From contig OZ024746.1 in the NCBI GenBank assembly GCA_964016885.1, forward strand, positions 99,200,001 through 99,264,000: a DNA stretch of 64,000 bases, in the 5' to 3' direction. Source of the DNA: Eledone cirrhosa (lineage: Eukaryota). The notes below the pieces were generated by a model. It was not told where the DNA came from and did no database searches. It saw nothing but the letters and a program-made list of their open reading frames with translations. The translations under genes were made by a program, and so were the position numbers. Each line of letters begins with the position of its first letter. Position 1 is the first letter of the stretch. Shown piece by piece: positions 1 to 64,000 of this stretch.

Positions 1-100
1 ATATATATATATATATGTATTCCTTTCTTTCTCTCTGTCTTTCTCTCTCTCTGTCTTTCTATCACACACATACACACACACACATATATATATATATATA

Positions 101-354
101 TGTAGGAGGTGAGTTTTATTGTAGCACAATAAAGCAATGCAAATATCGGATAAGTAGCACTCAACAGTTTATAGGACTGGAGTATAAATAATATAAGATC
201 AAAAGATGGTTAAAAAAGTTCCATGTATTTTATTATGCGCATTTCAAAACAAGTATCATCATCTGATGAGAACGCAAATATCATCCATGATGATACTTGT
301 CTTTGAAATGCGCATAATAAAATACATGGAACTCTTTTAACCATCTTTTGATCT

Positions 355-360
<6 letters not shown>
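101..360. mobile_element. Fold-back Penelope-like pLTR/retrozyme-like cassette (family A) with hammerhead core
   Basis: Arms 191-262 and 287-359 are reverse complements. The spacer begins exactly with CTGATGA (263-269), followed by GAAA-TGCGCA-TA-ATAAAAT (305-323). Flanked by (TA)n. Same family as 23266-23688. Confidence 0.7.
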
Positions 361-424
<64 letters not shown>

Positions 425-586
425 AAAATTAAATTAAGGGTGTCATGTGTGAGAGACATGCGCCATATCCACTGTAGAATATGCTCCAAGATTCCAATGA
501 ATAGATCCGAGCATTTTATATCAACTAGAAATTGATTGACATATATATATATCTCAAATAATATAATCTAAGAGTGACATTAGACG

Positions 587-638
<52 letters not shown>

Positions 639-759
639 GCTGCTGCTACTCCTGCTGCTGCTGCTGCTGCTGCTACTCCTCCACAATTCTTTAAGTCAAC
701 AATAATACTTTTGCGGTGTTGTCTGCGGAGTGCCGCCCCATTACCCTAGGACGCCCTAG

Positions 760-891
760 GAGTTCAAATTCCGCCGAAGTTAACTTTCCCTTTCATCCTT
801 ACGGGGTCGATAAATGCACTGAGGTCGATTTAATTGACTTTCCCACTCCCCTTCAATTGCTGGCCTTGTGCCTAAAGTAGAAACAACTATT
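760..891 (+). mobile_element. tRNA-derived SINE family 1, 5'-truncated
   Basis: B-box-like GTTCAAAT, core CCTTTCATCCTTACGGGGTCGATAAA and tail TTGCTGGCCTTGTGCC..AAGTAGAAAC, all shared with about 20 copies in the window. Confidence 0.8.
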
Positions 892-1469
892 TGTGTGTAG
901 AATGGTTGGCTGCTTTATTAGTGTTAATGACAAATCCAAATTTATAAACATAATTAGTATTTATAATAGGAAGAGCTATAGACCCTCACTCGCTCCTCTC
1001 CCCCCTTTCTTCCGTAGCCTCATAGTTCTTGCTTTTCCCCTCCCTTTCCTTCCATTTATGTCATTTATAGTCCTTTCCTGTCTCCTACTTTCCTATACAG
1101 TCAGACCAGCCCTTCTTTACGCCCCTCCATGTTCCTTGCTTGGTTTCGTTTTTATCCTTCTGTTTTCCTTTTCTATCATATTCCATCATTATTTATACAA
1201 CTGTAAATTGATTTATTGTCTGTAATTCTATTGTAAAAATCAATACTTTTCTTGATTTAAAAAAAAAATCTTATATTAGTTATGACTCTATGTTTTGAAT
1301 TCAAATCCCGAATAAACCAACTTTCGCTTACAGCCTTCAGGTTTTGTACTTGGTTTGATTAACACTTTTGTATTTTAGAAAAGAATTTTACATCAACGAG
1401 TCTTTGAAACAATTCCTTGTTATTCTCTGTTTAAAATACAGTGACGTCAGAGGAGACTTCGGGTGTCCT

Positions 1470-1605
1470 TGACCCTAGGACCACTTCCCTACTCACCACC
1501 ATCGGCTTCTGGCATCGTTGGCCCTAGGAACCCATCCCTACTCACCACCATCGGCTTCTGGTATCCTTGGCCATAGTACCACCTCCCTACTTACCACCAT
1601 CAGCA
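1470..1605. repeat. Short tandem repeat, about 49 bp x3
   Basis: Three copies of CCCTACTCACCACCATCGGCTTCTGG-like units next to the CRE fragment. Confidence 0.7.
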
Positions 1606-1614
1606 CAGAGTTGG

Positions 1615-2900
1615 CTACCTGGCAGATCCGGAGGCGGAGCCTCAGGTAAACGCCGATTCGCAGGCTATGGTTGTCTAGCTGCGTGCCAGTGGAGAAGGAG
1701 GGCAGAGCATGGAGCCAGGCACCACTGTGGGGTGTGGAGGCCGCACGAAAACAAGCAAGGCGGTGCTGGTCGAGCTGGCGCGTGAGCCTGTCTGCGGCCA
1801 GGCTGCACTGGATGGCATCCCTTGTGCGTTGGGGGGACTTGACGTCAACAGGGGGAGAAGGAGGAGGGAGTCTACTGGGCTAAGTCCCAGCCAGTCCCAC
1901 GTCTCACAGGCGGCCTCACGTTCTCTGAACATAGAGGGTTCTGTTGTGTTTTGAAGAACCCTGCTGACGAGCCTGGACCTGATGGTGGATCGGATGGCCG
2001 GCGGGTGGATCGGTGACCCGAGGATGAGGACATCCTCTTTGGGGGTAACCTGAACCTGGCGGAGAATGGACCGCACGTCCAAGACGGAGGCTGCAAAGCT
2101 CACAGCATCGAGGCTGACGTTCACCACCTCCGACTTGGCCGAGTTGACCTCGAGGCCGATTCCCGCCAGGGCAGGAATCACCGATTGAAGGTCTTGGCAG
2201 ACCGTCCGTACGGGCCCGCCCAACGTAGCATCATCCAGATACCAAACGTTGAGAGGGGCCGTGATACTCCGAGCGATGTGGTCAATACCAAGGGCGAACA
2301 GGAGGGGTCCCAAAGGGTCGCCCTGTTGGATCCCAGTAGCCGAGAGTATGACCGTTTCAGCAGCTAGGAGCATGCTCGGGGCTCCATATGACAGGTAGGC
2401 CAGCGGGTAGGCAGAGGGGGCTCGGCTGAGGCAGGCCTCGAGCAGATGATCCCAGCTTAAAGAGTTAAAGGCATTCCTCATGTCAAGCTTGACAATGAGG
2501 TGCCTGGTGTCCCTGGATGCCGGTACCGATGGGCAGCTGCTGAAGAACTGCTTGATTGCATGAGAGGCTCCCTCACAGCCACCGGACACGCCGACACCCA
2601 GTTGCACCGGACTAAACTCCTCACCCAGTTCATGTGTGATGGACTTGCAGATCACCTTGGCAGCCAGCCTCCGGAAGACATTGCCCACAGCAATGGGGCG
2701 TATGCCACCCTCTTTCTTCCTGAGAGCGGTGAGGCTGGCCGAAAAAAAGAGGCCTCGGGCGTAAGGGTCGAGGGCACCATGAATGAGCCTATTGATGAGC
2801 GCCACAATTGCACTCAGAAGGCGGCGCCCGGCCTCAGCGGAGAGGGGGGATGTCAACTCCTAGAGGTGGCCTGGTCGGAGACCATCAACACCGCAGCTAA
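1615..2900 (-). mobile_element. CRE-clade non-LTR retrotransposon fragment (RT plus post-RT region)
   Basis: ORF 1675-2856 has IRPIAVGNVFRRL, KLDMRNAFNS, GIQQGDPLGPLLFAL and WYLDD. A shifted frame near 1620-1790 reads [27 protein letters not shown], typical of CRE elements upstream of the Zn finger. Confidence 0.85.
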
Positions 2901-3399
2901 AGTAACTAAATAAACACATGAACATGTGTGTGTGTGTGTGTGTGTGTGTTGAGCCTCTGTTACATTTGTGAAATCCTACTGTATGTCTGGGCATTTAACT
3001 CTTGTTGGGGCGTGTCTTGGACATGTAAATCCTGATGGAGCCCATCACCTCAGAGCACAGTCGACTTCTACCAGAGAGTGATATAGGGGAAGTGAGAAAG
3101 AGATACAGAGGAAGAATCAACCCCAGTACTTGAGTGGTAGTTTTTATCGACCTTGAAAGGATTAACCTCAGTGGGGTTTGCATTTAAAAAGTAGAGAGCT
3201 GGAACGACAACCGCAAGGCATTCTATCCAACGTTAAAACCACTCTGCCAAGTTTCTGCCGGGTCTTATACCTAAACTGTTCCCCTCTTCCTCGTGCCGTG
3301 GAAGAGCTCAGCCGTCGGGACCCAACTCTTTATAATGTAGCCATACTCTAGTATTCTGTTGAATAATGGTCTAACCAGTTTAGAACTGGTTATATCCTG

Positions 3400-3443
<44 letters not shown>

Positions 3444-3448
<5 letters not shown>

Positions 3449-3609
3449 TGGCTTCTACATGACTAGAACTGTTTCATTGGGAAGAAATCATCATGATTTC
3501 TTCCGAATGAAACAGTTCTCGACCTGTAGGAGCCATTTCTATATTAAATATGTATACTCTATGTATTGTGTACCTTACTGTGGTTACGCCTGATTGAACT
3601 CGGGATAAA

Positions 3610-3610
<1 letters not shown>
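3444..3610. mobile_element. Fold-back hammerhead cassette (family C)
   Basis: Arms ~3444-3490 and ~3494-3540 turn inside TCATCA/TGA. The right arm has TGATTTCTTCCGAAT-GAAA-CAG..CTG-TA-GGAGC. Other copies at 6870-6930, 7510-7565 and 29075-29135. Confidence 0.55.
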
Positions 3611-3696
<86 letters not shown>

Positions 3697-3699
<3 letters not shown>

Positions 3700-4697
3700 A
3701 CTGTTATAGAAACACGTGTCAATAAATTCCTTCTTAACTAAACTGTATCCATTAAAATCCTTCTATTTTTCTCCGGATTACTTTTGGAACTACAACTGGA
3801 ACCGTCGAGCAAACTCTGCGTGAGCTGTCCATCTACTGTGTGTAATATTTATATTACAACACTACGGAAAATACTGTATATTTACCTCCTGTAAAGTCGA
3901 GCAACCCACACAGCAAACGCAACCACAACAATGGAAAAACACTACCTGGATATGTCACTCAAAAACATACCAACCCAAGGTAAAAAGGAATACTTACTGA
4001 GTATGATTAAAAAAACTAATGAATTCATTCGACGTGTCAGGTGGAAAACGCTCCACTATGATAGAAGCCGTATGAACTCACCATCGGAAAGTGGTGTAAA
4101 CAACAAATTTGGTTTTAGAACGTGTAAAAACCCACCCACCAACCCACTATTAGATGCATTTGAGCAGGACCTTATGGACTTAATCCTTAAAATTAAATTC
4201 AAAGTTACAGAAAGATATTAAAAAACTACTGGACGACCTTAAAAACACCAAAGGAATTGTAGTAAAAGCGGACAAAACATCAAACCTGTATACTATGGAC
4301 TGCACTACATACAACAACTTCATTCGAAAAGAATTACATAAAAAATATAGAAAAACGAATGAAGCAACTCTTAAGCACATCAATGATGAGGCATGCGAAA
4401 TAGTGAAAAATCTCGGGATCGAAGATAGGACAGGACCACTCTTACCGGCGGTACCCATCTTCAATCTTAAGGACCATAAGGTAAACTTTGATAATGACCC
4501 TAAAATTAGATTAATCTGCTCCTCTAAATCAGATATAGGTAAAATAAGCAAATATATCTTAGATAGAATCATCCCCCAAATTAAGGCTAAGGTTAACATT
4601 AAACTCTGGGGGAAGACCCAAGAAGCAATAAGATGGTTTAATAGCATTAGCAATAAGAAAAAATCTAAGTTTATCCAGTTTGATATCGACGAATATA
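3697..4697 (+). mobile_element. Penelope-like element (Naiad-type) 5' fragment: UTR, N-terminus and start of RT
   Basis: [57 protein letters not shown] and FIQFDI (RT motif A). Frameshifted and 3'-truncated, between (TA)n tracts. Confidence 0.8.
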
Positions 4698-4741
4698 CTG
4701 TACCGATTGTGTTGTTATTTCTGTTTACCTTTTACTTACAT

Positions 4742-4886
<145 letters not shown>

Positions 4887-5237
4887 AGTGGAAGCTTAGT
4901 AAAATCGAAGCTTTGGCTGCGGCCAAGCAAAATCGACCTACAATTAGGAATGAGTAGCAAAGCACTCAATATGGGTAGGACCTCAGAGTAATAGATAGCT
5001 TGACAAATTGAAAATTGCGGCAGGCAAAACCCAACCATACAATATCAAAACAGCGAAAAAACTAATCAGATTAAAACAACAGACCTGGACAAATCGAACG
5101 ATATTCCGCAATACGTCCGATATGTTTCTATGAACCCGAAATAATCAATCCAACTTACGTAAAACGTAAGCTTGTGGTATTCTATGATCGATTCAAATTT
5201 TAAGAAAGCCAAGGATAGTATGGATATATATAAATAA

Positions 5238-5346
5238 ATAATTGTTTCTACTTTTGGCACAAGGCCAGCAATTACCCTGAACATTATTGGTACTTTATTT
5301 TATCGACCCCGTAAGGATGAAAGGCAAAGTTGGCCTCGGCGGGATT
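5238..5346 (-). mobile_element. SINE family 1, partial
   Basis: Reverse complement of the family core and tail. Confidence 0.8.
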
Positions 5347-5783
5347 ATATAAATAAATAATGATATACTATCCTTGGTTTTCTTATAATTTGAAATGTAA
5401 ATGCTCTGCTATTGTAACTGACCTTTATTCATCCAGCTTTCTTATCACTCCTGAAAAACAAAGGGTGGTAAAGTACATCTAGCTTATCACATCTTACCAA
5501 TGAAAATAGTGAAGTATTACACTGTAACCTCATAAATTGTTATATACATATATATATAGGTATGTATGTATGTATGTATGTATGTATGTATGTATGTATG
5601 TATGTATGTATGTATGTATGTATGTATGTATGTATGTATGTATGTGTGTTCTGGTTTTATAATTTCACAAAGTTTTACCAACAGAGAGAGAGTCGGTTTC
5701 TAACATAGACACAAGACTCTCTCATTGGAATTTACACATCAACTCGGTAGATTATGTATGCATGAATGTGTAGATATGGATGT

Positions 5784-6847
5784 TGATAAGCATGCAGTTT
5801 TTCATCCATGGATACACTGCGATACTGCTGAGCCACTTCCCCAAGTATGAGTTTTTGATTATCACACAGGGAATATCTCTCGAGGAGTTCCTTCCAAACT
5901 CATGATCTTATCTGTTTCATGCAGATAGACTTGCTCGAGAGACGGGCTCCTACGCTTCGAGGTTCGTAGATGTTGTCGGAGAGATATGATGCGACATTCA
6001 AATGTTGTCTGGACTGATGTTAGGCCTCTGCCTCCCTGCTTACGTTTCAAGTAAAGGCGGTCTATGTCACTGTTGATGTGGAAGTTTCCGGTGTTGTTTA
6101 GTATTTTTCGAGTTCCAACATCAACTGTTCGGCTTTCGTCTATCGTCCAATTGAGTATTCCAAACGTTGGTGTTAGGACAGGCACAGCAAACACATTGTG
6201 AGCCACTGTTTTGTTTTGCGCCGAGAGTTCCGATGACCAGATCTTTCTTAATCGGGTGTAGTATTCCCTGCTTACGCGTTCTTTATTACAGATACCATTA
6301 TAGGATATGTTCTCATCTATCTCCAGGTATCTGTAGCTGTCCTCATCAGATATCGGTGAAACAGTTAAGCCATTGATGACAATGTTGCTAGATTGGGTTG
6401 TTGTTTTGCCCGCTTTACAGTCATGTATGAGCATTTATATTGGCCAAACTCCATTACTATATCCTTTGAGAACGTTGTAACCAGGTCAAGATTTTTCTTC
6501 ATCCCATCCATGTTCTTGGCAGAGTTTCAGATCGTCCACAAAGAAATTATGGGTTAGGTTCTTATTTCTGTCCTCCTGTGAGCCAATGATGTATCCCTCT
6601 CATTTCTTGAGCAGAAAGGACAAGGGGTTTAATGACAAGATGAATAATATCACAGAGAGACTGTCCCCCTGCAATATTTTATTTTATCAGTGAAAATAGA
6701 GTCCTCCCTCTCTGTCTTTAACCTTAGGATAGTAGCCCAAGAAGAAGACAGCCTCTCTATGGCTCTGACGATAATGTCTGGGACTTTAGCAAGTTGGAGG
6801 GCCTCTATCATCCAAGAGTGGGGAACAGAATCGAAAGCTTTCCTGTA
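5784..6847 (-). mobile_element. R4/Dong-like RLE non-LTR retrotransposon RT fragment
   Basis: Minus-strand translation gives KAFDSVPHSW, LQGDSLSVILFILSLNPLSFLL, HNFFVDDLKL, YRYLEIDE and DRLYLKRKQGGRGL. Frameshifted. Confidence 0.8.
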
Positions 6848-6929
6848 TGTATGTATGCATATATATATTTCTAATATAGAAATGGCTTCTACGGGACTAG
6901 AACTGTTTCATTCAGTAGAAATCATCAGG

Positions 6930-6979
<50 letters not shown>

Positions 6980-7144
6980 ATAACAAGTTATCGTTTTAGG
7001 TAATCCAGTTAAACCCCTTTTTGTACAGCCGACCATGCTATTCTTCACTCTTTCACTATATATATATATCCGGGAGCTTCCAACAGAAATGGTCGCATTC
7101 TTTAAGGGTATGTCAATATTTATTCATAAAACTGATCTATATTA

Positions 7145-7208
7145 TATTTTATCTGATGAAAGCGCACCATAATTTGACTTGGTGCCCTTGAAATATGTAT
7201 AATGAAAT
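7145..7208 (+). ncRNA. Type I hammerhead ribozyme motif (family B)
   Basis: Stem I TATTTTAT/ATGAAATA, CTGATGA at 7153-7159, stem II AAGcGCACCA/TGGTGCcCTT, GAAA at 7190-7193, short stem III TATGTA then TA cleavage site. Confidence 0.75.
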
Positions 7209-7332
7209 AAATATGGTTTTATAAATATAGTTTCCATTTGTTAATATATCGTATTTTTACTCCAATAATTTGTTGAGTGCTTTATATCAGTTATAAAAAT
7301 ATTTGGTTGTTGTATCCCAACAATTTAAATAT

Positions 7333-7478
<146 letters not shown>

Positions 7479-7584
7479 CACACACATATATATATATATA
7501 TATTTAATATTGAAATAGCTTCTTCAGAACCAGAACTGTTTCATTCAGTAGAAATCATCAGGAAATATATACGGTATATATACA

Positions 7585-8088
7585 CGAGGGGGCTTCAAAA
7601 ATTTCGTAGAAAAAGTACATAGCAGGGATTTTGATCTCAATGCACCTGTAAGTTCTCGTACTAACGTGTCATAACATGTTCTAACATGAACCGTTAGATA
7701 TTAAATACATGTTGCAACATGGCACCGCCTCGAGCAACATGGCCTCCACCAAAACATCAAATTCATGGTGAAGCTACAGTGTAAGAGTAGAGAAATCATT
7801 GACACCCTGGATCAAGTTTATGGAGACAATGTCCCAAAGAAATCAACAACCTACAAATGGATAAGTCGCTGTAGAAGTGGAAGAGATGAGGATGAAGATG
7901 ATCCCCAGTTGAAGATGTAAAAGAAGCTACTTCGACGGCCCTCAGTTTTACAGATAGACTTAAAAGCTGGTATCAACACTTGCTGAAGTGTATTGACCTG
8001 CATGGATCATATGTTGAAAAATAAACCTCATAACTTAAGCCGTTTATACCAACTGTCCTTTTTCCACGAACGTTTTGAAGCCCCTTCC
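7585..8088 (+). mobile_element. Internally deleted mariner (Hsmar2/irritans-like) element
   Basis: TIRs CGAGGGGGCTTCAAAA / TTTTGAAGCCCCTTCC followed by TA. Remnant N-terminus NIKFMVKL..EIIDTLDQVYGDNVPKKSTTYKWI is fused to C-terminus KCIDLHGSYVEK*. Confidence 0.8.
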
Positions 8089-8974
8089 TATATATAACAA
8101 TATATGAGGATACTTACTTGAGCTAACTCACATACACTGACTTGTTAAGTAAAATATATATAACCTATATATAAACTAAGCTAACCATAGTTTTGTAATA
8201 TTTGAATACTCAACCAGCGAGTATCGTCCCTGGTTGTTTTAAAGTTAGTGGTGGAGTGAAATCAGAATTGACGCTGACAGAATCCAGAAATACCAAGAAT
8301 CGAACTATATAGTGTGATTCCTCTGGTTTTAAGCCCTTACTTTGCACTTCTTAGAAAAATAAACCCCAAACATTTGGTGACATTTTAAAGGTTTCCACAT
8401 GGAAAACGTCTTTTATGTACTTTTTAAAAATATTTTTTACCACCCACTTTCTTCTAACAAAATAACAAAAGAAAACTAAAGAAGAGAAAATGAAATAAAA
8501 TGATGGAAGTCTGACAGCCTTGTTTACCTAAATATCCAGCTTGTACCAACAATTGACCCTTTCGGTAGTAGCTTGATTTGCAAGAAATAGCAACCAAATT
8601 CATCTTAAATAATATTCTACCATTTTAAAATTCATATCTAAGACTACACTTGATAATCTTCTTCTTCTTCTTCTTCCTCCTCTTCTTCTTCTTCTTCTTC
8701 TTCTTTATAACTATCCTTCCTATATATAACGCTAGCTATCCAGACAGACAGGTCAATAAGTTGTCTGGATATGTTTGTGTATGTTGTAACATCTGACAAC
8801 CATTCAACCATCTTCCATCTATGTCACCTGACTATGATATTTAAAGAAGTCACTAACGTATATATATAAACAATCCAAGTAAAAGAGTCCTGGTAGTTGG
8901 TAACTCTGAAACAGGAGAAATACCAGATGGTTGCAGAGATGCCACCATTTTTATACGGTACATAATTCTTTCTA

Positions 8975-9865
8975 ATATTGGTTTCTTATATAGGCACAAG
9001 GCCAGCAATTTTTTGGGGAGGGGAAAGTCTATTAAATCGACACCAGTGCGTGACTGGTACTTTATTTTATCGACCCCGTAAGGATAAAAGGCAAAGTTAA
9101 CCTCGGCGGGATTTGAACTCAGATCATAAAGGGTCGTAACTCTATGCTGCATAGAATGGTGTCTGACCCTCTACCGATACTGCTAATCTACAACCCTAAT
9201 AATTCTTTCTAATATTGGCACAGAGCCAGCAGTTTAGGGGGAGGTGGAGTCAATAATATTGGTTTCTGATTTAGGCACAAGAGCAACAATCTTGGGGTGG
9301 GGAAAGTCGATTAAATCGATCCCAGTGCGTTACTGGTACTTTTGTCATGTTTAAACTTATAGGATATGAATTGAGGGAGATTTGGCTGCTAACAAGTTAG
9401 GTGATCGTCCAGCAAAGGGAGGGGACCTTTTAATGCTAGGGAAACTTGCAAATGTATAAAAACTTGTGGAGTTGGATAGATGCTGAGAATAATAATTGTT
9501 TCTACTTTTAGCACAAGGCCAGCAATTATTCCAGTGTATTACTGGTACTTTATTTTATCGATCCCGTAAGGATGAAAGGCAAAATTAACCTCGGTGGGAT
9601 TTGAACTCATAAAGGGCCGTAACTATTTTGCTGATACTGCCAATCCACCACCCTTATGCTGAGAATAATAATGGTTTCTGATTTAAGCACAAGGCCAACA
9701 ATTTGGTGGGAGGGGAAAGTCGATTAAATCGACCCCAGTGTGTTACTGGTACTTTATTTATCGACCCCGTAAGGATGACAGGCAAAGTTAACCGCAGCCG
9801 GATTTGAACTCAGACTGTAAAGGGGTGTAACTCTATGCTACAAAGCATGACGTCCGCCATTCTAA
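8975..9865 (-). mobile_element. Cluster of four or more SINE family 1 copies
   Basis: Minus-strand copies at ~8975-9196, 9200-9340, 9491-9652 (flanked by direct repeat ATGCTGAGAATAATAAT) and 9670-9865. Confidence 0.8.
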
Positions 9866-10071
9866 AGCGTCTAAAGTGACATAGTCAGCAAGAAAAACAA
9901 TATGTCAGCTGGCAGAAAAGGCAACGTCTTTTATCAATTATTAGGTTATCAGTAGTGGAATGTACAGAGTTTTCAATCTACGCCGCCGCCTCACATTGTT
10001 TACCGTAATAAGGAATTTAAGTGTTGAAAACAACTATGGAAACCTATGAAATATTGTTATCTTTTAATCAC

Positions 10072-11060
<989 letters not shown>

Positions 11061-11411
11061 CAGACCTACATATATTGATTACGTGTATGTGTATAAATGT
11101 ATGATTGTTCCTATATCTTCCCACATATAATTCCAATATGAGTTAGATTACACACAGAACGTTATATAGAAATATTCACTAATAATAGCGGCGTGGTGAA
11201 ATAATCGGGGGGGGGGGGGGGGCATTTGCGTAAATAAGCGGGGCTGGGGGTAGTGGAATAAACGGGGGTATCGGTAATTCTATAGTGTACGTTCTTAAAT
11301 ATGGGATGTCTTGTTGATATTTACAGCTTGGGGAAGTAACAGAGTCAATATAACAGAAAATATTGGCTAGATCTTAAGCGACCCTTTTGTAATGCACAGC
11401 TTTTTAATATA

Positions 11412-11941
11412 CTCTCGGGTCCCAAATAATGGGGGGGGGGCGTGGAGTCGAATAGGTAATTGTATAGTGCAGGCATGTCTAACATGCGGCCCGTGGGCCA
11501 CTTGCAGCCCTTTACAATCACACCTGCGGCCCGTACAAACGTTTTTACAACATGAGCATGTTTTATCTTCGTAAAATTAGTTGTAATGTGCGCAATTAGT
11601 TGAAGTTGTCACGTGTGTCCCTGAGACAACACATATGTGACTCATGTGGCCCTCAGACAACACATGTAACCCATGTGGCCCTGAGACAACACATATGTGA
11701 CTCATGTGGCCCTTGGGGGAACCCTCAGTTTGACATGCCTGGTATAGTGTAATGTTCTTTTTTTTGTTATATATAATGTTTTTTGTAATGATTTTTAATG
11801 TAAAAATACAATTATTATTTAATTCTCCAGCTGCTGTGTCGATATGAATCACTCACAATAAAATTCAATGGGCGGGGGTGGGTGGAAAAATCCGAAAAAC
11901 TAATAAACGGGGGCAGGGGTCAATTATTCAAGACCTGAGAG
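11412..11941. mobile_element. TA-flanked Tc1/mariner-pogo-type MITE hosting a nested hAT MITE
   Basis: Imperfect TIRs CTCTCGGGTCCCAAATAAT / ATTATTCAAGACCTGAGAG with TA on both sides. Confidence 0.55.
11470..11741. mobile_element. hAT (Charlie-like) MITE
   Basis: TIRs CAGGCATGTCTAAC / GTTTGACATGCCTG, 8-bp TSD GTATAGTG (11462-11469 and 11742-11749), internal ~31-bp repeat x3. Confidence 0.85.
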
Positions 11942-12489
11942 TAGATATACAAATACACACTACTTCAAGTTAGCGACAATGTGTAAATGTAAACACTGGA
12001 AAATGACGTGAGTTTGCGTCTGGGCATAAGCTGTAATTCGGATTTGATCCCGGTTTCGCTTTTATTTTGTATATCATAGCGATATGTTTTAAGGAGAGTT
12101 GCTACAGAGATGTATTTTTTATAAATCTCTCCAGACGTTAAACTCCACCAGTTGCAAACTGCAAATCAACATGTGATATCTCTCTCTACAAAGTTCGATC
12201 ACCAGCAGCAGAGTTTAAAGAGCAAATGTCAAATCCAGTTCATAAGTTGACATTATCAAGCCACGTTTGGCTGCCGGCCTCTGCCGGCCTCTCCAGGAAT
12301 ATATACTTTAGGCACAAGGCCAGCAATTACCCAGTGCATTACTGGTACTTTATTTTATATAATACCTTTCGATCACCAGCAGCAGAGTTCAAAGAGCAAA
12401 GATCAAGTCCAGTCCATAAGTTGACATTATCAAGCCATCGTTTTGGCTGCTGGCCTCTGCTTCTCTTACCAGCCAACCTTCCCTCCAGG

Positions 12490-12845
12490 CATAACCTACT
12501 CACACCACAAGTTGATCTTTATATATGACTGTATAGTTTGAGAACTCTTGACTTGACAATTGATGTAATTGGTCTAAGTCTGGTAATGTTGAGCAGCTCA
12601 CTGATACAGATACGGTCACTGAGCCGCTTGCCAGTCATAAGTCTCATGATGTGGTTCTGGAATGTAGAGAGCTTCTGAAGTGACCATGTTGCCCAATTAA
12701 CACAGCCAAGACCATATAACACAACTGGAAGGATGTAAGTAACTTGAGCAATTAGTTGGTTGTAGATTGTACGTTGGAGATTGGCATTGTTTTTATCAGT
12801 TGTCATACACTTTGTTTTGGAGATGTTGACGTGTAAGCCAGCCTT
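12490..12845 (-). mobile_element. RTE-like LINE fragment
   Basis: ORF 12519-12806 contains ILPVVLYG..W..KLSTFQNHIMRLMTGKRLSDRI..R.LKLYSHI, a post-RT region typical of RTE elements. Confidence 0.6.
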
Positions 12846-13094
12846 TAGTTAATGTTTGGCCAGTACATTTATAAATATATATGGCTAAATTGTCTTTGAC
12901 TAGAGTTATTCCGAACATGACCACCCTGTTTTTTAAAGGGCCTATCTATAATTATATTATCAGTATCTCTTTAAGACGATAGAGGGTGAATCGACTGCTA
13001 TTTCTAACAGGTTCAGTGACAAGTAGAAGCTTCACGTCAAATGACCAACTGTGTTCCAGAATTATCGTACAAGATACATACATACATAAATACA

Positions 13095-14196
13095 CATGGT
13101 CATCGGAACTCTCTGCGCACAACAAAACACTGGCTCACAATGTGTTTGGTGTGCTTGGCTTAACACCAACGCTTGGAATACTCAATTGGACGATAGACGA
13201 AATCCGAGCAGTTGATGTTAGAACTCGAAAAATACTAAACACCCGAAACTTCCACATCAGCAGTGACATAGGCCGCCTCTATTTGAAACATAAGCAGGGA
13301 GGCAGAGGCCTAACATCAGCCCAGACAGCATTTGAATGTCGCATCATATCCCTCCGACAACATCTACAAACCTCGAAGCGTAGGAGGTCATCTATCGAGC
13401 AAGTCTATCTTCATGAGACAGATAAGATCATGAGAGTTAGGAAGGAACTTCTTGAAAGATATTCCCTGTGTGATAATCAAAAACTCACACCCAGGGAAGT
13501 CGCTCAGCAGTATCGCATTGAATCCATGGATGAAAAACTTCATGCTTATCAGCAAAAAGTCATGCATGGATATGTTGCCAGGAAGCTCCAGAGTGAGAGT
13601 AATATAGATAAGGAAAGTAGTCTATCTTGGACCAACAACCACTATATTGGCTCCCACTTTGAAGGATACGCTTTTGCAATCCAAGAACAGGAAATCAACA
13701 CGAAATACCTGATTCACAAAAGAAATAGAGATGCAGTCAAAACACCTAGATGTGACAAGTGCAGACTCTGCAGAATTAACATCAAAGATGTCACCCATGT
13801 CATAAGCAGCTGTCCAAAGATGTCATCGCGCTACTATCTACCTATGAGGCATGATGTAGTGGCCAAAACACTGTACAATGCAATCCGTAAAAAAAATAGC
13901 CCCGATAATAAACACATTAAAAGCTACAGCAATGTGGAAGACATCCATATACATTATATGAAAGAGTACTGGTGGATATGTTCCAGTAAAAACCCCAATA
14001 AAATGCAGGCATAACAGACCAGATATAATGATATGGGACAGGGGCAAGAAGGTATGCACAGTAGTGGAAATTAGCCGCACAGCAGATGCCAATATAATAT
14101 CAAAGATTAATGAAAAGGGGAACTAATGAGAAGTTTGGAGACTCTCCACCCTGACTATAACTTCAGATTTATACCTTGATTGTTAGGGCACTGGGA
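13095..14196 (+). mobile_element. R4/Dong-like element 3' part: Zn knuckle plus restriction-like endonuclease
   Basis: Overlaps the 5784-6847 family at WSSELSA.NKT.AHNVF. Contains CRLC..HVISSC..RHD and a frameshifted HNRPDIMIWD..VVEIS (PD-(D/E)XK) motif. Confidence 0.85.
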
Positions 14197-14775
14197 AACG
14201 CCTTGTCTATTCTGTCTGCCGGTGCAGTGAGAGATGGGGAGAGTGAGAGAGACGGTGGCAGTAAATGAAAGAGAGAACATCAACGTACACACACTCTTGA
14301 TATCAGAGCAGCTACTGTTATAGCCACTGTTAAAGACATACTCTCCAAAAGATAAACTTCATGAACAGCAAAGCTTTCTAGCACTGGTATTAAAAAAATA
14401 ATAAGAGCCCTGTTCGGAAAGGATGGGTGGGCTGTCCCTAAAGGGGGCCTTATTTGATAAGGGATGCCCAGGGCATTAGCTCTCTCTGCCCCAAATAAAT
14501 CTTACCCTTGTTTAGCAACTTACAATCCACCCATCGTCTCTATTCTGTTCGCCGGGGCCGCAGGGCGATCAGCGCATGACAGCCCTATGAGCTTATAATA
14601 GTGAGAGATGAGAGAAAGCGAGAGAGACGGAGGCAGTGAAAGTACTTTATTACATCTTTGGTGTGTGACCTTGCTAAGGAAAGGCTTGGCATAGATAGAC
14701 TCAAAATCCAAATACAAAGAAAATGAAGTTTTAACACAAAACCAACTCTTCTTTAACCCTTTGTCAAAGAATAAG

Positions 14776-14874
<99 letters not shown>

Positions 14875-14951
14875 TATCTAAGGACGGTGGATTGGCAGTG
14901 TCGGTAGAGTATCGGGCACCAAGCTTTGCCGCGTTGAGTTACGGCCCTTTA

Positions 14952-14974
<23 letters not shown>

Positions 14975-14983
<9 letters not shown>

Positions 14984-15168
14984 ACTAAAACTCTGTGATT
15001 GTTTGCTTGCTTGCTTGTCTGTAATGTAATACAGCCAAAAGGGCGCATAATGGGAAAATACTTTGAAAGGAAGTTGTCCCTGGAATGGGAATACAAATGG
15101 GATAAAACAAGTTTCGCGTAAATCGGAGCACGCGTTCCCGAGATATGGGGTTTTCTGGGTACCTTCAT

Positions 15169-15218
<50 letters not shown>

Positions 15219-15626
15219 GTTGTGAGAGAGTAGATTGAAAGACAGACATAGAGAGAGGGAGAAGAGGAGACAGACAAGGAGGATCGAAGAGAGAGAGAGA
15301 GAGCTGCTGGTATTGTTGTTTTGTATATATATATGAGTGTGTAGATATATATATATGAGTGTGTGTGTGTCTATGACCAGTGTATATAGATCACAGACAC
15401 CCACATATATATATAAACACACACATACACATATATATATATGTATACACAGAGATTTATATATATATACATACATACACATATATATATATATGGGTCT
15501 TCCAGTTTCATTTCACATTATATACATGTCTGTATATATTTTAATTATTTAAATATTATTTTTAAGAACATGATCTTTTTAAATATTTTGAAGTGAACGT
15601 GACCCAACGGGTGAGGGGTGGTCTAG
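14975..15626 (+). mobile_element. Non-autonomous Helitron (family H1)
   Basis: 5' TATATTACTAAAA..(GCTT)n, internal microsatellites, 3' hairpin GTGACCCAACGGGT followed by CTAG|T. Further copies at 17280-17736, 32955-33272 and 33711-34320. Confidence 0.75.
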
Positions 15627-15629
15627 TAT

Positions 15630-15820
15630 ATAATTGTTTCTATTTTTGGCACAAGGCCAGCAATTATTCCAGTGTATTACTGGTACTTTATTTTATCGAC
15701 CCCGTAAGGATGAAAGGCAAAGTTAACCTCGGCGGGATTTGAACTCAGATCATAAAGGGCCGTAACTCTTTGCTACAAAGCATGGCGTCAGACCCTCTAC
15801 CGATACTGCCAATCCACCGC
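15630..15820 (-). mobile_element. SINE family 1, near full-length
   Basis: Reverse complement includes the A-box-like TGGCAGTATCGGTAG head, the core and the tail. Confidence 0.85.
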
Positions 15821-16333
15821 CAATTCAATATAATACAAATCTTTCATGATTAAACCAACATTTGTCATTAAAATTCTTAGTTTTGAAAGGATATTATTGT
15901 TAAAAAAGCCACCAGCAGTGAAAAGTAATCTGATATAGCAGCTGTTTCCAGCCACTGATCTGACCACGTGATGAAGATCAGCCAATGAGAAAGCGCCTAC
16001 ACAAACTGCACTAAGAATCCGCCATGTCTAGAAACTGCCAATGCCTTCTCGTTCAGCACGTGAACGATCATAAGTGTATTTACACATTCCTTCGACATTT
16101 TAAGTCATGCGATTCTGAAGTAGCTGATTACACAACACGTGCACACATGTGTACCAGACAAACACACACATATGCATACACACATGTTTGTATGTCAACG
16201 TGAGTGAGTTTACACTATATCTAAAGGTGAAGGTGAAGGTGTTTACACTATATTTGTTTTGAAGCAACAGATTGGTGTTTGATGCTGACAAAAGTAATCT
16301 TCTTTTATCTATTATACATTATTATAGTATTAA

Positions 16334-16482
16334 GTTACGGCATTGAATTATGGCCCTTTACGTTCTGAGTTCAAATCCCGCCGAGGCTAACTTTACCTTT
16401 CATCTTTATGGGGTCGATAAAATAAAGTACCAGTAATACACTGTAATAATTTCTGGTCTCGTGCCAAAAGTAGGCACAATTA
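16334..16482 (+). mobile_element. SINE family 1, partial
   Basis: GAGTTCAAATCCCGCCGAGG followed by the family core. Confidence 0.75.
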
Positions 16483-16524
16483 TTATAGCTTTAAGTAACT
16501 ATTCTTTCTCACTGATATATAACC

Positions 16525-16690
16525 ACCATTGCGAGATGGAATGGCTCTTCCAGCGCATCTCCCTTATCATCCTCCGGGTAAACGCATTCTCCATTCTGTC
16601 CGCAGGGCCTGTGGGGAGGCCAGCACGTGGAACCCATTTGCTCACTATGCAGAGAGATGGGGAGGGCGAGAGAGATGGAGGTGATGACTG
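16525..16690 (+). mobile_element. CRE-like element extreme 3' end (C-terminus plus 3' UTR)
   Basis: Encodes EWLFQRISLIILRVNAFSIL (CRE C-terminal FQRxS..RGNA motif), followed by a GAGAGATGGGG..GAGAGA UTR. Related ends at 14196-14283, 14530-14640 and 54745-54830. Confidence 0.65.
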
Positions 16691-16929
16691 TGGGAGTTCG
16701 GCTCTTCCGTGTTCGGACACTTCCAACCCCAAAAATATGCCCAGCTTCTCTTTTATTCAACATGTAACTGAAATTCTTACTCTTTCGTTATTATGGACAC
16801 AGGTTCGTTTCAGTTAAGGTCTTTTGTTATGTTTTAGCTGAAATTCCTATTGTTATAGTCTGACTCTTATATATAGGAGTTTTGAGTAATGATATCCAAA
16901 TGAGGGTTGCATACAAAATGAAACCTGGC

Positions 16930-17125
16930 TATAGCAGTATCGGCAGAGGGTTGGACGCCATGCTTTGCAGCATAGAGTTACGGCCCTTTATGGTCTGAGT
17001 TCAAATCCCGCCGAGATTAACTTTGCCCTTCATCCTTACGGGGTCAGTAAAATAAAGTATACCAGTAATTCACCAGTAATTCACCAGTAATTCACTGGAA
17101 TAATTGCTGGCCTTGTGCCAAAAGT
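16930..17125 (+). mobile_element. SINE family 1
   Basis: Head, core and tail present, with an internal CCAGTAATTCA triplication. Confidence 0.8.
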
Positions 17126-17279
17126 AGTGCGTGTATGTATATATATAAATGTGTGTGACCGTATACATATATATATATATGTGTGTACAGCTAATATAAA
17201 TATTCAAGCGTGAAACTAAAAACCATATCGTTTGTACTGCCCCTCTGTTTTTGTTCTCTGTTCATTTATTAAACTATAT

Positions 17280-17736
17280 ACATGTATGTGTATGTATATA
17301 TATATATAAATATATATGGGTGTCTAGTGATCTATATAACTGGTCATAGAAACACACATATATATACACACACACACTCATATATATACACACACACACT
17401 TACATATATATATATACACAACAACAACACCAGCTCTCTCTCTCTTCCTTCATTCTCCGTTTCCTCTCCCTCTCTCTCTATGCCTCTCTTTCAATCTACT
17501 CTCTCACAACCACCATCTCTTTCTCTCTATCTTTCTCTCTCTCTATTTAAGAAGGTACCCGGAAAAACCCCATATCTCGGGAACCCGTTGTCCGATTTAC
17601 GCGAAACTTGTTTTATTCCATTTGTATTCCCATTTCAGGGTCAACTTCCTTTCAAAGTATTTTCCCAATATGCGCCCCTTTGGCTGTATTACATTACAGA
17701 CAAGCAAGCAATCACAGGCTTTTAGTAATATATAGA
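17280..17736 (-). mobile_element. Non-autonomous Helitron H1, 5' part
   Basis: Minus strand starts TCTATATATTACTAAAAGCC and matches the 14975-15400 region. Confidence 0.7.
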
Positions 17737-18271
17737 TAGTAAAATAAAAAATATATATTTATTTATACATAGTATATATTATATTATTTATTATATATAA
17801 ATTAACGATTTTAATTATTATATATTATTTACAATTTGTGTATAGGCAGGTCTCTCTGGAAATAAGGTTGGTTATGCTGAGGGTATTTCATGGCTATGAG
17901 GGGAGCGGTGGCTCCAAAGGTTTTAGAACCTCTGTTCTAACACATTTCTGTGGAGGTTAAATATCAGTATATCATATACACATATCCAAAGAAGCCATGT
18001 TAGAATATGAACAAGTTACTCGCGGAAACAGATAAACTTTCAGAGATGTGTTATGTCTACGAGTGGATCTTGTGATCTGATAACTGAGTATCTAAGGCAT
18101 TGACCTAAAGTCGAGAGTGATTAACGATCAGTGATTAATGATCAGTGATTAATGATCAGTGATTAATGATCAGTGATTAATGATCAGTGTAATATGTGTA
18201 TCTATGTTGATAACAATGTCTGCCATTTCAGTATAGAACAACACATGTGTGATGAGCGTTATTTTAATACA

Positions 18272-18648
18272 CAGTGTACCCCCAGCATTCGCGGTCCTGG
18301 TTATTCGCGGAATTTTCCTTAGAACCTAACTAATCATTGTTCATGGAAACCACTGCATATTCACAGAATCGTAAATATCTTCAGCCATTTTTTATGGCTT
18401 TTTTCGTGGCAATATATATATTTTTGAACACTAAATTAGTACTAACAATCTACCGTATTTGCCGGCCTATTGGACGCCCCTTCGCATAAGATGCTCCCTC
18501 TTTTTAAATTATATTTTACGTTATAATTTACGTTATACTTTGACGTTTATAGGCATTTTTGTGGACCACATCCATTATTCGCGGGGCTTCATTCACTCTT
18601 CGCGGGTGCTCTAGGAACGTAACCCCAGCGAATACCGGTGAACAACTG
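18272..18648. mobile_element. pogo/Tigger-like MITE
   Basis: Ends CAGTGTACCCCC..ATTCGCGG / CGAATACCGG..ACTG followed by TA. Second copy at 37488-37839. Confidence 0.7.
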
Positions 18649-18879
18649 TATATAAATGTGCCAGTTAGTCAAACAATACAGCAGTAAGCAAGATGTGTTT
18701 ACTATAGTAACATTGATTCTGGAATACATAACTAGATGTAGGTGTGTTAGACTTGTTTAAAGCGTGAGGAGTTGACTGGTAAATAAAAAAACGAAATCCA
18801 ATTTCACATAAATATATTTTATTTATAAGAACATTGTGAGATACAATCACACATCTGGGTGTAACCAATAACAACATAG

Positions 18880-19810
18880 TCTTATTTCGCAGCAGACGCC
18901 CTTCGTTAATTAAGACTTCTTCACAAGTCTTTGAAGGAAAATGTTTCTGTAGCTCGAACGGAACGTTTTAAAAGGATTTTCACATTCCCATGGTGGATTA
19001 CTATTGGGTATGGTATCCAATTCCCAGCGAATACGTGTATTTTCGCAGAAGCACTGTGGTAAAATGTTGACGAGAAGAAACGGAAACTGTGAACCTCAAT
19101 GGCTTCCTCGACTGTTAGTTGAAATTCACGGCGGATAAAGTTAAATGCGACTAAAATCAGATTACAATATATTCTTTGTTAAACTGAGCAGAACATGTGA
19201 CATCTGGTTCTAAGGGGATGTGTATTGCTGAAAGTAACGTTGTGATGAATTATATGAGTTGTTGAGGTCTGGTGTCACTGAGAAAGGTCGCGAACAAGAA
19301 AATTCCCATAACTTTGCTAAATGCAAAGTTAAAGATATTTGGTAAGGTACTCATAAAGATGTTGGTGCTTGTTGCCGATAGTTTCGCTGAACCCGAACAG
19401 ATATATGCGGTCCGGAACAATTTTATTCTCACTCGATGCATTTTAGAGAGGATCAATTCTAAATCCGGAAATTGATAGTGTTGAGGTGTATCTGGTTAGA
19501 CCTAAAATGGAGGACATCTGTACCATCCTACGCAGCCGACATGGCCATCATAGTGTTGGGCATATCAGGAATGAAGCTGTCCAGTATCATACGGAAGGAT
19601 TATATGAAGTGTTTAATGGGGAGCACTCTTTTAATCAGAACAAGTCCATGGCCTAGCCACTCGGCATCTAGAGAGACAGGTCCATGCCGTCTAGGAGTAA
19701 TGTCGTTTGTTGGTGAACAGAGAATACGGTTTAGTGCTTGAGGCTCTGGTTTAGTCCTAATTTCCATGGTATAGGAACTTGGAGAAGGTTATGAATGAAA
19801 CGGCTAGTCT
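18880..19810 (+). mobile_element. Highly decayed Tx1/L1 RT fragment
   Basis: PITLLNAKLKIFGKVL..NNFILTRCILERI and PSRSNVVCW..LRLWFSP align by eye with the 51350-52609 RT. Confidence 0.6.
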
Positions 19811-19851
19811 TATCACAGAATAGGCTGCGATAAAACTATTATATATTTGTA

Positions 19852-19946
19852 AGGTTAACTTTGCCTTTCATCCTTACGGGGTCGATAAAATAAAGTACCA
19901 GTAATAAAATAGGATAATTGCTGGCCTTGTGCCGAAAGTAGAAACA
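19852..19946 (+). mobile_element. SINE family 1, 5'-truncated, with TSD
   Basis: Flanked by 16-bp direct repeat ATTATATATTTGTAAG (19838-19853 and 19947-19962). Confidence 0.85.
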
Positions 19947-20041
19947 ATTATATATTTGTAAGATTGAGTTGGTAAATACATACATTACCTCTGGTGAATA
20001 TTATCACTGTATAATTGTGATGCGTACTAGGCTGTAGTGAC

Positions 20042-20407
20042 GGCGCATGGCTTAGTGGTTAGAGCGTCGGGCTTTCAATCGTGAAGTTGTGCGTTCGATT
20101 CTTGGACCGGGCTTTGCGTTGCGGACCTGGCTTTGCGTTGCGTTCTTGAGCAAGACATATTATTTCACGTTCACTCAGGTGTAGGAATGAATTGCTGCGA
20201 CGTCCCTTATGCCAAGCTGTATCGGCCTTTGCTTTTTCCTCGCACAATATTAGCGGCGTGTAGAGGGGAGCTGGCATGCATGGGTGACTGGTGGTCTTCA
20301 AAACAAAACAAAAAAAAACCAACCTTGCCCGGACTTGTGCCTCGGAGGGGAATTTTCTAGGTGCAAATCCCAGGGGCATTCGTGATCGAAGGGTGTCTTT
20401 ACCCTTA
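20042..20407 (+). mobile_element. tRNA-derived SINE family 2 (CORE-like)
   Basis: A box TGGCTTAGTGG, B box GTTCGATTC, then TTCTTGAGCAAGACA..TATTTCACGTT. Related minus copies at ~23720-23927, 43485-43670 and 49375-49596. Confidence 0.75.
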
Positions 20408-20689
20408 ATAGGTTGTATCTAACCAGTTTGGATCGAGTACCCTTGTGGAAGTGTCGAGTTTCCTGGTTTGACGTTACAACTGCTGCCAAACACCATTGGT
20501 ACTGATTCATCTATATGATGTGTGTGTATGTTGTGAGGTTGTGCTGAGGCTGTGATATTTGCACTGATCACTAGATAGTGAGCACGTGTCGCCATTTGTG
20601 AATTACACTTTCCCCACAACTCGTCTCTTTGTCCGATTTACTGCTGACATGTGAGGCTATCTCCTACAGATGTTAAGGTATGTATGACT

Positions 20690-21950
20690 GACCCGACTTA
20701 CGTCATAGTCTCACCTTTCACTCTTCTTTTCTCTCCAGAAATATATCCAGATCCTTGGAAACATGCCACAGTGTATCCTATTCTCAAAACAGACAAATCT
20801 TCAAACCGTTCCAATTATCATCCTATCACATTCACTTCCAGTATCTCATAGTTGATGGCGATAGTCATTAACACCTACACTCTCCATCATCTAGAATCTG
20901 CCTACCCTAAAGTCCAACCTATCCTCAACGTGGCAGGGCGGTGGCAACGGGTAGTGTCAGAGCTATGCCGTCGGGAACTTCGGTTCTTGGTAGGGCCACC
21001 CAAGGCGGATTGGTCTGGTACTCAGCCGTATTAGGGCCGCAACCCGGCAAAAGGGGCTCTGGTGAAAAATCCAAGAGGTGTCTGCTCCGGTAACCGGCGG
21101 CTTCGGGTCGTTTCTGTCCCTGCGTCTGTGGAGAATCTGCGGCAATCAGGACGTTTTTTCCCCTCGTTCGGGATATACATGCGGGTTTTTAGGGGACCGC
21201 TTGTGAGTTCACTACTCCCATGACACTTCTTCCATGAATCCTACAAATACGAACTATCAATACGAATTGCCTTCCCGCTACGAACGCAATGCAAAGCAAC
21301 AGCGCTCCTACCGCTATGGGCAACGACGATCAAGGAGGACCTATCCGAACTCTCAGGTACACAGGTGGTCGGCCTGCGCCGATGGAACCGTGACTGGCTC
21401 GCTATCTCCAGTGACCTAGCCCGGGACCGTCGTTCGTGGGCCGCCATGGTTCGGGATGCCGTCAGGACAAGGGAAGAAGCCGGCTCAACCCGTCCAGGGT
21501 GAATGTCGACACAAGTAAGCAAGCAAGTAAGTATCTAGAATCTGCCTTCCCCATTATTGATGACCAGCGGAATAGCTTTTTTAAAGACAGATCTACTGGA
21601 GACTTGTTTTCTTGTCACTCACCAGTAGGCTCTTGTCATCGAGAGATTTGGTGAAAAGTGTTGTTGCCTTAACCATCGGCAAAACCTTTGATCCCGTCTA
21701 GCAAATAAATACACTGGAAACACCTTGGGTTCCACAAGTAGGGCGTTCGATTCTCGGACCGAGCTTTGGATTGGTGGCTTCTTGTCAGATCAAAACATCA
21801 CCGTGCGTGAAATTAGAACTCTCTTTATCAACTACAGTTTACCAACTGTGCTCTGCCATAGTGTTCAATTTTGTCCCTATACCCGTCCTTCTATACACCA
21901 AAGGCCCAGTTGGCTTCATCCCTAACAATACTCACTAACATGGAGATGAA
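20690..21950 (+). mobile_element. Decayed CR1/jockey-type RT interrupted by an RTE-derived insert
   Basis: WKHATVYPILK..SNYHPITFTS continues across the insert as HLESAFPIIDDQRNSFFKDRSTGDL. Confidence 0.6.
20904..21532 (+). mobile_element. RTE-derived non-autonomous element with 15-bp TSD
   Basis: TSD ATCTAGAATCTGCCT (20889-20903 and 21533-21547). The 3' part encodes an RTE C-terminus (DLARDRRSWAAMVRDAV..AGSTRPG*) and ends in an (AAGY)n tail. Confidence 0.8.
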
Positions 21951-22104
21951 AGCAACTTTATTCTTCCCAGATCTCCTGCACCTTCACGTTATCCACACGA
22001 AAACTAGGCACCTCACACCAACAGTTCACTGAATTCATCAAGAGAGATATCGAAAACAATGGGACTCTAAAACACACGAAATCGCACAATCGCTACACAT
22101 ATAA

Positions 22105-22510
22105 CGTTACTCCAAAGACCATTCAGAGGAACCCTATTTCAACCGCTTGTATTCGCTATCATATCCATTTAGTCATTGCCGAAGCTTTATGACCATAGGT
22201 AAGGGTTGGTACGAATACCGAATTGAAGATAGCGAGTTTGGGTTTTACACCTTCCTCTCTTCTTCAGATTACCGAATGCCGAAGCCGGCGCATTACTGCA
22301 CAAGCTTTTGCAATTCTTGCACATAATTCAACCTCCTGCCTTCCATTACTCGTGAACACGGACCCGAGATACTTGAACTTCTTCACCTGCTTCAGCAGAA
22401 CTCCATTCACATGTAGAGTGTGTTGCACAGATTCTTTTGTGAGAACGAGTGTCTCAGTTATCGCACCACTTGGCATCAAACCTATCATGTGCAAATCAGA
22501 GATCAACTGA
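22105..22510 (-). mobile_element. RTE-clade LINE fragment
   Basis: KQVKKFKYLGSVFTSNGRQEVELCARIAKA. Same family at 37020-37372 (-) and 29710-30110 (+), with 3' ends carrying (CTT/AAG)n tails at 27315-27392, 54367-54470 and 59695-59935. Confidence 0.75.
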
Positions 22511-23305
22511 GATATGCTTTATAAAACATTAAATATTTACTATAAATTCTACGAAATTTCAAAATATTTTACTTTCTAAATTAGCAGTTTGAAAATATTG
22601 AAAAAATATTTCGTTTAAACTGTTTTCAAATGATTCGTCTTGTTGGTCATCTGTGAGAAATGTTCATGAAAATATATTTCAAATTTTATGACTACCGATT
22701 TATCGTTAAACACATCGATGACTCACAAATTGGTGGGGCTAGGAATAAATATCGAGATTGGTTTCTGTTCAGCACCAAGGTAGGTTGCTATTTCAGATGG
22801 TAGAAAAGATAGGCAGCCGAGAACTGATTATATTTGCCAAAAATGTTACTAATTTATAAAATATTTGGATTTTAAAAAATTTAATTGAAGACTAAAGAAA
22901 TATTTATTTCGGATGTAGCTACATCTTGAAAATTATTGCTTATAATTGGTAGGGATTAACATGGAATTTATTTTATAACCCTCTCCCTATCTTTCATTTT
23001 TTATCTAAATATATATAGTGTAGGTAGTGCGGTTAAATACTGGTGTTGGTACCAAATCAAGCACTCTATGAACAGGCAGAGTGTATATAATAGAAAAAAC
23101 GAGGAACTTTCATTTACATGTGAAAAATATATATTGCGTATCGACCTCTTACGCGCGTTTCGCAGAGGATTGGCTCAAGGTGACCCATATGAGTTATGGA
23201 CTCGACTCCAGTATCAATTTGCTCCTCAGACTGGTGATGCAACAAAAGATATATATATATATATATAATATATAAGATCAAAAGATGGTTAAAGGAGTTC
23301 CATGT

Positions 23306-23374
23306 ATTTTATTATGCGCATTTCAAAAACAAACATCATCATGCAATAATATTTGTGTTTTCATCAGATAAAAC
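23306..23374 (-). ncRNA. Type I hammerhead ribozyme motif (family A), minus copy
   Basis: Reverse complement of 23492-23560 within a 154-bp inverted repeat. Confidence 0.75.
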
Positions 23375-23491
23375 AGGAGAACATGATATGAAGGCTAAAA
23401 AACACTTGTGGATAGTGCAGTTTTAAATCAACATGCACTATCAACATGCACTATCCACAAGTGTTTTTTAGCCTTCATATCATGTTCTCCT

Positions 23492-23560
23492 GTTTTATCT
23501 GATGAAAACACAAATATTATTGCATGATGATGTTTGTTTTTGAAATGCGCATAATAAAAT
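23492..23560 (+). ncRNA. Type I hammerhead ribozyme motif (family A)
   Basis: Stem I GTTTTAT/ATAAAAT, CTGATGA at 23499-23505, long stem II, GAAA at 23542-23545, palindromic stem III ATGCGCAT, predicted cleavage after 23553. Confidence 0.8.
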
Positions 23561-23684
23561 ACATGGAACTCCTTTAACCATCTTTTGATCTTATATATTA
23601 TGTATACTCCAGTCCTACAAACTGTAGAGTGCTTCTTATCCGATATCTGCATTGCTTTATTGTACTACAATAAAACTCACCTCC

Positions 23685-23732
<48 letters not shown>

Positions 23733-23963
23733 CAGTCGATCGATCCCAGACCTCTTTCGCTTAACGAGCGGAGAGGGACTCGTCAAATCGGACCGAGGAA
23801 ACAATGTTCCCATTGGTTTTTCCAATTACTAATACTATCTGTCAGTCGCAAATTCAGGCAGAAGGAGCAACATGAAATATAGTGTCTTGCTCAAGGACAT
23901 AACGCATCGCCCGGTCCTGGAATCGAAGATTTATGAAGGTGCGTGGCTGAGTGGTTAGAGAAT

Positions 23964-24053
<90 letters not shown>

Positions 24054-24092
24054 TGGTAGTTAAGACAGGATTGAATCACCATAATTGTTTAT

Positions 24093-24145
24093 TGCATTAT
24101 ATATATATCTGTTACATGGTTATTCATGTGACTTCATCAGATGCT
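24093..24145 (-). ncRNA. Degenerate hammerhead motif (GAAA changed to GATA)
   Basis: Minus strand reads GCAT-CTGATGA-AGTCACATG AATAAC CATGTAACA-GATA-TATATA-TA-ATGC. Confidence 0.45.
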
Positions 24146-24285
24146 TACGCAATCATTGATATAGTTATGCAATCATTGTGATATGCCAGTGGCCATGTAG
24201 TCCATCCAGTAGTGAAGTGCTTTTGATCGCTAGGACCACCTTTTCATCACGAAGTTATTACGTGACAACTAAGATAAACAACACT

Positions 24286-24333
<48 letters not shown>

Positions 24334-24457
24334 AATAAATGAAGACATTCACATAATGAAAATATATGTTTTATTATATATATTTTGAAGGTACAGTGCT
24401 GCCAATACTGGAATTGAACTATGAAGACAGTTGAGGTATGTCATATATCAATTCATG

Positions 24458-24523
24458 TATTTTATCTGACGAGGACGTACTGAAAAAACACCACAGTACC
24501 TTCGAAATATATATAATAAAACA
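24458..24523 (+). ncRNA. Type I hammerhead ribozyme motif (family D)
   Basis: TATTTTAT-CTGACGA (24466-24472)-GGAcGTACTG..CAGTACcTTC-GAAA (24504-24507)-TATATA-TA-ATAAAACA. Partial inverted copy at 24330-24398. Confidence 0.75.
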
Positions 24524-24600
24524 TATTTTGACTGTGTGAATGTCTTTAATTATTATTATTCTGAATAAGTATATATATATATATATATAATATATATAAA

Positions 24601-24809
24601 AATAACAGATTAAAGTTTAAGCAAAGAATCGCTGCTTTCACTCTTAACGGGATCTTCTCAAGATCCCGTTAAGGGTGAAAGCTGCGATTCTTTGCTTAAA
24701 CTTTAATCTGTTATTCTAATAAATATTTGCTCTACGGTTCTTATATATTTGATATATATTTATCCTTATCGAGCCCTCTTTGGATTTTAGTCTTCAAATT
24801 TATTATTAT

Positions 24810-24810
<1 letters not shown>
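24601..24810. mobile_element. TA-embedded fold-back cassette
   Basis: About 56-bp arms (24601-24656 and 24660-24716) with a 3-nt loop. The turn reads CTCAAGA-TCCCGTTAAGGGT-GAAA, resembling a hammerhead core. Confidence 0.55.
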
Positions 24811-24908
<98 letters not shown>

Positions 24909-25581
24909 ATATAAGAGGAAGTGCAGTGGTTTCCATAAATGTAGTTACCGCCCACACGAAAAAATGAAAAATTCCTATTTTTCGGGCTCAGGCGCTTTAT
25001 AAAGAAGATACAAAAACTGTCCCTGGAAAAGGTTGGCTGGTTGAAAGGGTTTTCTGGGAGTGAAATGGATGGGGGTGGTGGATTGCGCAAAAACGAAATT
25101 AGCAGTAGAATCCGTAGGTGTGTGTTTGTACAAGTAAGTAGGCATGAGTGTACTTACGTCGGTGTGAGTGTGCGGGTTTTTAAGCGGATGGGCCCAGTTG
25201 TGTATTTAGTATTATTCAATGTGTGCATGCATATATTTGTAACAGAAGAGATTTGAGAAAATGTAATATGTTGTTGATGCTGTATGGTTTAACTTTTCTT
25301 TTGGTGAGAAGAAACAGAAGAGAGGAATGAGCCTAGGGTGGTGAAATTCTAAGATGGCACGAGTAAAAATAAACAGATGTTGTGTGAAATATACCATGAC
25401 CTTGAACCCTTTATTTTTTTTTCCTTTTCTTTTTCTTCTCTTCCTTCCTAATTGTTTCATTATTGCCATTAACCCTTTAGTTAACCAACCTGGTCAAAAC
25501 TGTCTCTGGTTCTATGAAATAAAACTAGCCATTTTAAAAGTTTCCAATTTAATTTATAATATTTCAACATTATTTTATGTA

Positions 25582-25771
25582 TGGGCGGTGGATTGGCAGT
25601 ATCGGTAGAGGGTCGGACGCTATGCTTTGCAGCATAGTTACGTCCCTTTACGGACTAAGTTCAAATCCCGCCAAGGTTAACTTTGCCTTTCATCCTTACG
25701 GGGTCGATAAAATAAAGTACCAATAATGCACTGGGTAATTGCTGGCCTTGTGCCAAAAGTAGAAACAATTA
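25582..25771 (+). mobile_element. SINE family 1, full-length
   Basis: GGGCGGTGGATTGGCAGTATCGGTAGAG head, GTTCAAATC B box, core and tail. Confidence 0.9.
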
Positions 25772-26257
25772 TTTTATGTAAGAATCTTAAATTAACCCTT
25801 TAGTTAACAACCCGGCCGTACCCGGCCAGAATTTTCTCACCTCTTTCTGTTCAAACCAGTCATAACCAGCCACTCATACTTGTGTTAAGATGATGTTCTC
25901 AAAATAAATAACATCAAAATATCATGTGTGATAATTATGTGAGGTAAAGCCTTTACCATGAAAATAAAATAGTAAATATAGAGTAACGTAAATGGTAAAG
26001 TTGAAAAAAATATATAGTAGTTTTGAAGAATGGTTAAAGAGTAGCTAATACTGTTATGATGTTGTGAATGTTTTTGTTGTAATGGTGGCAGACATTATTC
26101 GAGATTGTGTATGTTGACAAATGAAACAGAAGCTGAAAATAAATAGTGATATATCCATTACGTTCAAAATCACTTGTTACTTCTTCACGGTTTTATTTTG
26201 GAATGCTCAACTCAGAAAGCCACGCTATTTATATTCAACCTTATTATATTTCATTGG

Positions 26258-26477
26258 AGGGCGGTGGATTGGCAGTATCGGTAGAGAGTCGGACGCCATG
26301 CTTTGCAGCGTAGAGTTACGGCCCTTTACAGTCTGAGATAAAATGCTGCCGAGGTTAACTTTGCCTTTCATCCTTACAGGGTCGATAAAATAAAGTACCA
26401 GTCACGCAATGGGGTCGATTTAATCGACTTTCCCCTCCCTCAAAATTGCGGGCGTTGTGCCTGTAGTAGAAACCATT
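26258..26477 (+). mobile_element. SINE family 1, long-tail variant
   Basis: Same head and core plus an extra GGGGTCGATTTAATCGACTTTCCCC segment. Confidence 0.85.
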
Positions 26478-27124
26478 GTGTCTCGTTGGGTTTATGGGAT
26501 TGATATAATAACAAAGTTAAACACAAATTTGTGAAGAAAGGATTCATTTGCTCAACTTACTAGAAACAGTAGCTTGCTTTTCCTCAAACTACACTCGACC
26601 ATATTTAAATAAAATGTTGGGTATATTGTATAATATAATATTTATAAGTGGAGCTAAACCATCTGAGTTGAAGAGCTTTTAAAAAGGTTATGTTAAAATA
26701 ATGTTAGTTGTGCTACAGGGGATAGGCTGTGTAGCGAAAGAGGGAGAGAAAGAGTGTCCGAGGGAAACGAAGTGAGAGAGAGAGAGAGAGTCGGAAGGAA
26801 ACGAAGTGAGATAGATTAAGTGAGAGAGAAAGAGAGAGAGAGAATCGGGGGGTGGGGGGCGAAGTAAGAGAGTGAAAGAGTCCGAGGGAAACGAAGTGAG
26901 AGAGAGAGGGGGGGTGAGTATCTATATTTATATTTTTATTCTAAGTGTGTGGCATTTTTATCATAGAAGATCTTCAAAAATAACAAAAGAAAACCAAAGA
27001 AGGGAAAATGAAATAAAATGGAAGTCTGACAGCCATGTTTAACTAAATATCCAGCTTGAGCCATCAATCGGCCTTTTCGGTAGTAGCTTGATCTGCAAGA
27101 AATAGCAGCCAAATATTTCTTAAA

Positions 27125-27260
27125 AATTGTTTCTACTTTTGGCACAGGGCCAGCAATTATCCCAGTACATTACTGGTACTTTATTTTATCGACCCCGTAA
27201 GGATGAAAGGAAAAGTTAACCTCGGTGGGATTTGAGCACAAACCATAAAGGGCCGTAACT
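27125..27260 (-). mobile_element. SINE family 1 inserted in a duplicated segment
   Basis: TCTTAAA on both sides; the paralogous site near 8603-8610 is empty. Confidence 0.75.
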
Positions 27261-28129
27261 CTTAAATAATATTCTATCATTTTAAAATTCATATCTAAGT
27301 CTACACTTGATAATCTTCTTCTTCTTCTTAATCCTAGGAAGGTCGTTGGGCAGAGTCCTCAAACACTCCTTCAAGTGGGTCCTGTCAGAAGCACACACAC
27401 ACACTGGTTTACGCTTCAGTATATGTTTATAAATAGCTTAGCTGGCAATCAATGTTTTTTATCTCCTACGTTACGTCAGACCGATTTCCTTGAAATTGTA
27501 ACTATGTATTAGTCAGTCTCTTCTTCATACTGTAAGCCAGTGGTCGCCAACATGGGTTCCGCGGAACCTTGGGGTTCCGTAAAACAAACTCCGGGTTCCT
27601 TAAAAAAATAAATATTTACATTACCATTAACATTTTGGGTTTTCTGAAAAAGGTGCAAAGAAAATGCCAAAGGTGCAATGTATAAATGAACGAGTACTAT
27701 TGTAGTGTACACAGGTTCTCCACTCCAATTCGTGGAAAACATTACTTTCAGTTTCTCACTTGAATTAGCAGAAAAACACTGTTCTGAGATTTAAATCGTG
27801 AAAATTGAATACTTTCAATTTCACATCAATTCTTGGAAAGACACAGTTTTCTGAATTCCGAGACTACTACTGATAATACACTAATTGAACTTAGAAATTG
27901 ACCAATCACGGACAAGTAAATGTTGGTCGATAATAGCATAACTTTAAACTGAAAACTTCAGCTCAGCGAGGTCTCTCAGCCGAGAGACAGGGTCAGTTCG
28001 CTGTTCTCACAACGTAAGTTCAGTAGAATGTTTTCAATAGAGAACACGTTTTAATCTGCTGTCATCACAAAAGCTTTAAAGTCGCCTAAAGTTTCCTCAC
28101 ATTTTCTTTGCTTACGGCGTAAGCAAAGA

Positions 28130-28461
28130 AAATCCAACTTTCTTATGGCATTAGGTGAAAAACTTCATTTTTTCAGCTTCTTATAGGGGTTTTTGGAGGC
28201 GTTATGTCTAGCCGATTTCCCCGAAATTTCAAAGCATATTATGCACATAAAAAAAATTCATTTTCTTGATCCCCCAGGGCCCGCATTAGGTGAAAACCTG
28301 CATTTTTCCTGCTTCATCGAGGAAAATCTTAAAGATTATCCAGCCATCAGAGTATTCGGTTTATTTTCTTTACATATTGTCCAGGCATGCAGTTTTTAGG
28401 TCTATTGGCGGCCCGCGTTCCAACATACCTTATCCCGTGCAACGCTGGGTACCACTGCTAG
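28130..28461 (+). mobile_element. Helitron 3' end (second family)
   Basis: Hairpin CCCGTGCAACGCTGGG, 8-nt spacer, CTAG|T at 28458-28462. The 5' boundary is uncertain. Confidence 0.55.
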
Positions 28462-28737
28462 TATTTAATATATGAACTAATACTGTCTTTAATACTTAAT
28501 TGAAAGAAGTAAAATCAAGCTGAATATATTTTGTTCTTGTTCAGTCTCGGGTCTACCAATGACCATCTATCTTTATTTTTATTTGTCCTAAATTTAATAA
28601 AACATTATGAAGTCCATTGAAGTAACGAAACTACTGAGCTGAACAATTTCCACTCCGTCTCAACGTCCTCAGTTTGTTTGTGTATATATATATATATACA
28701 TATATATATACATATATATATACATATATATATATAC

Positions 28738-28770
<33 letters not shown>

Positions 28771-29074
28771 CATATATATATAGCTTCTAAAGAATTTCCC
28801 TTTTCTTTAAACCATTGAACCCCACCCATCCTGTAGACACCTGTCTTACAGCCATTGCTAGTCTCAGTGATAAACTAGGATTGGTATTCCAAATATGATT
28901 TTGTTTACAGTATTCTTCCTGCCTTTGTTAATACTATAGCTTTAAAGAATTAGCTTTTAATGAACTCCCTTTTCTTTAAATCCTTCAACCAATAACGTCC
29001 ACCCATCCCAATCCCCACCCTCTCCTACCACCAGAAAAGAAAAGATATAAATACCACTACTTACTTGGACAGCC

Positions 29075-29125
29075 AGCTCCCTGATGATTTCTCACGAATG
29101 AAACAGTTCTAATCCCGTAGAAGCT
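29075..29125 (+). ncRNA. Hammerhead-like motif (family C, imperfect)
   Basis: AGCTCC-CTGATGA (29081-29087)-TTTCTCACGAAT-GAAA-CAG..CCG-TA-GAAGCT. One mismatch each in stems I and III, and a U.U pair at the base of stem II. Confidence 0.5.
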
Positions 29126-29219
29126 CTTCTATATTAAAACGATATATATATATATATATATATATCGTTTCTGAATTTGTTTAGCAAGATTCTTTATCTG
29201 AAAACGTGTGTTGAAACCG

Positions 29220-29577
29220 ATATTGTTATACTTTGGGAGGGTCATGTTGTCAATAAGAAACACACGCACCAGTTGCTTTCACTCCAATTTATTATAAATT
29301 AAATTTATAAATTTAACAATTTATAAATTCCCGGTTGGTTCGTTGGTTCCACAACCGGACGGTTGTTCATATATTGTCACTGAAGAGGTCACAGAATGTG
29401 TGACGAAAGAACTTTGACAATATATGAACAACCGTCCGGTTGTGGAACCAACCAACCAACCGGAAATTTATTATAAATTCTTAAATTTATAAATTTAATT
29501 TATAATAAATTGGAGTGAAAGCAACTGGTGCGTGTGTTTCTTATTGGCAACATGACCCTCCCAAAGTATAACAATAT
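29220..29577. mobile_element. 160-bp fold-back cassette whose loop is a hammerhead core
   Basis: Arms 29220-29379 and 29415-29577. Loop CTGAAGA-G-GTCACA GAATG TGTGAC-GAAA-GAAC-TT. Arm-end relatives at ~30615-30680 and ~35020-35065. Confidence 0.75.
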
Positions 29578-30262
29578 ATATATATATAGATAGATAAAAG
29601 AAATCAAAGAACGCCTATATACTCAAACAATATATATATATATATGTAAATGAAACATTTAAAATGTCATATTGATATTTGAAATGTGGTTCCTTGTAGT
29701 AACGTTACACTTTAGAGTGCGTAGCTCAGAGATAAAAGAGTCACTCCAGGCAGTGCTGCCACTTCTCCGAATTGAGAGATCACAACTCCGATACTATGGG
29801 CATGTGGTTAGAATGTCTCAGGAGATCAGAGAGTCACTCCAGGTAGAGCCACTACTTCTCTAAATTGAGAGATAACAGCTCCGATACTATGGGCATGTGG
29901 TTAGAATGTCTCAGGAAAGAATCGCTGGACAAATTTCACAGGCAAAATCAACTGGCAAGAGACCCAGGAGTAGACCTCGAACAAGATGGTTGGATAACAT
30001 CCATGAGCTTGGCTGGTCTTGCTTGAGAATTCAGCCGGATCAATTGGAGACGGTTGCTTCTGACAGGACCCAATGGAAAGAGTGTTTGAATAAGTGGGCG
30101 AAGAAGAAGATATTGATATTCACTGTAATCACCACAGTTTCATCTAGTTAAAATATATAACTTATGATGATGACACTTTCTAATATATATATTTTACCTA
30201 AATAAAGAATCATGCAGCTTTTGGCGTCGTTCAATATACCTACTTGAGATTCGGCAATTATA

Positions 30263-30452
30263 TAATTGTTTCTACTTTTGGCACAAGGCCAGCAATTATT
30301 ACAGTGTATTACTGGTACTTTATTTTATCGACCCCATAAGGATGAAAGGCAAAGTTAACCTCGGCGGGATTTGAACTCGGACTGTAAAGGGACGTAACTA
30401 TGCTAGAAAGCATGACATCCGACCCTCTACTGATACTGCCAATTCACCACCC
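30263..30452 (-). mobile_element. SINE family 1 with TSD
   Basis: Flanked by direct repeat GGCAATTATATAAT. Confidence 0.85.
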
Positions 30453-31142
30453 TTTGGCAATTATATAATGATGTGTGACACTTGTAATATGTGTACCAAG
30501 AACATAGAGACAAATACTTATCTATATACCACAACTGTAAGATATTGACTACTAGGACAACAGTATCTAACCAAGTTAGAACATCATCCGTGATTATTTT
30601 GATTATTTTATTGTTTTATTGTTATATTTGGGGAGGGTCATGTTGTCCTAATATTGCAAACAAATATTAAAACACACTGTTTGGAATCGGCCCCATCCCA
30701 CGACCCTCTCAGGAATAAGTGGGCGGAGAGGAAGTCAAAGAACACTCAAGTCTCAGTAATTAACTTTATATACAGGGTGTCCATAAAGTCTCTTACAGAG
30801 GCAATTGATGAGATATCTTAATCAGATTTGTTCTATCTTCTCAGTAGTTATCACAGTTTTTAATCAAACTGCATTTGTGTATTTCTGGTATCCTGTTGAT
30901 TAAAGAGGTACTGTTAAATGAACTCCTAATATGTACATTGGTTTGTCTGTATGCCTGTCTATCAGATTGCTTACCTGTTTACCGATATCTATCTATATCA
31001 GTCTCGTTACTAATGTGGGTAAACAACCAGCTGTTTAACTGCTTACCGGTATCTGTTTATTTGTCTGCATATTTATTGGCTATATCTGTTTTCCGTCTAC
31101 TTAACCGAGTAATGATAGTACGTTTTGCAATTATAATACTAA

Positions 31143-31375
31143 ACATAAACCTAACCCTAACCCTAACACTAATCCTAACCTAACCCTAATCCGAACCCTA
31201 ACCCTAACACTAATCCTGACCTAACCCTAACCCGAACCCTAACACTGACCTAACCCTAATCCTGACCTAACCCTAATACTAACCTAAACCTAACCTGAGC
31301 CCGAACCCTAACCCTAATCTTTACCATAATCCTAACCTAACCCCAACACTAACTCTAACCCTAACACTAACCCTG
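31143..31375 (+). repeat. Degenerate interstitial (CCCTAA)n telomere-like tract
   Basis: Tandem AACCCT units with ACACT/ATCCT/GACCT variants. Confidence 0.8.
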
Positions 31376-31570
31376 CGGTTACTTATGTATATGTATTATG
31401 GCCCCTATTTATTATCCTACCAAACATTTTATATTTGTTTACTGGAACAATAGATCTTCAAATCGCATCAACTTATTTGAGCAATTACCTTTTATTTTAT
31501 TTTTACAGGTATAAATTCTTTGAAGTTTGGAGGATTTTTTATTTCAAAAGACTTTCAGAATAATTAATTG

Positions 31571-32700
31571 TTAGGGTCTCGGAAGGAAAAAGAGTGCGCG
31601 TTATAGCGTACCTTAAAAGGGTTAGAGGTAGACCCGATATAAGAGCTGGTATTCGAAGCAGTTTTAACCGTGCACCTATAGACTATGTTGGGTGTCAGGC
31701 AGTGTCAATTTAATGGGCATGCATTGGGGGTAACGGCAGTTGCAGTTGCTTCTGCGGTTAGTGAGAGTAAGGTAATTTAACCTAAGCGGTAGGTCCGTGC
31801 TAGAAGGATTAGATGGGGGAGGTGTGCTACATAGTCTATAGGTGCACGGTTAAAACTGCTTCGAATACCAGCTCTTATATCGGATCTACCTCTAACGCGC
31901 ACTCTTTTTCCTTCCGAGACCCTAGCAACAGATGTTCGACATCGCTAGCTAGGTTCATTAAAAACCTTAAATTAAACAACGTTCAACACTCACTAAAATG
32001 GGATATCGTGGCTAGGGCCCAACCGTTCAATGGACAAAGAAAATCTTGTGATCTCTGTATTACAGAAGCATATTACATAACTCTATCACGACCTCTACCG
32101 ATTAACGATAGAACGGAGGTAACTATTAGCTGTCAACATCGAAGGGCTAATTCATTCACCAACAGAATATTTGACCCAACATAGTCATCTAGCCCCATTT
32201 TTACTTGTAACTAATAAGTTAAATTGCAATGAACAACTTGGATAATTATAAGTTACCTCCTCTACATTGTCTCTCAATTAAAAACATTTAAAAATTAGCA
32301 CTTAACTATAAAGACCCACAATTTCTAACCTCTCGAGGAGCTACTTCCCCTGAAACTACCCTCTAATTAGTAAAGTAAATATGCCCTTTGGCAGCCATCT
32401 TGTTACCCATAGGCAGATCTCACACAATGCAGCCTCGACAGATGAATACTGTTTGATTATGGCTGACAACTGATGCAACCAAGACACCATAGTAAAAACC
32501 AATATATGGAACATTATATTATGTAACATTCTCTCATTATTTTAATTTATATTCCTTTGAAGTTCCGATGAGCCACTCTGTCTTTTAAATATGTTAATTA
32601 TTTTCAACTGAACCAGATCAATTATGATATATAGTTATCTGATCCAGAATATTATATAGAGTAGCGAAACAATTAATTATTATTAATATTATTATTATTA
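31571..32700 (+). mobile_element. Naiad-type Penelope-like 3' end (GIY-YIG) with inverted 5' segment
   Basis: ORF 31813-32184 has IVYRC..YIGST..STSLA..WDIV..CDLC..CQHR. Segment 31571-31812 is an inverted overlapping copy carrying CNCR..CPL..CL. Confidence 0.8.
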
Positions 32701-32954
32701 TTCTCTACATTCCTTACATCAAACTAAAATATGTTGACAATCTTTTAATAATATCTTCCTTGTGAAATTTGTGGTCTTGCTTTGCTTAACTAATGAATAT
32801 TTCCAGCTCTGCGCACCTAACTTCTGCATGAACCCAGCCACCTAGCTGCTTTCTACTACATATTGCACATTGAGCACATGCCTTTACGCTTTGGCTTCTA
32901 ACTAATTCACCAATCTCTCCTCTCATATCTCCTCTCCTATCTCCATCTCTCTCT

Positions 32955-32976
32955 TTAAGATTGGTTACTCTTGAAC

Positions 32977-33025
<49 letters not shown>

Positions 33026-33272
33026 CTATGACCAGTGTATATAGATTACAGACACCCCAAAATATATATACACACACATACATATATATATATGTATACA
33101 CACACACATTTATATATATATACACGTATATATATGGGTCTTCCAGTTTCATTTCACATTATATACCTGTCTGTGTATATTTTAATTATTTAAAAATTAT
33201 TTTTAAGTGAACATAATTTTTAAAAAGAATAAATTGAAGAGAACGTGGCCCAACGGGTCACGGGTGGTCTAG
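32955..33272 (+). mobile_element. Helitron H1 3' part
   Basis: Ends GTGGCCCAACGGGTCACGGGTGGT-CTAG|T. Confidence 0.75.
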
Positions 33273-33710
33273 TTTTTATCTAAAATCGTTAATTTATATA
33301 TAAATAATATAATATATACTATGTATATATTTTTTATTTCAGTATATATATATATGTATAATTTGATATTTAATATACTATTATATCATCTCTACCACCC
33401 CTCTCACCGCCACCACCACCCTCTTAGGCCCCAATTCCCCCTACCGAACCTTCTCAAGGAACAGTAGCGACCACACTGAGAACCTCTGGTCCAGCAGATA
33501 CCACGTCAATGACTCTGCTTCATTGACGTGTGGTCTATCAACAGCAGAATACACTTTCCCTCACCGCATTGCCTATTTTCAATTTTAAAAAAGAATTTGA
33601 GAAATATTATTACGATTCTTCTTGTTTTAGAGTAGATATCCATGCGTTTGTTTGATTCAGTTAAGCATTGTTGAATAATATTTACCCCTCTAACTTATAG
33701 GTAGGTATAG

Positions 33711-34320
33711 CTAGACCACCCATGACCCGTTGGGTCACGTTCACTTCAAAATATTTTAAAAAATCATGTTCACTTAAATATAATTTTTAAATAATTAAAA
33801 TATACACAGACATGTATATAATGTGAAATGAAACGGCAAGGCCCATATATATACGTGTGTATATGTATATATATAAATGTGTGTGTGTGTACATAAATAT
33901 ATACATGTATGTGTGTGTGTATATGTATATATATGTGGGTGTCTGTGATCTATATAACTGGTCATAGACACACATATATATATATACACACAAACTCACT
34001 ATAGATATATACACAACAACACCACCAGCTCTCTTTCTCTCTCCCTTCCTTCTCCGTCTCCTCTCCCTCTCTCTATGTCTCTCTTTCAATCTACTCTTTC
34101 ACAACCACTACCTCTTCCTCTCTACCCTTCTCTCTTATGAAGGTACCCAGAAAACCCCATATCTCGGGAACCCGTGCTCTGATTTACGCGAAACTTGTTT
34201 TATTCCATTTGTATTCCCGTTTCAGGGTCAACTTCCTTTCAAATTATTTTCCCAATATGCGCCCTTTTGGCTGTATTACATTACAGACAAGCAAGCAATC
34301 ACAGGCTTTTAGTAATATAT
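33711..34320 (-). mobile_element. Helitron H1, near full-length
   Basis: CTAG at 33711 followed by the reverse complement of the hairpin. The other end is TTTTAGTAATATAT. Confidence 0.8.
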
Positions 34321-35230
34321 TAATTTTCTTTTGTTTTCATTGTTCAATAGACACACGCGCGCACACATACAAATACACACACATACACACACATACACAT
34401 ACACACATATACACGCACACACATAGACGCACACACACAGAGATACACGCACACACATACACGCGCACACACACAAACGTACACATTCATGTACATTAGA
34501 AACGTGTGTGACATCCATGCAAGTACAAGGTGTCCTCGTTGACTTACTTGTTGTTACATAGAAAACAGTTATACTCTTTTACTCTTTTACCTATTCCAGC
34601 CAGCCGGTTGAGGCCATGCTGGGGCACCGCCCTTGCTTATGTACATAAATATATATGTATATTGATATAATTATGTATATAAATATATGAAAACCCATGT
34701 AGTGATGTACTTATATCATGTCACATAATACTTTTCAACTAGCGCCGCACTTGGTATTATTTAGAAGACAGTGCGAAAATCAAGCGATTTCCTGTTAACC
34801 GCAGGAATCCCTAGTTTTCTTAAAACTAGGGATTCCTGCGGTTATTTTTTCTTTTCTCATAAATAGTTTATCATCTTCATCTGTGAATATTCACACTGGA
34901 ACAGACCGGAATCTCCCGCGACTAGTGAAAAGTCGAACTGTCATCTGAATATCTCTGTATGTGTGAGGGTGTGATGAAAAGAGAGGACATCAGCAACTCA
35001 CTGCTGGAGAGCAAAGTGTTTAGTTTGCTACTTTGCTAAATATGACCCTCCCCTCTCCCTATTATACATACACACTCTGTTTGCATAATTGCAAACGAAT
35101 GGGATATTGTTATTAATATTGGAAAAACTAAGATTACATTTATTGTATTCAGCCATGTAGAGCGATAACTATTTGTTATATGTATATATCTTATTTATAT
35201 ATAAATATAACTATTACTATATATATATAT

Positions 35231-35404
35231 ATAGGAACGAGTAGGACCCCGACGGCTGAGCTCAAGCCGTTTCGACGGCTAATTCTGGACTCATTCTAGT
35301 CCAGAATTAGCCGTCGAAACGGCTTGAGCTCAGCCGTCGGGGTCCTACTCGTTCCTATTACCCACTCTACTACCCTAAGTATTGAGTACTTTGGTGCGTT
35401 TGGT

Positions 35405-35408
<4 letters not shown>
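35231..35408. mobile_element. Fold-back cassette with hammerhead 3' half (family E)
   Basis: Perfect 61-bp arms (35231-35291 and 35298-35358) containing GAAA-CGGC-TTGAGCTCA-GCCG-TC. Relatives at ~3300-3355, 38300-38345 and 45227-45360. Confidence 0.6.
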
Positions 35409-35498
<90 letters not shown>

Positions 35499-35556
35499 AA
35501 AATGAACGCAATTGTACACAGTTATAATAGGTTCACGCTTGGTGGAAATGGAGGCG

Positions 35557-35594
35557 GTTTCAACGTTTCGGACAGAAGTCCTTCATCAGGATAA
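35557..35594 (-). ncRNA. Minimal Penelope-type hammerhead motif
   Basis: Minus strand reads CTGATGA-A-GGAC TTCT GTCC-GAAACGTT with a weak stem I. Degenerate plus-strand counterpart at ~35789-35820. Confidence 0.55.
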
Positions 35595-36081
35595 TTCGGA
35601 TAGGGGGAGAACAGGAACTCCGAGAAGGAATAAGGTGTGTTTTAAGGAGGGAAATTATATATATATATATATATCCAAGATGGCCAACTGACTACACACG
35701 TGTTTGTTTTCTCCCCATTTTTTTCTCATTTTCCCATTCCTTCCTCTCATTACTCTTTCTATTTATCTTCTAATTCTAACTCTCTCTTCTGTCGAAGGAC
35801 TAGTGTGCGAAACGTTAAGGCTCTGCTCCTGCTATTTTAAGCCTCTTAAACTAATGTATTTCTTCCATGTACTGTGCCGTTTGCTTTGTTAATTTTGTTA
35901 TTTCTGTTTACCTTTTATATATATATATATATGTATTAAGTTGTTAAACAATATTCGATGATTATGTCAAAGAATGAGTTTTACAGTAGATTGGAAGCAA
36001 TCAACGAGAAAAATAATTTTCAGGAGTTATTAATATTAAAATATAAGTATTAATAAAATAGATGTTCTTTTGATCAATTAC

Positions 36082-36135
36082 ATTTTATTATACATATTTC
36101 AGATGTACAACAGTACGTCCTCATCAGACAAAATA
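36082..36135 (-). ncRNA. Type I hammerhead ribozyme motif (family D-like) in a fold-back cassette
   Basis: Minus strand reads ATTTTGT-CTGATGA-GGAcGTAC TGTT GTACaTCT-GAAA-TATGTA-TA-ATAAAAT. Outer arms 36033-36098 and 36215-36280. Confidence 0.75.
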
Positions 36136-36713
36136 TAATGATACATGACATACCCTGAGATGTTAAATGGTTAAGATTTAATCAAGGTAGTACAAGATAG
36201 TACTACCTTGATTAAATATGTATAATAAAATGTAATTGATCAAAAGAACATCTATTTTATTAATACTTATATTTTAATATATATATATATATATATCATA
36301 ATTGTTAGTCGAAGTTTAGTTGTTGTACAGCAAGTACTATTTGTTTGAGGCAATCACAAAGCACTCAATGGATCGAAAGTTAAAAACAAACATTAGATCC
36401 AGAGTTAAGACCATAGTTGTAAAGTGTGACATCTAGAACAGTGAGTATTGTTAATATGGAGTTTCGCCTGTTTGTCACGGGGTCATCTGATAACCCTGTG
36501 AAAAACAGTCGACAATACTCACTTTTTAGCCTTTTATATATATGTATATATGCGGCTAGACTGCCGACCGCTATATCTGATTTGCTAAGCTGTCTGAACG
36601 TATTGTTATTACTCTGGGGTTCTTTTCCCCATCTGAGTGCTAAAGCTACAGACCGATTCTGCATTCGTTAGCTTGGCCGTGTTCTAAAGCTTCGTTAATG
36701 CTGTACTAAAATT

Positions 36714-36764
<51 letters not shown>

Positions 36765-37487
36765 ATATATACGTAGTCGAAAAAGTATTCAACATTATTT
36801 CTTTTCGTGGGAAGTAATGACATTAGGGAGACAACAGTTTACAGACTGGAGCCGCGTATCATTAGTTGATTTTGCCTGTAAAATTTTTCCAGCGATTCAT
36901 TCCTTAGACATTCCAAACACATGGCCGTAGTATCGGAGCTATGATCTCTCAGTTCAGAGAAGTCGCGGCTCTACTTGGAGCGACTTCCTGTTCTCTGAAC
37001 TACGCTCCCTATTGAGTAATGTTACTCCAAAGACCCTTCAGAAGAACCCCGCTTCGGACGCTTGTAATTGCGATCGTATTCTTTTGGACAGTACCCAAGA
37101 CTTACGACCATAGTTAAGGGTTTGCACGAAAACCGAATTGAAGATAGTGAGTTTGGCTTTTACACCTTCTTCTGATGAGCGAGTGCTGAAACTGGTGCAT
37201 TACTGCACCACTTCCTGCAATTACTGCACCACTTCCTGCAATGACTGCACCACTTCCTGCAATTCTTTCACTTAATTCAGCCTCCTGTCTTCCATCACTC
37301 GTGAACATGGCCAGAGATACTTGAGCTTTTCCACCTGCTTCAGTGGAACTCCATTCACCTGTTGAGTACATTGCGTAGGGTCCTTAAACCAAAAATATAC
37401 TAAAATACACACGAAAAAACAGTTATATAAGCTAGAATGTTTCAGTGGTTGAATAGTATGAAAATCAGGCGTGCAACATTACATATA

Positions 37488-37839
37488 CAGTGTACCCCCG
37501 CACTCACGGTCCCTTTATTCGCGGATTTTTCCTAGAACCTAACTAATAATTGTTCGTGAAAACCACCGCATATTCGCGGATTGTAAATATCTTCCGCGAT
37601 TTTTTTAATGGCTTTCTTCGTGGCAATACATATTTAACACTAAATAAATAATAACAATATACTGTATTTGCTGGTCTATTGGACGCCCCTTCACTCTTTA
37701 TTTTAAAATTATATTTTGCGTTATATTTTGATGTTATAGGCTTTGGGGGGGGGGGGGGGGGGGGGGGCAATATTCGCGGTATTTCATTCTTCGCGGGTGC
37801 TTTAGGAACATAACCCCCGCAAATGCCGGGGGACAAATG
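37488..37839. mobile_element. pogo/Tigger-like MITE (second copy)
   Basis: TA followed by CAGTGTACCCCCG; colinear with 18272-18648. Confidence 0.7.
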
Positions 37840-37843
37840 AATT

Positions 37844-37918
<75 letters not shown>

Positions 37919-38357
37919 TGAGAGAGAGAACTGGAATTCGTCTGGCAAAAGTATTATATTACAAACGTTAATTATATGCAGTGGTTTGCATAACAGAATT
38001 GGTTATTAAACACCCAGGAGAAATATGTATACACAAACCTGTCTACAGAGAATAAATCTCATTTATTTGTTACTGAATGTCATATTGGTTTTCCATGGAA
38101 TTTAATCAATTGCTTCCTCCTTGTATGTCATCTCGTTTTCAGAATTAATTATATAAATAATATAACAGAGTAACAGAACGAACGGTCCCCCGTTGATTTA
38201 TTGGCAGTATCGGTAGAGGGTATGACGCCATCCTTTGCAGCATAGAGTTACGGCTCTTTATGATCTGAGTTCAAATCCTGCCGAGGTTAACTTTGCCTTG
38301 CCAGCTGTTGAAACGGCGAGAGTTCAGCCGTCGGGCTCTGAATCTCTATAATATATA

Positions 38358-38433
38358 CATGTATGTATGTATGTATGTATGTATGTATGTATGTATGTAT
38401 GTATGTATGTATGTATGTATGTATGTATGTATG

Positions 38434-38531
<98 letters not shown>

Positions 38532-38535
38532 TGTA

Positions 38536-38567
<32 letters not shown>

Positions 38568-38571
38568 TATA

Positions 38572-38607
<36 letters not shown>

Positions 38608-38635
38608 TGTAAGTAAGTAAGTAAGTAAGTAAGTA

Positions 38636-38667
<32 letters not shown>

Positions 38668-38685
38668 TGTATGTATGTATGTATG

Positions 38686-38716
<31 letters not shown>

Positions 38717-38833
38717 GTAAGTAAGTAAGTAAGTAAGTATGTATGTAAGTAAGTATGTATGTATGTATGTATGTATGTATGTATGTATGTATGCATGTAT
38801 GTAAGTAAGTATGTATGTATGTATGTATGTATG

Positions 38834-38864
<31 letters not shown>

Positions 38865-38897
38865 GTAAGTATGTAAGTAAGTAAGTATGTATGTATG

Positions 38898-38928
<31 letters not shown>

Positions 38929-38945
38929 GTATGTATGTATGTATG

Positions 38946-38979
<34 letters not shown>

Positions 38980-39075
38980 TGTATGTATGTATGTATGTAT
39001 GTATGTATGCATACATGTATGTATGTATGTATGTATGTATGTATGTATGTATGTATGTATGTATGTATGTATGTA
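38358..39075. repeat. Compound (TATG)n/(TAAG)n tetranucleotide array
   Basis: Directly visible. Confidence 0.95.
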
Positions 39076-39365
39076 GGACCCCTAGCCTTAGTCAGGGCAT
39101 TCTTCTAGAAGAAGGCAACTCAGGAAACTGGGATAACTCCGATATAAAACCTACGGCTCAGTAGTTACCGATGATGTTGATCTTTTCTTCTTTCCGGGTT
39201 ATAGCTACTGTCTCTCAGAGAGTGGGATTGGCTCAGTGCACAGTCTTTCCTCATTTAAAAATATCGTTACGCACAGGCATTGCACGATAGAAATAATTAA
39301 TAATTATTAATAATGGTATATCGTGCAATGGCCATACTCGATAACGAGGGGGCAGCCATCATCAT
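39076..39365 (+). mobile_element. Interspersed repeat, unclassified (possibly LINE 5' UTR-derived)
   Basis: GACCCCTAGCCTT.GTCAGG..AGAAGAAGG segment repeated at 39660-39860 (+) and 49835-50075 (-). Confidence 0.5.
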
Positions 39366-40245
39366 GTATGTATGAAGGCATGTCTGAATGTATGTGTTTA
39401 TGCATGTATGTATATGTTTATGTATGTATGTATGTATATGTATGTATGTAGGCATGTATGTATGTATGTAGGCATGTGTGTATGTATGCCTTTGTCATTA
39501 ATTAATAATTATTAATAATGGTATATTGTGCAATGGCCATACTTGATAACGAGGGGGCAGCCATCATGTATGTAAGCATGTATGTATGTAGGCATGTATA
39601 TATGTATATATATAGGCATGTATGTATAGAGTCAATGGCCATCCAAAATCACCGGGAGAGATGACCCCTTAGCCTTTGTCAAGGCAGAATTCTAGGAGAA
39701 GGAAAACTCTGATATAACACCTGCAACCCTGATGGTATCCAATGATGTTGACTTGTTCTTCTTTTTGGTAAATATTATCTTGGTTAAGAGAGTGGGACTG
39801 GCTTTGTGCAGTGCCTTTGCTCACTATAAAAGCTTCACGGCACAGGCATTGCTTTATATCTGGAGATCTCTCTGCACTTGTCATCACATGGTACCATGGG
39901 CCCAGCACTATGTGTCAATAATTGTCACAAGTGTAGTGTTTGTACCAGAGTTTTCAAGTCCCTGGCTGGACTAAAAAGTCACATTCGTTCAGCGCATCGG
40001 TAGGGGTTCTCCTACATGGATATAAAGTAGTGGCCGTACTCGAAAACGAGTTGGCAGCCACCACCATATATGTATATATATAGGCATGTATGTATATATA
40101 TATGTATAAATACATATCAATATATACACTGAAATATGTGTTATACGTACAAAAGTGTATAATATATGTGTGTAAGTATGGGACATACCTCATCTCAGAC
40201 AGCAGGGAAGGAAAGGATGGAATATTGCCTGAAGTGTTAATGTTG

Positions 40246-40310
<65 letters not shown>

Positions 40311-40409
40311 GGAGAGAGAGAGAGAGAGAAGGTGCCACATGTGTTGAAGTATTTCTTGTTTTTGATTTTATTGATAATAAAGTCTCGAATAATGTTTCAT
40401 AAATGTAGC

Positions 40410-41075
40410 TGTGTATGTGTGTGTGTATGTATGTGTGTGTGTATGTGTGTGTGTGTGTATGTATGTACATTCGTATGAATGTGTGTATGTGGTGTGTATG
40501 TATGTGTGTGTGTGTATGTCTGTGCATTTGTATGAATGTGTGTGTGTGTATGTATGTACATTCGTATGAATGTGTGTATGTGGTGTGTATGTACTGTGTG
40601 TGTGTGTGTATGTCTGTGCATTTGTATGAATGTGTGTGTGTGTGTGTGTATGTCTGTACATTTGTATGGATGTGTGTATGTGTGTGTATGTATGAGTGTG
40701 TGTATGTATGTACATTTGTATGTATGTGTGTGTATGTATGTGTGTGTGTGTATGTATGTACTTTTGTATGTATGTGTGTGTGTGTATGTATGTACATTTG
40801 TATGTATGTGTGTATGTATGTATGTACATTTGTATGAATGTGTGTGTGTATGTATGTACATTTGTATGAATATGTGTATGTGTATGTCTGTGCATTTGTA
40901 TGTATGTGTATATGTGTGTATATGTATGTATGTAGATTTGTATGAATGTGTGTGTGTGTGTATGTACATGTATGAAATCTGTGTGAGTGTGTGTATGTAC
41001 ATGTATGAAATCTGTGTGCATATGTGTATGTACATGTGTATGTATGTAGATGTATGACTGTGTGAGTGTGATTGT
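40410..41075. repeat. Degenerate (TG)/(TATG) microsatellite with internal higher-order duplications
   Basis: Repeated CATTTGTATGAA / CATTCGTATGAA punctuation within TG repeats. Confidence 0.9.
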
Positions 41076-41549
41076 GCTAGTAGTGTGGAAGAAAATCTAG
41101 AGAATGGGTTATGTTCTAAAAATGGCAGCTCTACAGTGATAACACAGACAAAGGTAACAGTGACAGGAGGAGGGAGGGGGGGCATATTTAATAACCCCCC
41201 CCCCATCCCTGTTTTGCCAACCAAGTAAAGAATGAACAGAACAGACATGAGTTAAATATTTCCTCAGAACACATAAGAGTTACTTTACATGGAAAAGTTT
41301 AAATTCCATTTCTAATGTACATACCAGAAATAGAGGACTTAAATGTGAGCTTTGCTATAAGTAGGTAGCTGGGGTTTGTGTTAAAGGTGGCTTAGGAAGG
41401 GATTTAATCTATACCAGTGTGGGGTTAGTTATAGCCAATTACTTTCATTTTTTTAAGTAACAATTCCGTTTAAGGCTAATTTAATTTCAGCCAAGCGAAG
41501 AGAGAAAAACAACTAATCTGATGGGAAAACAACATAAAATAACAACATA

Positions 41550-41765
41550 ATAATTTCTGATTTAGAAACAAGGCCAACAATTTTGGGGGCAGTGAAGTTG
41601 ATTAAATCGATACCAGTCCATTACTGGTACTTTATTTTATCGACACTTGTAAGTATGAATGGCAATACTAACTTCGGCGGGATTTGAACTCAGAATGTAA
41701 AGGGATGTAACTCTATGCCACAATACATGGTGTCCGACGCTCTACCAATTCTGCCAATCTACCAA
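41550..41765 (-). mobile_element. SINE family 1
   Basis: Reverse complement head, core and tail. Confidence 0.8.
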
Positions 41766-42386
41766 CTTACAATATAATAAAATCGATTCAACATAGGCGA
41801 AAACAAGGATGGAAAATGTAGATTTTATTTGGGAGAAGGAAGTATGTATGTATGTATGTATGTATGTATGTATGTATGTATGTATGTATGTATGTATGTA
41901 TGTATGTATGTATGTACGTACGTACGTATGTATGTATGTACGTATGTATATATGTATGTATGTATGTATGTATGCATGTTTGTATGTATGTTCTTCTGGT
42001 TTTATAATTTCACAAAGTTTTACCAATAGAGAGAGAGAGTCAGTTTCTAACATAGACACAAGACTCTCTCATTGGAATTTACACAACATCAACTAGGTAG
42101 ATATGTATGCATGTGTAGATATGGATGTTATTGTATGTGTGGATGTGGATGTTTTGAGTTGTATGTGTGCATGTGTATATACTTTGCATCTGTACATGTG
42201 TACATGCAGTTATTACATGTATGTATATAAGTGTTTATGTATCTGTATGATGTAAGTATGTATATATGTATGTATGTGCGTATGTATGTATGTATGTATA
42301 TATGCATCTATATATGTTCTGGTTTTATAATTTTATAAATTTTTACCACTAAAGAGAGCCGGTTTCTATGTATGTATTTATGTATT

Positions 42387-42420
<34 letters not shown>

Positions 42421-43031
42421 TGCATGTATGTATGTATGTATGTATGTATGTATGTATGTATGTGTGAATGTGCATATGTATGTGCACAGACAGGAATATA
42501 TGTGTATGCATATATGTCATTGAATCTTGAATGTGTATATGTATTCTTGTTTACTTACGAAGTCCTGGAATTTTTAAACATATTTCTAGTTTCATCAATG
42601 GTTTGTAATTAGTTGTAATTATAAATAGGCGTAATCTTTCTCATTTTATAGAGCCTAGGTACGACGATTGGTACTGAGGCACTTGAGTACGCAACGAATA
42701 TCGCCAAAATTCCTGGCTATAAGTTAGAGACATATAGCGTTCAGGGGGAATTTTGTAAACCTGGCTGGGCCCATCTCCTCACCAGGTCTGACCACACCCA
42801 ATGTCTTCGAGAGAAGGAGAGAGAGAGAGAGATAGTGATAGCTATGCCTGCAGGAGTGACCAACCCTGTCTCCACAGCAGTGAGTAAGGAAATGATCTGA
42901 GAACCAAGAACACCGGAAGTCTTTAGTGGTTTGAAAGTCTATTCACATTAATCAAATTCTCAAAAAATCGCTAATAGTCTTACATGAGGCGAAAAAGAAA
43001 ATTCTCACATTTTTCTACTAACCTCATAAAT

Positions 43032-43373
43032 CAGAGATTCTCAAAGTGGGCGTTATGGCCCCCGGCACCGGGGGCGTTGAGAAGGTCCTGGGGGGCACTG
43101 GGGCCTAAGGAGGCGGTACGGAGAAAGGTAGAGATGATATAATACTATATTAGATATCAAATGATACATATAATATATAAAGATAGTAAAATAAAAAATA
43201 TATTTATTTATACATAGCATATATGTCATTTATTATATATAAATTAGCGATTTTATTTATTATATATTATTTACAATTTGTGTGTAGATAGGTCTCTCTG
43301 GAAATAGGGGTGGATGCGCTGGGGGTATTACGTGGCCTCGAAGGAGGGGTCCTCAAAAGTTTGAAAACCTCTG
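43032..43373. mobile_element. hAT MITE with 8-bp TSD
   Basis: TIRs CAGAGATTCTCAAAGT / AGTTTGAAAACCTCTG and TSD TCATAAAT. Half copies at 17737-17934 and 33278-33488. Confidence 0.85.
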
Positions 43374-45162
43374 TCATAAATCATGGAACTGTTAACATAA
43401 CACTTTTTACGAACATGTGTGTAGTCACACACACTCACTCACACACACACACGTCACACACACATCTCGTATATGCTTTCTAATGGATTGAGACACTCTG
43501 TTGGTAACGACGACGAGTGTTCCATTTGATCTGAACAACGGAACTACCAGCTAAGTGGACTGGAGCAGCGTGAAATAAAGTGTCTTGCTCAAGGACACAA
43601 CGCTTCACCGCGAATCGAACTCCCCTCTATACGATTGTGAGCCAAATACCCTAACCACAAAGCCACGCACCTTTACATGTTTTCACATACGCCCTTATTA
43701 TATACAAATATATTTATACACGCCTCACACACATAGATTACATTGGCTAACACACTTTTTACTGATTTAGGTTTTGTTGTTGTTTTTAACTAATTTTGAG
43801 GAGTTGGTTTCAAACATGGCATCCATTTGCCCCTAACTCATCAGGTTTGCATGTTTGCTCAGCTATTCCATAAACATAGGAAACACGGATATTTTGTATA
43901 CCCTCCTTGATGGCCAAGTGAAAACTTGACGTGATAGAAAAAAAGTATTGTCATTTATAAACTCAGCGGCCACAAATTACTCAAGAACACGTCTCAAACG
44001 TTGGTCAGCAGAAGAAAAGCAACATTTTGTTGGCCAGTGTAATTAAAAGTAAATGGATTCTCGGTAAGTTTCCAGTTGTTTGATTAACTGAATTCCTTAA
44101 TCATTGAATTAAAATATATTGAGTTACATGAGTATTACAGAGATACGTGTACACTCAGACAAAATACAAGTGACACAGAATGTGAAGAAGCGGGCGATTT
44201 GTAGGAATACTACTGTCCATTCAGGCGGGGAATTGGCAGATTCGTTGTCAGATAGAATGCTTTATGGTATTCATTCCAGCTCTCTGCTCTCTGAGTTCAA
44301 ATCCCACCGAGGTCAACTTTACCTTTCATCTTTGCAAGGTCGATAAAAAAGTACCAGTCTTGTACTGGGATCGATTCTTCCTCTATATCTCTTTCTCATT
44401 TCCTCTCTCTCACTTTCTATCTTTCTCTGGAAGAAATCTGTTGTACTCAGGCCTGGAGAGGGATGGGCTCTGCCGGGCTTAAAATGCCTGAGAGACACTG
44501 TATGTCAATACGGTGCTCCTACGACTCTATCAGGAGTTATGGGACCATACAAACACACATAGTCCATTTGGGAAGCCCTTTCATCGTCACAATTTAACTC
44601 ATATATATTAGATCCAATACACACACGCACACACACACATACACATACATGTATGTGTGTGTACGTGAGTATGTGTGTGTACGTGAGTATGTGTACACCT
44701 CCACATCTACCCACGCACTCACATGGACACATGCACACACATACATGCACACACATACACATGCAGACACACAAACACCCCCCCCCCCACCCACATGCAT
44801 GCATATTTGTGTACGTGAGTATGTGTACACCGCCGCATCCATTCACACACTCATACGCACACCAGCACACACACACACATGCATGCATGTTTATGTACGT
44901 AAGTATGTCTACACCACCACATTCATCCACACACCCACCCACACAGCAGCACACACACACACATACACACACACACACACATCAATATATGTAGTTTCCG
45001 TTTGTTCAGGCCCTTTAATCCCCGTATTTATGAATCAGAGGATTTAAATCATTGATGGCGGAAAAGAAGTAATTTGATAGTTGAAAGGTAACTGTCGGAT
45101 AATCCGGCTATTAAATATACATAGAAACTACCTTTTCCTATTGACTTCTTACATTTCTTTGC

Positions 45163-45228
<66 letters not shown>

Positions 45229-45607
45229 GGATCTAGCTGTCGAAATGGCCGGAGCTCAGTCGTCGGGGACCCGACTCTTTTCCTATTACTCACTCTACTA
45301 CCCTAAGTATTGAGTACTCTGGTACGTTATGGTCCATATGGTATCTTACCACACCCTCTTTGTTATATATATCAATATATATATATATATAAGAAAATGA
45401 GGTTATTTTTAAATGAAAAAAAACGTGATGTCCTACACGAGTGAAAGTATGAGGAAAACAGATGAAATCGAAAATGCAACTGGAGTCTTTTTTTAAAAAA
45501 TATATTTATTTATTTGGTTCCTTTACCGGTTTCGCAGTTCTTCTGCTTTTCAAAAGTAGAGTTGAGATGGAGGGTCTGTGGTTTTTCACACATCTGTATA
45601 TATACAT

Positions 45608-45719
<112 letters not shown>

Positions 45720-45850
45720 GAAGTTGTATTAAATTTGTTGGAATTCCGACAAACATAAATGTTTATAACTGATATAGAGCACTCGACAAGTTACTGGAGT
45801 AAATATTCCAAGATATTAATAAATGGAAACTATATTTATAAAACCATATT

Positions 45851-45915
45851 TATTTTATTATATATATTTCAAGGGCGACCAAGCCAATCTTGGTACACTT
45901 TCATCAGATAAAATA
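45851..45915 (-). ncRNA. Type I hammerhead ribozyme motif (family B)
   Basis: Minus strand reads TATTTTAT-CTGATGA-AAGTGTACCAAG..CTTGGTCGCCCTT-GAAA-TATATA-TA-ATAAAATA. Homologous to 7145-7208. Confidence 0.75.
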
Positions 45916-46017
45916 CAAAATTTGTTTTATAAATAACGACATACCCATGGAAATTCACTGGATAGTCCTTTTTTAAAATATATATATATATTTATATGAA
46001 TATAAACAATCGTAAAT

Positions 46018-46956
46018 TTAGAAAATTTGAGCGGATATGGAGAATATTGTGTATATTTTATTCGCCTCCTCACGGGATGATGTAAGGATGAGTATGTCAT
46101 CTACATATCGGGTGAAGAAGGTATGGGAATGGCAGGTGTTGAGGGCTCGGCATTCTAGCTGGTTCATATAGGTGATGGCCAGCAGGCCCGATAGGCTGGA
46201 TCCCATGGGTAATCCTGTTGTCTGTTTGTATGTGTGATGGTGGAAGGTGAAGTACGTGTTGTCTACTGTGAAGGACAAAAGCTGGTGTATGTCCGTCGGA
46301 TGGAGGCCGTAGCAGTGGATGTCCTCTGCGACCACGCAGTCCGTCAATAAATCGACAGCTGGGTGACCGGGGACTGTAGTGTAGAGGGAGACAACGTCGA
46401 GGCTAAAGGCGCATCTATTTAGTTTAAGTTGTTCTGGCTGGAGTTGGTGTAGTCTACGTATAACTTCGTCGGAGCTACTGACATGCCCGGGAAAGGTGGA
46501 GAGTAGAGGCTTGAGGACCTGGGAGAGGAGCCAGGAAATTTTGTATAGGGGTCCTTCTATGCTAGAGACGATGGGTCTTATTTGCGTCTTAGTACTATTC
46601 TTGTGGGTCTTGATGAGGTGGTAGAAAGTGGGCAGTCTGCTATTTCTAGTGGTATAGTTGAGCTTAACTTTATTTGGGACTTGTCTTCTCCTACAGATGT
46701 CGAACCAGATGGACTTGGTTTGTTTTTCGATCTCGGCTGCAGTTATGTCCGGGACCTCTGTATACAGTTCGTTGTCGCTTAGGTGTTCAAAGTCTAGGTT
46801 GTTGTATGTGGCTTGAGAGATGACGCAGAACTCTTTACCTTTGTCGGATGGTAAGTATATAAGTTCCCTATTCCGTAGGTTCTTCAGGGCGAGATGTTGC
46901 GTCCTGGAGAGGTTTGGGGCTATCTTCTTCTGTATCCGTATCTTTTGCATTTGCAT
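46018..46956 (-). mobile_element. Penelope-like element reverse transcriptase fragment
   Basis: PSDKG, PTFYHLIKTHK, IRPIVSS, FSLDVVSLYTTVP, GLPMGSSLSG and RYVDDIL. Confidence 0.9.
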
Positions 46957-47525
46957 TCTTTATTCTATGTCCATACCTGCATTGTTTTGGCTTTATTATA
47001 CATATACAAACGTTTATACCTCCTTACACAATGCTTCAAGTGAACTATAACTTCCTCCCATATATATATATACGTGCATACATATATCTAGGATTAAACA
47101 TACCGATTTTAGACGGAAAAGAAAAACAAATCCATCATGTCTGTGTGAAATAGAAGTATATTTTACAGATATCAATACTGTTTTTCTTTGTTAAAGAGCG
47201 TTGCAAAAGATATATTATTGAGTTTATGAGTTTTTAACGTTGGAACATGTGGTTAAACTTACATGTGTAGCTTGCTTACTATTTCACAGGTTTGCCAGGT
47301 AATCCCAACGAGATTACTTCGGTTAGTTAGGCACGACAACCATTGGAATTATTTTCATGATAATATCACATCTGGTTTCTATATTAATACGCACCCGCAC
47401 GTGTATCTCATGGAAACATACACACACACACACACATACATATGCGCACAGAGGGACGGACATACTCTCACATATATATGTGTATGTGTGTCTGTATGTG
47501 TGTGTGATAACATGCATGTATGTGT

Positions 47526-47558
<33 letters not shown>

Positions 47559-47634
47559 CATATATATAAAAATATATATACATATACATATACATATAAA
47601 TATACAAATAGACACACACACACACAAACCCACA

Positions 47635-47684
<50 letters not shown>

Positions 47685-48471
47685 CAGAGAGAGACAAAGA
47701 GAGAGAGAGAGAGCGAGAGAGAGAGAAAGAAAGAGCGAGAGGGGGAGATAGAGAGAGAGAGAGAGATATAGAGAGCGAGAGAGAGAGAGAAAGAAAGAGA
47801 TAGAGGGGGGAGTTCACAGGAGAGAGTTCATAGTAATTCGTAGTAAGAGAACTTAAGCTTGGGCAGAATAGAGAATATCTATATGAGTGCTGGCTGTATA
47901 GACTTCAATTATTAGCTTCTGAAAGGTTATATGAATCAGTTCTATTCCCACGACTATCACATCACAGTTATTCCCTGGGGTGGCCAACAGTCGGAAGGGA
48001 TATACTAGAAGTTTATTTCTCATGAAACATCTGTATTCCAATTGCTTTCAAATGTTTTCTTTATGCGGGGAGTCCATAGTGGCATAACGTATATTATATG
48101 TATATATATAACTTATATCCATATAAATATACACATATAACTTATATATTATATATATATATGTATATATATATGTATATATATATATATATATATAATA
48201 TACAATATTAAATAAATGGAAAACTATATTTATAAAACCATATCTATTTCATTATATATATTTCGGGGATATCATATTAACAATATGCTATGCCTTCAGG
48301 AGAGATGGGCGATAGAGAGCGAGAGATAGCATTGCTTTATTGTACTACAATAAAACTCACCTCCTATATATATACCCCACTATCAGGCTAAAGAATTTCT
48401 TTAGTAAAAAATACGGCGATAGCTTATATTTCTAATTACAAACTCGCTCGCTGTTTCGAAAAATATTCTTA

Positions 48472-48576
<105 letters not shown>

Positions 48577-48579
48577 TAT

Positions 48580-48613
<34 letters not shown>

Positions 48614-50541
48614 GTATGTTTATATATACGATCGTAACTAGAGTGGTTACCTAAAAGGGGGTATTTCAATGAATTTACCGAATGATGCACACATTTCAAC
48701 TGCCTCAGTATTTGTGTATTCAATATTTACATACCTTCTGTTATTGGTGTACAATATAAGAAACAGAGAAACACGTATAAAGTTTGATTTTATACTGAGA
48801 CATTTTCTCTGATCCATTCCACTTGTCATAAGTCCCTGGTCACCAGAGTTTAATTTAATTTTGCATGTGTTTTTGAGAAGTCAAGAAGTCATGTCTTCCC
48901 AGACAATCCTTTTGGCTGTTTTTATTTTCCTGAAGAAATATAGATATTTGACAGTTGATATTCTAGATAAACGAATTTCAGTTTGATTATATAAAGTAAC
49001 TTAGTAACAAAGTACCAGTAATGCACTGGGTAATTGCTGGCCTTGTGCCAAAAGTAGAAACAATTATATAAAGTAACTTACCATATGTAAAAGATCTCAT
49101 TTTTTCCACATGTGAAATCATTAATTTGATGAATGTGTGAAAGTGTGCGATTATTGGTGTGTGAACGTGTGTGTGGGTGTGTGTGTTTGTTTGTGTGTGA
49201 ACCTATCTGTGTGTGTGTGAACGTATGTGTGTAGGTGCACGTGTGTGTGTATATGTGTGTGTGCACGTGTGTTTGTATGTGTGTATATAATGGTGAGTTG
49301 GGATTTAATCGGATGTATATTTCGGAAAAAGCGAATTTAAACATAAAAATTCTCAACAGCTGAAATTGTAACCAAATCAGTGGCACTCCGTCGGTTACGA
49401 CGATGAGTGTTCCAGTTGATCCGATCCATGGAACAGCCTGCTCGTGAAATTAATATGCAAGTGGTTGAGTATTCTGCAAACACATGTACTCTTAACGTAA
49501 TTCTCAGGGAGATTCAGCGTAACAAAGAATGTGACAAGGCTGGCCCTTCGAATTACAGGTACAACTCAGTTTTGCCAGCTGAGTGGACTGGAGCAACAGG
49601 CACACGCTCACACATACGCACACATACACACACATACATACACACGCATACATACATACATACATACATGCATGTATGCATGTATGTATGTATGATGGCT
49701 GCAAACTCTGCTAAGAATACTGCAATCGCTTGTCAGATTATAGAATTTGGTGCACTTTTAGGCTACGGCCAGCTACACGAACCTGTAACATATCCTGAAC
49801 AAGCAATGCCTGCGCTTTGGAGGATTTGTTAAGTGGGGAAAGGCCTTGCACTCGACCAATCCCACTCTCTGAGTGACAGTAGCTATAACCCGAAAAGAAG
49901 AAAAGATCAACATCATCGGTAACTATTGAGCCGCAGGTTTTATGACGGAGTTATCCCAGTTTCCTGTGTTGCCTTCTCCTAGAAGAATGTCCTGACAAAG
50001 GCTAGGGGTCCTTCACTCCCAGTGGTTTAACCACGCGATCAGGTGTCCAGCACGACTATTTCTATGTCCCCGCGCATATACATACACATGCACCCATGTA
50101 TATACACATATACATATACATACATATGTACATGTGTATATACATATTTACACACCTTTTGATGGCCGTTGACTCTTATGAGTTCTTCTGCCCTTTGTCA
50201 GGGTGTCCAAAATCCTCCTCCTCACCAAGTAAACTTGGCGGAGTTGCCGGTTTAGTCGCCGACAACCCGACCATGCGACAGGTTGTACTGGGTTACATGT
50301 TACCAGTAGCACTCAAGAGTGACTCGACATACATACATATATACGTAAAGCTTATTATAGCCGTAAGCACATGATTTTCATACGATCGTGTATGTAAAAA
50401 CATACACGATTCTTTCAGAGGGTATATTGATTGTGGAAGTTCGATTTATCGACTAGCATATTAGTGGTTACGTTACTACGTATTTCTGGTCGAAAAATTC
50501 CTGTTCGATCGTCTTCTAATATCATATCATATTTATTATAT

Positions 50542-50572
<31 letters not shown>

Positions 50573-50610
50573 CATGTGTGTATGTATATGTAGGTGTGTG
50601 CTACATTCTT

Positions 50611-53956
<3,346 letters not shown>

Positions 53957-54829
53957 CCTATCTATCTATCTATCTGTCTGTATGTCTGTCTGTATGTATG
54001 TCAGTCTACCTATCTACTTACATGCCATCAACATAAGATAACTATATATGCAAGCGAGCATAAACCTTACATACAAATATTCCTAGACTATACTAAGATC
54101 ACACCTACACAAGCCCGCTAACATATAAGTACAAACAACTACATCAAATACATATTACTACACGTTTAGCCAGACATTCAAAAGCCTAGCTTCACAGACA
54201 AGTTCCTTGAACAGCTGTCGTTGTTGTAGAGTCAAAATATTCACTTGTAAACCGTCTTTTACACGAGGTTTACATCGGATTTTATGTCAGCTAGGAAGGC
54301 AGCATCTTTATTTACATTCATTTAATACCCTTGAAGTGATCACAAAGTTTAACATAAGCCCGGATATCTTCTTCTTCTTCTTCTTGAGAGTGTCATGAGG
54401 GACAGAGTCCTCAAACACACCTTCCAGTGGGTCCTGTCAGAAGCAACCGTCCCCAACTAATCTGGTTGGGTCCCTAATCACCATCATCTTATATATATAG
54501 TTGTTATTAAGCTAACGATAGATTTTAAATGAGCCACAGTAAAGTCAATTACCAGTTCATAAATAAAAATGGGTAAAACGGGTGCTAAACTAGGAAGGAT
54601 ATAATTCATTAGAAACAGTTGCCATCATTGTAGATAGTCTACCATACTTCTGCTGGGTTTACCTTTTGGAAGCAGAACAGTCTCAAATCTTTCCTGTGGC
54701 TACCCGCAGGTGTGAACCTGTGGCTACCCGCAGGTTCACACCTCACGACTTGGAATGGCTCTTCCAACGCGTCTCCCTCACCATCCTCTCTATTTTACCC
54801 GCCAAGGTCGTGGGGCGAGCGAGAGAGAC

Positions 54830-57655
54830 GGTGGCAGTGAGTGAAAGGGAGAGATGGGGAGAGTGAGAGAGACACTGGCAGTGAGTGAAAGGGAGAGATG
54901 GGGCGAGTGAGAGAGACACTGGCAGTGAGTGAAAGGGAGAGATGGGGAGAGTGAGAGAGACACTGGCAGTGAGTGAAAGGGAGAGATGGGGAGAGTGAGA
55001 GAGACACTGGCAGTGAGTGAAAGGGAGAGATGGGGAGAGTGAGAGAGACACTGGCAGTGAGTGAAAGGGAGAGATGGGGCGACGAGAGAGACGGTGGCAG
55101 TGAGTGAAAGGGAGAGATGGGGAGAGTGAGAGAGACACTGGCAGTGAGTGAAAGGGAGAGATGGGGCGACGAGAGAGACGGTGGCAGTGAGTGAAAGGGA
55201 GAGATGTGGAGAGTGAGAGAGACACTGGCAGTGAGTGAAAGGGAGAGATGGGGCGACGAGAGAGACGGTGGCAGTGAGTGAAAGGGAGAGATGGGGAGAG
55301 TGAGAGAGACACTGGCAGTGAGTGAAAGGGAGAGATGGGGCGACGAGAGAGACGGTGGCAGTGAGTGAAAGGGAGAGATGGGGAGAGTGAGAGAGACACT
55401 GGCAGTGAGTGAAAGGGAGAGATGGGGCGACGAGAGAGACGGTGGCAGTGAGTGAAAGGGAGAGATGGGGAGAGTGAGAGAGACAGGCAGTGAGTGAAAG
55501 GGAGAGATGGGGAGAGTGAGAGAGACACTGGCAGTGAGTGAAAGGGAGAGATGGGGAGAGTGAGAGAGACACTGGCAGTGAGTGAAAGGGAGAGATGGGG
55601 AGAGTGAGAGAGACACTGGCAGTGAGTGAAAGGGAGAGATGGGGCGACGAGAGAGACGGTGGCAGTGAGTGAAAGGGAGAGATGGGGAGAGTGAGAGAGA
55701 CACTGGCAGTGAGTGAAAGGGAGAGATGGGGAGAGTGAGAGAGACACTGGCAGTGAGTGAAAGGGAGAGATGGGGAGAGTGAGAGAGACACTGGCAGTGA
55801 GTGAAAGGGAGAGATGGGGAGAGTGAGAGAGACACTGGCAGTGAGTGAAAGGGAGAGATGGGGAGAGTGAGAGAGACACTGGCAGTGAGTGAAAGGGAGA
55901 GATGGGGCGACGAGAGAGACGGTGGCAGTGAGTGAAAGGGAGAGATGGGGAGAGTGAGAGAGACAGGCAGTGAGTGAAAGGGAGAGATGGGGAGAGTGAG
56001 AGAGACACTGGCAGTGAGTGAAAGGGAGAGATGGGGAGAGTGAGAGAGACACTGGCAGTGAGTGAAAGGGAGAGATGGGGAGAGTGAGAGAGACACTGGC
56101 AGTGAGTGAAAGGGAGAGATGGGGAGAGTGAGAGAGACACTGGCAGTGAGTGAAAGGGAGAGATGGGGAGAGTGAGAGAGACACTGGCAGTGAGTGAAAG
56201 GGAGAGATGGGGCGACGAGAGAGACGGTGGCAGTGAGTGAAAGGGAGAGATGGGGAGAGTGAGAGAGAGACTGGCAGTGAGTGAAAGGGAGAGATGTGGA
56301 GAGTGAGAGAGAGACTGGCAGTGAGTGAAAGGGAGAGATGGGGCGACGAGAGAGACGGTGGCAGTGAGTGAAAGGGAGAGATGGGGAGAGTGAGAGAGAC
56401 ACTGGCAGTGAGTGAAAGGGAGAGATGTGGAGAGTGAGAGAGAGACTGGCAGTGAGTGAAAGGGAGAGATGGGGCGACGAGAGAGACGGTGGCAGTGAGT
56501 GAAAGGGAGAGATGGGGAGAGTGAGAGAGAGACTGGCAGTGAGTGAAAGGGAGAGATGTGGAGAGTGAGAGAGAGACTGGCAGTGAGTGAAAGGGAGAGA
56601 TGGGGCGACGAGAGAGACGGTGGCAGTGAGTGAAAGGGAGAGATGGGGAGAGTGAGAGAGACACTGGCAGTGAGTGAAAGGGAGAGATGGGGAGAGTGAG
56701 AGAGACACTGGCAGTGAGTGAAAGGGAGAGATGGGGAGAGTGAGAGAGACACTGGCAGTGAGTGAAAGGGAGAGATGGGGAGAGTGAGAGAGACACTGGC
56801 AGTGAGTGAAAGGGAGAGATGGGGAGAGTGAGAGAGACACTGGCAGTGAGTGAAAGGGAGAGATGGGGCGAGGAGAGAGACGGTGGCAGTGAGTGAAAGG
56901 GAGAGATGGGGAGAGTGAGAGAGACACTGGCAGTGAGTGAAAGGGAGAGATGGGGAGAGTGAGAGAGACAGAAGCAGTGAGTGAAAGGGAGAGATGGGGA
57001 GAGTGAGAGAGACACTGGCAGTGAGTGAAAGGGAGAGATGGGGAGAGTGAGAGAGAGACGGTGGCAGTGAGTGAAAGGGAGAGATGGGGAGAGTGAGAGA
57101 GAGAGAGGCAGTGAGTGAAAGGGAGAGATGGGGAGAGTGAGAGAGAGACTGGCAGTGAGTGAAAGGGAGAGATGGGGAGAGTGAGAGAGACAGAAGCAGT
57201 GAGTGAAAGGAAGAGATGGGGAGAGTGAGAGAGACACTGGCAGTGAGTGAAAGGGAGAGATGGGGAGAGTGAGAGAGAGACTGGCAGTGAGTGAAAGGGA
57301 GAGATGAGGAGAGTGAGAGAGACACTAGCAGTGAGTGAAAGGGAGAGATGGGGAGAGTGAGAGAGACACTGGCAGTGAGTGAAAGGGAGAGATGGGGAGA
57401 GTGAGAGAGACAGAAGCAGTGAGTGAAAGGGAGAGATGGGGAGAGTGAGAGAGACACTGGCAGTGAGTGAAAGGGAGAGATGGGGAGAGTGAGAGAGAGA
57501 CTGGCAGTGAGTGAAAGGGAGAGATGAGGAGAGTGAGAGAGACACTAGCAGTGAGTGAAAGGGAGAGATGGGGAGAGTGAAAGAGACAGAGGCAGTGAGT
57601 GAAAGGGAGAGATGGGGAGAGTGAGAGAGAGAGAGGCAGTGAATGAAAGGGAGAG
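54830..57655 (+). repeat. Purine-rich 44/43-bp minisatellite (about 64 units)
   Basis: Unit GGCAGTGAGTGAAAGGGAGAGATGGGGAGAGTGAGAGAGACACT with a 43-bp variant ending GGGGCGACGAGAGAGACGGT. Confidence 0.95.
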
Positions 57656-57659
57656 AACA

Positions 57660-57949
57660 TCACCACCACCACCACAACCACAAACAACAACATCACCACC
57701 ACTACCACTACTACCACCACCAACATCACCACTACCAGCACCACCACCACTACTACCACCACCACCACCACTACCACCACCACTACCACCACCACCAACA
57801 CCACTACTACCACCACCACCACCAAAAACAACAACAATAACACCACAACCACTACCACCACCACCAACACCACTACTACCACCACCACCACCAAAACCAA
57901 CAACAACACCACCAACACCACCACCACCACCACCACCACCAACAACACC

Positions 57950-57980
<31 letters not shown>

Positions 57981-58433
57981 CCACCACCACCAACAACAAC
58001 AACAACACCACCACCAACAACAACACCACCACCACCACCACCAACAACAACACCACCAACACCACCACCAACAACAACACCACCACCAACAACACCACCA
58101 CCACCACCACCAACAACAACACCACCACCACCACCAGCAACATCACCACCACCACCACCAACAACAACAACACCACCACCAACAACAACACCACCACCAA
58201 CAACAACACCACCACCACCACGACCACCACCAACAACAACACCACCACCACCACTACCACCACCACCACCAACAACAACACCACCACCAACAACATCACC
58301 ACCAACAACAACAACACCACCACCACCAACAACAACATCACCACCACCACTACCACCACCACCAACAACATCACAACCACCACCACCACCACCACCACCA
58401 CCACCACCACCACCACCACCACCACTACCACCA
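57660..58433 (+). repeat. Compound (CAC)/(CAA)/(CTA) trinucleotide array
   Basis: Directly visible. Confidence 0.95.
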
Positions 58434-58452
58434 GCTGATGGAGATAAGGAAT

Positions 58453-58962
58453 ATAATTGTTTCTACTTTAGGCACAAGGCCAGCAATGACCCCAGTACAT
58501 TACTGGTACTTTATTTTACCGACCCCGCAAGGATGAAAGGCAAAGTTAACCTTAGCGAGATTTGAACTCAGAACATAAAGGGCCGTAACTCTATGCCACA
58601 AAGCATGGTGTCTGATGCTCTACCGATTACTGCCATGAGTTGAACAACTTCAACTGAGACTATTAAAGAATTAATAGAAAGAATTCCTTCCTTTATGTGG
58701 TCGTACATTGAACAATAAAAAGCCAGAAAGTCAAGTATTTTAGATGGAAAACATGGAAAACGACATAAAATAAAGGAAGGAAGGAATTATTTCTATTAAT
58801 TCTTTAATAGTCGCAGTTGTTCGAAGTTTTTCAACTCATGGCAGTATCGGTAGAGCATCAGACACCATGCTTTGTGACATAGAGTTACGGCCCTTTACGT
58901 TCTGAGTTCAAATCTTGCCGAGGTTCTTTGCCTTTCATCCTTACGGGGTCGATAAAATAAAG
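58453..58962. mobile_element. Head-to-head SINE family 1 pair within an inverted duplication
   Basis: Minus copy 58453-58635 and plus copy 58839-58962 share diagnostic variants and about 70 bp of unique flank in inverted orientation. Confidence 0.75.
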
Positions 58963-59153
58963 TGTGTGTGTTTGTTTGTGTGTAATATTTTTTATCCCCC
59001 ATATGTCTTACATTGAACAATAAAAACCCACAAAGTCAAGTATTTTATTAAATGGAAAACAGAAGGAAAACGACATATGGGGGATAAAAAATATTACACA
59101 CAAACACACACACATACACACTCACACACACACACACACACACTCACACACAT

Positions 59154-59189
<36 letters not shown>

Positions 59190-60121
59190 TCACACACATA
59201 CAACTCTTACAAACACACACGCACATGCTCACACATACACACATACACTCACGCACACACGCACACACACACATATATGTGTGTGTGTGAGCCTGTGTGA
59301 GTACGTGATTATGTGTATGTGTGTGTGTGTGTGTGAGTATGTGAGTATGTGTGTGTGTGTACAATGTATGCTAAACCTACATATACATACATACATAGAT
59401 CATACATTCTCACAAGGTTTCTCATTGAAGTCTGTATCATTACGTTGACTGAAAAGATAGAAATTTGAAACTGGATGAGAGACAAATCTTGTAATGTGAG
59501 AGGAACCATTAGTACATTGGGGGAAAAGATTAGGAAAAGAACAAAAAAAGCAATCTTGGAAACCACCATTTTGTAAAATATAAAAAGCCTGCTGTGATAG
59601 AATTTTAGCCACAATGTGTGATTAGAAAGACTCTATCAAATGTAGTTTCAGTTATTTTCTTTTATTTACTGTAAAGATTCTTGGATACTCCTCCCCTTCT
59701 TCTTCTTCTTCTTCTTCTTCTTCTTCTTCTTCTTCTTCTTCTTCTTCTTCTTCTTCTTCTTCTTCTCCCACATATTCCTGAGAAGGTCGTGGAGGCACAG
59801 TCCTCAATCACTCTTTCCATTGGGTCCTGTCAGAAGCAACTGCCTCCAGCTGATCCAACTGGATCCCCAGTGAGACCAGCCAAGCTCATGGATGTTATCC
59901 AACCATCTTGCTATGAGTCTTCCCCTGGGTCAGGTTTTATTCATGGAAAATGTTTTCTTTCTTTTGTTTCATTTCATGTATTTTTTTATTTCCATTAATA
60001 AAACCCTATTTTATGGTTTCCTTCATGGAAATGAAAAATACACGAAAAAAAATAACAGAAAGAAAAAAACACTAAAACAGTAAAATATGAAAATACCGAA
60101 ATTAAGGTAGAGACTCTACAG

Positions 60122-60287
60122 CAGTGGTTCCCAAACTGGAGTCCGCAGTCTCCTAGGGAACCGCGAAGTCTTAGCCAAATTTTTATGGTATACTGTGATT
60201 GAAGTTTTAAATCTAGGAAGTAATTTTTCTTGAATAAATGGAAAGGGGGCCGCCGAAAAAAAATTGGGAAAAGTTTAGGGACCACTG
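60122..60287. mobile_element. Short hAT MITE
   Basis: TIRs CAGTGGTTCCCAAACT / AGTTTAGGGACCACTG and near-perfect TSD CTCTACAG/CTCTACAC. Confidence 0.75.
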
Positions 60288-60638
60288 CTCTACACCAATG
60301 TCTGAGTGTCATCCTTTAGAGAAAATGACGAAGGCAGAGAAAAGCCAGCGACACTCACTGGATCAGCTACTCTACTTTACAGGGTTTCTTCCTCTGGCAG
60401 GATACACTCCTTCTGATTTTGCGGAAGAAAAAGCAAATTCGAAGAGCGAAGATACTTGAGATTTGCACGAAAATGAAGCGGTTGGTGAAATCCCGGTATT
60501 TAGCTTGTCTTACTCTTCTCCACGGCACCTGGTGTTACAGGTGTGACCTCTATTTCTCAGGTATTGAACCAGCCTGTACAGACTCAGTGGTCCACATAGC
60601 TGAATATATTTGATGTGTCAAGAATTAGAACCAAGGAG

Positions 60639-61150
60639 AAGGTGGTGGATTGGCAGTATCGGTAGAGCGTCGGACACCATGTATTGCAGAATAGAGTTGC
60701 GGCCATTTACATTCTGGGTTCGAATCCCGCCGTGGTTAACTTTGTCTTTCATCCTTACGGGGTTGATAAAATAAAGTACCAGTCACGCACTGGGGTCGAT
60801 TTAATCGACTTCCCCCTCCCCCCAAATTACTGACCTTGTGCCTATAGTAGAAATCAAGTATTAGAACCAAGGAGATCATTTGAAGCGTGGAAGAAGCAAT
60901 GCGCGATAAAGAACAAAATAAGACAAAGGAAACAAAAGAAAATAACTTTTAGAAGTCCAAAATAATGATTTCTAGTATAGGCATAGGGCCAGTATTTTTG
61001 GGGAAGGGGAAAGTCGATTAAATCGACCCCAGTACGTTACTGGCTTTATTTTATCGACCCCGTAAGGATGAAAGGCAAAGTTAACGTCGGCGGGATTTGA
61101 ACTCATGTCATAAAGGGTCGTAACTCTATGCTGCCAATCCACCGCCTTCG
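60639..61150. mobile_element. Two SINE family 1 copies (+ 60639-60859, - 60967-61150) with TSDs
   Basis: Flanking direct repeats ATTAGAACCAAGGAGA and TAGAAGTCCAAAATAAT respectively. Confidence 0.85.
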
Positions 61151-61232
61151 TAGAAGTCCAAAATAATAAAAAGGAAAAATGAAAGAAACCGTGAACATTT
61201 CCTGCAGTGCTAAATACTTTCATGTGTCCTCT

Positions 61233-61431
61233 NNNNNNNNNNNNNNNNNNNNNNNNNNNNNNNNNNNNNNNNNNNNNNNNNNNNNNNNNNNNNNNNNNNN
61301 NNNNNNNNNNNNNNNNNNNNNNNNNNNNNNNNNNNNNNNNNNNNNNNNNNNNNNNNNNNNNNNNNNNNNNNNNNNNNNNNNNNNNNNNNNNNNNNNNNNN
61401 NNNNNNNNNNNNNNNNNNNNNNNNNNNNNNN
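61233..61431. other. Assembly gap (N run)
   Basis: About 200 N. Confidence 1.
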
Positions 61432-61499
61432 NTTTGGAGTAAACAAATGGAAACTATATTTATGAAAACTATATTTATACTTTCCATTTGTTAATATCG

Positions 61500-61552
<53 letters not shown>

Positions 61553-62150
61553 TGTATATATATATATAAATATATAAACGGAAAAAATGAAACGAAATTT
61601 CATGTACGTATACATACTTATATATAAATACATATATATATGTATATATATTGTACGTATATATATATATATATAACTTAAAATGCAGTGGAAATACGAA
61701 GCAACTATAGGTAGGGCTGGCACATTGCTCGGTTTGTTTTTGTTTTTTTGCTGTTTTGTTACTCTTTTCTCTCTTCTTTCCCTTTGCCTTCCTCTCTTCC
61801 TCTGTTTTCCCAATAACTTATCCAATTATTGACGCCCTGGGGCGAGGTATATTGTCTTTAAAGCGTAGAAATATCCGAGAGCCCCAGTAGACAACTGATG
61901 AGGAAAACTCCCCCCCGTTCTTGCTTTCTTCGTATTCCCACTGCATTTTAAGTTACCTTAAATAGCAACTACACAGCCATTTTTATTCTCCATATATTTA
62001 TATTTATAAATTTTAGCACAGCATTAACGAAGCTTTAGAAAACGGCCAAGCTAACGAATGCAGAATCGGTCTACAGCTTTAGCACTCGGATGAGGAAGAC
62101 CCCCAGAGTAATAACATTACGTCCAGACAGCTTAGTAAATCAGATATATT

Positions 62151-62220
<70 letters not shown>

Positions 62221-62389
62221 AAAGTTTTATTTAAAATTGTTGGGTTACAACAAGTAAATATTTTATAACTGATATAAAGCACTCAACAAGTTTTGGAGTA
62301 GATATACGATATTAAACAAATGGAAACTATATTTATAAAACCATATTTATTTCATTATACATATTTCAGGGATACCATATTAAACAACT

Positions 62390-63125
62390 ATAATAGAAAA
62401 CATTACAATAATTCCAAAAGCCAGAAAAGAAATAGAACTAGAAATATAATATGGTTTGCCCCCCCCCCCCCTTCTCACTAAATATTAAAACCCATATTGC
62501 TAAACTATTTTTTAATGCTCTTGACAAACGCTTCTCTAGAACACATAAATATCACTCAATTTTTAATAGACATACTATAAAATTAACTTACTCGTCCACC
62601 AAAGATTTAGCACAAAATATTAACAGAATAAATAATAGGAATCTAAAACCTAGCCAAAATACCGATAATAGCCTAAACAATATTCAATTAAACAACTGTA
62701 ACTGTAGAAATAAATCTAAATGTCCGTTAAATAACAATTGCTTAGTTAAAAATATAATATACAATTGTAATGTTAAAACTAACTTAAATTCTTTTAACTA
62801 TGTTGGTTCCACCTCGACAGAATTTAAACTTCGCTATAATAATCATAAGAATTCTTTCACAGATCCAAACAGAAAATCTTCAACTTCACTATCAAGCTTA
62901 CTCTGGCAACTTAAACATGATAACGTTGGATATTCGATGTTTTGGAATATTGTCTCAAGAGGGATTCCCTTTAATTCCTCATCTGAGACATGTGACCTCT
63001 GTGTGGAGGAGATATTCTTTATATTAAAATCTAAAAATTCCCTTAATTTAAGGAGCAATTTATTCAGTTACTGCAGACATAGATTGAACTCAACGTTTAA
63101 ATATAAATATAAATTTAAAATGTAG
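62390..63125 (+). mobile_element. Naiad-type Penelope-like C-terminus (linker, Cys cluster, GIY-YIG endonuclease)
   Basis: RNRNIIWF.PP(frameshift)FSLN, IFNRHTIKLTYS, CNCRNKSKCPLNNNCL, IIYNC..YVGST..FKLRYNNH, CDLC and CRHR. Confidence 0.85.
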
Positions 63126-64000
63126 TATATTTAGTTAAGATATTTAATTAATTATGAAACCTGACGATAAATCTTTTAAACCTTCTTCATAAATATATAC
63201 TAATGATGTAATTAAACTACCCTAAAATGTAGATGCTCCCAATCTATTGAATAAATTTTACGCTAGATATACTTCTATACTAAATATAAGAGCATCTGTA
63301 GAACAACAGGGTCTCCTAAATCTTTTAAATGATTTCTGCTAAGTAGGTTTTGTTGAATAATTTTTGGTTTTTTGTTTGCTTTTTGATTCTGATTGCTTCT
63401 AATGAACTTGGCAATATATTGTCAGATAAATTGGAAGAGTAGATGTCTGTGGTTGATATGGGGGGAATACTGTGTTTTTTACGGCCCGAGATACTCTAGG
63501 GAGTGATGAAAATATTTTTAACGTTTTGATATCTCTGTGCTGATATATTAATATCTGTTGTCTCTGTACAAAGGCCATATGTATTAATATGAATTGGAAT
63601 GATTACAGAGTATATTTTATTTTATCTGTTTATTTTATCTGTCCATGTACATATATGTGCGCACGCATATATATATGTATGTGTGGCTATAGTTCTGGAT
63701 ATGCATAATATTCTATACATAGACGATAATCATGTATGTGAGGGCAGGAATATTAATATATATTTTTATGTATATATATGTATGTATATATATATATAGT
63801 AAAATCTTTTATAACACAAGGGAAATTTTTTTTCTGTGAAACAAGAAATTACAGAGTTGATCACGTAAGATCACGGGTATGTCTATAATATCAACTAGAA
63901 CTTGAGATGACCTTCTCTTTTTCTCTTTCTTTCCTTTTCTGGAAAGTACATATATACTTATGTATTTCCGTATTTTTTGAAGTTTTATCTCAGTTGTTTG

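What the first reader, a model, noticed from the sequence alone, without database searches (positions are those of the whole stretch)
29220..29577. Giant hairpin whose loop is exactly a hammerhead catalytic core
The 35-nt loop is CTGAAGA + stem II (GTCACA/TGTGAC) + GAAA + GAAC + TT, and the ~160-bp arms are in effect stem I extended. This is the clearest case for snap-back priming at stem I. A plus-strand transcript would be a ribozyme with a very stable stem I that could nick its own hairpin loop to give linear dsRNA. Stem III (AG-AA-CU) is minimal and may need dimerisation. Several arm mismatches argue against an artefact.
Basis: partly seen in the sequence, partly recalled or inferred. Interest (0 to 1): 0.75.

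Follow-up and report, generated by a model that had tools for sequence, protein, structure and literature searches.

The report
Folded-back Penelope retrotransposon stub
This hairpin is a real but ordinary head-to-head stub of a Penelope-type jumping gene, one of thousands in this animal genome, and its loop matches the element's hammerhead ribozyme motif likely because two DNA copies of the element's RNA were joined at the four bases of the ribozyme's first stem, not because the ribozyme cut there.

Summary
The hairpin and the hammerhead (HHR) core are real. The insertion is larger than reported (29166-29577, in a TA tract). It is two head-to-head 3' ends of a Penelope-like retrotransposon (RT plus C-terminal GIY-YIG, Neptune/Nematis-type linker).

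Fold-backs are a very common insertion form: at least 2,526 genome-wide, and an estimated 64% carry the whole core in both arms. The exact stem-I junction was found 8 times. Native helix I is 4 bp, not 9. The junction is that 4-nt microhomology; helix II and other palindromes give equally recurrent junctions.

Simple snap-back fails here: only the shorter arm carries the 3' tail, as in 56 of 130 asymmetric insertions. Arm ends do pile up at the ribozyme's 3' edge, but 2-3 nt past the predicted cut, and 15 of 15 such arms copied lineage-specific bases across it, so those templates were uncut. Best model: two cDNAs primed from both sides of the break, at two AATAT start sites 60 nt apart, joined by microhomology. 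Self-nicking is untested and unlikely for a monomer. The scan already noted this model for other Penelope families in this genome.

The parts
29142..29165 (.). (AT)n tract, left side of the target site
   Evidence: sequence; 149 of 172 short-site arm ends are followed by ATATATAT
29166..29219 (-). PLE 'tail' (60 nt in the family; 5' coding part of the ORF), present on the left arm only
29220..29379 (-). Left (short) arm: inverted pLTR 3' part, ending exactly at the predicted scissile bond
29376..29379 (+). GTCA: 4-nt microhomology at the junction = 5' strand of native helix I
29380..29414 (+). Minimal type I HHR core: CUGAAGA 29380-86, extra G 29387, helix II 29388-93/29399-404, GAAA 29405-08, helix III G-AA-C 29409-12, U16.1 29413, U17 29414; predicted cut after 29414
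   Evidence: variation
29415..29577 (+). Right arm: pLTR 3' part from helix I 3' strand (29415-18) to the first start site AATAT; likely ORF ATG at 29552
29578..29588 (.). (AT)n tract, right side of the target site
   Evidence: sequence

Best explanation
This is a 5'-truncated, head-to-head insertion of a Penelope-like retrotransposon in a TA tract, likely made when both sides of the cut DNA primed separate cDNAs on the element's RNA and these were joined at the four complementary bases of ribozyme helix I. Shown: family identity, TA target, two fixed 3' end points 60 nt apart (both AATAT|CG), one tail per insertion, microhomology-rich junctions, and read-through of the scissile bond in most arms. 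Inferred: the GIY-YIG endonuclease nicks both strands; one cDNA starts at the tail site (here the left arm) and one at the first site (here the right arm); the left cDNA stopped at the 3' edge of the ribozyme fold, the right one copied through the core; GTCA on one annealed to TGAC on the other and repair sealed the joint. The loop equals the core because any RNA stem is an inverted microhomology at DNA level.
For: Family: 27,045 exact matches of a 3'-end 23-mer. A copy at L111 has a 919-aa open stretch with DKSG, GAAIG, YVDD, CX4CxxC and a two-Cys GIY-YIG, plus tandem pLTRs. Fold-backs with both 12-mer anchors: 169 + 741 + 1,616 = 2,526 at gaps up to 420 nt. Exact stem-I fold-backs: 8 found (6 of the 12 matches plus L002 and L005). 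Tail on exactly one arm in 173 of 181 scorable insertions; on the long arm 74, on the short arm 56, symmetric 43. Arm 3' ends: 172 at site 1 and 164 at site 2 of 373 scored. Both arms share one source: diagnostic hexamer identical in 136 of 166 pairs (shuffled mean 57, max 69); in L111 two arms share 32 of 33 A>G changes, and an edited 22-mer occurs only in those two arms. Microhomology of 4 nt or more in 21 of 74 clean junctions against about 1 expected. Recurrent junctions at helix II (4 times) and another palindrome (5 times) in 191 sampled. All 15 testable arms ending 2-3 nt past the cut carry their partner's own TT or TA. In vitro precedent: the anole PLE protein nicks and extends both strands from two start sites and uses uncleaved RNA (PMC11167929).
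Against: Short-arm ends do peak at 0..+3 (16 of 94; P=0.01 for the best 4-nt window under a uniform model), so the ribozyme edge matters in some way. This locus ends exactly at the cut, so run-off on a cleaved RNA cannot be excluded for this one event. 5 of 6 scorable stem-I junctions have the tail on the long arm, as snap-back predicts (not significant against 74:56, about p=0.19 by hand). The shared A>G edits in L111 fit snap-back as well as two primers. An endonuclease that trims a self-primed hairpin at either site could also leave one tail. The 201-420 class was thinly sampled (23 of 1,616) and gaps above 420 not at all. No RNA run was listed, and the RT Pfam hit is below its cut-off.
Confidence: 0.72

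Rival explanations
1. Ribozyme-defined junction: the left cDNA ran off the 5' end of a self-cleaved RNA (starting UGAC) and its terminal GTCA annealed to a second cDNA made on uncut RNA.
For: The left arm ends exactly at the predicted cut; the junction recurs 8 times; there is a peak at 0..+3 and, in junctions with inserted bases, a drop from 8 to 1 between bins 0..3 and 4..7; the HHR varies only at tolerated positions.
Against: Only 5 of 22 ends in 0..3 lie at 0 or +1; 17 lie at +2/+3 and 15 of 15 testable ones copied lineage-specific bases across the cut. Clean junctions: 9 include the cut against 8.9 expected; ends at 0/1 are 1 against 5.8 expected. Weighted share at 0/1 is 0.8%. The TA stretch just downstream is about as dense.
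Confidence: 0.13
2. Snap-back (self-priming) at helix I: one strand copied through the core, folded back by TGAC/GTCA and copied itself; the tail asymmetry arose later by endonuclease trimming or deletion.
For: Self-priming was proposed for PLE inverted structures (PMC3846280, passages), and the tail was ascribed to EN-mediated resolution (PMC8557442). 5 of 6 scorable stem-I junctions fit. Arms share private variants (66 shared rare variants).
Against: At this locus and in 56 of 130 asymmetric insertions the tail is only on the arm that would be the copy. 60 of 134 junctions at gaps 30-160 carry inserted bases rather than a clean fold.
Confidence: 0.12
3. A MITE or fold-back DNA transposon with a chance loop, or an assembly artefact.
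For: Long inverted arms and TA flanks; no listed contig spans the locus.
Against: Arm lengths and junctions vary from copy to copy; copies continue into an RT/GIY-YIG ORF; the arms differ at 5 places; opposite-strand joints near the 5' edge of the HHR also appear in contigs of another organism.
Confidence: 0.03

Closest known systems
C-terminal EN+ Penelope-like elements, Neptune/Nematis type (PMC8557442, passages; PMC3846280, passages)
   Same: RT plus C-terminal GIY-YIG, CX2-5CxxC linker, two Cys inside GIY-YIG, tandem pLTRs, adjacent inverted 5'-truncated copy, tail at one end, pLTR including the first codons, (TA)n target
   Different: Tail is 60 nt rather than 30-40; this insertion is a pLTR-only stub; clade not resolved by a tree
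Minimal hammerhead ribozymes of metazoan PLEs (PMC4209133, parts 1-2 of 4)
   Same: Helix I 4 bp, unpaired base between 9 and 10.1, G10.1-C11.1, minimal helix III; opposite-strand pairs 100-700 bp apart are reported there
   Different: Helix II 6 bp (7-8 reported for the Schistosoma motifs); 15.2-16.2 stretch G-AA-C is not a perfect palindrome; here helix I is extended by the inverted arm
Anolis Poseidon element PAc in vitro (PMC11167929, parts 1-2 of 4)
   Same: Two start sites that define the tail, both strands extended, AT-rich target, uncut RNA as main template
   Different: PAc starts at a site not homologous to the target in an AC-rich stem-loop; here both start sites are AATAT, which matches the TA target; the paper does not treat the inverted junction in the parts read
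Animal non-LTR retrozymes (10.64898/2026.07.22.740005, part 1 of 5)
   Same: Type I HHR, PLE-related, no coding capacity in this stub
   Different: Not a tandem array of HHR monomers; it is a piece of an autonomous family
LINE-1 twin priming (recalled, no call)
   Same: Two primers from the two sides of the break, microhomology at the inversion
   Different: L1 arms copy different parts of the RNA; here both arms copy the same part, giving a hairpin

Membership tests
EN+ Penelope-like element | RT and C-terminal GIY-YIG in one ORF | tested here: met
   Family copy L111:757-3513(-), 919 aa open; motifs; Pfam RVT_1 E=8.9e-4, below cut-off; PDB intron endonuclease 1mk0 E=0.29 at residues 828-906, weak
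EN+ Penelope-like element | Tandem pLTRs, inverted 5'-truncated copy, tail at one end | tested here: met
EN+ Penelope-like element | RT phylogeny with PLE/TERT references | not tested
   no reference set on hand
EN+ Penelope-like element | Retained spliceosomal intron | not tested
   no RNA run listed
Neptune/Nematis clades | CX2-5CxxC linker and CCHH cysteines inside GIY-YIG; (TA)n target | tested here: met
   CIDKKCITC at 793 and YSIRC...C...YIGE at 816; definitions; Neptune against Nematis not resolved
Hydra clade | CCHH absent, CxCX5C linker, DKT motif | tested here: not met
   DKSG, CX4CxxC and two internal Cys present
Naiad/Chlamys | N-terminal endonuclease | tested here: not met
   EN is C-terminal
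PLE minimal hammerhead ribozyme | CUGANGA and GAAA cores, NUH site, extra base after A9, G10.1-C11.1, helix I 4-5 bp | tested here: met
   polymorphic positions above 15% are loop II, loop III, H17 (U/A) and one base outside helix I, 4 of 46 columns; in other organisms' contigs N7, loop II, loop III and H17 vary
PLE minimal hammerhead ribozyme | Palindromic helix III for dimer folding | tested here: inconclusive
   self-dimer has two A.A mismatches, -1.2 kcal/mol
PLE minimal hammerhead ribozyme | Self-cleavage | not testable with these tools
   needs an assay
Rfam hammerhead families | Covariance-model match | tested here: not met
   none among 18 matches at E<=10 or the 150 of 170 rows shown
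MITE / fold-back DNA transposon | Fixed terminal inverted repeats and fixed internal junction across copies | tested here: not met
   junctions scattered over 195 called insertions
Non-LTR retrozyme | Tandem HHR-bearing monomers | tested here: not met
   single core in a head-to-head stub

The most novel reading that the evidence does not exclude
In this Penelope family every two-armed insertion records twin priming on one RNA molecule from two AATAT sites 60 nt apart, and the conserved hammerhead acts during integration as an uncut fold that stalls reverse transcriptase 2-3 nt into its core rather than as a cutter; thousands of genomic junctions would then map RT pausing and settle self-priming against two-primer synthesis for PLEs.
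Probability: 0.45. Interest if true: 0.5.

Novelty: new member of a known kind. Interest (0 to 1): 0.27.

Why it matters
The locus itself is ordinary. The family is useful because the origin of PLE inverted ends and the role of their HHRs are stated as open (PMC8557442, PMC3846280). Tail placement, shared A>G edits and read-through of the scissile bond give a genomic test that favours two primers on uncut RNA. Four literature searches showed no paper that makes this test, but the library lacks most subscription papers and earlier scan notes reached a similar model.

Tried and rejected
Native 9-bp stem I: rejected. MITE: rejected. Cleavage run-off as the general cause of junctions: rejected by the microhomology-conditioned test and the 15 of 15 read-through. 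Early impression that the arms come from two different pLTR variants (GAC/GGC site): dropped as a likely selection effect of the query, since most copies carry the common form. Rfam: only microsatellite and generic hairpin matches. Expression: no RNA holder listed. Read check of the locus: contigs too short to bridge it. Twin bulged hairpins after both start sites, a lead from earlier notes on Hydra families: only weak, dissimilar folds here (-2.4 and -7.7 kcal/mol). A>G-rich pairs among the paired arms: none at the threshold used, although L285 looked edited by eye. Whole-window inverted-repeat scan was swamped by microsatellites. Sequence look-up in earlier findings was blank. No protein database search, structure prediction or tree was run. 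Supplements of the papers were not opened; those of PMC8557442 and PMC4209133 might list related families.

Full report
Observation. The inverted repeat is as described: arms 29220-29379 and 29415-29577 around 35 nt, differing by 4 substitutions and one 3-nt indel. The loop reads CUGAAGA, an extra G, helix II of 6 bp, GAAA, G-AA-C, UU, with a predicted cut after 29414. Such a core with a helix II of 5 bp or more occurs once in the window and never in 100 shuffles. The left arm continues to 29166, and both outer ends abut (AT)n.

Family. The window lies in a 3.0-Gb genome, G000. A 22-mer of the arm occurs 2,843 times and a 23-mer of the 3' end 27,045 times. Non-folded copies read ...AATCCCCA-GTCA-CTGAAGAG, so native helix I is 4 bp (contig loose ends). 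Longer copies run upstream into an ORF end. L111 holds a 919-aa open stretch with DKSG, GAAIG, YVDD, a CX4CxxC linker and a GIY-YIG with two internal cysteines, between tandem pLTRs. Pfam RVT_1 hits weakly, below its cut-off. By the definitions in PMC8557442 (passages) this fits Neptune or Nematis, not Hydra or Naiad; no tree was built. The tail is the start of the reading frame that begins at the ATG seen at window 29552, as described for other PLEs (PMC3846280, passages).

The ribozyme motif is of a known type. PLE minimal HHRs have a 4-5 bp helix I, an unpaired base before helix II and almost no helix III, and a single motif showed no cleavage in vitro (PMC4209133, parts 1-2 of 4). Among sampled arms only 4 of 46 columns vary above 15%: loop II, loop III, H17 (U or A) and a base outside helix I. 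In contigs of other organisms N7, loop II, loop III and H17 vary while flanks diverge. Helix III pairs have probability below 0.01 in the monomer. Extending helix I does not repair helix III (inference), so self-nicking of a hairpin transcript is unlikely without a partner or protein; it was not tested, and no RNA run was listed.

How common is the fold-back? Gapped patterns with two exact 12-mer anchors gave 169 (gap 0-85), 741 (86-200) and 1,616 (201-420) insertions (sub-windows 134 and 236). I fetched most of the first-listed places in genome order (contigs C1-C4) and called 195 distinct junctions. I dropped 4 by eye (L172, L207, L220, L285), and three listed places with TA-only spacers were not fetched, leaving 191. 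Weighted by class, about 64% keep the whole core in both arms, 5.8% have a short arm ending at 0..+3 and 0.8% at 0 or +1; the largest class rests on 23 of 1,616. The exact stem-I fold-back was found 8 times: 6 of the 12 matches plus L002 and L005. In a complete list of 37 short-gap fold-backs of this sub-lineage only this locus had it.

What sets the junction? Microhomology is strongly enriched: 21 of 74 clean junctions have 4 nt or more, against about 1 expected. Recurrent joints sit on RNA stems and palindromes: helix II 4 times, a downstream palindrome 5 times. Conditional on microhomology length, 9 of 74 include the scissile bond against 8.9 expected (p=0.55). Against my reading, short-arm ends do peak at 0..+3 (16 of 94, P=0.01 for the best window), and ends at +2/+3 exceed the microhomology null (12 against 5.5, p=0.003). 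But 17 of the 22 ends in 0..3 lie at +2/+3, and in 15 of 15 testable cases the two bases beyond the cut equal the partner arm's lineage-specific TT or TA. Those cDNAs crossed an intact bond. I infer RT pausing at the edge of the fold. This locus ends at 0, so cleavage run-off stays possible for this single event.

Snap-back or two primers? Arm 3' ends fall at two points 60 nt apart, both AATAT|CG: 172 and 164 of 373 scored arms. The tail is on exactly one arm in 173 of 181 scorable insertions; in asymmetric ones it is on the long arm 74 times and on the short arm 56 times. A self-copy cannot carry a tail that its template lacks, so simple snap-back fails for those 56 and for this locus. Five other scorable stem-I junctions have the tail on the long arm and are compatible with it. 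Both arms derive from one source: a diagnostic hexamer agrees in 136 of 166 pairs (shuffled mean 57), and in L111 two arms share 32 of 33 A>G changes that the downstream pLTR lacks, with an edited 22-mer found nowhere else in the genome. The anole PLE protein nicks and extends both strands from two start sites on uncut RNA (PMC11167929, parts 1-2 of 4), which matches. Self-priming was the earlier proposal (PMC3846280) and survives only with symmetric trimming of the product.

Novelty. Inverted PLE stubs with a one-sided tail and opposite-strand HHR pairs are described. Searches listed no paper that tests two primers against self-priming with genomic junctions. Earlier unreviewed notes of this scan reached a two-primer model for other families in this genome; I held that reading before the look-up, and they are not independent evidence. 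Verdict: real, ordinary member of a known kind; the family-level junction statistics have modest value for an open mechanistic question.

Noticed in passing
L111:300-6700 (G000:C1:2083400-2090400): Near full-length copy with tandem pLTRs; the upstream pLTR and the inverted arm share 32 of 33 A>G changes absent from the downstream pLTR, likely ADAR-type hyper-editing of one RNA fixed in DNA. L285 looks similar by eye.
   Followed up: partly
window 29040-29165: End of a different repeat with a hammerhead-like CTGATGA...GAAA motif at 29080, sharing the same TA tract; related pieces near 3410-3550, 6846-6929 and 7486-7562.
   Followed up: no
window 263, 7153, 23367, 23499, 36127, 45907: Further CTGATGA...GAAA motifs, some followed by a palindromic TGCGCA helix III, likely remnants of other PLE families; another at 35589 on the minus strand.
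   Followed up: no
window 30617-30647: 31-nt stub of the same family's 3' end.
   Followed up: no
window 31150-31375: Degenerate telomere-like (TAACCC)n array.
   Followed up: no
window 31570-31930: Another inverted repeat with arms of roughly 100 nt, seen by eye.
   Followed up: no
window 29729-29914: 93-nt tandem duplication at the start of an ORF-like remnant, possibly a LINE 3' end.
   Followed up: no
L052:1459-1467 and 1507: In contigs of another organism (run X5), opposite-strand joints cluster at the 5' edge of the HHR, and hundreds of contigs share only the HHR segment with unrelated flanks.
   Followed up: no
family junctions about 90-108 nt upstream of the cut: The commonest turning zone in the 201-420 class lies in a CA-rich stretch about 100 nt upstream of the cut; it could mark an RNA 5' end or another pause.
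   Followed up: no
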